From Planctomycetota bacterium (GTDB lineage Bacteria > Planctomycetota > UBA11346): a stretch of DNA of 61,045 bases. A program made the position numbers and the translations under genes. Below, one piece after another: positions 1 through 61,045 of this stretch (positions within the stretch are counted from its first letter, which is position 1; each line of letters begins with the position of its first letter). The DNA lies in the NCBI GenBank assembly GCA_038231435.1, contig JBBRLJ010000032.1:1-61045 (forward strand). The letters are read 5' to 3'. Below the pieces are notes generated by a model. That model saw only the letters and a program-made list of their open reading frames with translations. It searched no databases and was not told the DNA's origin.

Positions 1-168
1 ACACGCGCGTTGGGGGTGGTGTGGTTGTCGTCTGGGCTCATGGCCCCTCCTTTGGCGGGTTCTCCGCCGCGAAGGAGCAGGCATTCCTCAACTACTTTAT
101 CTAATTAATCGTCAGATCATTACTGCAGATAGGACAACCTCGCCACCGGCGCGAAGCGCAAATCCAAG

Positions 169-1173
169 ATGATGCCGATCCCGGGAACGCTCGTGACCAT
201 GGTCATGGGGCGCTCGCGGGGTGACTTGGCCATGCTGCGCATGTCGGTGGGAACCGGCGCGTTGGACAGCGCTCAGGAATACGCGCTCGACACCGGCAGC
301 TTGACCGAGATCCCGTTCAAGATGGGCAAGGGCGGCTGCAACGGGCTGCGCGCCTACCACATATCGTTCCGTGACTTCGTGCACCAGCGCGCCGACGCCA
401 TGCTCACCTCGTTCGCCGAATGGGAGACTTCAGGTTCGCCGAATGGCGTGATGGAGATGCTGCTGGGCGACAAGTCCGCAGACATCCATTACGAGCATGA
501 CACCAAGGGCATCCTCATCCCCGGTGACGACGGCCGCATCTACTGTAGCAACGGCCAGATCCTCGATCGCGACCTCGCCGTCAAGTCGACGATCCAGGGA
601 CAGCGTCTGATCCCGGCATTCGGCGGCATGCTCATGCTCGGACTCGCCCCGGACGGGGCCATGACGGTGTTCTCGTCGGCTACCACCAGGCCGCTCACCA
701 AGATCGGCATATTCCCCGGCTTCCCGAAGATGGATGCTTACGGCAACGTCCCCGACAACGACCGCTTGTCCGCCTGGAACACCAACCGTTTCCAGCTCGA
801 CAAGCAGGTGATGTTCGATGCCGTGGCCGGCCGCCTGATGTTGATCCCGATGACGCTCGACCGCATCGTGCGGAGCACCATCAACGTCAAGCAACTGCTC
901 GACGATTCGGGCGTGGATTACCTGGTGCCAGCATCGGCACCAGGGGTGCTGGCCAGTCGCGGCAAGCCATACCTGTACCACGCCAAGGCGTTGAGCAAGA
1001 CGCCCGCGACCTTCGCGCTCGAAGCGGGTCCCGAGGGCATGAAGGTCGCGAGCGACGGCTCGCTCACCTGGACGCCAGCGAAGGATGCGGCGGGGAAATA
1101 CCAGGTAGTGATGAGCATCACCGCCGGTGGCGAAACCTGTCTTCAATCGTTCGAGGTGTTCGTCGCGCCGTGA
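169..1173 (+). CDS. Hypothetical protein with C-terminal putative Ig (He_PIG-like) domain; probably 5'-truncated
   Basis: High-GC3 ORF; C-terminal TFALEAGPEGMKVASDGSLTWTP is typical of putative Ig repeats. The frame stays open and protein-like upstream (DNLATGAKRKSK) to a TAG at 130-132; no signal peptide. Confidence 0.65.
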   Translation: MMPIPGTLVTMVMGRSRGDLAMLRMSVGTGALDSAQEYALDTGSLTEIPFKMGKGGCNGLRAYHISFRDFVHQRADAMLTSFAEWETSGSPNGVMEMLLGDKSADIHYEHDTKGILIPGDDGRIYCSNGQILDRDLAVKSTIQGQRLIPAFGGMLMLGLAPDGAMTVFSSATTRPLTKIGIFPGFPKMDAYGNVPDNDRLSAWNTNRFQLDKQVMFDAVAGRLMLIPMTLDRIVRSTINVKQLLDDSGVDYLVPASAPGVLASRGKPYLYHAKALSKTPATFALEAGPEGMKVASDGSLTWTPAKDAAGKYQVVMSITAGGETCLQSFEVFVAP

Positions 1174-1200
1174 GGCCTGCTCCGCCGCTGGAGAATATTC

Positions 1201-2115
1201 CTACGGCTTGTGCTGCGTCGTCCAATCCGCGAAGGCGGCGCTGACCTCGGCCGAGCGGAATCGATCGGCGATGGCGCGCGGCGTCCCGTAGTTCGTCACC
1301 AGATCGGGACCGGCGCCGCGTTCGAGCAGCAGGCGGACCATGGCCGCATTCCTGGCCCAGACCGCATCCAACAGCACCTGGTTTGCATTCACGTCGACAC
1401 CGCGATCGAGGATGAGCGTGGCGATCTCGGACCGACCGAGCGACACGGCGGTCTTGAAGGCGAGGGGATCAGGATGCGTTCCCATGAGCGACGCGGCGAC
1501 CGTGGGCGCTCCGGCGAAGATCGCGCTGTCGAGGTCCCACGGCGCGCCGGCGGTGGCGAGCGCCTGCGCGAGCGCCACCTGTTCGGCGGTGCACTCCGGC
1601 CGCAGCAGTCGGCCATAGCAGCCCCTGAACAGCCAGTTCAGCGCGGTCCGCCCCTCGTGGTCCCGCGCAGCGGGATCGGCCCCGGCCGCGATCAGCGCCT
1701 GGCAGCTCTCCGCGGAGCAGCCCCACGCCGCGAAGCTCAGCGGCGTCGCGCCCTCGGGGCCGATCGCGCGCGCCAACTCGGGCTGCTGGGCGAGCATGCC
1801 ACGCACGGTGGCGGCGTCGCCGGCTCGCGCGCGGTAGAAGATCGAATCGGTGGCGCCCCGGGCGAGCAGATGCTCGGCGATGCGGGCATCGCGCGACTCG
1901 ATCAGCGGCGTCCACGGATTCTTCGGATCCGCGGCGTCGATGCGCGCGCCGTGGGCGAGCAGGATGTCGATGGCAGCGTTGACGCCGTCGATGCTGCTGC
2001 GGATCCCGCCTTCGGTGGAGCCGAAGGCGGGGGCGTGCGCCGGTCCATCCTCGAGATTCACCAGGCTGTACTCGGCACCCTTGACCAGAAAATGGAGCGC
2101 CGTGCGTGGGTGCAC
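1201..2115 (-). CDS. Ankyrin-repeat protein, apparently lacking its native start
   Basis: Ankyrin motifs GATPLSFAA, GRTALNW, LLERGAGPD, ILDRGVDVN. The frame is open upstream to about 2305 with no ATG; 2115 is the first GTG. Confidence 0.75.
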   Translation of the reverse strand: MHPRTALHFLVKGAEYSLVNLEDGPAHAPAFGSTEGGIRSSIDGVNAAIDILLAHGARIDAADPKNPWTPLIESRDARIAEHLLARGATDSIFYRARAGDAATVRGMLAQQPELARAIGPEGATPLSFAAWGCSAESCQALIAAGADPAARDHEGRTALNWLFRGCYGRLLRPECTAEQVALAQALATAGAPWDLDSAIFAGAPTVAASLMGTHPDPLAFKTAVSLGRSEIATLILDRGVDVNANQVLLDAVWARNAAMVRLLLERGAGPDLVTNYGTPRAIADRFRSAEVSAAFADWTTQHKP

Positions 2116-2258
2116 GGGATCGTTGTCGCGGATGTCCAGCCAGTCAGTCGCGAGGAACGGGTGGCTGACGCAGAGCCGCTCGAGGTCGGCCAGTTGCTGT
2201 CCCGGAATCTCGCGCGTGATCGCAATGATGGCGCCGAGCAGCTCCTGATATGCCTGGT

Positions 2259-2294
2259 GATCGCCAGACCGGCGCGGGCCGCGTCGGTGGTGTT
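2259..2294. repeat. 36-bp direct repeat copy A (35/36 identical to 4510-4545 inside phyH)
   Basis: gatcgccagaccggcgcgggccgcgtcggtggtgtt versus gatcgccaggccggcgcgggccgcgtcggtggtgtt, read directly. Confidence 0.95.
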
Positions 2295-2446
2295 TGGGGC
2301 GGAATCACTGTCCTGTCCACATTTCTGTCTTTCTACTCCTGCCGTCATGGCGTCGAACGGAGTGACGCTCTTCCAGCGCCCATGGCAGTGAAGTGTCGTC
2401 CTGATCGTGGGTGCATGGTAGGTACAGGGGCACCCTGGAGTCCTCC

Positions 2447-4276
2447 ATGCGCTTCACGTACGTCATCGCCTCGGTCATCGCCTTGGATGTCGCGTGCTGC
2501 GGCCTCGCCCATGCCCAAGAGGTGGTCTCGAAGTCCGGCCGCTACGTGCTGACGGTTCCTGATGGCTGGACGGTGAAGACGGCATTCTCCGGCTCGCCCT
2601 TGGTGATCGCCGCGCAGAGTCCGAAGGAGGATGCCAATGACGACTTCCGGGAGAACGTCGTGGTCATGGCGCTGCCGAAAAAGCCGGACGCGACCGTGGC
2701 CACGGTGGCCGCTCAGCAGGATAGCGAGGCCAAGGAGCGCCGGCCGGACTTCGCGGTGAGCGACGAGACGCCGATCACCGTCGGCGGGCTCACCGGGGTG
2801 GTGCGCATCTGCACCATGACCTTCCCCGAGTTCGTCTCGAAGAACCGCCAGTACGTGCTCGACGCCGGCGACCAGATCGTGGTGATGACCTGCTCGGTGC
2901 CCACCGCGCGCTTCGCCGACTTCGATGCGGTCATGACCAGCATCTGCCAGTCGCTCACCACGAAACCGGCTACCGCCGCGCCGCTGGCGAAGGACCCGGG
3001 CCTCGCGCCAGACGCCAAGGCTATCGAGGCGGTGGTCGCCGCCGCGGTGGCCGCCGGGCTGCCCGACTGCACGAAGGCAGTCATGCTGTCGGGCACCGCG
3101 AAGGTCACTACCACCGTGACCGACAAGGCCGGCGATCCGCCGCTGCCGACACGGCTGTCGACGATGCAGACCACGGGCCCGGACGGCGTCGCGTACACCT
3201 TCGCGATCAAGGGCCTGCACGCGCGGCTCGCGGACGGCACCTGGTGGCTGGGGATGCGCTACCTCGTGAAGCCCGACGCGCTGGTGCGCGTCGACGAGAC
3301 CGCGCTCGAGCCGGTGGTGCTGGCGACGCTTACAGCCGATGCCGCGGTCAGCCACCCGTTCACCCGCGACGACGCCAAGGACTGGCTCGAGGGCGTGTCG
3401 TCGGACGCGCGCGACGCTGCCGGCGCAGTGCTCGAGGCGACCGCCCCAGTGACCTACCGGCTCGAGCTGAACCGCGACGACCTTCCGCTGGCGGTGGTGG
3501 CGCTGTCGCGCGCCGGCTACGCGCACGCGCCGTGGCTCGCGCACGCGCTCGCCCTGCAGCGCGCGCGCGACTACTGGCTGCAGCGCTACTGGGCGCCCGA
3601 GGCATTCCCCTTCGACCCCACCGGCGCATACGACGGCATGAAGGAGCTCGAACAGGCTTGGCGCGACGCGCACAAGACCTTCACCTCAGAAGCCTCCGCC
3701 GAGGCCCTGCGCCGCTCGTTGCACCGGCAGTACCGTGCGTGGCTGATGAATCCGGAACCCTCGCAGCCGCTGAATGCCGCGCAGGCCGCCAAGGCCGCGA
3801 TCGGCACCTTGGACCCGAAGGATCCGCAGCACCGCACGGCGGGCATCGAGACCCTGCTCGCCGCCGCGGCCCTACCTGTCAGCCCGGTCAAGGACGCGAC
3901 CGTGGCGCAGCGACTGCAGGCGTGGGCTGCGCCCTCGCACGAGGCGCCGAAGTTCCGCGTGCAGGGCGGTGGCGGCGCCGGAGGTGCGACCATGAGCACC
4001 AGCTTCGTCAGCGAGGTCCCCGCGTACGTGCCTCTCGATGCGGACCTGCCGGCGCTGATCGCGCTGGTCGGCGATGCGCGTCCGTCGCGCTGGAAGGATT
4101 TCAGCGGTGCGCGTAGCGTCGGCGACAATGCCCTGCGCGCGATCGCCGAGCTCCTGAAGGAGGATCCGCGCGTCCACGGTGCCACGACTGGGCTCGGACC
4201 GTGGAGCGCCAAGGAGCGCACCGCGACGGCGACGGCGCTCGCCGCGTGGTGGAAGCAGGAACATCCGAAACCCTGA
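2447..4276 (+). CDS. Secreted protein with N-terminal DcrB/PsbP-like domain and large uncharacterised C-terminal region
   Basis: GGAG RBS; signal peptide (MRFTYVIASVIALDVACCGLAHA); YVLTVPDGW...FRENVVV...QIVVMTCS...FDAVMTSICQSL resembles the PsbP/DcrB fold. Confidence 0.7.
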   Translation: MRFTYVIASVIALDVACCGLAHAQEVVSKSGRYVLTVPDGWTVKTAFSGSPLVIAAQSPKEDANDDFRENVVVMALPKKPDATVATVAAQQDSEAKERRPDFAVSDETPITVGGLTGVVRICTMTFPEFVSKNRQYVLDAGDQIVVMTCSVPTARFADFDAVMTSICQSLTTKPATAAPLAKDPGLAPDAKAIEAVVAAAVAAGLPDCTKAVMLSGTAKVTTTVTDKAGDPPLPTRLSTMQTTGPDGVAYTFAIKGLHARLADGTWWLGMRYLVKPDALVRVDETALEPVVLATLTADAAVSHPFTRDDAKDWLEGVSSDARDAAGAVLEATAPVTYRLELNRDDLPLAVVALSRAGYAHAPWLAHALALQRARDYWLQRYWAPEAFPFDPTGAYDGMKELEQAWRDAHKTFTSEASAEALRRSLHRQYRAWLMNPEPSQPLNAAQAAKAAIGTLDPKDPQHRTAGIETLLAAAALPVSPVKDATVAQRLQAWAAPSHEAPKFRVQGGGGAGGATMSTSFVSEVPAYVPLDADLPALIALVGDARPSRWKDFSGARSVGDNALRAIAELLKEDPRVHGATTGLGPWSAKERTATATALAAWWKQEHPKP

Positions 4277-4365
4277 TTGGACCGGGCGTCAAAACCCCAT
4301 TCCTATTATTCCAGGACAGGCGCTTTTCGATTCTGGGACTGTCCTGAACTTCGGCCATATGTCGC

Positions 4366-5175
4366 TCAACCAACCATCGACTCCCATTGTCCTCGCTGAT
4401 CCTCGCCATAGATCTCCAGGCCACCGTCGGCGCCCGGACCGCAGAGGATCGGATGCGGCCAGCCATCGGCGGCGAGTTCGGCGGTGCGCAGGGCCAGGTC
4501 CTGGACGTGGATCGCCAGGCCGGCGCGGGCCGCGTCGGTGGTGTTGGCCTTGGTGCAGTGCGGGACGCCGTAGTTGAAGAACAGCACGCCGCCGGCGGGG
4601 ATCTCGATCGGCACGGCCAGGGCTTCATCGGGGCGCGTCGCCAGGTGGATGTGGTGGTCGCTGCCCGGATCGCGCTGGTGTGCGCCGGTAGCCGCGAAGG
4701 CGCGCGGGATGACGTGCATGGTGCCGTTGGCGAGCGACGCATCGTGCAGCGCGATCCACATGCCGAGACCGCGATGGCACAGCGCATCGGCGCAGTCGCG
4801 GAAATAGGCGTTATCCTGATGCCAGCTGGTGCCGGTGCCATGGCGAGCTGGCTTGATGAAGATCTGATCCAGGCGCAGGAACAGGTCCGTGCCGAGGATG
4901 GCATGGGCTTGCGTGACCAGCTTCTTGGCGAACGGCAGCGCGCGCAGAGTCGGAGAGCGCGGCGAGAGCGGGCATATCTGCAGGTTCATGGCGGGGCCCG
5001 CTGCCGTCGCGCCCGCTCCGGCGGTGGCTTGGGTGGCGACGTTGCGCACCTCGCCCGCAGCCATCAGCCGGTCGAGTTCAGCGCGCATCAGGGCCACTTC
5101 ACCGGTACTGAAGAAGCGGGGATCGATCGCGTAGCCGAGGCGGCGCTGGTCGGCGAGCTGGGTCGGAGTGAGCAT
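4366..5175 (-). CDS. Phytanoyl-CoA dioxygenase (PhyH) family Fe(II)/2OG oxygenase
   Basis: AGGAG RBS; IFIKP, WHQD, WIALHDASLANGTMHVIP, distal His (VPHCT). Confidence 0.9.
   Translation of the reverse strand: MLTPTQLADQRRLGYAIDPRFFSTGEVALMRAELDRLMAAGEVRNVATQATAGAGATAAGPAMNLQICPLSPRSPTLRALPFAKKLVTQAHAILGTDLFLRLDQIFIKPARHGTGTSWHQDNAYFRDCADALCHRGLGMWIALHDASLANGTMHVIPRAFAATGAHQRDPGSDHHIHLATRPDEALAVPIEIPAGGVLFFNYGVPHCTKANTTDAARAGLAIHVQDLALRTAELAADGWPHPILCGPGADGGLEIYGEDQRGQWESMVG
4510..4545. repeat. 36-bp direct repeat copy B (encodes NTTDAARAGLAI of PhyH on the minus strand)
   Basis: Matches 2259-2294 with one mismatch. Confidence 0.95.
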
Positions 5176-5311
5176 GGTCGGCTCCTGGCGAGTGCGTGGA
5201 GGATGCGTAATCGGCGCGAGGTGGGTGCGATCCTGCTCCAGACCGCATGGCTTGGCATCCTGTCGAGCAGGCTCGCGCAGAATCGGTGACAAAGCCCTGG
5301 CGGGACGACGG

Positions 5312-6340
5312 TCACACCGCGACGCGAACGCCGTCGCGTCCTGATCGGATCGACGCCTCGGCCAGGTGCAGGGCGCGCCGCCCCGCGCAGATCGGGATCG
5401 GCGGCGCCTCGCCGGCACGGAAGGCCGCGAGGATGGCCGCCAGGTGGCGGTCGAACGTCTGATGGAAGCTGCGTCCGCCGTCATCGAAGTAGCCCGCCTC
5501 CCATACCTCGCCGAGGTCGCTGCCGTGTCGGTGGCAGGTGAAGCGCCGCACGGTGTCGTCGACGATCACGCGGCCTGCGTCGCCGCAGATCTCGAGGCGA
5601 TGCGCGCCGGGATGCGCGTACGAAGCGTCGTAGCTGCCAACCAGCGCGCCGACGGCGCCAGACTTGAAGCCGAGCGCGATCGCCATCGTGCTCGGGCCCT
5701 TGGACGGATCCTCGCGCATCTGCGCCATCACCGACGAGATCGGGCCGCACAGGTCCTCGAGCTGGTCGAAGCCGTGGCACTGGGTCTCGATGAGGTTGTC
5801 GTGGCGATCGCATCGGCCTCCTTCGCCGCCGAATCGCCAGGTGGCGAAAACCGGGCGGCCGATGCGGCCGGCGGCGATGGCCTCGCGCGCGAGCACGATC
5901 GGACGCGCGTAGCGGTGATTGAAATTGATCGCGGCGAAGAGGCCGCGTCGCGAGGCCTCCTCGACCAGGACATCGGCTTCGGCACAGTCGAAGACCAGCG
6001 GCTTCTCGACCACGACGTGGCATCCCCGCTGCAGCAGGCGGAGCGTCGGCGCGAAATGCTCGCGATTCGGTAGCGACACCATCACCAAGTCAGGGCGTTC
6101 GTGCTCGATCATGGCATCGAGGTCGTCGTACGGGCGGCCGCCGTAGACGCTGGCGCGCGCGCTCGCGCGGGCGAGGGTCCGGCTGAAGATCCCGGCGAGT
6201 TCGACGTCAGGGCGCGCGGCGCAGGCACGGGCGTGCTGCTCGCCCCAGCCGCCAGCGCCGACGACGCAGATGCGGGTGCGCGCTCCGGTACAGCGACCTG
6301 GATCGACGGGGCGGTCGAGGGAGGCATCGACCGCGCTCAT
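5312..6340 (-). CDS. Gfo/Idh/MocA family oxidoreductase
   Basis: VVGAGGWG Rossmann motif, HVVVEKP, NFNHRY; start overlaps upstream stop (ATGA). Confidence 0.92.
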   Translation of the reverse strand: MSAVDASLDRPVDPGRCTGARTRICVVGAGGWGEQHARACAARPDVELAGIFSRTLARASARASVYGGRPYDDLDAMIEHERPDLVMVSLPNREHFAPTLRLLQRGCHVVVEKPLVFDCAEADVLVEEASRRGLFAAINFNHRYARPIVLAREAIAAGRIGRPVFATWRFGGEGGRCDRHDNLIETQCHGFDQLEDLCGPISSVMAQMREDPSKGPSTMAIALGFKSGAVGALVGSYDASYAHPGAHRLEICGDAGRVIVDDTVRRFTCHRHGSDLGEVWEAGYFDDGGRSFHQTFDRHLAAILAAFRAGEAPPIPICAGRRALHLAEASIRSGRDGVRVAV

Positions 6341-7344
6341 GCGGCCTCCTCGTGCACGGCCACCACCTTGCCGGTGCTGCCGCCCAGGAACATCGCGAAG
6401 GCGGCCGCGAGATCGTTGGCCGGGACGCGATGGGTGATGATGCGCGAGAAATATTCGCGGTGGCCGTGCAGCAGCGCCAGGTTACGCGCGATATCGGCTA
6501 TCGGGAAATACTCCGAACCGAGCACGGCGCGCTCGGGCCCGATGAGATCGCGGGAAACCTCCAGGGAGAGCCCTCCACCATGCCCGACGCAGATCAGCAC
6601 GCCGCAGGGTGCGAGGGCGGCCATGCCTTCCGAGCGGGCCGAGCTCGCGCCGGTGGTGTCGATGACCACGTCGAAGGCTCCCTTGTCGGCGAGCTCCCCG
6701 GCCGTGATCGGCATGCCGCCCAGGCGCTCCACCATCTCGAGCCGGAACGGTACGCGGTCGGTGACGGCGACGGGAACGAGATCGCCGAAGCGCACGCGCG
6801 CCATCGCCAGTACGCCGAGGCCGATCGGACCAGCGCCCATGACCGCCACGCGGCGGATGTCCGGATGCACCAGCGCTGCACGGTCGAGCGCGTGTCCGCC
6901 GGTTCCCATGACGTCCAGCAGCAGGGTGGCCTCGACGGCAGGGATGCCGGGAGCGGGAACGAAGGCGGACTCCGACATCACCGTGTGCGACGCGTATCCG
7001 CCATCCATGCTGAAGCCGAGGTCGCCACGCTTGGCCGCGCACTGGTTGGTGCGCCCAGCACGGCACCAGCGGCAGGCGCCGCAGGCATCCATCAGGTACG
7101 CGACGCCTGCCGTTCCGACCGGGAGGGTGGCCCCCGCCCCGCGGGCGATCACCGTGCCCGCGAGCTCATGCCCCGGCGCGATCGCGCTGCCGTTCTCGAA
7201 CTGCCAGCGGTCGGAACCGCACAGCGCGTTCGCCGCGACGCGCAGCAGGAGCTGTCCTGGGCCGGGAGCGGGCATGGGGCGTTCCTCCCACGAGATGCCG
7301 CCATGTCCGGTGAAGAGAGGGAAGCGCATCCGCTCGTCGCGCAT
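6337..7344 (-). CDS. Zinc-dependent alcohol dehydrogenase (MDR family)
   Basis: CGSD, GHE, CGACRWC...C structural zinc site, GAGPIG; AGGAG RBS before the ATG at 7344. Confidence 0.92.
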   Translation of the reverse strand: MRDERMRFPLFTGHGGISWEERPMPAPGPGQLLLRVAANALCGSDRWQFENGSAIAPGHELAGTVIARGAGATLPVGTAGVAYLMDACGACRWCRAGRTNQCAAKRGDLGFSMDGGYASHTVMSESAFVPAPGIPAVEATLLLDVMGTGGHALDRAALVHPDIRRVAVMGAGPIGLGVLAMARVRFGDLVPVAVTDRVPFRLEMVERLGGMPITAGELADKGAFDVVIDTTGASSARSEGMAALAPCGVLICVGHGGGLSLEVSRDLIGPERAVLGSEYFPIADIARNLALLHGHREYFSRIITHRVPANDLAAAFAMFLGGSTGKVVAVHEEAA

Positions 7345-7414
7345 GACGTTGCTCCTGTGACCGCGGATTCTGCCGTTGCTGACGCCCGCTTCTGGGCATA
7401 ATCGCCATCGAACC

Positions 7415-8263
7415 ATGCAAAAACGCCGGACGGTCGAGGGCCTCACCTGCGAGGTCGGCCATAGCCGACATCCGGAAGCGGCGCTCCATCATCACGACCT
7501 CCTTGAGGTGGGCTGGTGTCGCGAAGGCCACGGCACGCTCCTGGTTGATGGGCGCATCGAGCGCTTCGCGGCGCCATGCGCGGCGATCGTCCGCCCGGGA
7601 TGCCGTCACTTCCATCATGCCGTCCCAGGCACCGTCAGCCGCTGGACCTTCGTATTCGTGGATCCGGCACGCCTGCTGGCGCCCGGAGCCACTGCGCTGG
7701 CGATCGCCCCGCCAGCGGCAAGAGCGGTGCTGACGCCGTCCGAGAATCCCGCGGTCTGCGGCCCCGCGCGACTGCTCGCCGAGGCGTGGGAGATGCGCGC
7801 GCTCGACCCCGATTGGGTCGGTGGCCAGGTGCAATCGCTGCTCGCCGCATGGCGCATCCACGCGCGACGCGAGCCGTCGGGCAGAGCTTCGGGGATGAGC
7901 GCGGTCGGCGGCGCGGTTCTCCCTCGCGGCGCCACCGCGGTCGCCACGCTCGACCCGGCGATGCGCCTGCTCGCCGAGCGGGGAGGCGCGGTGCGCGTGT
8001 CGGATCTCGCACGTGCGTGCGGCCTCGCGGCCAGCAGCCTGCGCGAAGCGTTCGTGCGCGCCCACGGCATGCCACCCAAGCGGTTCCTCGACCGGTACCG
8101 CCTGCACATGGCGGCGGCGGGGCTGCTGGCCATGCCTGAGCGTCGCATCCTGTCCATCGCCATGGATTGCGGCTTCGCGAGCCAGAGCGCATTCAACCGC
8201 GCGTTCCGCAAGGAGTACGCCAGCGGTCCGCGCGCGTGGCGGAGGGACGCAGGGCGCGCGTGA
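7415..8263 (+). CDS. AraC family transcriptional regulator (cupin N-domain)
   Basis: LHHHDLLEVG cupin; C-terminal double HTH (IAMDCGFASQSAFNRAFRK); divergent from the ADH operon. Confidence 0.92.
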   Translation: MQKRRTVEGLTCEVGHSRHPEAALHHHDLLEVGWCREGHGTLLVDGRIERFAAPCAAIVRPGCRHFHHAVPGTVSRWTFVFVDPARLLAPGATALAIAPPAARAVLTPSENPAVCGPARLLAEAWEMRALDPDWVGGQVQSLLAAWRIHARREPSGRASGMSAVGGAVLPRGATAVATLDPAMRLLAERGGAVRVSDLARACGLAASSLREAFVRAHGMPPKRFLDRYRLHMAAAGLLAMPERRILSIAMDCGFASQSAFNRAFRKEYASGPRAWRRDAGRA

Positions 8264-8364
8264 GGCATTGGCGCGCGTGGCGGTGGTCGGGGGTGGGGAT
8301 CAACTGGAGCGGTCCTGAGCGGGCCGAGAACCGGCCGCGCCCAGCAAAAAATGGTAAGTCGATC

Positions 8365-8378
8365 GTGAAACGGTAACA
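8365..8378. promoter_or_regulatory. Possible LacI-family operator
   Basis: GTGAAACGGTAACA, an imperfect CG-centred palindrome in the AT-rich region about 45 bp upstream of a glycosidase. Confidence 0.35.
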
Positions 8379-8421
8379 ACACGCCGTTGCGGGGCGTCTC
8401 CGCATTCCAGGATCCGATTGC

Positions 8422-10188
8422 ATGGACAACCCCATCGCCGCACGCACCACGCTCATGCCCATCGATGTGAGCAAGACGCCCTTCTCGATGCGCGGATCGC
8501 ACATGTGCTTCTCGGTCGTCCCACCGGGGTGGGGACACAAGGGTCTCCTGCTGCGTACGATGCACGGCTTCTATGGTGGCGGCTGGCGCGAGGCGTTCCG
8601 GCTGTCCCTGGTGTGCGAGGGTCAGGAACGTGAGTACACGGTGCAGGCTGATCCGCATCGCTGCATGCTCGTGGCCGGAAACGCGGGCATCGATGTGACC
8701 TTCGCCGCGATCGACTGCGCGCGCGTCCGCTCGCACGGTGGCGCCATGAGGCTGGCGGCGATTCCCGAGAGCGGGCACACCGTCATGGCCGTTGGCGGCG
8801 GCGCCTGGATCGTCAATTCCTCCGTCAATGGCACGCAATGGCTGTTCACACCGCTGCGCGGTGTCGTGAGCGTCCACCACGAACACCGCGTCGACAGCCA
8901 GAAGCGCGATCAGGAGTTCAAGACCAAGGCCACCCGCCTGGTGGTCGAAGTCACTCCTGGAGCTGACGATATCGCCGAAGTGGTCATCGAGGAGTTCCAG
9001 ACGACAGCGCTCGGTATCGGCTCGCAGGGCACATTCGACGATTGCGCTGCCGCCATGCGCAAAGACTGGGAGGCGTGGTTGGCGACGATGGCGCCGATGG
9101 CGCCCGAGTGGGAGCCGGCTGCGCGCGTGGCGATGTACACGAACTACGAGTCGATGGTCGCGAAGCAGAAGTTCCTGACCCGCGATGCGATGCTGATGAG
9201 CAAGAACTGGATGTGCCAGGTCTTCAGCTGGGACCACTGCTTCAATGCCATCGCCCACGCGCACGGCAATCCAGATGTGGCATGGGACCAGCTCATGCTG
9301 CTGTTCGATTACCAGGATCCGCACGGCTGCTTGCCCGATTGCGTCTCCGAGGGAGGCGCGCTGTGGAGCTACGTCAAGCCGCCGATCCACGGCTGGACGG
9401 TGATGAAGATGGCGGCGGCGAACCCTGCCTTGCTGACGCGCGCACGCGCCGAGGAGCTGTATCCGAAACTGGTGCGGTGGACCGAGTGGTGGCTCACGCA
9501 TCGCGACCACGACCAGGACGGACTGGTCGAGTACCACCACGGCAACGACTCGGGCTGGGACAACGCCACGGTCTTCGACATCGGGTATCCGGTGGCCGGC
9601 GCCGATCTCGCCGCCTTCATGGCCACGCAGATGGACGCCCTCGCCGATCTCGCCACCCGCATCGGTCGCGTCGCTGAGGCCGCCACCTGGCGCGAAGCCG
9701 CGAACCGCATGATCGCGCGGATGGTGGACAAGCTGTGGGACGGCAAGCAGTTCAGGTCACGCAAGGCCTTCACCGGCGAATGCCAGCTCATCGGCGACAG
9801 CCTGATGCTGTGCTTGCCGATCGTGCTTGGTGAGCGGCTCCCGAAGATTCAGAAGGACGCCATCGCCGCGGCGCTGGCCCCCGACGGCCGCTTCGTCACG
9901 GCGTTCGGCCCCGCCACCGAGAGCCCGGCGAGCCCGCTCTATCTCGACAACGGCTACTGGCGCGGACCAATCTGGGGACCGACGACGGTGATCCTGTGCG
10001 ATGGCTTGGCGCGCGCTGGGTACCGCGAGCAGGCGCGCGAGATCGCGCGGCGCTACTGCGCCATGTGCCGCGCCCACCTGACCTTCGCCGAGAACTTCGA
10101 TCCCTTGACCGGAAAACCGCTCTGCGATCCCGGTTACACCTGGGGCTCGAGCGCCTACCTGATCCTCGCGCACGAGTTCCTCGGCTGA
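8422..10188 (+). CDS. GH63/MGH1-like (alpha/alpha)6 glycoside hydrolase
   Basis: FSWDHCF, KPPIHGW, NDSGWDN, YWRGPIW, FAENFDPLTG motifs. Confidence 0.88.
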   Translation: MDNPIAARTTLMPIDVSKTPFSMRGSHMCFSVVPPGWGHKGLLLRTMHGFYGGGWREAFRLSLVCEGQEREYTVQADPHRCMLVAGNAGIDVTFAAIDCARVRSHGGAMRLAAIPESGHTVMAVGGGAWIVNSSVNGTQWLFTPLRGVVSVHHEHRVDSQKRDQEFKTKATRLVVEVTPGADDIAEVVIEEFQTTALGIGSQGTFDDCAAAMRKDWEAWLATMAPMAPEWEPAARVAMYTNYESMVAKQKFLTRDAMLMSKNWMCQVFSWDHCFNAIAHAHGNPDVAWDQLMLLFDYQDPHGCLPDCVSEGGALWSYVKPPIHGWTVMKMAAANPALLTRARAEELYPKLVRWTEWWLTHRDHDQDGLVEYHHGNDSGWDNATVFDIGYPVAGADLAAFMATQMDALADLATRIGRVAEAATWREAANRMIARMVDKLWDGKQFRSRKAFTGECQLIGDSLMLCLPIVLGERLPKIQKDAIAAALAPDGRFVTAFGPATESPASPLYLDNGYWRGPIWGPTTVILCDGLARAGYREQAREIARRYCAMCRAHLTFAENFDPLTGKPLCDPGYTWGSSAYLILAHEFLG

Positions 10189-10271
10189 TTCGCTAGTGAT
10201 TCAGCCTCTGATGTGCGGTGATTCACGAGAGCTCAGATCCGGAGGCCGTAGTCGGCGCCGTCAGTGATTTT

Positions 10272-12662
10272 TCAAGCTGACCCGCTGCCCCACCGTCTGC
10301 GCCAGCCCATTCCTATCACCCATATCGCCACTCCCAGCCCGCCCAATCCACACCCGCCACCTCCAGACGCTGCTCCAGCAGATCCGCTGGAAGCCCCCGT
10401 GGTCCCGGTGGCGACTGTGCCCGTGCTTCCGGCTCCTCCACCCGTCCCGGCCGGCGTGGGCGTCACCGCGAACACCTTCTCGACGGCGAGCGCGCCCGAA
10501 TCCGTCGCGCGCACGCGTATCGAATACGCGGTGCCGGCCGACAGGGGCGCGGTCGAGACCAGTTGAGTGCCACTGATGCCGAACGATGCGTTGTCGCTCG
10601 CCCCCGCGCCGGCCACCAGGGTGAAGGCATGGCTGTCGCCGACATCCTCGTCGGTCGCCGCGAGCGTGCCGGCGACGGTCCCCGCGGCCGCACCGGCGAC
10701 GATGCCGCCGGTGAGCGCGATATCGGTGGGGGCCTCGTTCACGTCGAGCACGTTGATGACGATGTTCCGCCGGTACGAGATCCCCGCCGCATCGAAGACG
10801 GCGATCGTTAACGGGATCAACGGCTGCTGCTCGTGATCCAGCGCCGCGTTCACGAGCAGCGCTTGGGATGCCGATTGGAAGCTCACGTCGGCCCTGGGGG
10901 TGAAGGAATTCGCCGTGCCGATGAAGTAGGTGAAGGTATCGCCCGTGTCCTCGTCGGCCACGATGAGGTGGCCGATCACCGTGCCGATCGGGGAGTTCTC
11001 AAGCACGTCGACGGAGTCGATGGTGATGTCGGTCGGAGCGTGGTCGGCCATGATCAGTGCCATCGCCCCGTCGCCGGTGAACATCGCTGAGACGCCCTGG
11101 CATGAGAAATAGGCGTTCGTCTCGTACACGTAACCGCCCGCGGTGCGCGCGAAATGCCCATAGGCGGAAGAAGCGACCTCGACGAACGTCTGACCCACTG
11201 GCAGCGCGAAGGTCATGTCCGGCGGATATCCCCAGGTCTGCACCTGGCCGGTGTTCAATAGGGCGATCAATCCGTAGTCCGCGCACGAGCACGACGTGGC
11301 GGGGGCATTCTGGCCCGAGGACGCGATCGCGCCCCAGGTCACCAGCGTGCCCGAGGGCGTGATCGCCGCGCTGTGCAGGCGTCCGGCGGACACCTGGCTG
11401 ACCACCGCCGGCATCCAGAAGGGGGTCACGGCCTCGCCGTAATAGTTCGTTCCCCAGTTCGCGACCGAGCCATCGGCGTGCAGGATGAGCGCGTGCGCGC
11501 CGCAGGCGGAGATCGCGGTGACGCTGGTGTAGACCGGTAGCGTCGCGACCGCGCCCCATCCGACGACCGTGCCATCGCTCTTCAATGCCAACGAGAAGCC
11601 GTCGCCGGCGGCGACCGCAGTGACACCGTTCAAGCCCGCAGGCGGATCGCACTGGCCATCGCCGTTCCAGCCCCAGCACAGGACGGTGCCACCGATCGTG
11701 CGCGCGACGACGTGGCGTTCGCTGATCGCGAGGCTCGCGGGCGTGGCCAGGCCCAGGGGCGGTTCCACCGCGCCGCGCGTGCAGTCGAGACCCCAGGTGA
11801 CGACCGTACCATCGCTGCGCAGCGCGGCGAGATGATCCAGGCCTGCGCGCAGGTCGGTGACCTGGGTCGCGGCCGGCGGCGGCGGATCGATCGTTCCCCA
11901 ACATACCACCGTGCCGCCTGGCAGTAGCGCCGCGCTGCCATCGGCGGTCGCAGCGATGGCGATGACGCCGACGAGCCCACCGGGAACGGTGGATTGGCCG
12001 TGTCCGTTGTCACCCCAACAGGTGACGCTGCCGTCATCGTGCAGAGCCACCGTATGGGCGCGTCCGAGCGCCACGCGCGCGATGCCGGTGGTGCCTCCCG
12101 GAACCGCCGGGACGCTTGCGCCCCACTGCACCACCGTCCCGTCGACGGCGACGGCCATCGAGCGCGTGCTCCCCGTGTCGGTGGCGATCCAACGCGCGCC
12201 GCCCGCCGGCATCGGCACCGTCGCCGCCGATGCCGGATCGTTCGGTGTCCAGGTCATCACCGATCCGTCGGCCAGCCGGGCCACGCACGAGTTGCCGAAA
12301 TTGCTCACCTCGATCTGCGCGACCGCGGTGATCGCCGCGGGCATCGCATCGTAGCCGCTCGAGCTCCAAGTGCGCACGCTGGCGTCGTCAAGAAGGGCGA
12401 TCACGCGCGTAGAGGCGACGCTGACCGCCACGACGTGGGCCAGATCCGCCGGGACTGAAGGCGCGTAGATCGCCCAATGCACCACCCGGCCGCCGCTGAC
12501 CGCCGCGGTGCTGTACGCTCCGGCACCGATGGCGGTGACTCCACGTAATCCCTGGGGCGTACGGTTGCCGGCGAAGGTGTGGTTCCCGTCGACCATGACC
12601 ACGCCGTCGGCGGCCGACAGCATGCACGTGGACACGATCAGCAGCGATGAGCGGAGGAGCAT
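10272..12662 (-). CDS. Secreted RCC1-repeat + cadherin-like protein with C-terminal Cys-Gly sorting-like tail
   Basis: Signal peptide; RCC1 repeats (AAGDGFSLALKSDGTVVGWG); cadherin motifs (ENSPIGTVIG, LDHEQQ, DVNEAPTDI); tail GGGCGLGGLGVAIWVIGMGWRRR. Confidence 0.88.
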   Translation of the reverse strand: MLLRSSLLIVSTCMLSAADGVVMVDGNHTFAGNRTPQGLRGVTAIGAGAYSTAAVSGGRVVHWAIYAPSVPADLAHVVAVSVASTRVIALLDDASVRTWSSSGYDAMPAAITAVAQIEVSNFGNSCVARLADGSVMTWTPNDPASAATVPMPAGGARWIATDTGSTRSMAVAVDGTVVQWGASVPAVPGGTTGIARVALGRAHTVALHDDGSVTCWGDNGHGQSTVPGGLVGVIAIAATADGSAALLPGGTVVCWGTIDPPPPAATQVTDLRAGLDHLAALRSDGTVVTWGLDCTRGAVEPPLGLATPASLAISERHVVARTIGGTVLCWGWNGDGQCDPPAGLNGVTAVAAGDGFSLALKSDGTVVGWGAVATLPVYTSVTAISACGAHALILHADGSVANWGTNYYGEAVTPFWMPAVVSQVSAGRLHSAAITPSGTLVTWGAIASSGQNAPATSCSCADYGLIALLNTGQVQTWGYPPDMTFALPVGQTFVEVASSAYGHFARTAGGYVYETNAYFSCQGVSAMFTGDGAMALIMADHAPTDITIDSVDVLENSPIGTVIGHLIVADEDTGDTFTYFIGTANSFTPRADVSFQSASQALLVNAALDHEQQPLIPLTIAVFDAAGISYRRNIVINVLDVNEAPTDIALTGGIVAGAAAGTVAGTLAATDEDVGDSHAFTLVAGAGASDNASFGISGTQLVSTAPLSAGTAYSIRVRATDSGALAVEKVFAVTPTPAGTGGGAGSTGTVATGTTGASSGSAGAASGGGGCGLGGLGVAIWVIGMGWRRRWGSGSA

Positions 12663-12835
12663 GCCACGAGGATAGTCAGGCACCGCGCAATTCAACTAAT
12701 GCACTAATTACGCTTCATGCATCCGGGTATTATAGCGATTTATTCATTTGGCGATCAGTGCGGAGAGCTGTGCGCATCGCCATCGCTTCCCGCACCCCCG
12801 AGTGACGCCGGTGATGCTGACGCTGGTTCGCCGGC

Positions 12836-15800
12836 TCACGGCGCGAACTGGATCGCCCCCGCATCACGCTTCCCGTCCTTCGGCTTCTTGCCGGTGAAAT
12901 CCCGTAGGAACGGTCCATCGAATTCCCAGGCGGTGAGCTCCTCGATGGTGGTGCGCGCGTTGGCCAGGGTGCCGCGACCGATGCGCAGGAAATCGAGGGT
13001 GCCGGCAAGGCAGCGCCCGGTGGGCGTGCCGCCGACGTGGAGATCCGCCTCGCTGGCCAGGCTCACCGACTGGTCGATGCCGGGGGCTTGCGCGTCCTTC
13101 TTGCCGTCGACATAGATGGTCAGGACCTTGCCCGCGCGATCGCACTCGGCGATGACGTGGTGCCAGCCGCCATCGTTGATCGTCGCCTTGCTCGCGACGC
13201 TGGCGGATGCGTCCGCGCCGACGACAGCGAGCGTCACGCCGCCGCGCTTGTCGACGGCCAGCGAGTAGCCCGCGGCGCCGAGCTTCTCGATCACCACGCC
13301 ACCGACGTGGCCCGCGACCGTCTGGAAGTACGCCTCGATGAGGAAATCGCTGGTCGAGACCGCCGGGCTCTTGAGCCCGTCGCCGCTCGCGACGAGGTGC
13401 TGGGTTTCGAATTCCCTCCGGCTCGAAGCCAGATCGTAGGCGAAGGGCTTGGACATGTCCGCGTTGGCGAGCACGGCGTACTGGTCACGCCCGTTCAGCT
13501 TGAGGGCACCCGCGGTCCAATCTTCGAGCGGGCCGGGGACGTAGTCCCCTGCCTTGACGTTGACGGCGGTCAGCGAATACATCGGCCGCTCCAGGTAGCT
13601 GTCGCGCCCGATGTGGTAGGGGGTCAGGTACCAGTGCTCATCCAGGATGCGGGACGGATCGGCGCCGCTCTGGCAGAAGTTCCATTCGCCGGTGATCCCA
13701 TAGAGCGCCCAGGGCACGAAGACCTTGACCCCCTTGCCGATGGCCGCCGATCCCGCCCCCAAGCGGAAGTCGTTCTTGGCCGCGCCGGGAAGCAGCGCCG
13801 TGTCGCTCATGACGCCGGCGTCCACGCGCATGGCCGCGTGCGCCGCGAGCGTCGTCGTGAATTCGGGAACGCCCTTCAGCCACTGACCGTTCGGTTCGAG
13901 GCAGCCCATCTGCCCGGTGATACCCGAGAAGACGTTGGAACCGAACGCGTCGGTGTCGATCGCGTACGAGTCCTGCTTAGCGCCCGCATCCTTGGCATTG
14001 GCGGCTTCTGCGGTCTTGGCCGGCTGGGCGTGCCAGAACGTCCAGCCCGAGATCGATGCCCAGACGTTGCCGAGGTATTTGTTCCGTCCCGCCTGCGGCG
14101 CCTGCCGGCGCGAGCCTTCGAAGAAGTTGTAGGCGGTGTTGTTGAAGAAGGAGTTCTGGTAGCTGATGATCTCCTGGAAGGCCGAGGTGTTGCACAGCGG
14201 GCTGTCGGGATCGTTGTTCTTGCCCCAGGCGATGTTGTTGAAGTAGTAGTTCTTGAAGCCGCCGTCGAGGTAATACGCGTGCCCGAAGCGTGCGCTGCCG
14301 CCCGAGAACGGCAGGTGGAAGTTGTTGTAGCCGCCGGGATTGCCCGAGATGTTGTCGTAGACGAAGCACGGCCCGCCCTGCCAGGTCTCGATGCCGCCCC
14401 AATCGCAATTGTTCAGCAGGGAATTGGTCACCTTGTTGTGGTGCGCCAGGATCAGTGCGTACGGGCAATCCATCACCGTGCCGTTGGCCTTGCCGCCGAA
14501 CAGGAAGATGCCCGCGCCGTAGACGCGGTCGAGGATGTTGCCAGCGATCTCGGCGCGCTCGGCGTAGGCGATGCTCAGGGCGTGGCCGTTGCCGACGCGA
14601 GCTGGGCGTTGGCCGATCTCGACCATGCGGTTGCGCAGCACCGCCACGTTGTCGAGTCGTCCCGCGGGGTAGGCGTCGCCCCAGCGCCAGCCGTTGTTCA
14701 GGTCGATGCCGCCGCCATCGGTGAAGCGGAAATCGTTGTCGCTGATCTCGACCCGGTCGATGACGGCATCCTTCGCGGACGCGTTCATCGAGATGGGCTG
14801 GTTGACGTGCTCGAAGAGGCAGTTGGACACGCGCAGGTCGGTGCCCGAGCCCTCGAGCCCGATGCACGACGTGCACTCGGGGATCTTCAACGCGGCGATG
14901 TCCCAGTAGCGGTTGGTGAAGCGGAAGCTCAGCCCCGAGATGTGCACGTGGCTCATGCCCTTGCTGTCGATCATGCACAGCCGCTTGCCCGCTTCGAGGT
15001 CGACGCCGTTCGGATCGGCATCGCCAGGCAGGCGCAGGTACAGCCGCCCGCCGTCGCCGCTCTTCTCGAACCAGAATTCGCCTTTCGGATCGTCGAGGTA
15101 CTCCGGCTTGTCCTCGAGGTAGTAGCGGCAGTTCTTGATGATCTTCCGTCCCTCGGTGGGGCCGCCGTACAGCCCATCGAAGGCCAGGCTGTGCTTGGCG
15201 ACATCGACGCGCTGCACGCTCGACGGGTACGGCGTGCCCATTACCCAGCCGAATTCGCTCCATAGGATCGCGTCCTGGTAGTATTCCTTGGCTTGGGTGA
15301 TGTGCGCGGTGTCCACGCCGAGTTTCAGGCGCTTGTCGTCGGTGTAGACGTCGAAGGTCTTGCCGGTGGGATAATTCCAGGTCCACCAGCCGCTCTTGAC
15401 GTCATCGGGATCGTCGGCCGTCCAATTCGGCGTGCGCGCCAAGGGGATGCGGGTGATGGCGCCGTCCTTGGCCACCATCCACAGCGTGCGCGGCGCGAAA
15501 TCCAATGCCGTGGACCACACCTTGTCCGGTTCGGGGATGCCCTTCGCCGCCTTGCCTTTCGTCCATCCCGAGGTCTTTTCGGAGCCGCAGATCACCGCTT
15601 CGCCTTTGCCCCACGCCGGGTCGCTGGTCAAGCGGATCGGCTCTCCAGCCGTGCCGGACTCCTTGGTCACGAGGTCGCCGCGATAGACGACGCCGCGCTT
15701 GAACACGTAGGTGTGCACGCCGCCGCCAGCCTTCGCGACCCCGGTCGCGTTGGCGTCCCACGGATGATGCTTCCATGGCTTGGCCTTGACGTCCCCGGGA

Positions 15801-16057
15801 TTGGCGTCGTCGCCTTGCGCGAAGTCGATGTAGCGCACCGACGCGCCCGCCTCGAAGCGGAACGGTTTCGGCGCCCAGAGCAGATCGCCCGTTGGCGTCA
15901 CCGTCGCCTGCGGCTCCCGCCACGACCAGGCCGTCGGATCAGCGCCCACCAGGCGCGTCCCCAGCGCGGCGCCGAGCAGCATCCATACGGACATCGACAG
16001 GGACACGGCGCTAGCCACGGCCTGGGAGCGATGATGTCCAGCGCGGTGCATGAGCAT
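12836..16057 (-). CDS. Large secreted right-handed beta-helix protein with C-terminal LamG-like domain
   Basis: AAGGA RBS; signal peptide; GDDANPG..KPWKH and FKRG motifs; Asn-rich parallel beta-helix repeats; INDGGWHHV...IYVDG...GTLDFLRI LamG. Confidence 0.85.
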   Translation of the reverse strand: MLMHRAGHHRSQAVASAVSLSMSVWMLLGAALGTRLVGADPTAWSWREPQATVTPTGDLLWAPKPFRFEAGASVRYIDFAQGDDANPGDVKAKPWKHHPWDANATGVAKAGGGVHTYVFKRGVVYRGDLVTKESGTAGEPIRLTSDPAWGKGEAVICGSEKTSGWTKGKAAKGIPEPDKVWSTALDFAPRTLWMVAKDGAITRIPLARTPNWTADDPDDVKSGWWTWNYPTGKTFDVYTDDKRLKLGVDTAHITQAKEYYQDAILWSEFGWVMGTPYPSSVQRVDVAKHSLAFDGLYGGPTEGRKIIKNCRYYLEDKPEYLDDPKGEFWFEKSGDGGRLYLRLPGDADPNGVDLEAGKRLCMIDSKGMSHVHISGLSFRFTNRYWDIAALKIPECTSCIGLEGSGTDLRVSNCLFEHVNQPISMNASAKDAVIDRVEISDNDFRFTDGGGIDLNNGWRWGDAYPAGRLDNVAVLRNRMVEIGQRPARVGNGHALSIAYAERAEIAGNILDRVYGAGIFLFGGKANGTVMDCPYALILAHHNKVTNSLLNNCDWGGIETWQGGPCFVYDNISGNPGGYNNFHLPFSGGSARFGHAYYLDGGFKNYYFNNIAWGKNNDPDSPLCNTSAFQEIISYQNSFFNNTAYNFFEGSRRQAPQAGRNKYLGNVWASISGWTFWHAQPAKTAEAANAKDAGAKQDSYAIDTDAFGSNVFSGITGQMGCLEPNGQWLKGVPEFTTTLAAHAAMRVDAGVMSDTALLPGAAKNDFRLGAGSAAIGKGVKVFVPWALYGITGEWNFCQSGADPSRILDEHWYLTPYHIGRDSYLERPMYSLTAVNVKAGDYVPGPLEDWTAGALKLNGRDQYAVLANADMSKPFAYDLASSRREFETQHLVASGDGLKSPAVSTSDFLIEAYFQTVAGHVGGVVIEKLGAAGYSLAVDKRGGVTLAVVGADASASVASKATINDGGWHHVIAECDRAGKVLTIYVDGKKDAQAPGIDQSVSLASEADLHVGGTPTGRCLAGTLDFLRIGRGTLANARTTIEELTAWEFDGPFLRDFTGKKPKDGKRDAGAIQFAP

Positions 16058-16165
16058 GGCGAGTCCTTGGTTCAGCTGATGATGATGCGTATAATCATGA
16101 GCGGACAAGCCGTGTCGGCGTGACCGGATTTTCCTACCATGGGGATATCCAGGGGCGGGGAAAGG

Positions 16166-16274
16166 GCGGAAGCCGAAGAGGGGAAGACGGAAGGTAGAAG
16201 ATGGACTAGCAGCGCCTCATCGACGCGCTGCTAGTCCATCTTCCATCATCCAACTTCTACCTTCCAGCTTCCTA
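16166..16274. repeat. 19-bp perfect hairpin flanked by inverted heptamer arrays
   Basis: Arms 16197-16215 and 16225-16243; left 7-mers gcggaag/ccgaaga/ggggaag/acggaag/gtagaag; right 7-mers cttccat/catccaa/cttctac/cttccag/cttccta. Confidence 0.9.
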
Positions 16275-16287
16275 ATTCTCCCTCATC

Positions 16288-17337
16288 TCACCGCTTCGCG
16301 ACGCGGATCCTCGCGATCGCATTCGCCTGCAGCGCCACCCACATGTTCCCATCGGGCCCGGCGCAGATGCCGAACGGCTTGGCGTCCGGAGTGGCGAGCA
16401 CGAATTCGGTGACCTGGCCATCGGCGGTCATGCGGCCGATCCTCCCCACCTTGAATTCGCAGAACCACATGCAGCCATCGGGCCCGGCGGCGATGCCGAT
16501 CGGCTGGGCGCCAGCGGTGGGGATGGGGAATTCGCTGATCGCGCCCGCTGGCGTGATGCGGCCGATGCGTCCGCTCTTGTTCTCGGCGAACCAGAGGTTG
16601 CCGTCCGGTCCCGCGGCGATGTCGCGTGGGAAGGAGTCGGCGGTGGGGATGGGGAATTCGCTGATGACGCCGGATGCGATATCCAGCCGACCGATCGCGT
16701 TACGGGCCGACTCGGTGAACCAGACGCCGTGGTCGGCACCGCAGGCGACGCCGTAGGGTTTGCTCTCCGGATTCGGCAGCTCGTGCTCGGTGATCCCACC
16801 GGTGGCCGAGATGCTGGCGATGCGGTTGGCCGCCATCTCGGCGAACCACAGCGGACTATCGCCGCCGCCCCTCGTGTCACCACTTCCGGTGCCGATGCCG
16901 GCGATGACGCGCGGCCAGCTCCCGGGAGTCACCTCGTTCTTGGCACTCGCCCGCGAGGGGATCGCGAACGAGCCGGCGAATTCGCCATCGACGGTGATGC
17001 GGCGGATGCTGTTCTCCTCGCGCGAGGTGAACCACATCGCGCCATCTGAGCCCGCGGCGATGCCCTGGATCACGCCCACGCCCTGGCCGGGGATCGGGAA
17101 TTCGCTGAGCACCCCTTGCGGCGTCACGCGCACGATCTCGTGCATGAGCACCTCGGTCACCCACAGATTGCCGTCGGGCCCGACGGCGATGGCTTGGGGA
17201 CGATGGCCTTCGGTCGGCAGCGGGAAGACGTCGATGTCGTCGGCCCCCGGGGCTGCGAGGGCGGACAGCGCTCCCAGCAGCGTTCCCTGCAGCAGTACGC
17301 CGGTGATCACGGAGACGATGTGGGACGCGTGCGGCAT
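16288..17337 (-). CDS. Virginiamycin B lyase (Vgb)-like beta-propeller, probably secreted
   Basis: About seven repeats of P..I..GPDGNLWF.E....IGRI; hydrophobic N-terminus; GGAG RBS. Confidence 0.88.
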   Translation of the reverse strand: MPHASHIVSVITGVLLQGTLLGALSALAAPGADDIDVFPLPTEGHRPQAIAVGPDGNLWVTEVLMHEIVRVTPQGVLSEFPIPGQGVGVIQGIAAGSDGAMWFTSREENSIRRITVDGEFAGSFAIPSRASAKNEVTPGSWPRVIAGIGTGSGDTRGGGDSPLWFAEMAANRIASISATGGITEHELPNPESKPYGVACGADHGVWFTESARNAIGRLDIASGVISEFPIPTADSFPRDIAAGPDGNLWFAENKSGRIGRITPAGAISEFPIPTAGAQPIGIAAGPDGCMWFCEFKVGRIGRMTADGQVTEFVLATPDAKPFGICAGPDGNMWVALQANAIARIRVAKR

Positions 17338-17427
17338 GCGGATCTCCAAGGAGGGGCATGTGCCCCGCAGTCCTCTGTCCGCCGCGCGGGCGACAGTACA
17401 CCCATTCCGGAGCATCGAATCAGGCGA

Positions 17428-18549
17428 TCAGGAGAACTCCAACACCTCGCCCACCGGCCGACGCAGGGTGCGCATCGACTCGGGCATCGCTGGCGACACT
17501 CCGGCGCGAAACATCCAGATCGGGCGCTCCCCGGCATCCATGCCGAAGGTCCGGCGCAGGATCTCGCCACCATTGCGGAAGAACGGCGCGGCGTCGGGCT
17601 CGATGAGTCCGGTGGCGCTGGCCAGGAAGGCGTAGAGCGACGACAGCGACAACGGCTGCACGCCGAATCCGGCGGTGGTGAGGCGCAGCCACGCGCGCAT
17701 CGCCGCCCGCCCCGCGTCGACCACCGTGGCGTGGCCGGTGCCGGTCACCGAGACGCACACCAGGCCGGCCGACGAGCGCAGATTGCGCTCGATCGTCCGT
17801 TCCTGCATCGCCTTCATGCCGCACGCCGCCAGCGGCCTGACCAGCCATGGCGCGCTGCGCAGGAGGCGCAGCATCGGGACCTCGAAGAAGCGGATGCCGA
17901 GATTGGCCAAGGGCATGCCGTCCCGCCGCGCCAGCGCCTCGCGCCGGCTGAAGCGCACCCAGGCCATCACCGCCGCGAACGCGACCGGATCCGCCAGCAG
18001 CGAGCTCTCGGCGGCCCGCGCGTAGGCGATCGCTGCATCATCGGGCGCGCTCGCGACGCGCACGCGCGCCGCGCCCACGCCATCGCTCGCGAGCGCGGCG
18101 GTCATCGACGCGTCGAACTCGCCGCCGAGGTACGCGCGCCGGTCGGTGCAGCGCCGCGAGATCGCCGCGGCCAGGATGTCGACGTCCACCGTGGGATCCG
18201 CGACGAAGCGCACGGTTGCCCACGGCTCCGGGCCATCCACGCTTCCATGCCCTGTCGGAGCGGTGACTCCGGCCGCCCCGCCGATGACGCCCTCGCCGTA
18301 GGTGACCCGCGCGCGCAGACCGTGCGTAGTCGCCGTGATCGATGCGGACTCCACCACGCAGCCCAACGTCAGCAGCGATCCATGGTCGCCACGATTGATC
18401 GGATGCCGCGCACGTTCGTGGTCATGGCGGATGGCGAGGACGCGACCGTCCCACGCGAACCGCCAGGGCTGGCAGTTGTCGCCGCTGGGCGCCTGCAGGC
18501 AGGCGGCGACGATGGCGCGCACCGTGGCGGGATCGACGGCCGAGGCCAT
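17428..18549 (-). CDS. Nitroreductase-fold flavoprotein (Acg/TyzC/OxzB-oxidase-like)
   Basis: APSGDNCQPWRF, ISRRCTDRRAY, AGRAAMRAWL..T..G..VQP, final RRP; alternative GTG start at 18627. Confidence 0.85.
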   Translation of the reverse strand: MASAVDPATVRAIVAACLQAPSGDNCQPWRFAWDGRVLAIRHDHERARHPINRGDHGSLLTLGCVVESASITATTHGLRARVTYGEGVIGGAAGVTAPTGHGSVDGPEPWATVRFVADPTVDVDILAAAISRRCTDRRAYLGGEFDASMTAALASDGVGAARVRVASAPDDAAIAYARAAESSLLADPVAFAAVMAWVRFSRREALARRDGMPLANLGIRFFEVPMLRLLRSAPWLVRPLAACGMKAMQERTIERNLRSSAGLVCVSVTGTGHATVVDAGRAAMRAWLRLTTAGFGVQPLSLSSLYAFLASATGLIEPDAAPFFRNGGEILRRTFGMDAGERPIWMFRAGVSPAMPESMRTLRRPVGEVLEFS

Positions 18550-18551
18550 CG

Positions 18552-18605
18552 CCGAAGCACTGTCCGAAGCACTGTTCGGGGCGATGTCCGGGGCGATGTC
18601 CGAGG
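18552..18605. repeat. Degenerate 12-bp tandem repeat (about 4.5 units)
   Basis: ccgaagcactgt ccgaagcactgt tcggggcgatgt ccggggcgatgt ccgagg. Confidence 0.8.
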
Positions 18606-18643
18606 TGAGGGCGGTCGCTTCGCCCACGGGTCTGCTCAGAGGT

Positions 18644-19567
18644 TCAACCCACGGCACGGCGGCGCTCCCCGGCGGCGTGGCGATGAGTCGCGCGGGTCCC
18701 GTCCAGCGCCTCGCTCGCGCCCTTGGCTGCCGCCGGATCCATGGCGATGGATGGCGTCGGTACCCTCGCGATGCCGAACCAGGCCGCCTCCTCTGCTGGC
18801 ATCGGCGAGGCGTTGCGGGCCAGGGCCTCGGCGATGAGGCCCTCCTCGAGCCACGGGTAGAATTCGGGATAGAGCAGGCCGGCACTCTCGTGGGCGGCCG
18901 TGCCCATCCGCCGGGCGTAGTGGGCGAGATCGCAGCGCAGCAGCACGGTGGGCTGTCCACCGACGCTCGGGCAGGCGCGCTGGCCGCCCAGCTGCTCGAA
19001 TCCCAGATTGCGCATATACCAGCGCGCGCGGCACGGATGGACCTCGATGACCGCGTCGTCGGCGTGGCCGATGCACGCCGCGTGGATGTACAGCAGGTTG
19101 ATCAGGCGCAGCAGGATCGCGCGGTCGTGGCGATGCCCGTCCGCGATGCACAGGCGGCAGACCTCGACCACCGTACGGCCGCGCGCGCGCAGCGCGGCCA
19201 TCTCACCTGGGAACAGCCGATCCGCCGGCAGGCCGGATTGCGCGCGGTAGGCGAGGGTCGCGGTCGCGACCGCCGCGCTGGCGTCGTCCTCGATCAGCAG
19301 CGTCAGGGTCGATGGCTCGGCATCGTACGGCCACACCAGGCGGCCGTGGTCGTTCTTGGCATAGCCGTGCGCGCTGTAGACGTCGTAGGCGAGGGTGTAG
19401 GCGCGGTCGCGCGTCGCGCGGTCGGCGGCGAGCCTCGCGATAAAGTGGTTCGAGGTCTCTGCGGACGAGAACGGCCATGCAAAGGGCCGCTCGTCGATCA
19501 GGGCGCGGGCCTCGTCGATCACGTCGGTCAGGCTGGTTCCGGTCTGGGCAGTGGTGAAGGTCAGCAT
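18644..19567 (-). CDS. FeeM-like long-chain N-acyl amino acid synthase (GNAT fold)
   Basis: AAGGA RBS; AYTLAYDVYSAHGY, ATATL, GLPADRLF, VVEVCRL, IEVHP...WY...LGFEQLG...CPSVGG.P.VLL, C-terminal LYP. Confidence 0.85.
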   Translation of the reverse strand: MLTFTTAQTGTSLTDVIDEARALIDERPFAWPFSSAETSNHFIARLAADRATRDRAYTLAYDVYSAHGYAKNDHGRLVWPYDAEPSTLTLLIEDDASAAVATATLAYRAQSGLPADRLFPGEMAALRARGRTVVEVCRLCIADGHRHDRAILLRLINLLYIHAACIGHADDAVIEVHPCRARWYMRNLGFEQLGGQRACPSVGGQPTVLLRCDLAHYARRMGTAAHESAGLLYPEFYPWLEEGLIAEALARNASPMPAEEAAWFGIARVPTPSIAMDPAAAKGASEALDGTRATHRHAAGERRRAVG

Positions 19568-19638
19568 GGCGTCGTTCCTTCTGATGATTCTAGGCTTCGT
19601 TGGCGGCGTCAGACGAGGTATGGCGGTCTCAGGCGATC

Positions 19639-20664
19639 TCAGGTGCACGCTAGGCGACGGTCCAGCAGTTCGCGCTCGTGCAGCGCGCGGAATGCGGGGA
19701 AGCGGGCGAAGGCGAGGCGGCGCAGCAGGCGCCCGCGCCAGGTGCGCAGGCCGGGCCGTCGGCGCAGCGAGCGCGTGCGGTTGCGCCACAGGTCGTAGTA
19801 CACGCCGTGGGGCGAGGCCGCGAGGCGGCCTCGCCCGACCAGCAGCTTGAGGCATTCGCTCGCCGCGCCGGCGGCGCACAGCAGGCATGCCGATACCAGC
19901 GCCGGTCCGGTCTCTGCCGCGATATCCACGCGCGAGGGATCGACGTCGCTGACCAGGCCGGGCGACAGCCCGAGCGCGAACGACAACAGCTGCTCGGCGC
20001 GCGTCAGCTCGCCGTCCCCGCCGCGTCCCGGATCCCCCATGTTGAAGTACTCGTCGAACGACATGCCGCCGGGAACGATGGTCATGATGGCGGCGCCGTA
20101 GCCCAGTGGCCCGGCGATGACGACGGGGATGCGGCGCTCGTGGCAGGCCTGGAAGAGCATGCGCCGTATCTCGATGCGGAAGTAGTCGATGCCGTCGATG
20201 ACGACGTCGACGCCCTCGAGGAAGCGCGCGATGTTGCCGGGGTTGATGCCTTCGCGCCACGTGCGCGCGTCGATGCCTGGATTGATCGCGCGGGCGGTGC
20301 GTTCGAGCACCAGCGCCTTCTCCTCGCCCATGGTATCCGCGGTCGCACCGAGCTGGCGATTGGTGTTCGCCAGCGAGAAGGTGTCGAGGTCGGCGAGGTT
20401 GAGCGCGCCGATGCCGAGGCGGGCGATGGCCTGGACGTGCGCGCCGCCGACGCCGCCAAGTCCGGCGATCGCGACCCGCGCGCGGCGCAGGCGCAGCTGC
20501 TCGGCCTCCGAGACCAGGCCGAGATTACGCGCGAACGCGGTGGCGTAATCGAAGGGGGGTGCGGCGGCGCGCGCGCGCTCACGGTCATCGCCGTGCATCG
20601 CCGGACCCGGCTCGTCCGCGACGCGCTGGTCATGAGCCTGATCCACGAGGTGCGCCGTCGCCAT
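19639..20664 (-). CDS. ThiF-family adenylyltransferase (FeeI/OxzB-N/TyzB-like)
   Basis: FARNLGLV, VAIAGLGGVGG, D.DTFSLANTNRQ, VIDGIDY, PGGMSFDEYF; GGAGG RBS. Confidence 0.9.
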   Translation of the reverse strand: MATAHLVDQAHDQRVADEPGPAMHGDDRERARAAAPPFDYATAFARNLGLVSEAEQLRLRRARVAIAGLGGVGGAHVQAIARLGIGALNLADLDTFSLANTNRQLGATADTMGEEKALVLERTARAINPGIDARTWREGINPGNIARFLEGVDVVIDGIDYFRIEIRRMLFQACHERRIPVVIAGPLGYGAAIMTIVPGGMSFDEYFNMGDPGRGGDGELTRAEQLLSFALGLSPGLVSDVDPSRVDIAAETGPALVSACLLCAAGAASECLKLLVGRGRLAASPHGVYYDLWRNRTRSLRRRPGLRTWRGRLLRRLAFARFPAFRALHERELLDRRLACT

Positions 20665-20895
20665 GAAAGTCCTCCCGGGCTACTGGCGAATGCTCTGCGC
20701 GGGGCGGATTAGGCGGTTCCTGGCGACGATCCGCGCCACCTGGAGGCCGCCTGTATCACCCGCCCGAGGTGGCTTGCTTGTAGGGCGGGGAGGGGGGGCG
20801 GACTGGCTATCGGGCTGGTTGTTCTGGTCCCCATCAGGAGCCGTCGATTCAGGCATCCTGGCCCATCCGATCATCGGCTCGGGCTTGCCCTGCTC

Positions 20896-20935
20896 GTTCT
20901 GCTGGTTAGAACATATTTGTTCCATATCTCAGAAC
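20896..20935. promoter_or_regulatory. Two tandem IclR-type operator boxes (GTTC-N9-GAAC)
   Basis: GTTCTGCTGGTTAGAAC at 20896-20912 and GTTCCATATCTCAGAAC at 20919-20935, directly upstream of the IclR gene. Confidence 0.7.
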
Positions 20936-20946
20936 GAACATCGTCG

Positions 20947-21684
20947 ATGAACAACACCCTCGCGAACGGCCTCGCGCTGCTGCGTTTCCTCAGCGGTACC
21001 GCCGAGCGATTCGGCGTGAGCGAACTCGCCGCGCGGCTGGAGCTGCCCAAGAGCCATGTGCACCGCCTGTTGCGCACGCTGGTGGAGACCGGCTACGCGG
21101 TACAGGAGCCGGATCGCCGCTATCGCATCGGCCTGCGTCCGCTCGAGGTCTCATGCGCGCTGCTCCAGCACCTGCCGCTGCGCGTGGCCGCCGTACCGCT
21201 GATCCATCTCCTGGCGAAGAGCACCGGCATGGACGCTATCACCAGTATCCCCTTCGACGGCGCCGGCCTGATCGTCGCCGCTATCCATCCGGATGGCCGC
21301 CAGCGCGACCCCAGCGCGTCGATCGGCGGGCGCCTGCACCCGGACCACACCGCCACCGGCAAGGCGTTCAGCGTCCTCATTCACGGCTTCGCCCCGCCGC
21401 CGAAGCTATCCACGAGCGAGCTCGCCCGCATCCGCCGCGACCGCTTCGCGATCAAGGATCCGACCCTGGCAGCGCCGATGAACGGCATGGCGGCGGTGGT
21501 CGCGGACGCGTCCGGCACGGTGCTGGGCGCCCTTGGACTGGCGGCTCCTGGTGAGGATTTCCGCCGCCATTTCGCCAAGGCTGCGGCGGCGCTGCGCGCC
21601 GCCGCCACCGAACTGGAGGCGCGCCTGGCCCGACCCGAGCCGGTGTCCGAGCCGAAGGCGAAACCGATGGAGGTCCGGGCATGA
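20947..21684 (+). CDS. IclR family transcriptional regulator
   Basis: GVSELAARLELPKSHVHRLLRTL HTH; HTATGKA effector-domain motif. Confidence 0.92.
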   Translation: MNNTLANGLALLRFLSGTAERFGVSELAARLELPKSHVHRLLRTLVETGYAVQEPDRRYRIGLRPLEVSCALLQHLPLRVAAVPLIHLLAKSTGMDAITSIPFDGAGLIVAAIHPDGRQRDPSASIGGRLHPDHTATGKAFSVLIHGFAPPPKLSTSELARIRRDRFAIKDPTLAAPMNGMAAVVADASGTVLGALGLAAPGEDFRRHFAKAAAALRAAATELEARLARPEPVSEPKAKPMEVRA

Positions 21685-22574
21685 ATGCCGCCACCATCCC
21701 CAGCCGTCCGTCATTCCTGCATCCCGGATGGGTCGAAGAATATCGCGAGCGCGGCTACGCCGTGTTGCGCGGCGTGTTCGCGCGCGGCGAGATCGCGGAG
21801 CTGCAGGCGGCCTTCGACCGCACCTATGCCGAGTGCATGCGTCATCCCAAGACCTGGAGGCACCAGAACCGCGTGGTCTGGGTGAACCACGATGTGACCG
21901 TGGGCCGGTTCGTCAGCGGCTGCCAATGGCAGTCGTGGGTGGATCCGGTGCTCGACCGCGTGCGCCACGACCCGCGCATGCTCGCCATGCTCGAGCCGTT
22001 GATCGGCGACGATCTCAAGCAGATCATCAACCAGATGCATTGGAAGGTGCCCGGCACGGGCTACACCTGGGGCATGCATCAGGACGTGCGCTCGCGCACG
22101 CCACGGCACTGCTTCCGCGAGTTAGCGACGTCCTACGTGCAGACCGGCATCGCCATCTCACGCCACTGGGGCGGGAACGGAGCGATGAAGATCATACCCG
22201 GCAGCCATCTCCACGGCGATCTGGCCATCGACGGCGGCGCGCGCCGCTTCGACGCGGCGCGCGACGCAGCGGTCGCCGAGCGGGGCCTCGATCCACGCCT
22301 GGCGATCGATGTCGAGCTCGAACCGGGAGACGTCGTGCTGTGGTCTCCATTCGTCGTGCACGGCGGAGGCATCAACACCACCGCACACGATTACCGGCCA
22401 TTCTACATCAACGGCTACGTCACGTCGGCGATGTGCGACCGCGGACAGCCGGTGTTCGCGCGCGGGCGGCCGGTGCCACTGACCATCCCCGCGCTGGTGC
22501 AGTATGAGGATCTCTACATCCGGCCGGAGCCGCACTATCCCGAGGACCAGGCGTCGCTGCTGCAGCGCGACTGA
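21681..22574 (+). CDS. PhyH family Fe(II)/2OG dioxygenase
   Basis: MHWKVP, MHQD, NGAMKIIPGSH, LEPGDV...VVHGG; ATGA overlap with IclR. Confidence 0.9.
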   Translation: MNAATIPSRPSFLHPGWVEEYRERGYAVLRGVFARGEIAELQAAFDRTYAECMRHPKTWRHQNRVVWVNHDVTVGRFVSGCQWQSWVDPVLDRVRHDPRMLAMLEPLIGDDLKQIINQMHWKVPGTGYTWGMHQDVRSRTPRHCFRELATSYVQTGIAISRHWGGNGAMKIIPGSHLHGDLAIDGGARRFDAARDAAVAERGLDPRLAIDVELEPGDVVLWSPFVVHGGGINTTAHDYRPFYINGYVTSAMCDRGQPVFARGRPVPLTIPALVQYEDLYIRPEPHYPEDQASLLQRD

Positions 22575-22742
22575 TCTTCGAGAAGGAGCGCTGCTCCGCC
22601 TGTCGGATGAAGGATGCGCTTCTGACATGGCCCGCCCGTAAGACGCTTGACCCTGGATCACCAGGAGCGGTAGCAGCCCTCCGTGAACGGAGGTTCCGAT
22701 CAGCCATTGGCCGATGATCCGCGTGGGATATAGAGTAAGGCC

Positions 22743-25700
22743 ATGGAATCGGGCGCGGGCGACGAAACGGAGGCGTTGGAGCGGAAACCGCGGCAGGAAA
22801 CCGCCTCCACAGAACCGTCGCTCGATCAGCCGAGCCTGGCGAAGCTGCTGAGCGGACGGGTCGGCCTGCTGCCCTGGGAGCAAGCTCGTCGCTTCCGCAT
22901 CGACGAGGTGCTGGGCGTGGGCGCCAACGGGCGCATCTATGCGCTGCGCGATCTCGATCTCGACCGCCCGCTGGCGCTCAAGACCTTCGTTCCCGGCACC
23001 GCCGATGACGACCAGTTCAGGTCATTCATCGCCGAGGCCCGCACCATGGCGGAGCTTCAGCATCCGAACGTGTCTCCGGTCTACGACCTCGGCCTCGACA
23101 CCAACGGCAACGTCTTCTTCACCATGAAACGCATCGAGGGCCGCTCGCTCGGCAGCATCCTCGAGCTCTCGACGGCCGAACAGCCCGACGCGCGCATCGC
23201 CAACACCAATCAGGTGGTCTCGATCGCCATCGCGGTGTGCGGCGCCTTGGCCTACGCACACCACCGCGGTGTGGTGCACCAGGACGTCAAGCCCGACAAC
23301 ATCATGATCGGCGATTTCGGCGAGGTCCTGCTCATCGACTGGGGCAGCGCCGTGCACCTCGCCCAGGAGTCGGAGCGCGACCGCATGTACGCGACGCCCC
23401 TGTACATGAGCCCCGAGCAGGCGAACCGGCGGCGCACGGATGCGCGCAGCGACGTCTACTGCATGGGCGCGACGCTCTTCCAAGCGCTGCTCTTCCGCCT
23501 GCCCACCATGATCGACGAGCCCGAGCAGTTGTGGGACCGCAAGCGACGCGGCGACATCGACGCGCCGAGCAGCGAGGAGCGTCGCCGCGTGCCGTCGGGG
23601 CTGCTCGCGATCGCGCTGAAGGCGCTGGCCGCCGATCCGGCCGCGCGTTACCAGGATGCCTCGGCGATGCTCCAGGATCTCCAGGACTTCCAGGCCGGGC
23701 TCGCGGTGAGCGCGCGTGTCGAGCCGCTCTTCGAGCGCCTGGCGCGCTGGTACCGGCGCAACCGCAAGCTGTTCTGGTTGTCGGGCGTGTCCGCGCTGCT
23801 GATCGCTGCGATCACCTCGTTGTTCGCGATCGAGAAGGCCAAGGAGCGCGCGAGCTGGAGGGTGGTCTACGACGCATCGTTCGCGGGCGCCTCGCTAGCC
23901 AAGCTCGACGAGGCGTGGACGGCGACGATCGCCGAGAACATGCTCGGCGAATTCTCGCCCTCGCCGATTGCCGCGCCGGTGTTCGTTGCCGACGACCGCG
24001 GCCTGGTCCTCCACGGCAATCTCGGCTACACCGACCTTACCTACCGTGGCGATCTGGTTGGCGACATCCGCGTCGAGTGGACGTACCGCAGCGACCGGCA
24101 CAACCTCAACTTCAACTGCTTCATCGGTGGACCCGACCGCTGGAACTCGAACATGTTCCACGTCGGGTCCTGGAACAACGCGGCCTACGTGGCGCTCACC
24201 CGGGACAAGGAATACAACGTCATCGACAGCGACTACCTCGCCACTCCGCTCGCTGCCGGCCACGAATACCGTTTCGTGATGGAGCAGGAAGGCGGCCGGC
24301 TGCGCCTGCTGATCGACGGCCGCGCGGTGTTCGATGTCGACAATCCGTCTGACGCCTACGGCGGTCACTCGAACACCTTCGGCTTCGACACCGTCGGGTT
24401 TACGGACCTGCGCATCGGCCGCGTGCGCGTGCTGCACAAGCCGATGCCGTTGCGGATCTCGCCATTGATAGTCGCGGACAAGCTCACGCAGATGCACGAT
24501 TATCCGCGCGCGGCGCAGCAGTACCTCGACATCATCACGTCGTATCCGGGCACCGCCCTGGCGCCCATCGCCCAATTCCGCTATGCGGTGTGCTGCCTGC
24601 GCGCGGGCGATGCCGAGCGCTCGTGCGCGCTGCTCGAACGCCTGGTGAACGAGCACCCCGACTCCGAGGAGGCGCCGTACGCGCTGTACGAACTGATCGC
24701 GTCGAAACGCCGATCCGGCGATCTTCCTGCGGTGGCCGCGCTGCTCGAGCGCTGCGCGCGCTGGAAGGGCCACGCGGCGCTCTCACGCGTCATGGCCGAG
24801 ATCGCCGATAGCCACATGCCCGAGCTGGCGCCTCTGCAGGTCGCCCATGTGGGCGATCCCGAGCACCGGCCCGACCTGGTCGCGCGCATCGAGAGCACCT
24901 TCTCCGAGCTGCGTGGCTGGGGCGATCGCTTCGGCGTTCCCTGGTGGAAGAACACCTACGTGTTCACCGCCGGCGACATGCTCAAGCAGGCTGGCGCGTT
25001 CGCGGATGTGCTCGCCTGGTATCCGAGGCAGGCGTACTGCCACCAGATCACCCTGCTCGAATCCGCTCGCTACGACGAGATCATCGCGGTCGCTCCCGAG
25101 GGCAGCTGGAGCGGCGGCTGGGCCCTGATCGGCCTCGGCCGCGAGCAGGAGGTCTTGGATCAGGGCCGCTACAACGAAGATATGGTCTGGGACATCCATG
25201 CGTCGCGAGGAGATCTGCCGCTGCTGCTTGCAGACCGCGACCTGGCCCCAACGCAATGGGCGCGCACGCTGGTGATGGCCGGACGATTCGACGAGGCCCT
25301 GTCCGCCCACCCCGATCCAAAAACCCTGGTCGCCGCGCTGATCGGCCTGGGACGCGCGCGCGAGATCGAGAGCCGCAGCCAGGATCCGATCGCCATCTCT
25401 CGCGCGCTCGTCGAGCTGTGCGAGTACGCGCGGCTCGAGCGCGAATTCCCCACCATCTACGAGAACCTCTATCTCGCCGCCGAGCACCAGTGGTTCGAGG
25501 GTGATCGCGCGGCGTGCTCACGCCTGCTCGCCGATCTGGAGCGCGCGCAAGTGCCCTTCGCTTCAGACGACACCATGTTCGGACGCTGGGTCCTGCCTGG
25601 ATGCGTTGCGGTCATAGTGGATCACGCAGATCCCGCGACGGTGTTCGCCCCGGTGATCGCCCGGTGCCACGACTGGTATCAGCAGCGGGTGTGGTACCTG

Positions 25701-25937
25701 CTATCGTACGTGGTCGGATCGATCGATGACGCAGGATTCCGCGCGCAGAAGGATCGCGACCTGCTTGAGGAGCGTCTGCTGTTCGCGCGGGCCCTGGCGC
25801 ATGACCTGCACGGTCGCGCAGCCGAGGCCCTGGCTGTCTACGCTCGCATCGCCGAGCTGCCCTGGTTCCACTCGACGATGCGGGATTGCGATCGTGATTT
25901 CGTGCGCTTCCGCATGCAGGAGCTCGGGCGGCGCTGA
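22743..25937 (+). CDS. Membrane-anchored Ser/Thr protein kinase with beta-sandwich and TPR-like C-terminal domains
   Basis: LGVGANG, ALK, HQDVKPDN, DWG, YMSPEQ, SDVY; TM segment LFWLSGVSALLIAAITSLFAI; TPR-like helices. Confidence 0.92.
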   Translation: MESGAGDETEALERKPRQETASTEPSLDQPSLAKLLSGRVGLLPWEQARRFRIDEVLGVGANGRIYALRDLDLDRPLALKTFVPGTADDDQFRSFIAEARTMAELQHPNVSPVYDLGLDTNGNVFFTMKRIEGRSLGSILELSTAEQPDARIANTNQVVSIAIAVCGALAYAHHRGVVHQDVKPDNIMIGDFGEVLLIDWGSAVHLAQESERDRMYATPLYMSPEQANRRRTDARSDVYCMGATLFQALLFRLPTMIDEPEQLWDRKRRGDIDAPSSEERRRVPSGLLAIALKALAADPAARYQDASAMLQDLQDFQAGLAVSARVEPLFERLARWYRRNRKLFWLSGVSALLIAAITSLFAIEKAKERASWRVVYDASFAGASLAKLDEAWTATIAENMLGEFSPSPIAAPVFVADDRGLVLHGNLGYTDLTYRGDLVGDIRVEWTYRSDRHNLNFNCFIGGPDRWNSNMFHVGSWNNAAYVALTRDKEYNVIDSDYLATPLAAGHEYRFVMEQEGGRLRLLIDGRAVFDVDNPSDAYGGHSNTFGFDTVGFTDLRIGRVRVLHKPMPLRISPLIVADKLTQMHDYPRAAQQYLDIITSYPGTALAPIAQFRYAVCCLRAGDAERSCALLERLVNEHPDSEEAPYALYELIASKRRSGDLPAVAALLERCARWKGHAALSRVMAEIADSHMPELAPLQVAHVGDPEHRPDLVARIESTFSELRGWGDRFGVPWWKNTYVFTAGDMLKQAGAFADVLAWYPRQAYCHQITLLESARYDEIIAVAPEGSWSGGWALIGLGREQEVLDQGRYNEDMVWDIHASRGDLPLLLADRDLAPTQWARTLVMAGRFDEALSAHPDPKTLVAALIGLGRAREIESRSQDPIAISRALVELCEYARLEREFPTIYENLYLAAEHQWFEGDRAACSRLLADLERAQVPFASDDTMFGRWVLPGCVAVIVDHADPATVFAPVIARCHDWYQQRVWYLLSYVVGSIDDAGFRAQKDRDLLEERLLFARALAHDLHGRAAEALAVYARIAELPWFHSTMRDCDRDFVRFRMQELGRR

Positions 25938-25990
25938 GGTGTCGGTTGGGCGGTGCGTGCCCAGCCACCAGGACCGTTCTCGGCGCGTGA

Positions 25991-27502
25991 TTACTGGCTA
26001 CCGGCCGGGCGACGATGCAGTTCCATCGAGGGCGGAGTTTCCGCGTTCGCAGGAGACCGCGACGGAAGCGCGACGGGCCTGTCCACGTGCGGGGCGGATG
26101 ACGTGGCTGAAGGCATGGCCAAAGGGGCGACGATAGTCGGCGCGGCGGGCCGGATCGGTGGGGAGGAGGTGACCGTGGTCCGCGGCGCTGGGGCGATGGT
26201 CCGCTCTGCCGGACGGGACGGATCCTGTTGGAATTGCTGCGGTTGATGGTGCGGGGAACGCGTTTCCATCTCCAGAGGGACAGGATGATGGATCGGCGTT
26301 GTCGAGGTCTGGGCCCGCTCGCGCGGCGGCGCCGATGTCAGGGCAGTGGGAGGTGAAGGTGATGGAGGAAATGGTGACGATGACGATGCAGATGATGCCG
26401 CCGGTGGGTGCTGGAATTCACGAGGCACTTCTGTCGTTGGTGGTGCTGGCGTGGTCGCATGCCCGCCTGGCGACGATTCGCTCACAGGCGCAACCGCCGA
26501 CGCCGGCTCCGCGGAAGTCCGGCTTCCGGACTGGCTACCAGAAGCTCTTCCCGACGCGGCTGGGCGTGGTCCTGACTTGACGGGAGAGGGGCGCGAATCC
26601 GCCGGTTGCGATGGCGACGTTGCGGTCCTCTGCGCGCGCTCGGTGCCCGCTCGCGGAACCACCGTGGCACGATCTGGCTGATGCGGTGGCTGATTCGTCG
26701 TGGGAACTCTTTCCACGGCGACCGCGGGCGCGCGCGTGGACGACGGCAAACCGGAGTCCGTACCCGCGACCACCGTGGCGGGCTGACGCAGGGTCGCGGG
26801 CGCGAATACGTGATCGTGCTGGCGCCGTCCATCCGGCCACCACTCCCCCTGCTGTTGGAACGCGATCTGCGACGATCCGCACGCGTTCACGCGGTCGAAG
26901 AACAGCCGCGGCGGACACGCCCGGTATTCGGTGCTGATGCGCAGCGAGATCAGCGACCAGCAATCCGCGTTGCTGTAGTTCGCATTGCTGTAGACGGCGT
27001 CTCGGTAGCTGCCGTCCCAGTATGGTTCGTACAACCGGCGATAGCTCGGGGGGCAGGTGGTATAGGCCGGTACATCGACGAACAGCACTTCGGACGGAAC
27101 CGTGTACCAGCGCATCAGCTCATCGATGCGGTGGTGGCAGGGGCCGTTGAAATCCTGGACCGCTCCGGCGAATGGCCGATACGCCGCGTGGGCGATCACC
27201 GCGATCGACAGGCACTCGTCGTCGCTGATTCCGTAGGTGGAGCGATACCAGGGGATGAGATCGATCTCATCCTGGCGCATGCCCAGATAGCCGCGATAGA
27301 TGTCGGCGTACGCGATCCCGCTCGCGGAGTCGGAGGCGGGATCCGCAGCTGGTTGAGCCAGGGCGTGGTCGACATCGGCGTCAACGGCTCGGGCGGACGC
27401 CGCGACGGACAGCGCCGCGGACGCAGCGCACGCCAGCGCGATGGCGCGGTGCCACCCGTTCCCACGCGCCCAGACCAAGCGGAGTATTCCAGGGAATCTC
27501 AT
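25991..27502 (-). CDS. Secreted hypothetical protein with Pro/Ser/Thr-rich disordered C-terminal half
   Basis: Signal-like ALACAASAALSVAASARA; globular region followed by a low-complexity tail; fills the gap between neighbours. Confidence 0.65.
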   Translation of the reverse strand: MRFPGILRLVWARGNGWHRAIALACAASAALSVAASARAVDADVDHALAQPAADPASDSASGIAYADIYRGYLGMRQDEIDLIPWYRSTYGISDDECLSIAVIAHAAYRPFAGAVQDFNGPCHHRIDELMRWYTVPSEVLFVDVPAYTTCPPSYRRLYEPYWDGSYRDAVYSNANYSNADCWSLISLRISTEYRACPPRLFFDRVNACGSSQIAFQQQGEWWPDGRRQHDHVFAPATLRQPATVVAGTDSGLPSSTRAPAVAVERVPTTNQPPHQPDRATVVPRAGTERAQRTATSPSQPADSRPSPVKSGPRPAASGRASGSQSGSRTSAEPASAVAPVSESSPGGHATTPAPPTTEVPREFQHPPAASSASSSSPFPPSPSPPTALTSAPPRERAQTSTTPIHHPVPLEMETRSPHHQPQQFQQDPSRPAERTIAPAPRTTVTSSPPIRPAAPTIVAPLAMPSATSSAPHVDRPVALPSRSPANAETPPSMELHRRPAGSQ

Positions 27503-27774
27503 CCCGGCATTGTACCCGGAAGGGGCCTGCCATGTGTCTCCGCGTCGACCAACCTTCCTTGCGAGAGGAGGGCTGACATCGAATGCGGGAACGGCGATGA
27601 CTGGCGATGCCTAGAAGCGCTGGCCAGAGGCCAATCTAGGGATCAAGGCAGGGAAATCGCACGGCTGCTGCTACCCCAGGCATACGCGGGGAGCCATCCT
27701 CGAGCGTAACAACCCGCGCTCGTCAGCGGATACCCCTGTCTGCGCATCAAGAGCGACGAAGCCACCGGAGCACC

Positions 27775-30135
27775 ATGGACCGCATCCCCCTCGACCGTGC
27801 CTGTAAACAACGCGCACTCGGCGTCATGTTCGCCATCGCGATCGTGCTCGCTGGATACGGAACGCCCGTTTCGGCAGCTACATCGGGTTCGCTGACCTTC
27901 CAGACCACCTGGGTCGGCAACGGTCTCCCGGGCCACGGCCAATGGGTGCAGGACGATGTGGCGGACGCGTGGATCGCTCCCGATGGGGGCGTGTACACCG
28001 ACAGCCCCTGGGACGAGGCCGGCGCAGACGGCGCTCTCTATCGCGACGGGCGGATGATCGCCTCGGCGAAGCACATGAACGGTTGGGGCCAGTACGGCGG
28101 CCGCGCGGTCGCGGGCAACGCCACCTACGTGTGGCTGGGGATGCGCTTCGACAGCGAGAACGGCGGCTTGGTGGATGTGGGCACCTGGCCGCCCAAGGGG
28201 ACCTGGTGGTTCGGCGTGACGCGGCGCAAGCGCTCCGACATCACCCAGGGCGCGCCCTTCACGGGCGGCACAGGCGGGGCGGGCGATACGCTCGTCGCCA
28301 GCTTCAAGACCATTGAGGTGGTCCCGGACGGCGTCGACGCGTCGATCAGCGGCCTCGCCGCCACCGAGACACGGCTTTTCGTCAGCGATCCGCGCGGTTC
28401 GCGCATCGTGGTGCTCGACGCCGCGACGATGGCGCAGGTCGCCAGCTTCGCCTTCACCGCGCCGGGCAAGATCGCCGTCGATAAGGCCGGCGACCTGTGG
28501 ATCGTGCGCACCGACACCAACCGCATCGTCCATTGCTCCGCCAGCGGGGCGCCGCTCGGCGGGGATATCGTCGATGCCGCGCTCCCGACCGGATTGGCGA
28601 TCGACAGCCATGGGCGCCTGATGGTGTGCGACAGCGGACCCGACCAGTGGATCCGTGTCTACACGCTCAGCGGCACGCCTTCCCAGACGCCCGCGCTGGC
28701 GTCCACCATCGGCATAAAGGGCGGCATGATCGGCAATGGCGGCCGGGTCACGCCGCTCGCGCTCTGCGGCCCGGTCGGCTGCGGAACCGATGCCAACGGC
28801 AACGTCTATGCGGTGTGCGCGCTGCCGACCGGCGGCACCGTGATACGCGCCTTCACTCCGGCCGGCGCGACGCTGTGGCAGCTGCACGGGCTCGAATTCC
28901 AGAAGGTTGCCGCGGTCGATCCGGCCAGCGACGACATCATCAGCGCGCGGCACCATTACGCGATGGACTGGAGCAAGCCCATCGGCCAGGAGTCGTCCTG
29001 GAATGGTTTCAACCTCGATCCACTGCGCTATCCCGAGGATCCGCGCCTGCACATCAACGCCTATAACGCGCGCATCATCCATCTCCAGGGTCACCGCTTC
29101 CTGGTCTGTGACGCCGACGGGCAGTCGCTGTCGATCTACCGCTACGACGGCGAGGTCGCGGTGCCGTCGGTGGTGATTTCGAACTACGCGTCGTTCCTCG
29201 ACATGTATCATCCGCACGGCTCCCCGAATTCGCGCTTCGTGTGGCGCGACAAGAACGGAGACGGGAGATTCTCCTCGGACGAGTACGAAACCGATGGTCA
29301 GGCATCATCGGGCTGGATGTGGTCGATCGATGCGAACGGCGACGTCTGGCAGGGCGAGAAATCGATCCACCACTGGCGCATGGAGGGCCTCGACGCGATC
29401 GGCAATCCGATCTACGATTTCACCGCATCGGAGGAGATCCCGCTGCCTGCGCCGCTCACCATCATCGAGCGCCTGCATTACGAGCCGGCCTCGGACAGCA
29501 TGATCGTCACCGGCTACACCAGCGCGCGCCCGCAGACGCTGGCGTACTGGGGCATGACCGGCACCGAGTTGATCCGCTATGACGCCTGGAAGGGGACGCG
29601 CGCTATCGCCTACCGTACCCCCCTGCCGTATGCCGACGATTGGGCGCAGCAGTGCAAGGGCTTCGACGTCGCCGGCAACCTGGTGTTCATCGGCGTGGTC
29701 GCGACCTCCGAAATCAAGGCCTACGACCGCGCAACCGGGGCGTACAAGGGGTCGCTCGTTCCCGAGGGCGCATGCGCTTTCGAGGGGGGTTGGCTCGACA
29801 TGACCGAGCCGCTGCGCGCCCATCGCCGCGCCAACGGCGAGTACATCGTGCTCTCCGAGGAGGTGTGGAAGAACAAGATCCTGGTCTACCGCATGACCAA
29901 TGCCGGCGATCCCGTGCCCGCGCCTCCGCCGGCACCGACGCCGCCCGGCCCGGCGCCTGCGCCTGCTGGCGGCTCCGCGCCGGCCGATTCGGGCGCCGCC
30001 GAGCCGGACGGCGGCACGCATCACTGCGGACGCGGCACGGGTTCGGCGCTGGCGCTGGTCCTGGGCGCGCTGGCGGCGTTGGGGGCCGCGCGGCGGATGC
30101 CCACCCGGTTCGGTTCCCGGAGACGCCACGGCTGA
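27775..30135 (+). CDS. Secreted NHL/beta-propeller protein with Pro-rich linker and Cys-Gly sorting-like tail
   Basis: GGAG RBS; PGKIAVD, PTGLAIDSHGRL repeats; WRDKNGDG EF-hand-like motif; tail HHCGRGTGSALALVLGALAALGAARR. Confidence 0.82.
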   Translation: MDRIPLDRACKQRALGVMFAIAIVLAGYGTPVSAATSGSLTFQTTWVGNGLPGHGQWVQDDVADAWIAPDGGVYTDSPWDEAGADGALYRDGRMIASAKHMNGWGQYGGRAVAGNATYVWLGMRFDSENGGLVDVGTWPPKGTWWFGVTRRKRSDITQGAPFTGGTGGAGDTLVASFKTIEVVPDGVDASISGLAATETRLFVSDPRGSRIVVLDAATMAQVASFAFTAPGKIAVDKAGDLWIVRTDTNRIVHCSASGAPLGGDIVDAALPTGLAIDSHGRLMVCDSGPDQWIRVYTLSGTPSQTPALASTIGIKGGMIGNGGRVTPLALCGPVGCGTDANGNVYAVCALPTGGTVIRAFTPAGATLWQLHGLEFQKVAAVDPASDDIISARHHYAMDWSKPIGQESSWNGFNLDPLRYPEDPRLHINAYNARIIHLQGHRFLVCDADGQSLSIYRYDGEVAVPSVVISNYASFLDMYHPHGSPNSRFVWRDKNGDGRFSSDEYETDGQASSGWMWSIDANGDVWQGEKSIHHWRMEGLDAIGNPIYDFTASEEIPLPAPLTIIERLHYEPASDSMIVTGYTSARPQTLAYWGMTGTELIRYDAWKGTRAIAYRTPLPYADDWAQQCKGFDVAGNLVFIGVVATSEIKAYDRATGAYKGSLVPEGACAFEGGWLDMTEPLRAHRRANGEYIVLSEEVWKNKILVYRMTNAGDPVPAPPPAPTPPGPAPAPAGGSAPADSGAAEPDGGTHHCGRGTGSALALVLGALAALGAARRMPTRFGSRRRHG

Positions 30136-30244
30136 CCCAATCCTTCACCCGGGATGAGGCTTGGCGACGAAGATTCATACAGGTGCAGCCGGCGGCCAGG
30201 AAGGACGGCGACTTTTCCGCGCGCCCGCCTCACGCTCGTCCTCG

Positions 30245-30562
30245 ATGACTACGACCCCCCGCTTCCAGCTGATGGTGCTTTACGATTGGAAGCCGCACAT
30301 CGGTGCCGAGCGCATCGCACATCACGCGCGCAAGATCCGCGCTCTGCCCGCGTTGGTCCCCGGACTGATCGAGGTGCGCTTCGGGCCGCGGCTGTGCGGC
30401 CATCCCGAGGACGATACCCGCAGCTGGGACCACGCGGCGGTGATGGTCTTCGCGCGTCACGAAGATTTCATCGCCTTCGGCCCCACCGCTGCGCACGACG
30501 ACGTGGCGATAGAGCTGGTCGCCGACCTGGAGCGGATCTCCTACGTGGGCTTCGCGGGCTGA
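30245..30562 (+). CDS. Dabb family (stress-responsive A/B barrel) protein
   Basis: MVLYDWK...LPALVPGLIEVRFG...WDHAAVMVF...H pattern; about 105 aa. Confidence 0.8.
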   Translation: MTTTPRFQLMVLYDWKPHIGAERIAHHARKIRALPALVPGLIEVRFGPRLCGHPEDDTRSWDHAAVMVFARHEDFIAFGPTAAHDDVAIELVADLERISYVGFAG

Positions 30563-30674
30563 CGGCACGGTCGAGCCGGGCGTCAGCGCTGCGGGGGACG
30601 ATGCATGCGAGAGGATGCATCAGGAATCTCCGTCATACCGCTCGCTTGCGCGGTCGAGGCGACACGATGGGCGC

Positions 30675-31370
30675 ATGCGCATCCACCACGGGCTCCTGGT
30701 GCTGGTCCTCGTCCAAGCGGCCGCCGCGCTGATCGGCGTGCAGAGCGGCTGGACGGCCGAGACCCTCGCCACCAAGGACGGCCGCGCGCTCGCCTACGAG
30801 ACCATCGAGTTCGAGCCGAAGACGCCGAAGACCGCGATCCTCTTGCGCACCGGCTCGAAGCTGACCACCCTCAAGCTCTCCGAGGTCGAGTCGTCGGCGC
30901 TCCCGCCTGTGGAGCGCGATGCGCTCGCCGCCTTCGCCAAGGCCGAGAAGCAGGAAGGGCTCATCCTCTTCGACGACGAGTGGATCAACCGCGACGAGCA
31001 TCTGCTCAAGCTCGACAAGCGCTTCACCTACGAGAAGAAGATCCATCGCAGCGGCAAGAACGTGCTGAAAGTAGTGAATCCGGGAACGACGCGCGTCACC
31101 CTCGGACTGCGCAGCGGCGGCAAGGGTCTCGAGTTCAGCGTGGAGCCGGGCAAGACCAAGGCACTCGGAGGCCTGAGCGATGGCGAGTACTCGTTCTACT
31201 TCGTCTTCGAGACCGAAGGCGACCAAGCCCTCGACATCCACCAATCCGAGAAGATCGATTTCAAGAACGTCGAGTATACCCTGACCATGGCCCCCGACGC
31301 CAAGAACGGCTTGAAGACCACTCCCGCAGGCACCATCGAGATCCCCAAGGAGATGCGCCGCGACGAGTGA
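30675..31370 (+). CDS. Secreted hypothetical protein
   Basis: Signal peptide; strong GC3 bias; K/E-rich protein-like composition. Confidence 0.75.
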   Translation: MRIHHGLLVLVLVQAAAALIGVQSGWTAETLATKDGRALAYETIEFEPKTPKTAILLRTGSKLTTLKLSEVESSALPPVERDALAAFAKAEKQEGLILFDDEWINRDEHLLKLDKRFTYEKKIHRSGKNVLKVVNPGTTRVTLGLRSGGKGLEFSVEPGKTKALGGLSDGEYSFYFVFETEGDQALDIHQSEKIDFKNVEYTLTMAPDAKNGLKTTPAGTIEIPKEMRRDE

Positions 31371-31470
31371 CGTCGCTGCCGCGTGCGCGCCGGAGGGGTC
31401 GGTCCGATGGCGGCGATGGCGAGGATTCGATGGCAGGATTGCGATGGCAAGGCTTCGATGTCGCCTCGCG

Positions 31471-32391
31471 TCAGTTGAGTCGACGGAACACGCCGGGCGT
31501 GGTTCCGAACACGCGCCGGAATGCGCGGATGCCAGTGCCGGCATCGGCGTAGCCGCAGGCGCGCATCACTTCGGCCACCGCCGCGTCCCCAGCCGAGAGC
31601 ATGCGCCGCGCGCGCTCCAGGCGGATGCCCTCGAGCCATGCGTGGAAGCCAGCGCCGCCATGGTGCGAGCATAGTTGCGAGAGATGCGACGGATGGATGC
31701 GGAAGCGCCGAGCGACGGAGTCGCGCGACAGGCCGGGATCGTGCGCATGGTCGTGCAGGTGTTCGCCCACCGCCTGCCAGGTGGCCAAGCCCCCGCCATT
31801 GCCCCGTGGTGTGTGCGGTGACGGTGCGCTTCCGGATGTGGATGTGGATGAAGCCAGGCAGTGCTCGCGCGCAAGCATGAGCAGCGCCTCGGCCAAGCGC
31901 GCGTCGATCGGTCCGGACGCGCCGCCAGCCTCAGCGCGCTGGCAGAGCGCGGTGACGACGTGCAGGCCAGGCCCGGCCAGGGGCGGGGCGTGATGCCAGC
32001 GCGCGGCCGCACGCGTGCGCGCGCCGCCGGGGTGGAGGTTCTCGAGGATGCGCAGGTACCCGCGCGCGAACACCAGTCCGGCGAAGCGCGTCGGATCGGA
32101 TGCCAGGCGCACGTTCCAGCCGTGCGGGGGGAAGAACAGGACGTCCCCAGGCATACCAGGGAACTCGATGCGTTCACCGCGCCGGGCCAGCACATGGCGG
32201 CAGCGGCCTTCGAGCACCACCGTCAGTCGAGGCGACGGATTGCTGATCACGGGGGGCTCGCCTCGGAGGTGTCCCGCGGGCCGGGATCCACCCAGCCATA
32301 TGTGCCCATTCCAGGAAGGATCCCGGAGGGTAGCGAGGACCTGATCGATCAGTGCACCTGCCCACGCGCCATCCGAGCGACCGGGTTCCAT
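31471..32391 (-). CDS. AraC family regulator (YijO-like N-domain)
   Basis: PRLTVVLEG...GDVLFFPPHGWN; SRDSVARRFRIHPSHLS; ACGYAD...FRRVFGTTPG. Confidence 0.88.
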   Translation of the reverse strand: MEPGRSDGAWAGALIDQVLATLRDPSWNGHIWLGGSRPAGHLRGEPPVISNPSPRLTVVLEGRCRHVLARRGERIEFPGMPGDVLFFPPHGWNVRLASDPTRFAGLVFARGYLRILENLHPGGARTRAAARWHHAPPLAGPGLHVVTALCQRAEAGGASGPIDARLAEALLMLAREHCLASSTSTSGSAPSPHTPRGNGGGLATWQAVGEHLHDHAHDPGLSRDSVARRFRIHPSHLSQLCSHHGGAGFHAWLEGIRLERARRMLSAGDAAVAEVMRACGYADAGTGIRAFRRVFGTTPGVFRRLN

Positions 32392-32484
32392 GGCTCCAGG
32401 ATCCGACGGATTGCGCATTTTGCCACGGAATGCCGCTGGCCGGATGGCGCGCGGATCACCACCATCACGGTCATGGAGACGCCG

Positions 32485-33897
32485 ATGCCCTACGCCTACC
32501 GCGCAGATCTGCCCATCAACGAGCCCGTCGACGTCGCGGTGTGCGGCGGCGGGCCCACTGGCGTCGCCGCCGCGCTCGCGGCCGCCCGCGGCGGCCTGCG
32601 CGTGCTGTTGGTCGAGCAGGCGGGACAGTGCGGCGGCATGGGCACCAGCGGCGGGGTCTCGCACCTGCTCGGCGGCAGGACCAACGACAACCGCACCTGG
32701 TGCGTGGCGGGCATCTTCAAGGAGCTGGTGGACGAACTGGCGGCGCGCGGCGACGCGGTGCATCCGGAATCGATCCGCATGGAGCCCGGGAAGGCGTTCA
32801 GCCCCTACGGATGGACCTGCAGCGTCTCGCCCATCACCTACGGGGTGCCGATCGATCCGCACGGCATGGCGGCGTTGATCGACGAGAAGCTGCTCGCCTC
32901 GGACGTGTCGGTGCTGTTCAACACCGCGGTGGCGGACGTTCGGCGCGAGGGATCGCGCATCACCGGTATCGTCCTCTTCAACAAGAGCGGCTTGCGCCTG
33001 CAACCTGTCACCGTGGTGGTGGACGCCACGGGTGACGCCGACATCGCCTTCCGCTCCGGATGCGAGACCGTCACCGGGCGGCCGGCGGATGGATTGATGA
33101 CCCCGGCGACGCTGATCTTCCACGCCGAGGGCATCGACGAGGCCGCGCATGGCGCCTACATCGAGGCGACCCGCGAGAACCGCTTCCTGGCCATGATCAA
33201 GGATCTGCGCGCGAAGGGCATCTGGGATTTCCCCTACGAGCGCCTGATCACCGTGCGCATGAACCAGCCAGGCGTGTACATGATCAACACTTCGCGTCTG
33301 ACTGGCGTCGACGGCACCGATGGCGCGTCGCTGTCGCAGGCGATGATGCGCGGCAGATCAGAGACCCGCCGGCTCCTGAAGATCCTGCGCGAGCACGTTC
33401 CGGGATTCTCGCAGGCGCGCATCCGTTACGTGGCTCCGAGCCTGGGCGTGCGCGAGACCCGGCGCATCGTGGGCGATTGGGTGTACACCGTCGACGAACT
33501 GGTGCGCGAGGGGACGTTCGAGGACTGCATCGGCTTCACCGGCTACGGCTGGGATCTGCCCGACCCCATCCGGCCCAGCCACCAGCCGATGGATCACGAT
33601 CCGCGCGCCAAGCGTACCCGAGATTACACGCCGATCCCATACCGCGTGCTGCTGCCGCGGCCGATCGAGAACCTCATCGTCGGCGGGCGCTGCGTCAGCG
33701 TCGAGCGCGACGTGCTCGGGCCGATCCGCGAGCAGGCGCCATGCATGGCCATGGGCCAGGCGTGCGGCACCGCAGCGCTGCAGGCGGTCCGCGACGGCGT
33801 GGCGTTCCGTGATGTCGACGTGCCCCGGCTGCGCGACGATCTGGCCGCCGCCGGCGCGGTGGTCACATGGCGCGAACCGGCGGAGGCTCAGGCCTGA
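32485..33897 (+). CDS. FAD-dependent oxidoreductase (FAD_oxidored/PF12831-like)
   Basis: VCGGGPTG, GGMGTSGG, DATGDAD, GVRETRRIVG, IPYRVLLP, MGQACG; GGAG RBS. Confidence 0.92.
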   Translation: MPYAYRADLPINEPVDVAVCGGGPTGVAAALAAARGGLRVLLVEQAGQCGGMGTSGGVSHLLGGRTNDNRTWCVAGIFKELVDELAARGDAVHPESIRMEPGKAFSPYGWTCSVSPITYGVPIDPHGMAALIDEKLLASDVSVLFNTAVADVRREGSRITGIVLFNKSGLRLQPVTVVVDATGDADIAFRSGCETVTGRPADGLMTPATLIFHAEGIDEAAHGAYIEATRENRFLAMIKDLRAKGIWDFPYERLITVRMNQPGVYMINTSRLTGVDGTDGASLSQAMMRGRSETRRLLKILREHVPGFSQARIRYVAPSLGVRETRRIVGDWVYTVDELVREGTFEDCIGFTGYGWDLPDPIRPSHQPMDHDPRAKRTRDYTPIPYRVLLPRPIENLIVGGRCVSVERDVLGPIREQAPCMAMGQACGTAALQAVRDGVAFRDVDVPRLRDDLAAAGAVVTWREPAEAQA

Positions 33898-33928
33898 TGG
33901 CTCAGACCTCATGCGCCAGGCTGATGGA

Positions 33929-33956
33929 CCGGCTGGCCGCCTGAGCGGCCAGCCGG
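33929..33956. terminator. GC-rich hairpin between convergent genes
   Basis: ccggctggccgc-ctga-gcggccagccgg, 12-bp perfect stem; no clear U tract. Confidence 0.6.
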
Positions 33957-33963
33957 CGTCCGT

Positions 33964-34782
33964 TTAGCTCTTCGCGCCCCGCGCTTCACGCTTGCCGGCC
34001 GGTGCATCGGCCTTCGACCATTCGCCGCCGCCGCCGCCGCCGAAGCGCGCGGTTGCGGCCGCGCCGTAGGCGGCGCAGGCCTGGTCGATGTGCGCGAGCG
34101 CCTGCGCGCGCGTCATGCCGGCGGCTGCCTCGCGCGCGCCGGGGATCACCGTCGAGCACTCGAGGCTGTCGAGGAAGCGTGACGCCTCGAGCAGCCGCGA
34201 CTCGTCCTCGCGCGGGACGGCGAGGAAGCCGTGCTTGTCGGCGTGGATGAGCTGGCCGGCCTCGATGCGCTGGCCGAAGACCTCGACCGGGCAGCCCCAG
34301 CGTACCGGCGTACTGTGGGCGTGGCTGACGCACATGCGCCGCGCCAGCGCCTTGAAGCCAACCGACTTCATCTCGTCGAGATCGCGGATCGCGCCATCGA
34401 TGATGGTGCCCACGCAGCCGAGGGCGCGGTGGATGCCGCTGTTCACCTCGCCCCAGAATGCGCCGATGGTGCGCGGCTTGTCGAGATCCTGCACCACCAC
34501 GATCGATGGCCCGGGCTGGGCCGCGACGTAGCGGCGGTATTCCGACCAGGCGTCTGGGTTGGTCTTCGCATGCGCGGAGTTCGAGGGTTCGAACACCACC
34601 GTGACCGCGTATCCGACCATCGGCCCCATCTCGGGCATGAAGTCGACGGGTTGCTCGAGATTGATGCCCTCCGCCGTGACGTCGTGACGGGTGATGCGTT
34701 CCCAGCCGTTGTAGATGGTCGGCGTGTTCCAGCGGCGGAGCTCGAGCAGCTCTCCGTGCGAGAGGCGGGATGGTTCGATCAT
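33964..34782 (-). CDS. RraA/HMG-aldolase family protein
   Basis: MVGYAVT, AFWGEVN, GCVGTIIDGAIRD, GQLIHADKHG. Confidence 0.9.
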   Translation of the reverse strand: MIEPSRLSHGELLELRRWNTPTIYNGWERITRHDVTAEGINLEQPVDFMPEMGPMVGYAVTVVFEPSNSAHAKTNPDAWSEYRRYVAAQPGPSIVVVQDLDKPRTIGAFWGEVNSGIHRALGCVGTIIDGAIRDLDEMKSVGFKALARRMCVSHAHSTPVRWGCPVEVFGQRIEAGQLIHADKHGFLAVPREDESRLLEASRFLDSLECSTVIPGAREAAAGMTRAQALAHIDQACAAYGAAATARFGGGGGGEWSKADAPAGKREARGAKS

Positions 34783-34844
34783 GGAGGTGTCCTCGTGGTT
34801 CCGTGGTGACGGTCAGTGGTGGCGACAGCGGTCGCGATTCTGTT

Positions 34845-35717
34845 TCACGAGCGCTGGGCAGCGCAGCGCTTTCTCCACGCCTGGAAGCTCTCTGGCCCGC
34901 CAGCGCCCGAGACGGCGAATCCGGGCGTGCGCGGATTGGCGAAGTACTGGGCCAACGACGCGCGCTCGCGCTCGTCGATGTCTCGGCCGGCGGGATCGGC
35001 GGTGTAGCGCAGGTCGATGCTCCAGCGCACCCGCGGGGTGCGGTTGATCTTGCTGCCGTGGACGGTGAGGTTGGTGAAGAACAGGATGTCGCCACGGCAC
35101 ATCGGGATGGGGATTGCCTTCGCGCGCCGCTCGACGTCCTCGAAGGTGCGGATGTTGAGGTCGGCTCCGCGCGCGCCGCCGAGCAGGCCCCAGCGGTGGC
35201 TGCCCGGGATCAGCCACAGGCAGCCGTTGGCCTCGTCGACGTCAACCAGCGGCACCCACGCCGAGACGATGTCGGCGTGCTCGGTGCCGGCGCCGTAGTA
35301 CTGGCTGTCCTGGTGGAACGGGAACGAGGTGAGCTCGCTGTCCGGCAGCTTCGGCCGCACATGGTAACCGCCGTCGAAATTGATGCGCTCGCCCAACAGC
35401 GCGCGCAGCCTCGAAACGATCGCCTCGTGGGCGATGAGCGCGTGCAGTTCATGGCCGAACACCGGCTCGTCCCAGCTGCGCCCGAGCTCTTCGCCGGCGA
35501 GCAGCTTGACCAGACGGGTCTCGATGGATTCGCCGGCGTGGCTATCCGTGCTCTCTCCCCGAGCCACCCGCTGGCGTGCCAGATCGTCGATCGCGCGCGC
35601 GATGGCAGCGCGCACCGGTTCGAGATCGGAGGCAGCGAACGCGCCGCGCGCCAGCACGAAGCCGTTGTCGCGATACCCGCGCGCTATCGCTGGCGCGTCG
35701 AGGGTGGCGGCGCTCAC
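34845..35717 (-). CDS. PhyH family Fe(II)/2OG dioxygenase
   Basis: GTGA overlap with upstream gene; VRPKLP, FHQD, WVPLVDVDEANGCLWLIPGSH, VHGS...RWSIDLRY. Confidence 0.9.
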   Translation of the reverse strand: MSAATLDAPAIARGYRDNGFVLARGAFAASDLEPVRAAIARAIDDLARQRVARGESTDSHAGESIETRLVKLLAGEELGRSWDEPVFGHELHALIAHEAIVSRLRALLGERINFDGGYHVRPKLPDSELTSFPFHQDSQYYGAGTEHADIVSAWVPLVDVDEANGCLWLIPGSHRWGLLGGARGADLNIRTFEDVERRAKAIPIPMCRGDILFFTNLTVHGSKINRTPRVRWSIDLRYTADPAGRDIDERERASLAQYFANPRTPGFAVSGAGGPESFQAWRKRCAAQRS

Positions 35718-36997
35718 AGGCCGAGCTCGCGGGCGGTGGGCAGGCGGGCAAGATCCGCCGCGCGCAGGCGCAGGTGCAGTGCGCGCTGCCAGCGGTGGGG
35801 CATGAAGATGTGCAGGTCGCCGTGCGCCGCGATGACGTCCACGTACGAGCATTGGTGATCGAACCACGCGTTGCCGTTCGCGGCTGGATCCGGAGCCAGC
35901 GCGTTGGCGAGCAGCAGGCGCGGCTCGTTCCAGGTTCGACCACCATCTTGCGACAATGCCACCCACAGCTGTCCGCGGTCGCTCATCGCCGAGCTGTTGA
36001 AGTGGTCGCCGGTGTGCGAGTTGTGGTGGAACGCGGCGAGGGTCTTGCCGTCCTCGAGCAGGAACAGCATCGGCGGCGCGTCGGGGTGCACCAGTGGGCT
36101 CGGTTCGGGCTCGCTCCAGGTGCGGCCGTCGTCGAGGCTCCGGGCATGCCAGACCCTGCCGGTGGTGGTGCGTGCCTGCGCGTACACCTCGTCTCCGGCG
36201 AGCGCGATCGGCCGCATCTCGTCCATGCGGTCGGATGCGGGCACGAACCAGCCATCGGGGCGCGGCTTCGGCGACACCGTCCAGGTCGTGCCGCGGTCCT
36301 CGCTGCGCAGCAGGTACTGGCGGGTGCGCGTGCTGTGCGTGCCGTCGTCGCGCTTGAACCACTTGGTCCCGGTGTGCGCGCCGATCAGCCAGGTGCCGCG
36401 CGAGGTCTCGGTCATGCGCTGGACCGACATCCCCTGGAATCCGGGATCGTCGACCGGTTCGATGAAGCGCACATCCGACCAGGTGCGGCCGTCGTCGTCG
36501 GACCTGCGCCAGCCGATGGCCGCGTTCTCTACGCCGTTGAAGCGGTCGAGGGCGGGCTGGGTACCGAAGCAGTACAGGCTGGCGGTGCCTTTCGGCTGGA
36601 GCGGCACGAACCCGTGCTGGTTGAAGGCCTGGTCGAATGGCACGAAGGGGGCTGACCAAGTCGCGCCGCGGTCGCCCGAGCGCAGGGCCAGCATGCGGTT
36701 CACCTTCTCGGTGGTGCTGCCGTAATGGCCATTCGGCCCTCCTCGACGAGTGTTCGCGAGACCGTCGGGGAACATCAGCAGCAAGTCTCCTCCGGCGGTC
36801 AATGCGGCGCGCGTCTCGTACAGCCCGCCGTGCGGATTGCGGTAGAGCAGCGAGCCGCGTATCGACTCGTGGAGCAGCAGCCCGACGCGCTCGTCGACGC
36901 GGAAGCCGCGGGGCGGCTTGGCCGCAGACACCGTGGACAGGCCGAGGCGGATGGCCGGCAGGATGGGTTCGGTGGCGGTGGCTGACTTGGCGGTCAT
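35714..36997 (-). CDS. BNR/Asp-box (sialidase-like) beta-propeller protein
   Basis: Five Asp boxes (SGDRGATW, SDDDGRTW, SEDRGTTW, SLDDGRTW, SQDGGRTW); C-terminal SY; no signal peptide. Confidence 0.88.
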   Translation of the reverse strand: MTAKSATATEPILPAIRLGLSTVSAAKPPRGFRVDERVGLLLHESIRGSLLYRNPHGGLYETRAALTAGGDLLLMFPDGLANTRRGGPNGHYGSTTEKVNRMLALRSGDRGATWSAPFVPFDQAFNQHGFVPLQPKGTASLYCFGTQPALDRFNGVENAAIGWRRSDDDGRTWSDVRFIEPVDDPGFQGMSVQRMTETSRGTWLIGAHTGTKWFKRDDGTHSTRTRQYLLRSEDRGTTWTVSPKPRPDGWFVPASDRMDEMRPIALAGDEVYAQARTTTGRVWHARSLDDGRTWSEPEPSPLVHPDAPPMLFLLEDGKTLAAFHHNSHTGDHFNSSAMSDRGQLWVALSQDGGRTWNEPRLLLANALAPDPAANGNAWFDHQCSYVDVIAAHGDLHIFMPHRWQRALHLRLRAADLARLPTARELGL

Positions 36998-37110
36998 GGT
37001 GCCTCGGAGGGGGTAAAGCTCAGGTCCTGAGCGTGCCGACAGGCCACATTTTCTGATAATGGAATGGTTTTCTACGGTAATTACCACGACCGATGGTACT
37101 TTCGTAAGGC

Positions 37111-37971
37111 ATGGACCCAGCCGAGAGCCGCGTGGTGCTGCTCGCCCGCTTCGCTGGCCTGCTCGCGCGGCCGCTCGAGCGCGTGATCTACGCCCATCCG
37201 GGCCATCGGCCGAGCGAAGCGCACCAGTGCCCGGCGGTCCCGCGCATGACCTTTGTCACCGCCGGCTGCAAGCACATCGCACTCGGCGACGGGCGGCGCG
37301 CCATCGAGGTGCGCGTGCCGGCGGGGTCGGCGATCTTCATGCCGCCACTCGGCTGGACGGCGCCGCGCTACGATTCACCGCGCGAAATGGTCGCGGTGGT
37401 CTTCCATCGGGATCACACCCGCTACCTGTGGAGCGTCCACGACGCGCGCGGCGGTCCGCGCGCGCCCGATGCGTGGTACCACGCGCCGGTGACGATGCGC
37501 GGCGCCGCTGCGCATCTGATCCAGGCGTTGTGCGCTCGCTCACGCGAGATGCGCGGACGCGAGCCCGGTGAGACCGACGCCCGGTTGCTCGATGTGCTGG
37601 TGCGCATGGCGCGCGACGAGCTCGAGCTCGCTCCGGTCGAGCGCACCGGGCGCGCGCGCGCCACCTGGCAGGCGCTGCGCGAGTATGTGGTCGAGCACCA
37701 CCACCGCGCCATCGACCGTAATGTCGTGGCCGAGTCCTTCGGCCTGCATCCCAATTATGTCTCGACGCTGTTCCTGGAGCAGGGCGGCGAGACCTTCGCG
37801 CGTTTCCTGACGCGCCTGCGCATGGAGCGCGCGGCTGAGCTGCTGCGCGCCGGCGGTCTAGGCGTGTCCCAGGTTGGCAAGGCGTGCGGATATGCCGACC
37901 CCGGCTACTTCATCAAGGCCTTCCGGCGTTTCCATCGCACTACACCCGGGGCTTTCGCCCGCGTGGAATGA
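37111..37971 (+). CDS. AraC family regulator (paralogue of 31471-32391)
   Basis: PRMTFV...IFMPPLGW; ATWQALREYV; LHPNYVSTLF; ACGYADPGYFIKAFRR. Confidence 0.92.
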   Translation: MDPAESRVVLLARFAGLLARPLERVIYAHPGHRPSEAHQCPAVPRMTFVTAGCKHIALGDGRRAIEVRVPAGSAIFMPPLGWTAPRYDSPREMVAVVFHRDHTRYLWSVHDARGGPRAPDAWYHAPVTMRGAAAHLIQALCARSREMRGREPGETDARLLDVLVRMARDELELAPVERTGRARATWQALREYVVEHHHRAIDRNVVAESFGLHPNYVSTLFLEQGGETFARFLTRLRMERAAELLRAGGLGVSQVGKACGYADPGYFIKAFRRFHRTTPGAFARVE

Positions 37972-38022
37972 GCTCGGCCGGCACGCGCAGTTCTCAAGCA
38001 GGTACGTGCTTGGGCCCTCGCA

Positions 38023-38451
38023 TCAGCCCGCGGACATCGGCGGATCAACTTCGAGATAGGGCTCCAGCTGCTTGAGTAAGTCGAGCAGCGCGTCGAAGCT
38101 CGCAGGCTTGGTCACGAATTCCCTCGCGCCCAGGCGCAGGCAGCGATCACGGTCGTTCGGAGCGTCGGATGTGGTCATCACCACCACCGCGGAGTTCTTG
38201 CACAGCGCGCGCTGCTCGATGAAGCGGAGCACTTCGTAGCCGTTCGCGCGCGGCATGTTGAGATCGAGCAGGATCAGGCGCGGGCAGTCGCCCGCGTCGG
38301 CCAGGGCGCCGAGCACCGCCTGGGCCTGGATGCCGTCGCCGGCATGGTCGAGCCGCACTGGCACCTCGTTGGCCGAGAAGCCGAGCTCGATGAGCTCGAT
38401 GTCGCCGGGGTTGTCGTCGATGACCAGGATGTGCGCGGGTTCGCGGATCAT
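38023..38451 (-). CDS. Single-domain response regulator (Rcp1-like)
   Basis: ILVIDDNPGD, ILLDLNMP, VVMTTS, FVTKP. Confidence 0.93.
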   Translation of the reverse strand: MIREPAHILVIDDNPGDIELIELGFSANEVPVRLDHAGDGIQAQAVLGALADAGDCPRLILLDLNMPRANGYEVLRFIEQRALCKNSAVVVMTTSDAPNDRDRCLRLGAREFVTKPASFDALLDLLKQLEPYLEVDPPMSAG

Positions 38452-39914
38452 GACGGCTGTGCCAAACGCAGGCCGGCGACTGGGGCGGCATCGGGCAGGA
38501 CGGGCTGCGCGGCCGCTGGAGTTGGATCGCAGGGTATCCTGAGCATGAACACCGAGCCGCCGGCTGCGCGCGATTCGACCCACAGCTCGCCGTGATGCTG
38601 GTCGACGATCTTTCGGCAGATGGCCAGGCCCATGCCGTTGCCGGGATATTCGTCGCGGCCGTGCAGACGCTGGAAGACCGCGAAGATCTGCTGCCGGTAC
38701 GCGGGATCGATGCCGATGCCGTTGTCGGCGATCGAGATCACCCAGTCGCTGCCGATGCGCTTTGATGTCACATCGATGACCGGATCGCGATCCTTGGCGT
38801 GGAACTTCAGCGCGTTGCCGATCAGGTTCTGGAAGACCAGCGCCAACTTGGTGCGCTCTCCGGAGATGGTGGGCAGCTCGCCGATGCGCATGGTGGCTCG
38901 GGTCTCAGAGATCCTCTCCTGGAAGGTTGCGAGGACCTCGTTCACCACCTGAGTCAGGTCGACCGGCAGATGGTTCTCCTGCACGTGGCTGGTCCGGGTG
39001 AACGACATCAGGTCGTTGATCAGTGTCTGCATGCGCGTCGCGCCATCGACGGCGAAATGCAGGAAGCGGCGGTGCTGATCGGAGAGGTTGGCTCCGAGCT
39101 GGCGCTCGATCAGGCCCATGTACTGGGTGACCATGCGTAGCGGCTCCTTGAGGTCGTGCGACGCGACGTACGCGAACTGCTCGAGCTCGGCGTTGGTCGC
39201 CGCGAGCTCGTCGGCACGCCTGGCGATCTGGGCGAGCATGTGGTTGAAGGCGTCGGTGAGCATGGCCAGCTCGCCAGTGCCGCCGTGCGTCGGAGCGCGT
39301 ACACTGTAGTCCTTCTTCTCGGCCACGGCGCGCGCGATCTCGGCGAGCGCGAGGATCGGCTCCGAGATCGGCCGCTGCAGGCGCGACGAGAGAGCGAATG
39401 CCAGCGCCAGCGACACCGCGAGGACGATCAGCGCGATCCCCGAGAAGAGCTTCAGGCGGTCGTACATCCGCCGCAGATCCGTGCGCAGGTAGATGGTGCC
39501 GATCGTCTTCCCATCGAGGACGATGGGCCGGTAGATCTCGAGCGCCCCCACCGCGAACTGGTTGCCGCTGTGGGCGACGGCCAACGGCAACTGCGGGGCC
39601 GAGCCCGAGCGGACGAAGTCTGCGAACGGCTGATTCGATGCGCCGAACACCCGCGCAGCGATCACGCCGGGCTCGGCCTGCAGGGCGCCGAGCACCTTCC
39701 GCGCCGCGTCCGCGTCGTCGAAGGTGAGCGCCGCCTGGGTGTTCTCGCCCAGGATGTCGGCGAGCACCGTCGCGTCGCGCACGGTCGCGCTGCGGAAATC
39801 CAGCAATTCGTATACCGCGAGGGCGGTGCAGGCGAGCAGCAGCACCGCGGAACATGTGACCAGGATGATCAGCGTCAGCTTGCGCTTGATCGGCAGGTTC
39901 GTGACCCAATCCAT
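38448..39914 (-). CDS. Sensor histidine kinase (periplasmic sensor + HAMP + HisKA + HATPase)
   Basis: Two TM segments; HAMP; FAYVASHDLKEPLR; NLIGNALKF; DNGIGI; GMGLAIC. Confidence 0.95.
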   Translation of the reverse strand: MDWVTNLPIKRKLTLIILVTCSAVLLLACTALAVYELLDFRSATVRDATVLADILGENTQAALTFDDADAARKVLGALQAEPGVIAARVFGASNQPFADFVRSGSAPQLPLAVAHSGNQFAVGALEIYRPIVLDGKTIGTIYLRTDLRRMYDRLKLFSGIALIVLAVSLALAFALSSRLQRPISEPILALAEIARAVAEKKDYSVRAPTHGGTGELAMLTDAFNHMLAQIARRADELAATNAELEQFAYVASHDLKEPLRMVTQYMGLIERQLGANLSDQHRRFLHFAVDGATRMQTLINDLMSFTRTSHVQENHLPVDLTQVVNEVLATFQERISETRATMRIGELPTISGERTKLALVFQNLIGNALKFHAKDRDPVIDVTSKRIGSDWVISIADNGIGIDPAYRQQIFAVFQRLHGRDEYPGNGMGLAICRKIVDQHHGELWVESRAAGGSVFMLRIPCDPTPAAAQPVLPDAAPVAGLRLAQPS

Positions 39915-40624
39915 CACGGCTGCTTCTCTGGGTCGTCCGGCGCGTATGGCTTGCCGACGCTCAGCAGCTGCGCGCTGAGCTTCAACCCGAGCCCCTGGGC
40001 GATGGCCTGGTTGATCCGGAAGCGCACTTTGTTGGCGTCGAGATAGAACTGCATGACGCCGCCGAGCTGGCAGAAGCCGTCGACATCGCTGACCGTGAGC
40101 GTCGGCGACGAGCGCAGCACGGCCAGGATATCGTGCAGATGCGCGCTCTCCGACTTGCTGACGAAGACCAGCTGGCAATCCTTCAGGTCTTCGGCTTTCT
40201 GGGAGCGCAACACCGCCAGCTTGCGATCGCGGACGCGCTCGCCGCGGACGGTCTCGTCGAGAGAGGTACCGAAGGGATCCTCGCCGAGGATGCCGATGGT
40301 GATCGGCGTGTCCGATTGGGCGAACGCCGATGCCGGCCATTCGACGAATTTCGCAAAGTTGAAGAGGAACGCGGCCTTGATGCGGTATTCTTTGTCCTTC
40401 GCCTCGCGGGCCTCGCGCGTGTCCTTGATACCTGGCGACTCGCTCGCCGAGAGCTCGGCCGGAAACCGCGCCATGCCTGCCACCATCAGCAGGATCAGCA
40501 GCATTGTCCGCATCATCCGCACAGAGAACGCCGCGATGGACACGCGCCCGCGGCGCCGCGCGCGTGCGCAGGGTCCAGGCAGGCCGCAGCCTGCGGGGAT
40601 CGCCATGCCGCTCAATGTGTCCAT
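39914..40624 (-). CDS. YfiR family (DUF4154) periplasmic protein
   Basis: EYRIKAAFLFNFAKFVEWP, IGILGEDPF, LKLSAQLL; true start may be downstream (about 40514). Confidence 0.9.
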   Translation of the reverse strand: MDTLSGMAIPAGCGLPGPCARARRRGRVSIAAFSVRMMRTMLLILLMVAGMARFPAELSASESPGIKDTREAREAKDKEYRIKAAFLFNFAKFVEWPASAFAQSDTPITIGILGEDPFGTSLDETVRGERVRDRKLAVLRSQKAEDLKDCQLVFVSKSESAHLHDILAVLRSSPTLTVSDVDGFCQLGGVMQFYLDANKVRFRINQAIAQGLGLKLSAQLLSVGKPYAPDDPEKQP

Positions 40625-42636
40625 ACGATCTTCAGGTAACCGCTGCGCTCGATCTCCTGGCGGGTCGCGGGCGGTCCGAATTCGGAGTGGTGGTCATGGA
40701 GTAGGTTCTGGCCGACCAGGGACAGTTCCACGTTCTCGGTCGGCGACCAGCCCAGGCGCAGATCCAGTTCTCCATAAGCGGGCACGCTGTTGTTGGCGAT
40801 GCTGCTGACGGCGCGGAAACCGGCGTCGAATTCCCACTGCCGTCCCAGATCGAACGACGAGTGCAGCTTGAGTACGTGCTCGGGGTCGTGCGATTCCGCC
40901 GAGCCCTGGCTGGTATCGTTGCTGCCGGGCTTGGCTCTGAGATGGACCCGCAACTCGGTGTAGCCGACGCGCAGGCGCCACCAGTCCGCAAGACGGCAGT
41001 CGCCGGTCGCCTCGACACCATACGATTCGCCGCGCAGGCCGTTGGCGATCGTCTGCGGCACGGGAGCCGGCGGAGCGACCTGCTCGACGCTGCGGATGTC
41101 GTGGTAATCGTTGTAGAAGGTCGAGAGCGCGAACGACATCGCCCGGTCGGGCTCCACGCGATATCCGAGCTCGTACGCGTAGAGCTTCTCGGATTCGAAG
41201 CCGGGGCCTCCTTGGAAGACCAAGAACGGCGGGGTGCCCGGCGCGTAGAGCTGGGTGTCCACACGCGAGGGGGTGCGCACCGCGCGCGACACCGCGCCCC
41301 AGACGGTGTTCTGTGAGTCGACGCGCCACGCCAGGCGTGCGCTCGGTTCGACCTCGAAGCCGCTGTAGTGGTTGTGCTCGACCTTCGAACCGATGGTGAA
41401 GAAGACCTGATCGCGGACCACGGTGATTTCATCCTGGGCGAAGCCGCTGAACACCTGGTAGACGACCTCGGGCGGCAGGAATGCGAAGTTCGTTGGGCTG
41501 CGGATGTCATCGTGGAAAACACGGTAGCCGAGCCCCCAGACCACGTCGTTGCGTGGTGCCAGCGGGAAGCGGTGCTGGAAATCCAAGTCCCAGGTATCGA
41601 GGTCCTCGATGATGGAATTGGGAATCGAGCGATGGGTGCGATCGTAATAGATCTGCAGCCTGAGGTTCGAGTCGTCGGCGATCGGATGCGTCCAGCGTCC
41701 AAGGGCGTTGCCGCCAGCGGCGCTGGTTGCCGAGGTGTTCATCTGGCCGATGACGTCCTTGTAGATGTCGCCTTGGAGCGTCAGCAGATCGGAGCCCAGC
41801 CCGTCGTAATCCATACGGAAGCCGCCCTGGCCGCTATCCCAGGCGCCGCTGCGGTCCTGGCCGTAGGGATCGACCAGGTCGTCGCGATGGAAGGACTTCT
41901 CGTAGACGCGGTAGAAGAGGTGCGGCTGCAGTTGCCCGCCGTAGCGGACGCCCTCGAAGCCCCGCACCGTGGTGCCGCCTCCGCCTTCGACGTACAGGCC
42001 CTGGGTCTGCATGGCGTTCTTGGTCGTCACGCTGATCACGCCGTTGACGGCGTTGGCGCCCCACAGCGTCGCCCCCGGGCCGCTGATCACCTCGATGCGA
42101 TCGACGTCGGCGAGCAGCGTGTCCTGAGTGTCCCAGAAAACTCCGGCGTAGAGCGGGGTGTACACCGTGCGCCCGTCTATCATCACCAGCATCTTGTCGG
42201 CGAGCGTGTTGTTGAATCCACGCGCGCTGATCGCCCAGCTGTGGTTGTCGACCTGGGCGACCGACAGGTTCGAGGCGATGCGCAGCGCCTCGGGCAGGTT
42301 GGTGGCGCCCGAGCGGCGGATCTCGTCCGAGGTGATGACCTGCACCGCCGACGCGGCCAGCGAGAGCTTCTCGGGCCGGCGAGACACCGAGATCACGGTG
42401 GCGACCTCGACGTTCATCAGCTCCTCGAGGCTCAGCTTCTTGTACGATGCGATGTCGGAGTCGTGGGTAGACTCGCCTTTCGCCGGGTTGGCCGCCGGCT
42501 CTACCGCCGGATGTTGGCCGGGCTGATCGGCCGCATGCGCGGCGCCCATCGATGCGAGCAGCGAGGTGAGGCAGGCGAGGAAACGCATCGGCGATGGAAC
42601 GGGGAACCGAGGCGCCGACGACTCTGGCGGGAGCAT
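40612..42636 (-). CDS. TonB-dependent outer-membrane receptor
   Basis: LSLEELMNVEV, plug motifs (ISARGFN, RIEVISGPGATLWGANAVNGVI), barrel end GQNLL; start uncertain (42654/42636/42588). Confidence 0.93.
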   Translation of the reverse strand: MLPPESSAPRFPVPSPMRFLACLTSLLASMGAAHAADQPGQHPAVEPAANPAKGESTHDSDIASYKKLSLEELMNVEVATVISVSRRPEKLSLAASAVQVITSDEIRRSGATNLPEALRIASNLSVAQVDNHSWAISARGFNNTLADKMLVMIDGRTVYTPLYAGVFWDTQDTLLADVDRIEVISGPGATLWGANAVNGVISVTTKNAMQTQGLYVEGGGGTTVRGFEGVRYGGQLQPHLFYRVYEKSFHRDDLVDPYGQDRSGAWDSGQGGFRMDYDGLGSDLLTLQGDIYKDVIGQMNTSATSAAGGNALGRWTHPIADDSNLRLQIYYDRTHRSIPNSIIEDLDTWDLDFQHRFPLAPRNDVVWGLGYRVFHDDIRSPTNFAFLPPEVVYQVFSGFAQDEITVVRDQVFFTIGSKVEHNHYSGFEVEPSARLAWRVDSQNTVWGAVSRAVRTPSRVDTQLYAPGTPPFLVFQGGPGFESEKLYAYELGYRVEPDRAMSFALSTFYNDYHDIRSVEQVAPPAPVPQTIANGLRGESYGVEATGDCRLADWWRLRVGYTELRVHLRAKPGSNDTSQGSAESHDPEHVLKLHSSFDLGRQWEFDAGFRAVSSIANNSVPAYGELDLRLGWSPTENVELSLVGQNLLHDHHSEFGPPATRQEIERSGYLKIVWTH

Positions 42637-42643
42637 GAGGGGC

Positions 42644-42880
42644 TCATCGCACATGCGCGCCGCCTTGTGCCTGGCGCTGCAGCACGTCGAGATCCTCGAT
42701 CGAGACCAGCGCCGCGACCGCGCGGCCGCGACGCGTGAGGACCACGCGTTCGCGTCCATAAGCGACGCGGTTCACCGCGTCGGCGATGTTCGCGCGCAGC
42801 TCGGCGGTCTTGACGCTATGGATAGCGCGGGGTTGGGGTGCCGCGCAGGGTATGGGCATGGCAGGAATCTCGGTCGACAT
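42644..42880 (-). CDS. Phd/YefM family antitoxin (orphan)
   Basis: TAELRANIADAVNRVAYGRERVVLTRRGRAVAALVSIEDL is the canonical Phd/YefM pattern; alternative start at 42859. Confidence 0.85.
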   Translation of the reverse strand: MSTEIPAMPIPCAAPQPRAIHSVKTAELRANIADAVNRVAYGRERVVLTRRGRAVAALVSIEDLDVLQRQAQGGAHVR

Positions 42881-43190
42881 GTACAACTGGAACGGCTCTC
42901 CGCGTGAACCTTGAACACTCGCCTAGAGATGTTTTATCACCTGGCGGTTAGTTCCCAATCCCGGAGCTCTTCTGTCGTCGGTGGCTGTTTCCCGAGGCCT
43001 ATACTGGGCTTACGAGATCCTAGGGACCCGCGGAGCGGCAGTGCCGACGCGCCCGGCACATTCCTGGGCCGTGCGCGGTCCGATCGCCGCCCCGAGAGGT
43101 AGCTCAATCAGCGCCCGCGCCGCACGCGCTACCCGCACGTCGCCGATCGCGGCGCCGTCGGCGTGCGCACCATGTGTGGGCTCGAACCGT

Positions 43191-44600
43191 CTACTTCTTT
43201 TTCGCGTAGACCCGGACGTAATCCACGTACATGTAGGTCGGATTCTTCACCTGATCGATCGGCCAGCCGCTGCCGAGCGCGAGATTGAGCAGCAGCATCA
43301 GCGGGCGTTTGTGCTCGGGGGGCGTCTTGGTCCTCCACACCGCCACGCCGTCGGCGTACATGGTGATCCAATCCGGTTCGACCATCACGCCATAATCGCG
43401 GAAGGAGTCGGTGCAGAAGCCGCGACTGGTGTAGGCGGTGTTGCCCTCGGCGTGGTGCGGCGCCGGCTCCCATACATGCACCACCGATTGGTAGGTCTCG
43501 GGCCGGCCGTAGTACTCGATGACGTCGATCTCGATCGTGCCGTCCTTGCCGGCTTGCGCATCGGTGCGGTCGAAGCTCGAGGCCAGCCAGAACGCTGGCC
43601 ACACGCCGACGCCGGATGGCAGCTTGGCGCGCATGACGAAATATCCGTACTGCTGCGCGAAGCCGTTACCCTTGCGGTCGTTCGAGGCGAGGCAGCCCGC
43701 GCCCCAGAAGCGTTTCCAACGGTCCGTCGCGATGAAAGCGTCGTCCTTGCGCGCCTCGATGCGCAGGATGCCATTGTCCACCGTGAACGGGAAGCCCGGC
43801 TGGGGATCCATGAAGGCGGCGTCGCCGAAATCCCCGTCCCATGGAGTATGCGCGATCCAACGCGTGCCCGGACCCCATGGCGAGACGTCTGGCACGGTGT
43901 CGAATTCATCGGCGAAGGTGAGTTCGTAGCCATCGAGGTTCAGGGTCTTGGGGCCGTCGGTGTCCGGCGTGGCCGGACGCGGCTTGCGGTTCGAGGACTG
44001 GTCGAGGTTCAGCGCCGTGGACGAGACCTCAAGGCGCACCCACGTGCCGGTGGCAGGCAGCGGGCCGACATGGACGGCGTGCGTGTCGGGATTCTCGTCT
44101 CCCCAGTAGGCGGCGTGATCCCAGGTGCCGTTCTGGTTGCAGCGCAGCATCACCTGCGTCGGCGGATGCACGGGATCGAGGTAGACATAGGCGAAGAGTG
44201 TGCTGGCGCGCGTGAGCGGCAGGCCTTCATCGAGGGTGAAAAGGTGCTCATGCGGGCCCTGCGCGATCGCCGACTGGTGCGACGCGCTGCCCGAGAACGG
44301 CGCCGGATCGCTGGTCACCCACGTCCAGGTATCTCCGCCCGAGCCCTGGGGGATGGCGTCGGTGGGCAACTTGTCCTCGATCCACACGGTCTCGATGCCG
44401 GCCTTGGCGGCGCCGGTCCTGCCCCAGGTGGCGCGTCCGTCTCGCAGGGAAAACGCCAGCTGCCAAACCGGGGCGACCTTGTCGCTCGCCGCCGCGCCAG
44501 GAGCAGCCGCAGGCGTCACCGGAGATCCGGTGGTTGGCCTGTCGCCACCGCACGACGCGCAGGCAAGCGCGAGCGCGGAGATCAGGATCAAGAGGCGCAT
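43191..44600 (-). CDS. Lipoprotein: uncharacterised beta-rich N-domain + GH16 glycoside hydrolase
   Basis: AAGGA RBS; signal ending ...LACASC; LTFADEF, YGYF..RAKLP, WPAFW, catalytic EIDVIE, NLALG, VDYVRVY. Confidence 0.88.
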   Translation of the reverse strand: MRLLILISALALACASCGGDRPTTGSPVTPAAAPGAAASDKVAPVWQLAFSLRDGRATWGRTGAAKAGIETVWIEDKLPTDAIPQGSGGDTWTWVTSDPAPFSGSASHQSAIAQGPHEHLFTLDEGLPLTRASTLFAYVYLDPVHPPTQVMLRCNQNGTWDHAAYWGDENPDTHAVHVGPLPATGTWVRLEVSSTALNLDQSSNRKPRPATPDTDGPKTLNLDGYELTFADEFDTVPDVSPWGPGTRWIAHTPWDGDFGDAAFMDPQPGFPFTVDNGILRIEARKDDAFIATDRWKRFWGAGCLASNDRKGNGFAQQYGYFVMRAKLPSGVGVWPAFWLASSFDRTDAQAGKDGTIEIDVIEYYGRPETYQSVVHVWEPAPHHAEGNTAYTSRGFCTDSFRDYGVMVEPDWITMYADGVAVWRTKTPPEHKRPLMLLLNLALGSGWPIDQVKNPTYMYVDYVRVYAKKK

Positions 44601-44615
44601 CGGATTTCCTTTAAG

Positions 44616-44633
44616 TATATCAGATTTGATATA
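44616..44633. promoter_or_regulatory. Palindromic operator, GntR-like
   Basis: TATATCA-GATT-TGATATA perfect 7-bp arms in an AT island 16 bp upstream of the GH16 start. Confidence 0.65.
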
Positions 44634-44964
44634 GTAAAATGCGGGCCGTGGTGGGACGTGACTCTGGAAAGTGGAGGCGAAGAGGGTGCTGGGCGGGCCT
44701 CTTGAGGCTCGCACAACACGCGGAAAAGTCCAGGGCTTCGACTCCATGATCCCGATCAGCCCGATCACCACCGGCATCCAGATGCCCTGCCTGCGTGCCC
44801 TCGGGGTATCTCCTGATATACCTCTTGGCGCTACCCACGCGCCATTCGTGGCCGGACTCTCTTCCCATGGCGAGCACGTGGCCAGGGCGGGTTGATGTCG
44901 CCGATGCATCATGTATCCCCTGAGCACCAAGCCACCACCACACGGTCTGGACAAGGAAAACCGC

Positions 44965-46416
44965 ATGCGCACCGTTTCGATCCTGGCGTTCATGGCCACG
45001 CTCATCCTGTTCGCTGGATGTGGCCCCGATGGCAAGGCTCTCGTCGCCAGCGCCCAGGCTTCGATCTCCGCCAGCAAGACGGCGGTGGCGGCCGGAGACC
45101 TCGCCACGGCGCGCGCGCGCTGGGCGGACGGTGACGCCGTGTTCGCGGCCAACACCGCGGTGATGCTCGATGGGCAGTCACTCGGCGCGCACCGTGCCGC
45201 GGCGCGCGCCGACATGGTGGGCTTTCTCGATGGCCAGCTGCCCCATCTGCGCGAGGTCGCGGTCACCAGCCGCTCGATGCTGCTCGACTGCCAGCTGCTG
45301 CTCGAGACCTGCGGCAGCGATGCCCAGGCGGCCGCCTGGCGCGACACCGACAAGCCGACGTTGACCAAGCGCATCGACGATCAGGAAGCGGAGGATAAGG
45401 CCGTGGCGATCGCGGCAGCCGCCAAGGCCGAGCACGAGCGCGAGATCCGACTGTCGACGTCCTACCTGTTGTGGGTCGAGCCGGCGATCCGCGCCGGCGA
45501 TCGCGACGAGATCCAGTTCCGCAAGCAGCTGGTCGAGGCGTTCTCCGCCGCGCTGGCGCCACTGCCGGTCGAGGTCGTCGACGCGCGGCCGAAGCGCGCG
45601 GTTGGCGCCGGCACCATCCGCGTACGGCTGCTCTGGGAGGCGACGAGTTACGGCTCGGGATCGATGGCCTCGATGGGCATCGGAGACGCAGGCTCCATCC
45701 CCACTCGCCTTGACGCCACCGCCACCGTGGTATCGCGGCATCGCCCGACCAATCTCGACGGCGCGCACGCGTGGACTGCCGCGCATGAAGCCCCTACCAA
45801 GGTGAACCAGTTCGAAATCAGCACCCAGGCCGAGGGCAATCGCAGATTGTTGCGCAAGGCGATCGTGGCCCAGGCGACGGCGCTGGACAAGCTCGCCGAT
45901 GCGGACGCGGTGGCGCAGGCCATCGCAACAGCGAACGCTGTCGCCGCGGCGGCGAGCGGCGCGGTGTGGACCTACGCCTTCTCATCCACCACCGACGGCG
46001 ACAAGGACCAGGGCTCGTGGAACAGCTACGCCTACTGCGGCCCGGATATCATCGACGCCATCGGCCAGCGCCTGAGCGGCGCGTCGCTGGTGGACGCCGC
46101 CGAGAAACCGCCCAGCCCGGTCGGCCACATCGAGCTGCGCCTGCGCGTGAGCGAAGCCTCGTTCGGCACGTCGACGCGCACCATGAAGACGCTCAACGGC
46201 ACGCTCCCCGAGGCGATGACCCTGACCGTAGCGGTGAAACCGGCGGCTGGCGCCACCACCTGGCCCGCCATCAAGATATTCTCCGCTGAACTCGCCGCCC
46301 CGGCCGAGGTATCGAAGAACGCGATGATGGCGGCGATCCGCCGCCAAGCCGACGCGATGATCGAGCAGCTGGTGGAGAAGATCGCAGCGGAACCCGGGAT
46401 CACCTCGACGCCGTGA
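44965..46416 (+). CDS. Hypothetical lipoprotein with internally duplicated domain
   Basis: AAGGA RBS; lipobox LFAGC; two similar segments of roughly 130 aa. Confidence 0.78.
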   Translation: MRTVSILAFMATLILFAGCGPDGKALVASAQASISASKTAVAAGDLATARARWADGDAVFAANTAVMLDGQSLGAHRAAARADMVGFLDGQLPHLREVAVTSRSMLLDCQLLLETCGSDAQAAAWRDTDKPTLTKRIDDQEAEDKAVAIAAAAKAEHEREIRLSTSYLLWVEPAIRAGDRDEIQFRKQLVEAFSAALAPLPVEVVDARPKRAVGAGTIRVRLLWEATSYGSGSMASMGIGDAGSIPTRLDATATVVSRHRPTNLDGAHAWTAAHEAPTKVNQFEISTQAEGNRRLLRKAIVAQATALDKLADADAVAQAIATANAVAAAASGAVWTYAFSSTTDGDKDQGSWNSYAYCGPDIIDAIGQRLSGASLVDAAEKPPSPVGHIELRLRVSEASFGTSTRTMKTLNGTLPEAMTLTVAVKPAAGATTWPAIKIFSAELAAPAEVSKNAMMAAIRRQADAMIEQLVEKIAAEPGITSTP

Positions 46417-46524
46417 AGCGGAGCTCGATGGATCTGTCGTTGCCCTGGTTTTCCCGACTTCTCTCGGCCCCATTCCTCCTTCGCGCTTTCCTAGGCCGCG
46501 CCTGCCATCTAGGCTATATCCGCC

Positions 46525-47916
46525 ATGCCAACCCTCCTGCCCGCGCTGCTGTGCTTCGATGTCGAGGACCTCATCTCTCCCGAGTCGGACGACGCGGTGC
46601 TGTGGATGGCGAGGATGCTGACCGAACACGGCCTGACCGGATCGTTCATGGTGGTCGGAGAGAAGGCGCGCCTGTGGCAGCGGCGCGGTCGCACTGATGT
46701 GATCGAGGCGCTCAAGCGCCACCACCTCGGCTACCATTCGACGTGGCACTCGGTCCACCCGACCACGGCCGAGCATTGCGTCGCCAGCGATTTCGCCCAG
46801 GGCGCCGATGCGATCTGGGCATGGGACCGCGAGGGCTGGGAGGATACCGAGCGCATCCTGGGCCGGGCGCTGCTGGGCTGGGCGTGCACCGGCAGGAGCT
46901 GGGCGCCGTCGATCCAGGGCTTGATGGGCCGCCTCGGCCGCGCGTACATCTACAGCCCCGTGCGCCTGCCCGGGACCAACGTGTGCTGGTACGGCGGCTG
47001 CCTCGGCTTCCATGATGACGGCGTAGGGCCGTTCGACGACAGCTTCGTCGACGACGCGCTCTTCGCGCAGCGGCTCTCCGCTGCCGAACGCGGAATCGAC
47101 GAACGCACTCGCTGGCCTCGACGCGGCGCCCATTGGACCGACGTGTTCATGTGCCATCCCACGCGCGCGATCCATACCGGTTTCTGGGACGGCATGAACT
47201 TCGTCGACGGCGCCAATCCTCCGCGCAGCCAGTGGAAGCCCGCGCCGCTGCAGCCGGCGGCGAAGATGCCCACCATCCAAGCCAACTTCCGCCGGTTGTG
47301 CGTGTGGCTGCGCGACCAGCGCCAGCTGGAGATCGTCGGCTGGGGCGACCTCATCCGCCGCTATGATGGCCAGCGGCCCGATGCCACCCACGCCGAGCTG
47401 CTGGCCGCCGCGCGCCGTATCGCCGACGAGGAGCGCGTGCTGTTCACCGACCATTTCACCGCTGCCGAACTGCTGCTGATGCTGTGCCGTGGCGTGTGCG
47501 CGCCGAGCGAACGTTATTCCAGGCCCAGCGTGCTCGGTCCGCTCGCGATGCCTCCGCGCTCATCCCAGCGGTCCTGGTCCGCGGCCGCACTGCGCGCCGC
47601 GGCGCAGCGCATCACCGACGATGCGCTGCGCGAGGGGCATCTGCCCGCGGCGGTCGCGATCTCGGGCGATGAGGTGGGTATCGGCACGGCGATGGTCGCT
47701 CTCGCGCGGATCCTGCTCGGCGAGGCCAGCGCCGGCGGCCCCGCCGACGCGCCCTATCCGCGCGAAGCCGAGGTGATCGCGAAGGAGGTCGCTGAGCAAC
47801 TCCCGAAATGGGTGATCCATCCGCGCGCGATGGACCTGTCGAGGATCCTGGAGCAGACGCGTCTGCAATGCTGGACGCTGAAGCCGGCGTGGCCGCGCGC
47901 CGATCTCGGGCTCTAG
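46525..47916 (+). CDS. Polysaccharide deacetylase-like (CE4/NodB-type barrel) protein
   Basis: CFDVED, GSFMVVGEKA, LGYHSTWHSVHP metal-site pattern. Confidence 0.7.
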   Translation: MPTLLPALLCFDVEDLISPESDDAVLWMARMLTEHGLTGSFMVVGEKARLWQRRGRTDVIEALKRHHLGYHSTWHSVHPTTAEHCVASDFAQGADAIWAWDREGWEDTERILGRALLGWACTGRSWAPSIQGLMGRLGRAYIYSPVRLPGTNVCWYGGCLGFHDDGVGPFDDSFVDDALFAQRLSAAERGIDERTRWPRRGAHWTDVFMCHPTRAIHTGFWDGMNFVDGANPPRSQWKPAPLQPAAKMPTIQANFRRLCVWLRDQRQLEIVGWGDLIRRYDGQRPDATHAELLAAARRIADEERVLFTDHFTAAELLLMLCRGVCAPSERYSRPSVLGPLAMPPRSSQRSWSAAALRAAAQRITDDALREGHLPAAVAISGDEVGIGTAMVALARILLGEASAGGPADAPYPREAEVIAKEVAEQLPKWVIHPRAMDLSRILEQTRLQCWTLKPAWPRADLGL

Positions 47917-47941
47917 CCGGCTGCTGAAAACAGCAGCCGGC
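47916..47941. terminator. Hairpin between convergent genes
   Basis: gccggctgctg-aaaa-cagcagccggc, 11-bp stem. Confidence 0.6.
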
Positions 47942-48033
47942 CAGCATTCCTGCTCCAGGAGTTCACATGAAAAACGGGCCGAGCACGTGGATCGTGCTCG
48001 GCCCGTGACTCGCGGTCGCTGGCTAGGCCGGCG

Positions 48034-48474
48034 TTACTTGTCGCGCGGCTCAGAGTGCTCGTGCTTCTCCTTGTCCTTGGCGTTGTCCTTGAGTCCACCT
48101 TGGCCGGCCTTCTCGACCACAGTGATGGCGAGGATGCGGCGGTGCTCCTCGAAGGACCACTCGATCTTGACCTTGTCGCCGACGTTCACCTTCTCGAGCT
48201 TGCCGGCCATCTCCTTGTCCGGGCCGCCGCCGTCCTTCGGGGCGCCACCGATCCATTTCGGAACGTAGGTCTCGGTCTTGCCGTCGGCGTCCTTGACCTG
48301 GAGCTTGTTGTGCTCGTTGGAGATGACGATGCCGGTGATGGTGCCGTGCTCGGCGGCCTTGGGCGCGTCGGCGTGCTTCTCGGGCTCCTTGGACTCGGCG
48401 CGCGCCGTGGCCATGGGAGCGAGCAGCGAGGCCGCGACGGTGAGCGATGCGGCGATGATGGCGAACTTGGTCAT
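48034..48474 (-). CDS. Small secreted protein (possible OB-fold)
   Basis: AAGGA RBS; signal peptide; GTITGIV...LEKVNVGDKVKIEW pattern. Confidence 0.8.
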   Translation of the reverse strand: MTKFAIIAASLTVAASLLAPMATARAESKEPEKHADAPKAAEHGTITGIVISNEHNKLQVKDADGKTETYVPKWIGGAPKDGGGPDKEMAGKLEKVNVGDKVKIEWSFEEHRRILAITVVEKAGQGGLKDNAKDKEKHEHSEPRDK

Positions 48475-48746
48475 GAGCGTGAATCCTTCGGTGAATGTTG
48501 TTGCTGAGACGGCGCTGATGGCATGAACGAGGGCGAGTCCGAGAGCGTTCGCATCTGCCTGGTGACGTACGCGACGGCTTCGGCGGCGGCAGGGTCGCTC
48601 CTCAGGTCGAGCGGATGCGCGGCCAGGGCCCGATCCACGGATGTCCGCTCCACGCCGTAGTCCAGCGGCGGCGCGGCCGGAGCCGAGGTAGGCTCATCGC
48701 CAGCGATGCAGGGCATCATGGTGGCGGACAGCAGCAGGCTGCGCAT
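48471..48746 (-). CDS. Small hypothetical protein
   Basis: GGAG RBS; its stop overlaps the next start (ATGA); no recognisable motif. Confidence 0.4.
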   Translation of the reverse strand: MRSLLLSATMMPCIAGDEPTSAPAAPPLDYGVERTSVDRALAAHPLDLRSDPAAAEAVAYVTRQMRTLSDSPSFMPSAPSQQQHSPKDSRS

Positions 48747-48803
48747 CTGGGGTCTCCGCCCACGAGTGTGGCTGGTGCGGGAGCGGGACAAGCCGCACGT
48801 GGT

Positions 48804-49712
48804 TCACCCAGGCGGCTTGAGGATGCGATCGAGGAACAGGATCGTGGGGCCGATCGGATCCGCGCCCAGATCGTGATCCTTGCCTGGCCAAATGGTCAGT
48901 TCGCAGGAAATCCCGGCGGAGAGCAGGGCGCGCGCGAGCGCCTGGCTCTGGGCGACGGGCACCAGAGAGTCGGCATCGCCGTGCATGATCTGGAACGGAG
49001 GAGCCGCGCGCGTCCCCACCCAGGTGATCGGGCTGGCCATGGCGGAGAGTTCCGGTCGATCTGGAGGCGCCGCGCCGCCGACGAGCGCGCGCATCATCGG
49101 CCCCAGCAACGGATCTCCGCCCTTCGCGGCCCACAGGGCGATCAGGTCGGCGGGGCCGGAATAGTCGACGACCGCCTGCACGGCGGAGGAGGCGCCGGGA
49201 TTCCCCGTCCCGGCGATGATGGCGTCGTGCGAGGCCAGGCCGATCAGCGCCGCCAGCTGCGCCCCGGCGGAACCGCCCCACGCGCCCACGCGCGCGGGAT
49301 CGATGGAGTAGGTGGCCGCGTGCAGCCGCAGCCAGCGGATCGCGGAGCAGCAATCCTGGATCTGCGCCGGGAACGGCGCGACATCCGTGAGGCGGTAGTC
49401 GATGCTGGCGGCGACGTAACCGAGGCTGGATAGCCCGGCGAGATCAGCGTCGGTACGCGAGCCGCTGCTCCATCCGCCGCCGTGGATGAACACCACCACG
49501 GGGAACGGACCACGTCCGGCGGGCACCCACAGGTCGAGCAGCTGCTCATGGCCGTCCGGACGATCGTACGCGAGCGCGCGGTACGTGCCCGGAGCCACCG
49601 GTGTCTGATCATCGACGGGAGTGGTGGTGGCGGGAGATCCACCGACTCCGCAACCAGCCAGCGCGATGACGGATGCGATCAGGACGATCTGGGTGTACCA
49701 CGGCAGGCGCAT
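48804..49712 (-). CDS. Alpha/beta hydrolase lipoprotein (HSL/BD-FAE-like esterase)
   Basis: GGAGG RBS; lipobox LAGC; HGGGW, GGSAG, HGDAD, terminal His. Confidence 0.92.
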   Translation of the reverse strand: MRLPWYTQIVLIASVIALAGCGVGGSPATTTPVDDQTPVAPGTYRALAYDRPDGHEQLLDLWVPAGRGPFPVVVFIHGGGWSSGSRTDADLAGLSSLGYVAASIDYRLTDVAPFPAQIQDCCSAIRWLRLHAATYSIDPARVGAWGGSAGAQLAALIGLASHDAIIAGTGNPGASSAVQAVVDYSGPADLIALWAAKGGDPLLGPMMRALVGGAAPPDRPELSAMASPITWVGTRAAPPFQIMHGDADSLVPVAQSQALARALLSAGISCELTIWPGKDHDLGADPIGPTILFLDRILKPPG

Positions 49713-49899
49713 GCGACCTCCACGACGGCGATGACGGATGGAGGAGGGATCGTGTCCGTCGGCCCGCGCAGGCGGTGTGGAATTTCCAGACGCGCCCCAC
49801 GTGGGCGCGGTGCGTGGATCGGCTCGATGTCCGTCAGCGCCGATCGCCAAGGAAGCGCAGCACCTCGCCTGTGAGGACGGTAGCGCCGAGCGCCGAGGG

Positions 49900-49998
49900 G
49901 TGGGCGGATACAATCGGCGTAGCCCATCCGCCCACGATTTCGTAGGCGCAGCCGGAGAACAATCGAGCCGCGACAAAGCCCGTGGGTTGGACCCAACG
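49900..49998. repeat. REP-like intergenic hairpins
   Basis: gtgggcggat-N16-atccgcccac (49900-49935), followed by cgtagg... and cgtgggttggacccaacg. Confidence 0.5.
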
Positions 49999-50027
49999 AG
50001 CCTTGGCGGAGCCCTGAAGTAAAAAGC

Positions 50028-50795
50028 TCAGTGCTTGGCGGTGGCCGAGCGCGCCGGCACCTTCTTGAGCGCGGCGATGTCCTTGGCCAAGCCGTCCATC
50101 GCGTCGTCGTTCTCGTATTCGTAGACCGCGTAGCCATCGAAACCGACATCCTCGAGCGCATGCACGAACTCGGTCAGCTTGAGGTTGCCCTCGCCGATCA
50201 CGGTCTCCTGCCACGCACCGGCGCGGTCGAAGACGAAGTCCTTGTAGTGCACGCCGAAGACCTTGTTGCCCCACTTCCTCACCCACTGGACGGGATCGGC
50301 GTGGCCACTCTGCATGCACCAGGCGGTGTCGAGGCAGACGCCGATATGCGGGCCGCCAATCTTCATCAGGTGGTCGATGACGTCGAACGAGCCGCCGAAC
50401 ATGTAGCCGCCGTGGCAGTGGATCGCCACGCGGATGCCGGTCGATTCGCTGAGACCTTGGCAGACCTTGACCGCGTCGCGGAAGCTATCGACCTGGAAGT
50501 GCGCGCGGATGAAGCGCGCGCCGGCGGCCTTGGCGAAGTCGAACCAGCGCTTCTCCTTGGCCACGTCGCCGGTGAAGGTCTGAACGCCGATCGAGTCGAT
50601 GCGCAGGCCGGCGTCGCGGTACTGCTTGATCACCGGCGCGTGGTCGGCCGGATCGTCGAAGCGGCAGTGCGCGCCGCAGAGCTCGAGCGAGGTCGCGCCG
50701 AGGGTCTTGAGCTGGGCGATGACGCCGGCGTTGTCCTTCCACTGACGCAGGGACCAGCTCTGGACTCCGGCGGCGCGGGCGGGGGAGGTGGGCAT
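50028..50795 (-). CDS. Sugar phosphate isomerase/epimerase (IolE/AP2-like TIM barrel)
   Basis: GVQSWSLR, AIHCH, CLDTAW, VHYKD, IGEG, YEYE. Confidence 0.9.
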   Translation of the reverse strand: MPTSPARAAGVQSWSLRQWKDNAGVIAQLKTLGATSLELCGAHCRFDDPADHAPVIKQYRDAGLRIDSIGVQTFTGDVAKEKRWFDFAKAAGARFIRAHFQVDSFRDAVKVCQGLSESTGIRVAIHCHGGYMFGGSFDVIDHLMKIGGPHIGVCLDTAWCMQSGHADPVQWVRKWGNKVFGVHYKDFVFDRAGAWQETVIGEGNLKLTEFVHALEDVGFDGYAVYEYENDDAMDGLAKDIAALKKVPARSATAKH

Positions 50796-50955
50796 GGGCA
50801 GATCCTTCTCGTTGGTCGTTTGGAGCGGGGTGGGATGAGCGACGGGAGGCCTAGAGTAGGCGAAACGTCGGAAATCGATGCGGTAGGACGATGGTATGAT
50901 CGATTCTCATCACATTCGCAATTGGCAAAAACTCGGTAATGTTGTTGAATCCTGA

Positions 50956-51735
50956 ATGCTCTCGACCGCCCACGTTCATGAACTGGTCAATGCCAGCCAC
51001 TACCATCAACCCCCGGGTCGCGACCCGATTCCCCGCATCCTCGATGCCGGGCGCGAGAGCATCGAGCTGGTGACCGGCGGCCGTGGCTGGGTCCTGCACG
51101 AGCGCGGTTGGGTTGAGGTCACGCCGGGGACGATGGTGTGGCAGGCACGCGGTGACCAGACCATCGGCCGCAGCGACTGGTCGGACCCGTACCGTTGCCT
51201 CGCGGTCAATGTCGTCGTCGATCCGGACAGCGTGCGGCGCGTACCGCGGCTGACGCGCTGGGCGGATCTCGAGGAGGTGCGCTGGTTCACGCGCGAGGCG
51301 GTGCGCTGGGCGATGGACGACGCCATCGATCGCGGATCAGTGCTGGCGTGGATCTACGGGCGCCTGCTGTTCCAGGCCTCGCTGAGCGTGCGCCAGCAGC
51401 AGGCCAGCGCGCTGCCCACGCCGCTGCGCGACGCGCAGGACACCATCGACACGCGCTATGCCGAACCGCTGCGCCTCGCCGAGCTCGCGCGCCGCGTCGG
51501 CTGGTCTCCGGCGCATCTCCACGCGGTGTTCCGCGCGCAGCTGGGCACCTCGCCGCATCAATACCTCATCCAGCGCCGCCTGCGCGCCGCGCGCGAACTG
51601 CTGGCGACCACGCGCAATCCGGTCGGCGACATCGCCATCGCGTGCGGCTTCGCGGACGCGGCCGCGTTCTGCCGCACCTTCAAGCAGGCGATGCGGGTGA
51701 CGCCGGCGGAGTACCGGCGCAGGCAGGCCGCGTGA
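50956..51735 (+). CDS. AraC family regulator
   Basis: LAELARRVGWSPAHL; IAIACGFADAAAFCRTFK; divergent from the TIM-barrel gene. Confidence 0.92.
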   Translation: MLSTAHVHELVNASHYHQPPGRDPIPRILDAGRESIELVTGGRGWVLHERGWVEVTPGTMVWQARGDQTIGRSDWSDPYRCLAVNVVVDPDSVRRVPRLTRWADLEEVRWFTREAVRWAMDDAIDRGSVLAWIYGRLLFQASLSVRQQQASALPTPLRDAQDTIDTRYAEPLRLAELARRVGWSPAHLHAVFRAQLGTSPHQYLIQRRLRAARELLATTRNPVGDIAIACGFADAAAFCRTFKQAMRVTPAEYRRRQAA

Positions 51736-51856
51736 AGGGGAAACGGGTCGCGCGCGCGACAGCCGCGACCACTGTCAGCTACCGTTTTTCCCGCAATCGC
51801 TACCCTCGCGGCGGAGGGCCGGTCGTGGAGTCGATCATGAACCGCGCGGCTGAGCA

Positions 51857-52957
51857 ATGATGCGCGCCGACGCCGATTTCCCGGGCGGCAACGCCATCGT
51901 CGAATCCTGCGCTGACGGCGAGCTCGCGCTGCGGCCCGATCTGCGCGATACCGGCGGCGACTGGTTCTACTGGTGCGTGCGCGTCCGCGGCGCCGCGGGA
52001 TCGCGGCTGCGGGTGCGCCTAACGCGGCCCGGGTCGTTCGCCGCGCGCGGCCCCGGGCTCAGCAGCGATGGCGGCGACACGTGGAGGTGGCTGGGCGCGG
52101 TGGTCGGAGACGCGTTCACCGTCGAGGTACCGGAGGATTGCGACGACCTGCGCCTGAGCATGGGCATGCCGTACGTCCCCGAACGTCTCGACCGCTTCCT
52201 CGCGCCGTTCGGACCTCGGATCCGGCGCTCGGTCCTGTGCCGTTCGCGCAAGGGGCGGGACGTGCCGTTGCTGGGGATGGGCCACGTCGGCGCTCCGCGG
52301 CGCGTGCTGGTTACCGCGCGGCATCACGCCTGCGAGATGATGGCGAGTTACGCCGTGGAGGGGATGATCGCAGCCGCGCTCGCGGGTGACGACGTGGGCC
52401 GCTGGTTCGGCGAACGCGTCGAGCTGGTGGTCGCGCCGTTCGTCGACCGCGATGGCGTCGAGGATGGCGACCAGGGCAAGAACCGCTCGCCGCGCGACCA
52501 CAACCGCGATTACTCGGGCGAGTCCCTCTACCCCGAGACCGCCGCGTTGCGCGCGCGCATCCCGGCGTGGGGCGCCGCCGGCATCGATGCCGTCCTCGAC
52601 CTGCACTGCCCATGGATCGTCGGCGGGCGCAACGAGTCCGCGTTCCAGGTGGGGGCGAAGAGCGAGGCGGCGTGGCGCGAGCAGCGCGCCTTCGCGTCCG
52701 CGCTCGCGGCGCTCGGTGGAGCGGCATTGCCGTACGACCCGGGCGACGACCTGCCGTTCGGGCAGGAATGGAACGTGGACCACGCGTACGACGCCGGAGA
52801 GCATTCGAGCGCGTGGTTCGGATCCCTGCCGGGGGTGCGGCTGTCCACGACCATCGAGCTGCCCTACGCGCTCGCGCGCGGCGCGGTGGTCGATCAGCGG
52901 TCGGCGCGGGGCTTCGGCGATGACCTTGCGCGGGCGCTGCGGGCGTACCTCGGGTGA
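51857..52957 (+). CDS. M14 family zinc carboxypeptidase-like protein
   Basis: ADFPGGN, WFYW N-domain; ARHHACE (HxxE), DHNR, LDLH, TIELP. Confidence 0.85.
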   Translation: MMRADADFPGGNAIVESCADGELALRPDLRDTGGDWFYWCVRVRGAAGSRLRVRLTRPGSFAARGPGLSSDGGDTWRWLGAVVGDAFTVEVPEDCDDLRLSMGMPYVPERLDRFLAPFGPRIRRSVLCRSRKGRDVPLLGMGHVGAPRRVLVTARHHACEMMASYAVEGMIAAALAGDDVGRWFGERVELVVAPFVDRDGVEDGDQGKNRSPRDHNRDYSGESLYPETAALRARIPAWGAAGIDAVLDLHCPWIVGGRNESAFQVGAKSEAAWREQRAFASALAALGGAALPYDPGDDLPFGQEWNVDHAYDAGEHSSAWFGSLPGVRLSTTIELPYALARGAVVDQRSARGFGDDLARALRAYLG

Positions 52958-53059
52958 CCGGCGGTTCCCGCCCGAGGGCGAGTGCGCATGTCGCAGGGCC
53001 CACGGACGGGAGCAGCCTGCCCGGTGGTCACATCGGCCCCGGTCGCGACAAGGAAGCCC

Positions 53060-53602
53060 ATGACGGCCCCCGCCATGCCCTCCGCCCCGGACGGACCGAC
53101 ATTCGAGCGCTTCTCGCGGCACTGGACGGCCGCGATGCCGCCGCTGGCGGCCTACGTGCACAGCCTGATCCGCGACCGCCAACTCGCCGATGACGTGCTC
53201 CAGGACGTGGCGGTGGTGGCATTGCGTCGATTCTCCGATTTCGACCCGCAGCGAATCTTCCAGGCGTGGGTCTTCGGCATCGCGCGGAACTTGGTCCATG
53301 AGGCGTTCCGGCGCTCGAAGGCCCGGTCGCACCTGCCGCATGAACTGATCCACCTGCTCGCCGAGGATGCCGAACGCGGCGTCGACCACCTGGCCGACGT
53401 GCGCGAGGCCCTGCGCGAGTGCTTGCGCCAGATCCAAGGCCGCGCGCGGGACGCCTTGCGCCTGCGCTATACCGAGGGCGGCGATTACGACACCATCGCC
53501 GCCAGCCTGCGCACCAGCACGGTGGCGGCGCGCAAGCTGGTGTCGCGCCTGCATGCGCGTCTGCGCGCGTGCATCCTCGAGCGGATGGGATCGACGTCGT
53601 GA
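53060..53602 (+). CDS. ECF sigma-70 factor
   Basis: ADDVLQDV, FQAWVFGIARN, region 4 LRLRY...IAASL; AAGGA RBS. Confidence 0.93.
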   Translation: MTAPAMPSAPDGPTFERFSRHWTAAMPPLAAYVHSLIRDRQLADDVLQDVAVVALRRFSDFDPQRIFQAWVFGIARNLVHEAFRRSKARSHLPHELIHLLAEDAERGVDHLADVREALRECLRQIQGRARDALRLRYTEGGDYDTIAASLRTSTVAARKLVSRLHARLRACILERMGSTS

Positions 53603-54802
53603 GCGCGTCCGATCACCCCGTCGAGACACCGAGCGATGACGGCGTCGACGATCTCCTCGATGGCTACTTCGCGGGCGATCTCGATGAAGCGGGAACCGCC
53701 CGCCTCGGGGCATGGCTGCTCGAGCGTCCGGCGCATCGGCAGCGTCTGCTGGTCGAATCGGCGTGGCGCGCGGAACTGCGCGCCACCCTCGCCTGCGATG
53801 TCGTGCCGAGGGCCTCGGGCAGGCCGATCCGGGCAGCGCGATGGCGCTGGTTCCGGCCGGCGGTCGCGGCCGCTGCGTTGATGGCGGTGGGCATGATCCT
53901 GGCCGCGCTTCGCGCCCCCGTGGTCTCGCAGGGCTCCGTAGCGACCGCCCGCATCGCGTCGGTGAGCGCGCCGGCGTGGCTCGTCCACGGGTCTGATCGA
54001 CGTGACGCTGTCGTCGGCGATCGACTCATGTCCGGATCGCGGCTGGTGACGGGCGAGGGGGGGGGGCGCGACGGCATCAGCCGACGACGGCACGGTCCTG
54101 GAGATGGGCGGGAACGCCGACCTGTCCTGGCTCGGTGCCCACGAGGGTCAGCGCTGGCGGCTCGATGCCGGCACGATCGATGCGCGCTTTTCGATCCAAC
54201 CCACCGGCAAGCCGGCGAAGATCGCCACCGCGCACGCGATCGTCGAGGTGGTGGGCACGATGTTCACTCTCGCGACCGACCGCACGTCCACGCGCCTGGC
54301 GATGCGCGAAGGGCGGGTGGAGATCGTGGCGGCCGATCACGCAGCGCGACTGTCCTGCAAGGCCGGGGAGAGCGCGATCGCGGACGCCACGGGCGCTCGA
54401 CTCGACGTGCTGGCGACGAGTCCATTCAGTGGATTCAGCCTGGTGGACGCCGATGCCGATCGGGCCCTCGCCGGGTACGACCCGATGCCCGACGGCACCA
54501 TCGTGAAGCTGTCCGCCTTGCCCACGCGGTCGATCACCATCATGGTGCGTTTGGCCGAGGGAGCCGCGGCGCCCGCCAGCGCCCGGTTGCTGCTCGATGG
54601 CCATCTCCACCGCATCGAGCGCCCACCCTACTCGATGATGGGCAACCGCTTCCTCGATGCCGCTCGGTCGGTGCCGGATTTCCGATCCTGGAAACCGCCG
54701 CTGGGGAGGCCGGTACGCATCGAGGCGGTCCCGTGCTCGGATCCCGTGGGCGCCAAGCCGTCGGGGCCGCCCGTCGCGGCGACCTTCCGCTTCGAGCCGT
54801 GA
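53599..54802 (+). pseudogene. FecR-like anti-sigma factor frameshifted at a G10 tract (54057-54066)
   Basis: GTGA overlap with sigma; N-half (DLLDGYFAG, TM, GDRL) is in one frame and FecR core (DGTVLEM, TAHAIVEVVGTMF, EGRV) in the +1 frame; deleting one G joins them. Confidence 0.85.
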
Positions 54803-54945
54803 GTCACGCGGTCCGGGCGGTCGACCGGGCAGCCGCGTCACGTCGTCCGATCGCCCGCAAGTACCTGTGATTCCATCACCGCCGTCCGGCGCCTGGCGAC
54901 CGGGCTCCATCGGGGATCCACGGGGATCCACTGGGAGAGGTACTC

Positions 54946-56040
54946 ATGCTCATCTCATCCATGCGCGTCTCGATCGCGATCTCCGTCATCCTCGGATTCG
55001 TGTCCTTCGTGCCGGTCATCGGAGCCGCCACCGCGTGGCCCGGAGCCGACACCACGGGACCGGTCCATCCCGAACTGCTGACGCCGTCGGGATCGCTGAC
55101 CCTGAGCGTCGCCGGGGCGGTGATCCAGGATCTCGACATCGCGGGCAAACTCACCGTCAAGGCCGACGGCATCACCATCCGCAATTGCCGGATCACGGGT
55201 GGTTCGCCCTACTGCATCACCATCGACGCGGCGGTCACGGGCCTGCTCATCGAGGACTGCGAACTCGATGGCGGCGGCGTCAGTTCGTCGGCGTTGCTCG
55301 GCGGCGGCTTCACCGCCAGGCGGTGCGACGTGCACCATACCATGGGCGACGGTTTCAAGCCGACGAGCGATCTGGTGGTCGAGGACTGCTGGATCCACCA
55401 TCTCGGCATGGGCGTCGGGTCGCATGCCGACGGCATGCAGATGGCGAAGGGCGGGCGGGTGATCTTCCGCCGCAACAACTTCGACATGCCTATCGATGTC
55501 GACGGATTCCACAGCAACTCCGCCTGCTTCATCATGACCGACACCGGGCCGATAGACGACGTGCTGATCGAAGGGAACCGTTTCGACGGCGGCAACTACA
55601 CCATCTACCTGGTCGACAAGCTGAAGGGCTTCGGTCCGCCCACCAACGTACGCGTGATCGGCAACACCTTCGGTCCGGATTACCGTTACGGAACCTCGCA
55701 TATGGACGGTACTCCGGTCTGGACCGGCAATGTCTTCGAAGCCACCGGCGCTCCGGTCTCCACGGGAACGAATTCGCCGTCGACGGGCACGACTACGTCC
55801 GGCGGCACGTCCGGCACCACCGCCACGGGCACATCGGCTTCCGGTACCGCGTCGGGAGGGAGCGCGGCCGGTACGTCCGCCTCGAGCGCCACGACGTCCG
55901 GATCCACCACCGGCGCGCCGGCGTCCACCACGGCTGCCGAGGGCGGTTCCAGCACCACGCGCTGCGGTCTCGGCAACGCACTGGCGGCATCGGCCGGGCT
56001 GGCGGCCCTGCTGGCACGAGGTCGGCGCGAGCGACGGTAG
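54946..56040 (+). CDS. Secreted right-handed beta-helix protein with Ser/Thr/Gly linker and Cys-Gly sorting-like tail
   Basis: Signal peptide; WPGADTTG, ITIRNCRI, VEDCWIH, SHADGMQ; tail RCGLGNALAASAGLAALLARGRRERR. Confidence 0.85.
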   Translation: MLISSMRVSIAISVILGFVSFVPVIGAATAWPGADTTGPVHPELLTPSGSLTLSVAGAVIQDLDIAGKLTVKADGITIRNCRITGGSPYCITIDAAVTGLLIEDCELDGGGVSSSALLGGGFTARRCDVHHTMGDGFKPTSDLVVEDCWIHHLGMGVGSHADGMQMAKGGRVIFRRNNFDMPIDVDGFHSNSACFIMTDTGPIDDVLIEGNRFDGGNYTIYLVDKLKGFGPPTNVRVIGNTFGPDYRYGTSHMDGTPVWTGNVFEATGAPVSTGTNSPSTGTTTSGGTSGTTATGTSASGTASGGSAAGTSASSATTSGSTTGAPASTTAAEGGSSTTRCGLGNALAASAGLAALLARGRRERR

Positions 56041-56065
56041 TGGACTGGATATCAATCCGGTCGGG

Positions 56066-56893
56066 TCAGGCGCGCGCGGCCATCGCGCGCTCCCGGCCGC
56101 GCAGCGTCAACCAGGCGCTGGCGCATGCCAGCGCCCCGAAGGCGGCCGTGCAGATGACCACGTGCGCGCCAGATGCTCCGTGCGTGGACATGCCGATCCA
56201 GCCATGACCGACCTCGATCGTCGCGGCGCCGGAAAGTCCGAGCGAAGCCAGGTAGGCGACCGACGCCGCCGCGACCGCGGCGGCCACACGCAGCCGCCGG
56301 CCCCGCACCGTCCACTGCTCGGGAGATGCCAACAGCGCCGGCCCGACCGTGATGCCGAGCGACACGATCAGCAGCGAGGCGAGGGTGGTGAGCACGACCG
56401 AGATGAGCGAGTACGAAGCGGGGCCATTGCAGGCGAGGGCCCCTCCCATCAGCATCGTGACCAGCAGCGCCGGCCACATGCCGATCATCACCACGTGCAG
56501 CGGATGGATCATGCGTCGCGCGGCCGCCGCGGTCGCAACCGCGATCGCGCCCACGTCGGACCAGCTGATCAGGTTGGCGAGCGTATCGGCATCGTGGCCG
56601 CGCAGGCAGATCTGGGCCATCAGACCCACCACCAGGTAGGCGAAGAGGTACACGGTCGGGCGCCATGGAGCGGTGGTCTGCCACCAGGGGCGCTCTGCGG
56701 CGATCCGTCGCGCCAGCAGCGCGGGTTCGCCGAACTCTCGCGCGAGCGTGTCGGCATCGCGACGAGCGGTTTCATCGAGGGTCTCGAGGTGCCCGCGCAG
56801 CTCCTCGAGCACGTCGCGGCGAGCGCGCCGCCTGAGCCACAGGGCTTCGTCGACCCGCGCCAGGTAGGTATCGATCGGTGCGGGCGGGCTCAT
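56066..56893 (-). CDS. Membrane protein with N-terminal HAAS (DUF1700-like) domain
   Basis: IDTYLARV...RRDVLEELRGHLE...EFGEPALLARRI followed by several TM helices; ATGA overlap with PadR. Confidence 0.82.
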   Translation of the reverse strand: MSPPAPIDTYLARVDEALWLRRRARRDVLEELRGHLETLDETARRDADTLAREFGEPALLARRIAAERPWWQTTAPWRPTVYLFAYLVVGLMAQICLRGHDADTLANLISWSDVGAIAVATAAAARRMIHPLHVVMIGMWPALLVTMLMGGALACNGPASYSLISVVLTTLASLLIVSLGITVGPALLASPEQWTVRGRRLRVAAAVAAASVAYLASLGLSGAATIEVGHGWIGMSTHGASGAHVVICTAAFGALACASAWLTLRGRERAMAARA

Positions 56894-57219
56894 ACCGCGC
56901 CTCCGAGCATGAGCTGCAATGCCGATGCCAGATCGAGGCAGTTGCGCTTGCCCTTCGCCAGCTCGGCTGAGCCCTTGGCGGTCAGCGTGTATTCGCGCAT
57001 GCGCCGGGTGCCATCGCTGGCGCGCCATGCCGATCGCAGCAGCCCCTGGCGCTCGAGCCGGTAGAGGAGCGGATACAGGGTGCCTTGGGGCATGGCGAGA
57101 GCCTCGCCGCTGCGCGCGGCGATGTCGGCGAGGATCTCGGGGCCCGAGCGCGCCTTGGCGACGACTGCCTGGAGCACCAGCACGGGCGATACGCCCTTCA
57201 TCAATTGGGAATCGGTCAT
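56890..57219 (-). CDS. PadR family transcriptional regulator
   Basis: LMKG..VLVL, GTLYPLLYRLERQGLL, REYTLTAKG. Confidence 0.92.
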   Translation of the reverse strand: MTDSQLMKGVSPVLVLQAVVAKARSGPEILADIAARSGEALAMPQGTLYPLLYRLERQGLLRSAWRASDGTRRMREYTLTAKGSAELAKGKRNCLDLASALQLMLGGAV

Positions 57220-57238
57220 GTCCCGGAGCATGATGACT

Positions 57239-57257
57239 TGTCTTGCAATGCAAGACA
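57239..57257. promoter_or_regulatory. Probable PadR autoregulatory operator
   Basis: TGTCTTGCA-A-TGCAAGACA perfect 9-bp arms 20 bp upstream of the PadR start. Confidence 0.75.
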
Positions 57258-57408
57258 GAATCGGGCGACCGTGCTCCGCGCGGTCCATCCCCTGCGACGG
57301 ATCGTCACGCCCGATCCGTCGCGCGCCGCGCGGACTGTCGACCGCTGGATCACCGTCGCGCCCTTGTCCTGGGTCCGTCCGTCCATCGAATGTCCGCCCG
57401 GAGATTCC

Positions 57409-60400
57409 ATGGACACCGTCCGCAGCCTGGGCCTCGACGCGGATGGCCGCAATCTCATCCATGACCGGCGCAATCTCGTCCGCTACATCAACCTGAAGTT
57501 GGCCGCGCTCGGCCACGAGCTGCCGACCGATGCGTCGAACCGCGACTTCCTGGCGGTCGCGCACGATCTGCTCGCCAACCATCGCGAGCAGTCCCGCCTG
57601 CTTTCCGGGCACCTGTGCCCGGCCGATCAGCGCATCCAGGATTTCCTCGACCGCCATCTCGCGGGCGAGCCGCTGGTGGGCCCGGTACGCCTGCCCGCGT
57701 CGACTTTCGTCCTCGACCGCCATGGCCTCGCGCGCGAATTGTCGCTGCCGGTCGGCGGCGACGATCTGAGTTCGCCCGCGCTCACCTCGTACCGCATCCA
57801 CCAGGGCATCCTGCACAATCCGCGCAACGACCGCCGCACCACCAAAGGCGTGTTCCATGTCGCGGAAGGGGGCTTGCCGATCCCCGCCGACAAGCTCGCG
57901 GTGCCGCGCAAGGTGTTCGGCAACCTGATGCACCACGCCATGCGGCCGCCGGCCGAGCATCTGCGCCTGCCGTTCACCGCCGGTACCGCCGGCACCACTG
58001 CCACCGCTGGCGGGGGCGAGCCGGTCGAGCTGTTCGTGTCGCTGCTGCTGCGACCACTGGTGCGCCCCGAGATCCCCGGGATTTCGCCGGCGAAGACCAT
58101 GGAGGTACGACTGTTCGCTCCCGGCTCGCTGGTCAGCAACCTGGACTTCGTCGAATCGATCTTCGGCAATGCCGGCGATCCGTCGCTGCCCGAGAACGAC
58201 GCCGCCCTCGATGCCGGGGAATGGACCGGCCACACCGGCTGCGTGATCCTGGCGCCGCATCTCGTGACCCTGACCAAGCGCGAGCTCGGGCTGCCCCACG
58301 TCGATCAGGCGAACGAGCGCCAGCGCAAGGATGGCATGTGCTGGTCGAAGCCAGATGAGCCGTACAATGGTGGCTCTCCCTTCAAGATCGCCTGCCGCAC
58401 CACCGACGGCGTCATGGTCACCATCCTCGCCGACAATTATTACGGCTACTGCAAGAAGGAGGTGAAGACCCAGATCTCGTTCTCGGCGAACCTGTCGGGC
58501 GGCTGCGAGGAGGAGCACGCTGGCGGCGCCATCGCCTTCGCGTCGTTCAATCTCGGCGAGGAGTTCCACGGCGACAACAACACCGTGCTCGGCCGCGGCC
58601 ATTCCTTCGCCGAGGCGTGCTCACGTTATGCCGGCAAGCTCTTCGATCTCATGCCCGACGGCCACGGCGTGGATCGGGCGTATCCGGACGTGCTCTACAT
58701 GCCGGAATCGGTGCGCATCGAGCTCGCCAAGAGCCGCGTGACCTGGACCCACGGCGGCGTCGAGCGATCGCTGGCGCTGCGCCCGGCGACCACCTTCGTG
58801 CATCCGTCGGGCTACAAGGTCAGGCTCGAAAAGCATCCCGGCGCGCCGACGTGGCGCCTGGTGGGAACGGTCGCCGAAGGCGTCTACTGCCACAAGCCCT
58901 GCACGGTCTCGGGCGGCGGCAAGTCCGAGATCTCGAAGTCGATCAACGATGCGATGCTCTACGGACCGATCTTCATCAGTGACGTCGAGCGCGATCTCAA
59001 GGCGGTCGCGGAGATATTCGAGCACGATTACTCGACGCGCTTCCTGCCGCATGTCCGGCCGGATTACGTGAAGCGGGCGAGCCGCTCGGTGCTCGATCCG
59101 CAGCGCTCGCTCGGATCGCTGATCAAGCTGCTCACGCCGTCGACGACCGAGTTCACGCCAGAATACAACCGCTGGCTCGGATCGATCGCGCCGGACATCC
59201 GCGCGCTCGCCTTCATCATCAAGCGCTTCTACCGCCCGGAGTGGGGCGAGGACTGGCGCAAGCATTTCAGCGTGGACATCGTCAACGGCCAGTCTGGGCA
59301 CGAGTTCAAGTACCGCGGCCGCAAGCTCGTCGGTTCATACCTGCGCGTCGGCCAGCTCGAAGGCTCGTGGCGCACTTTCAAGCTACGCCAGGATTTCATC
59401 GCGGCGATGAAAGTCCCGGCCGAGGACGACATCAGCGTCTCGGCGGTGGTGCGCTCCGACCTGCTGCCAGGGCTCAACCGCGAGCACTGCGGCGACAGCG
59501 TGAAGATCGTCGCCAACTGCGAGTACCGCTTCTTCCAGCGTCCCGACGACGCGATCCACCGTGGCTACGACAAGCAGGCAGAGGCCGACATGGCCGGAGC
59601 CGGACTGTTCGCCTCCAACTACCGGCCGCTCAACCTGGACGACACACGCGAGATCGTCGAGGACGCCATCGGCTTCTCGCAGTACAGCGAGCCCATGCGC
59701 GCCCGCCTGTCCGCCGCTCTCGCCGACAAGGCGCCCTACGTGCTGTCGTCGGCGCATCCGCGCATCGTCGATGGCAAGATCACCAAGAATCCGCGCTACT
59801 TGCAGGTGCGCCCCGATCTGGTGAACCACCGCGAGAAGTATCTCGCCGTGGTCGGTGCGCGGCTCTTCAGGCGGCTGCCGATGGAAGTGCCGGTGGTGTT
59901 CCCGGTGCACGCGGTGCTGCCCGGGCGCCGCAACAACCCGCCCGAGCCCGAGCAGAACATCCGCGAGCTGGCGGTGTATGGCCCGCTGCATTACCAGGAG
60001 CTGCCCGAGCTGTTCGTCGATCTGATCGCCAGCCTGTCCGGGAAATCCCCATCGACGACCGGCTGGGGATCCGAGGGCGCACTGACCAAGGGGCCCTTCA
60101 ACGCGGTACGCGCCACCGCCGATCTCAACAACGCCATCGTCTCGGCCATCCTCACCGGCGGCTGGGGCTTCACCACTCCGGCTGGGCACATCGGGCCGCA
60201 GGTGCAGATCGACCACGACATCAGCCTGCTGGTGCCCGAAATGTGGTGCCGCATGACCATGGCCGAGCGCGACCCGGCATACCTCATGCGCGAGGGACAT
60301 CTCGAGCGCATCGAGGATTTCGATCACGGCGGTCGGCGCGTGCTCGCCAGCCGACTCGGCTGGAGGGTGACCTCGAAGTTCGTCCACACCTTCCTCGGCC

Positions 60401-60933
60401 GCATCTTCGACACGCCCGCGGTGGTGTTCTCCGAGCAGCTGCTGCGCCCCGAGACGCAGGACCGCGAGGCCTTCGCCGCGGGTATGGAGCTGATCGTCGA
60501 GTCGCAGCGCCAGGCGGCGCAAGCGTACCTCGACGACGGCAGCATCGAGGAGGCATGCCCGCCGCTGGCCGCCATCCTGCAGGTGATGGCGCGTGGCGAC
60601 TGGCAGGGACGCGGCCTCGATCATCCGGAACTGCGCAAGCTCTTCAGCCGCGATCAGCTTCTCGCCAGCACGTGGTACCGGCATCGCCTGCAGGTGCAGC
60701 AGGGCCGAGAGTCCGCGCTCTGGCGGCGCCACGTCGCCGATCTCGAGGCGTTCATGGCGCGGCCGAGCCACGCCGACGAGGCGACGCGACTCGACCTGGT
60801 CGCGCGCCTCGCCAGCGCGAAGGAGATGCTGGCGACGGTAGCGGCGCCCGAGTACGCAGCGCGGCTCGAGGGCACGATCGGCGCCGATCCGATGGGACAG
60901 GCTCAGGTCCAGACGGCAGCGCGCGCGCGCTGA
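57409..60933 (+). CDS. PPi-dependent phosphoenolpyruvate carboxykinase (PPi-PEPCK, EC 4.1.1.38)
   Basis: 1174 aa; GGAG RBS; HNPRNDRRTTKGVFH, ADNYYGYCKKEVKTQIS, EEEHAGGA, CHKPCTVSGGGKSEISK, KSPSTTG.GSEGALTKGPFN. Confidence 0.85.
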   Translation: MDTVRSLGLDADGRNLIHDRRNLVRYINLKLAALGHELPTDASNRDFLAVAHDLLANHREQSRLLSGHLCPADQRIQDFLDRHLAGEPLVGPVRLPASTFVLDRHGLARELSLPVGGDDLSSPALTSYRIHQGILHNPRNDRRTTKGVFHVAEGGLPIPADKLAVPRKVFGNLMHHAMRPPAEHLRLPFTAGTAGTTATAGGGEPVELFVSLLLRPLVRPEIPGISPAKTMEVRLFAPGSLVSNLDFVESIFGNAGDPSLPENDAALDAGEWTGHTGCVILAPHLVTLTKRELGLPHVDQANERQRKDGMCWSKPDEPYNGGSPFKIACRTTDGVMVTILADNYYGYCKKEVKTQISFSANLSGGCEEEHAGGAIAFASFNLGEEFHGDNNTVLGRGHSFAEACSRYAGKLFDLMPDGHGVDRAYPDVLYMPESVRIELAKSRVTWTHGGVERSLALRPATTFVHPSGYKVRLEKHPGAPTWRLVGTVAEGVYCHKPCTVSGGGKSEISKSINDAMLYGPIFISDVERDLKAVAEIFEHDYSTRFLPHVRPDYVKRASRSVLDPQRSLGSLIKLLTPSTTEFTPEYNRWLGSIAPDIRALAFIIKRFYRPEWGEDWRKHFSVDIVNGQSGHEFKYRGRKLVGSYLRVGQLEGSWRTFKLRQDFIAAMKVPAEDDISVSAVVRSDLLPGLNREHCGDSVKIVANCEYRFFQRPDDAIHRGYDKQAEADMAGAGLFASNYRPLNLDDTREIVEDAIGFSQYSEPMRARLSAALADKAPYVLSSAHPRIVDGKITKNPRYLQVRPDLVNHREKYLAVVGARLFRRLPMEVPVVFPVHAVLPGRRNNPPEPEQNIRELAVYGPLHYQELPELFVDLIASLSGKSPSTTGWGSEGALTKGPFNAVRATADLNNAIVSAILTGGWGFTTPAGHIGPQVQIDHDISLLVPEMWCRMTMAERDPAYLMREGHLERIEDFDHGGRRVLASRLGWRVTSKFVHTFLGRIFDTPAVVFSEQLLRPETQDREAFAAGMELIVESQRQAAQAYLDDGSIEEACPPLAAILQVMARGDWQGRGLDHPELRKLFSRDQLLASTWYRHRLQVQQGRESALWRRHVADLEAFMARPSHADEATRLDLVARLASAKEMLATVAAPEYAARLEGTIGADPMGQAQVQTAARAR

Positions 60934-61045
60934 CGGCCCGATCCCAGGCGCGCGGGCCCGGGGGCAACGCCCCCGAAGCTCAACCTCCCGAGCGGCGCAA
61001 GCCGCGAGCGTCCGCCGAGCGCCGGTTTGCGTGAATAATGGGCCC

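Follow-up and report, generated by a model that had tools for sequence, protein, structure and literature searches.

Three intact genes, encoding a ThiF-like protein, a FeeM-type acyltransferase plus a flavin-dependent oxidase (FDO), lie close together and in the same orientation in the window (the whole 61,045-nt stretch of DNA analyzed). The initial annotation had described such an arrangement, and strand, family scores and a coding-type GC3 of 0.88-0.89 in each open reading frame all bear this description out (Table 1).

Table 1. Coordinates and predicted roles of the three genes
Feature	Position	Strand	Predicted role
ThiF/E1-like adenylyltransferase, PRK08223 family, 341 aa	19639..20664	-	predicted cyclodehydratase (as TyzB or the N-domain of OxzB)
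FeeM-type N-acyl amino acid synthase, GNAT fold, 307 aa	18644..19567	-	predicted N-acyltransferase (as OxzA, TyzA or NasY)
Acg-fold flavin-dependent oxidase (FDO), nitroreductase superfamily	17428..18657	-	predicted desaturase (as TyzC or the C-domain of OxzB)

The ThiF gene begins with the ATG at 20664, with GGAGG located 6 nt upstream, and is separated by 71 nt from the FeeM-type gene, whose stop codon is overlapped by the likely start of the FDO, a GTG at 18657 that is preceded at 7 nt by GGGGAG and yields a protein of 409 aa. An ATG at 18549 is an alternative FDO start, giving 373 aa; the 510-aa reading from 18960 returned by the ORF finder is an over-extension. The three genes likely constitute an operon. 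Scanning the locus for promoters revealed no sigma-70-like site, and terminator-like matches occurred at chance level. No RNA run was listed as containing the stretch, which speaks neither for nor against expression. Codon use is typical, at the 62nd-76th percentile of the host, and thus gives no sign of recent transfer. A downstream Vgb-lyase-like gene, one of four such paralogues in the genome, and a divergent IclR/PhyH pair were considered as pathway components and rejected, since neither has a homologue in any fetched related locus.

The locus is neither a product of chance nor an assembly artefact. The whole stretch is covered by two exact contigs from one sequencing run, possibly that of the source sample, and these contigs overlap by 7 bases inside the ThiF gene, and two further runs from the same study cover large parts of it almost identically. 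In a related strain from a second study, 28 of the 39 listed differences are silent. The host is an uncultured bacterium, likely a planctomycete; its RpoB gives a weak placement (Planctomycetales genome, 42%; myxobacterium and Nitrospirota genome, 36-37%), with rpoB recovered from only three of five reference genomes. The host genome is 88% complete. The ThiF gene was not found in two fragmented genomes of the same genus (61% and 79% complete), and an empty-site comparison with these genomes matched only a nearby repeated gene family.

The ThiF protein matches Pfam ThiF (PF00899) with 155.7 bits and NCBIfam PRK08223 (NF006077 equivalog), a family labeled 'hypothetical', with 326.5 bits, above the curated cut-off of 266. 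Its score against the MoeB family is 79.7 bits, and the MoeB/ThiF/TcdA E1-like models return 64-89 bits, short of their cut-offs of 152-377. Residues R46, G68/G70/G71, D92, N100, R103, K116 and D160 align to the ATP site of MoeB, which is intact by this alignment, and the protein lacks both the Zn cysteines of MoeB (C172/C175) and C187. A quick tree puts the window ThiF in a supported group (SH-aLRT 98, with long branches) that excludes the MoeB, ThiF and TcdA of E. coli, and the protein shares 45-51% identity with ThiF domains from fusions of ThiF and FDO in a sample of Gammaproteobacteria. On these sequence criteria, it is placed in an oxazolone-linked group distinct from MoeB, ThiF and TcdA, the group being set by whether the gene is fused to, or lies next to, genes for an FDO and an acyltransferase, and not by alignment with OxzB or TyzB. 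Counting against this assignment, the Rv1355c/TrzS family gives the protein 75.7 bits, no more than the 77.5 bits obtained with TcdA.

Acyl-oxazolone pathways are marked by a gene for an N-acyltransferase of the FeeM/AHL-synthase fold next to the ThiF and FDO genes and by an FDO of the Acg fold, fused or adjacent, and this locus shows both features. The FeeM-type protein reaches 135.9 bits with Pfam FeeM (PF21926, cut-off 27), and FeeM (2G0B) is both its sole sequence match in the PDB and its best fold match (E 6.6e-12, TM 0.81 on the target). Glu135 aligns with FeeM Glu95 (chain position 96), for which a catalytic role has been described (PMC4897644). The family motif EVNPRH is changed to EVHPCR, such that N-P-x-H reads H-P-C-R and an arginine occupies a position that is histidine in 187 of 205 homologues. 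This position aligns with FeeM His145 (chain position 147, the numbering offset being one apart from the glutamate's), a residue that has been placed in the phosphopantetheine tunnel (PMC11685415). The altered motif lowers confidence in the usual acyl donor. In addition, D108, which is aspartate in 176 of the 205 homologues, is lost. The N-P-x-H motif is not among the published requirements that define the family.

For the FDO, the Pfam Nitroreductase score is 30.6 bits, and those for the Acg family (137.5), the Rv1355c family (116.7) and PRK14851 (97.1) all lie under their own cut-offs. The structural model (pLDDT 88, the first 32 residues disordered) has Acg (2YMV) as its best fold match (E 5.8e-17), and the motifs APSGDNCQPW, RRCTDRR, QP, RxG and LRR are retained. 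The claim of intact motifs in the initial annotation thus stands for the ThiF ATP site, the FDO motifs and the FeeM catalytic glutamate, with one caveat, namely the arginine that replaces a nearly invariant histidine of the FeeM family. The fold neighbors FeeM and Acg match those reported for characterized enzymes, which are FeeM and BjaI for TyzA and Acg for TrzS and TyzC (PMC10404671, PMC12856293). The window FDO groups with Bdellovibrio and myxobacterial enzymes, not with the oxidases found beside the sisters of its ThiF.

All three genes are also present together at 57 of the 183 related loci, and one of these 57 has the gene order ThiF-FeeM-FDO. All three proteins match the PRK14852 triple-fusion model and are colinear with DVU_RS16045 (989 aa; FeeM 42-199, ThiF 314-585, FDO 606-985). 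Among 80 fetched FDO-bearing loci from genomes, 57 have ThiF, 36 a FeeM-type gene and 34 both, with 24 split arrangements, 12 in which ThiF and FDO are fused and 2 triple fusions. The corresponding counts for 80 metagenomic loci are 31, 23 and 16. Within the phylum (401 genomes), an FDO occurs in 12 of the 17 genomes with the ThiF family versus 10 of the 384 without it, kin not being independent. In Gammaproteobacteria, 43 of 400 genomes, from a class sample centered on a Methylomarinum genome, match the ThiF; the best 30 loci include 10 ThiF-FDO fusions, 9 of which sit beside an acyltransferase, the oxzAB architecture. The closest relatives of the three genes (74%, 60% and 61%) are each found on an 11,020-bp contig, likely the same one. 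Considering loci flanked by at least 3 kb on each of the two sides, neither partner is nearby in 11 of 45 genomic and 9 of 20 metagenomic cases. ThiF is present elsewhere in four of five tested genomes with partnerless FDO loci, Archangium being without it, and a scan of 57 neighbor proteins revealed no common alternative partner at the FDO-only loci of Bdellovibrionota and Myxococcota.

These observations suggest that the three genes likely represent a pathway of the OxzAB/TyzACB type with a predicted acyl-oxazolone lipid as its product. By analogy with the characterized systems, the FeeM-type enzyme would join a fatty acyl group, donated by acyl-CoA or acyl-ACP, to the nitrogen of an amino acid; the ThiF protein would adenylate the carboxylate, which the amide oxygen would then attack (-18 Da); and the Acg-fold flavoprotein would carry out an FMN/O2-dependent alpha,beta-desaturation (-2 Da). 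Because Tyr, Phe or Trp is the source of every product described (PMC12856293), the substrate is predicted to be an aromatic amino acid. Oxazolones are labile to acid and base (PMC12856293) and hydrolyze at pH 8 within hours (de Rond preprint, bioRxiv 10.1101/2020.06.11.147165), and the compound that accumulates may therefore be a ring-opened N-acyl-2,3-dehydroamino acid like the stieleriacines. We consider it probable that N-acylation, ATP-dependent cyclodehydration and flavin-dependent desaturation, the last two in either order, together yield an acyl-oxazolone or such a ring-opened product, and the biochemistry proposed in the initial annotation draws support from protein families and folds, residues, gene fusions and co-occurrence.

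Three alternative explanations were considered. The ThiF might act in sulfur transfer like MoeB/ThiF, in tRNA modification like TcdA, or in RiPP maturation (MccB/PaaA, or azole-type with a SagB-like oxidase), with the three genes not forming one pathway. TcdA is indeed its best sequence match in the PDB (E 5e-20), although this match is limited to residues 59-188 and the PRK08223 score is four times the MoeB and TcdA scores. Grouping with MoeB, TcdA or MccB, named in the initial annotation as evidence against its own reading, was not found by family scores or in the tree described above, and the Zn and catalytic cysteines are absent. Moreover, the host genome (88% complete) yielded no YcaO, the upstream region has no evident precursor-like ORF, and another, more distant ThiF-family gene is present on contig C12 of that genome. 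This explanation is therefore very improbable.

The remaining alternatives involve a second locus of the same genome, on contig C1, which carries an acyltransferase above the TIGR03694 cut-off, FabH, an ACP-like protein, a ThiF paralogue (60% identical) and an exporter, without an oxidase; apart from the window FDO, no such oxidase was found in the genome. Donor specificity of the window acyltransferase could have been changed or lost, with its ThiF and FDO finishing another N-acyl substrate, possibly from C1. The EVHPCR motif and the missing aspartate are compatible with such a change. However, a 60%-identical relative retains HPCR, the acyltransferase gene of the related strain differs by 12 silent versus 1 non-silent changes, and the catalytic glutamate and fold are intact, making this scenario unlikely. 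It is also conceivable, if quite unlikely, that a ThiF-activated N-acyl amino acid (an adenylate or azlactone) is passed to a cell-surface acceptor such as an exopolysaccharide or a PEP-CTERM/exosortase-sorted protein. The triple fusion resides in an XrtA/PEP-CTERM locus, the C1 acyltransferase belongs to the 'PEP-CTERM/exosortase system-associated acyltransferase' family, such synthases have been linked to exosortase loci (PMC7293339), and 5 of the 17 same-phylum genomes holding the ThiF family have no FDO match. Against this possibility, no exosortase or EPS family occurs among the flanking proteins scanned, and with characterized members the oxazolones are set free, both in vitro and in heterologous hosts (de Rond preprint, PMC10404671, PMC12856293). 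Literature searches found no paper joining exosortase, acyltransferase, ThiF and PEP-CTERM, nor one joining oxazolone, Bdellovibrio and N-acyl amino acid.

An OxzAB/TyzACB-type pathway in this layout has several precedents. The tyrazolone pathway TyzACB of Mycobacterium tuberculosis (Rv2336, Rv2337c, Rv2338c) likewise combines a separate acyltransferase of the FeeM/BjaI fold with a ThiF and a monomeric Acg-like FDO (~370 aa) that each stand alone; TyzB and TyzC are already separate proteins (PMC10404671), and the split form highlighted in the initial annotation is thus not new. However, tyzA lies on the strand opposite to tyzBC, whereas here the three genes run in one direction and the acyltransferase gene lies between the other two. 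The locus also shares separate NasY, ThiF and nitroreductase genes with the stieleriacine clusters and those for thalassotalic acid and kyonggic acid (PMC12479983, PMC7293339), the operon-like three-gene form with those of Thalassotalea and Massilia, and a planctomycete host, here a likely one, with Stieleria, whose clusters have been studied by nasY knock-out (PMC12479983, PMC7293339; MIBiG BGC0002080). The products isolated from these three genera are ring-open N-acyl-dehydrotyrosines, as opposed to the acyl-oxazolone predicted here. Stieleria clusters add methyltransferases, none of which was detected among the neighbors scanned at our locus, and several nasY copies, the in-cluster nasY of S. 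neptunia not being the main producer (PMC12479983); the window host, in contrast, belongs to an uncultured lineage. The suggestion that no planctomycete example had been characterized consequently holds only in a narrow sense: the Stieleria clusters are in print, with their ThiF and oxidase steps unproven and no oxazolones seen from Stieleria, Massilia or Thalassotalea (PMC12479983).

The locus is predicted to have all three of the domain activities of OxzAB, known from Pseudoalteromonas rubra and other proteobacteria (bioRxiv 10.1101/2020.06.11.147165), and of TrzAS (PMC12856293), except that OxzB and TrzS fuse ThiF with FDO, and the window ThiF is only distantly related to the PRK07877 type found in TrzS. 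DVU_RS16045, the PRK14852 triple fusion on plasmid pDV of Nitratidesulfovibrio vulgaris, shares the domain order (FeeM 28%, ThiF 44% and FDO 24% identical), yet it is a single uncharacterized polypeptide from an anaerobe.

Since the three-gene layout is already known, the locus adds one more, unexceptional member to a known enzyme set, and because pathway type, split form and planctomycete hosts have all been published, the finding matters modestly. Specific to this locus are its gene order, the Bdellovibrio/myxobacterial-type grouping of the oxidase, the His-to-Arg change in the donor motif and the second, oxidase-less ThiF and acyltransferase locus. A more far-reaching and rather doubtful interpretation is that the set is a recently assembled mosaic, in which a planctomycete-type ThiF and acyltransferase with a rebuilt donor tunnel (HPCR) have been joined by a Bdellovibrio/myxobacterial-type oxidase to make an undescribed oxazolone class, based on a non-aromatic amino acid or an unusual acyl group; the single oxidase might then also finish the products of the C1 ThiF, acyltransferase, FabH and ACP. 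As a compact, self-contained set, the genes could reveal whether ThiF and FDO of the planctomycete type produce an oxazolone, a step that is unproven for the stieleriacines, and whether the real product is this oxazolone or the dehydroamino acid left when its ring opens. With its changed donor motif and swapped oxidase, the set is a sensible choice for extending the range of known products.

The host carries a haem-copper oxidase gene, making the availability of O2 plausible. The gene set was found across Bdellovibrionota, Desulfobacterota, Nitrospirota, Omnitrophota and other groups, anaerobes included, and an O2-dependent step is puzzling in those anaerobes.

The three genes, encoding a ThiF-type protein, a FeeM-type acyltransferase, and an Acg-fold flavin oxidase of the nitroreductase superfamily (FDO), all lie on the minus strand of the window, bearing out the co-directional arrangement described in the initial annotation: 71 nt separate ThiF from the acyltransferase, and FDO, from a GTG start accompanied by a Shine-Dalgarno-like GGGGAG, overlaps the acyltransferase stop. 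GC3 is 0.88-0.89 for each gene in this 5.2-Mb host genome (completeness 88%). The genes are real. In one sequencing run, possibly from the source sample, the stretch recurs without differences on two contigs that share a 7-base overlap within ThiF; two more runs of the same study cover large parts of it almost identically, and a related strain from a second study yields pieces of all three genes. Among the 40 differences listed for that strain (48 more lie beyond these; depth about 4-5), 28 of the 39 within genes are silent and 29 of the 39 occupy third positions, and the genes look to be under purifying selection. A contig from run X2 and the database protein P0004 carry 3 nt in place of 36 nt of FDO, with loss of a conserved stretch; this replacement, not seen in runs X1 or X3, either arose during assembly or represents a rare allele.

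Positions of the gene trio and of other features in the window
Feature	Position	Strand	Remarks
ThiF	20664-19639	-	341 aa ORF
FeeM-type acyltransferase	19567-18644	-	307 aa ORF
FDO	start GTG 18657 or ATG 18549, end 17428	-	ORF
FDO replacement	17748-17783		36 nt to 3 nt
Vgb/streptogramin-B-lyase-like beta-propeller	16288-17337	-	signal-peptide-like N-terminus
IclR regulator and PhyH-family dioxygenase	20917-22574	+	divergent from trio
Ser/Thr kinase domain	~22900-23800
Large proteins with terminal CG(L/R)G motif	10272-12695, 27775-30135, 54946-56040

ThiF scores 155.7 bits against Pfam ThiF and 326.5 bits against NCBIfam PRK08223 (cut-off 266), with 251 bits for PRK14851, 208.5 for PRK14852, 79.7 for MoeB, 77.5 for TcdA, and 75.7 for the Rv1355c family. 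An alignment to E. coli MoeB, ThiF, and TcdA shows that it retains R46, G68/G70/G71, D92, N100, R103, Q104, K116, and D160 and lacks the zinc cysteines C172/C175 and the catalytic cysteine. Tree-building sets it apart from these three proteins: a quick tree built from 108 ThiF domains places it within an eight-member, exclusively same-phylum group (SH-aLRT 98) that excludes them. Two close database relatives (56-58% identity) are labelled 'Planctomycetota bacterium'; taken together with DUF1559-like hits and a weak RpoB comparison, this points to a likely Planctomycetota host. The gene set is patchily distributed, ThiF having a match at E 1e-30 in 1 of 24 same-family genomes and none at that threshold in two same-genus genomes (61% and 79% complete).

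The acyltransferase matches Pfam FeeM at 135.9 bits, and FeeM (2G0B) is its sole PDB sequence match. Its predicted structure (pLDDT 87) resembles FeeM first (E 6.6e-12), followed by BjaI and LasI, the same FeeM/BjaI-type set reported for TyzA (PMC10404671). Glu135 aligns with the catalytic Glu95 of FeeM, whose counterpart in Nas354 reportedly proved essential (PMC4897644). The motifs described initially as intact are so for the ThiF ATP site and for Glu135, but the family motif EVNPRH is replaced by EVHPCR, as it also is in the 60%-identical protein P0024. Among 205 homologues, position 180 is His in 187 and position 108 is Asp in 176; the FeeM His aligned with position 180, for which the numbering offset differs by one from that of the aligned Glu, is described as lying within the phosphopantetheine tunnel (PMC11685415). 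Because the motif is altered and this tunnel His is replaced, the acyl donor may be other than the usual one.

FDO matches Pfam Nitroreductase weakly and scores under the cut-offs of the Acg, Rv1355c, and PRK14851 families. The best fold match of its model (pLDDT 88, residues 1-32 disordered) is Acg 2YMV (E 5.8e-17), well above ordinary nitroreductases, and Acg is likewise a reported structural neighbour of TrzS and TyzC (PMC12856293, PMC10404671). Phylogenetically, FDO clusters with Bdellovibrionota/Myxococcota enzymes; a constraint uniting it and its three nearest relatives with four oxidases found beside sister ThiFs was rejected in a quickly built tree of 32 rows (p-AU 4e-6; group chosen after a larger FDO tree was seen). 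Since the ThiF sisters and the closest acyltransferase among the loci (45.5%, L217) belong to the host's phylum, the operon looks mosaic in origin.

All three proteins match the triple-fusion model PRK14852 and align in order along DVU_RS16045, a 989-aa FeeM-ThiF-FDO fusion. Loci fetched with FDO and annotated by custom-built profiles contained ThiF in 57, a FeeM-type gene in 36, and both in 34 of 80 genome loci (best 80 of 169), and in 31, 23, and 16, respectively, of 80 metagenome loci (best 80 of 270). Among the 45 genome loci flanked by 3 kb or more in both directions, 32 had ThiF, 24 a FeeM-type gene, 22 both, and 11 neither; long metagenome loci lacked both in 9 of 20 cases. Five of the 11 genomes with partner-less FDO were checked, and four encode ThiF elsewhere; in Archangium gephyra, ThiF was absent from the rest of the genome too. 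In a single draw of 401 host-phylum genomes, the ThiF family occurred in 17 and FDO in 22, with 12 genomes containing both. Of 400 genomes in a class sample built around a Methylomarinum genome, 43 matched ThiF; the best 30 loci, inspected with 1.5-kb flanks, included an acyltransferase in 21, FDO in 15, and a ThiF-FDO fusion in 10, nine of which adjoin an acyltransferase, a layout matching the oxzAB architecture of de Rond et al.

The three functions co-occur in 57 of 183 loci examined. Acyltransferase-ThiF-FDO is the commonest order (11 loci with separate genes, 8 with a ThiF-FDO fusion, 3 with all three fused), and the co-directional order ThiF-acyltransferase-FDO was found only in the window. 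For each of the three genes, the nearest relative resides on a contig of the same length, 11,020 bp, likely a second copy of the trio.

By analogy with OxzAB, TyzACB, and TrzAS, the trio probably encodes an acyl-oxazolone or N-acyl-dehydroamino-acid pathway. The acyltransferase would form an N-acyl amino acid, ThiF would adenylate its carboxylate using ATP so that the amide oxygen could close the ring, and the FMN-dependent FDO would desaturate C-alpha/C-beta with O2; cyclisation and desaturation reportedly follow a fixed order in TrzS, whereas TyzBC can perform them in either order (PMC12856293). What is released may be a hydrolysed dehydroamino acid, as in Stieleria, for which no oxazolone was reported and the in-cluster nasY reportedly is not the main synthase (PMC12479983). 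The suggested novelty of a split, planctomycete form does not hold: TyzB and TyzC are likewise separate ThiF and FDO proteins (PMC10404671), two Stieleria species carry separate NasY, ThiF, and nitroreductase genes (PMC12479983, PMC7293339), and Thalassotalea and Massilia have operon-like three-gene forms (PMC12479983). The trio is a real, intact set of a known, widespread type; Kleetz et al. report 2,416 sequences in the oxazolone-linked ThiF cluster, and our literature search on oxazolone pathways found no title on the host lineage.

Fused or clustered versions are numerous in Desulfobacterota and other anaerobes (L228:7062-10031; L063, L068, L051, L059, and others). As the characterised oxidase step consumes O2, these may use a different electron acceptor or reaction. 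A second locus in the host genome (L001:5179-11729) contains a 60%-identical ThiF, a TIGR03694 exosortase-associated acyltransferase, FabH, a DevBCA-like exporter, and an ACP-like gene with a WDS motif and a weak Pfam match; the oxidase is absent from it. Locus L013 (G039:C154:1-11644) holds three ThiF paralogues within 11.6 kb, one followed by a FeeM-type gene and each, by ORF reading, 3' of genes for an ECF sigma factor and for a long anti-sigma-like product; FDO had no match in that genome. P0012 joins an FDO relative to a 270-aa N-terminal domain that has no Pfam match, and FeeM-PilZ two-domain acyltransferases adjoin Bdellovibrionota clusters (L020:1665-2948).

Immediately 3' of the trio, and in the same direction, lies the Vgb-like gene, which scores under the Vgb cut-offs, has three paralogues in the host genome, and was not found in the related loci fetched. 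The IclR/PhyH pair shares its upstream region with the trio and was found beside no related cluster. The C-termini of three large proteins resemble sorting signals, each having a Gly-rich CG(L/R)G motif followed by a hydrophobic stretch and then basic residues. The Ser/Thr kinase domain belongs to an expanded family: both same-genus genomes carry dozens of ~70%-identical copies.
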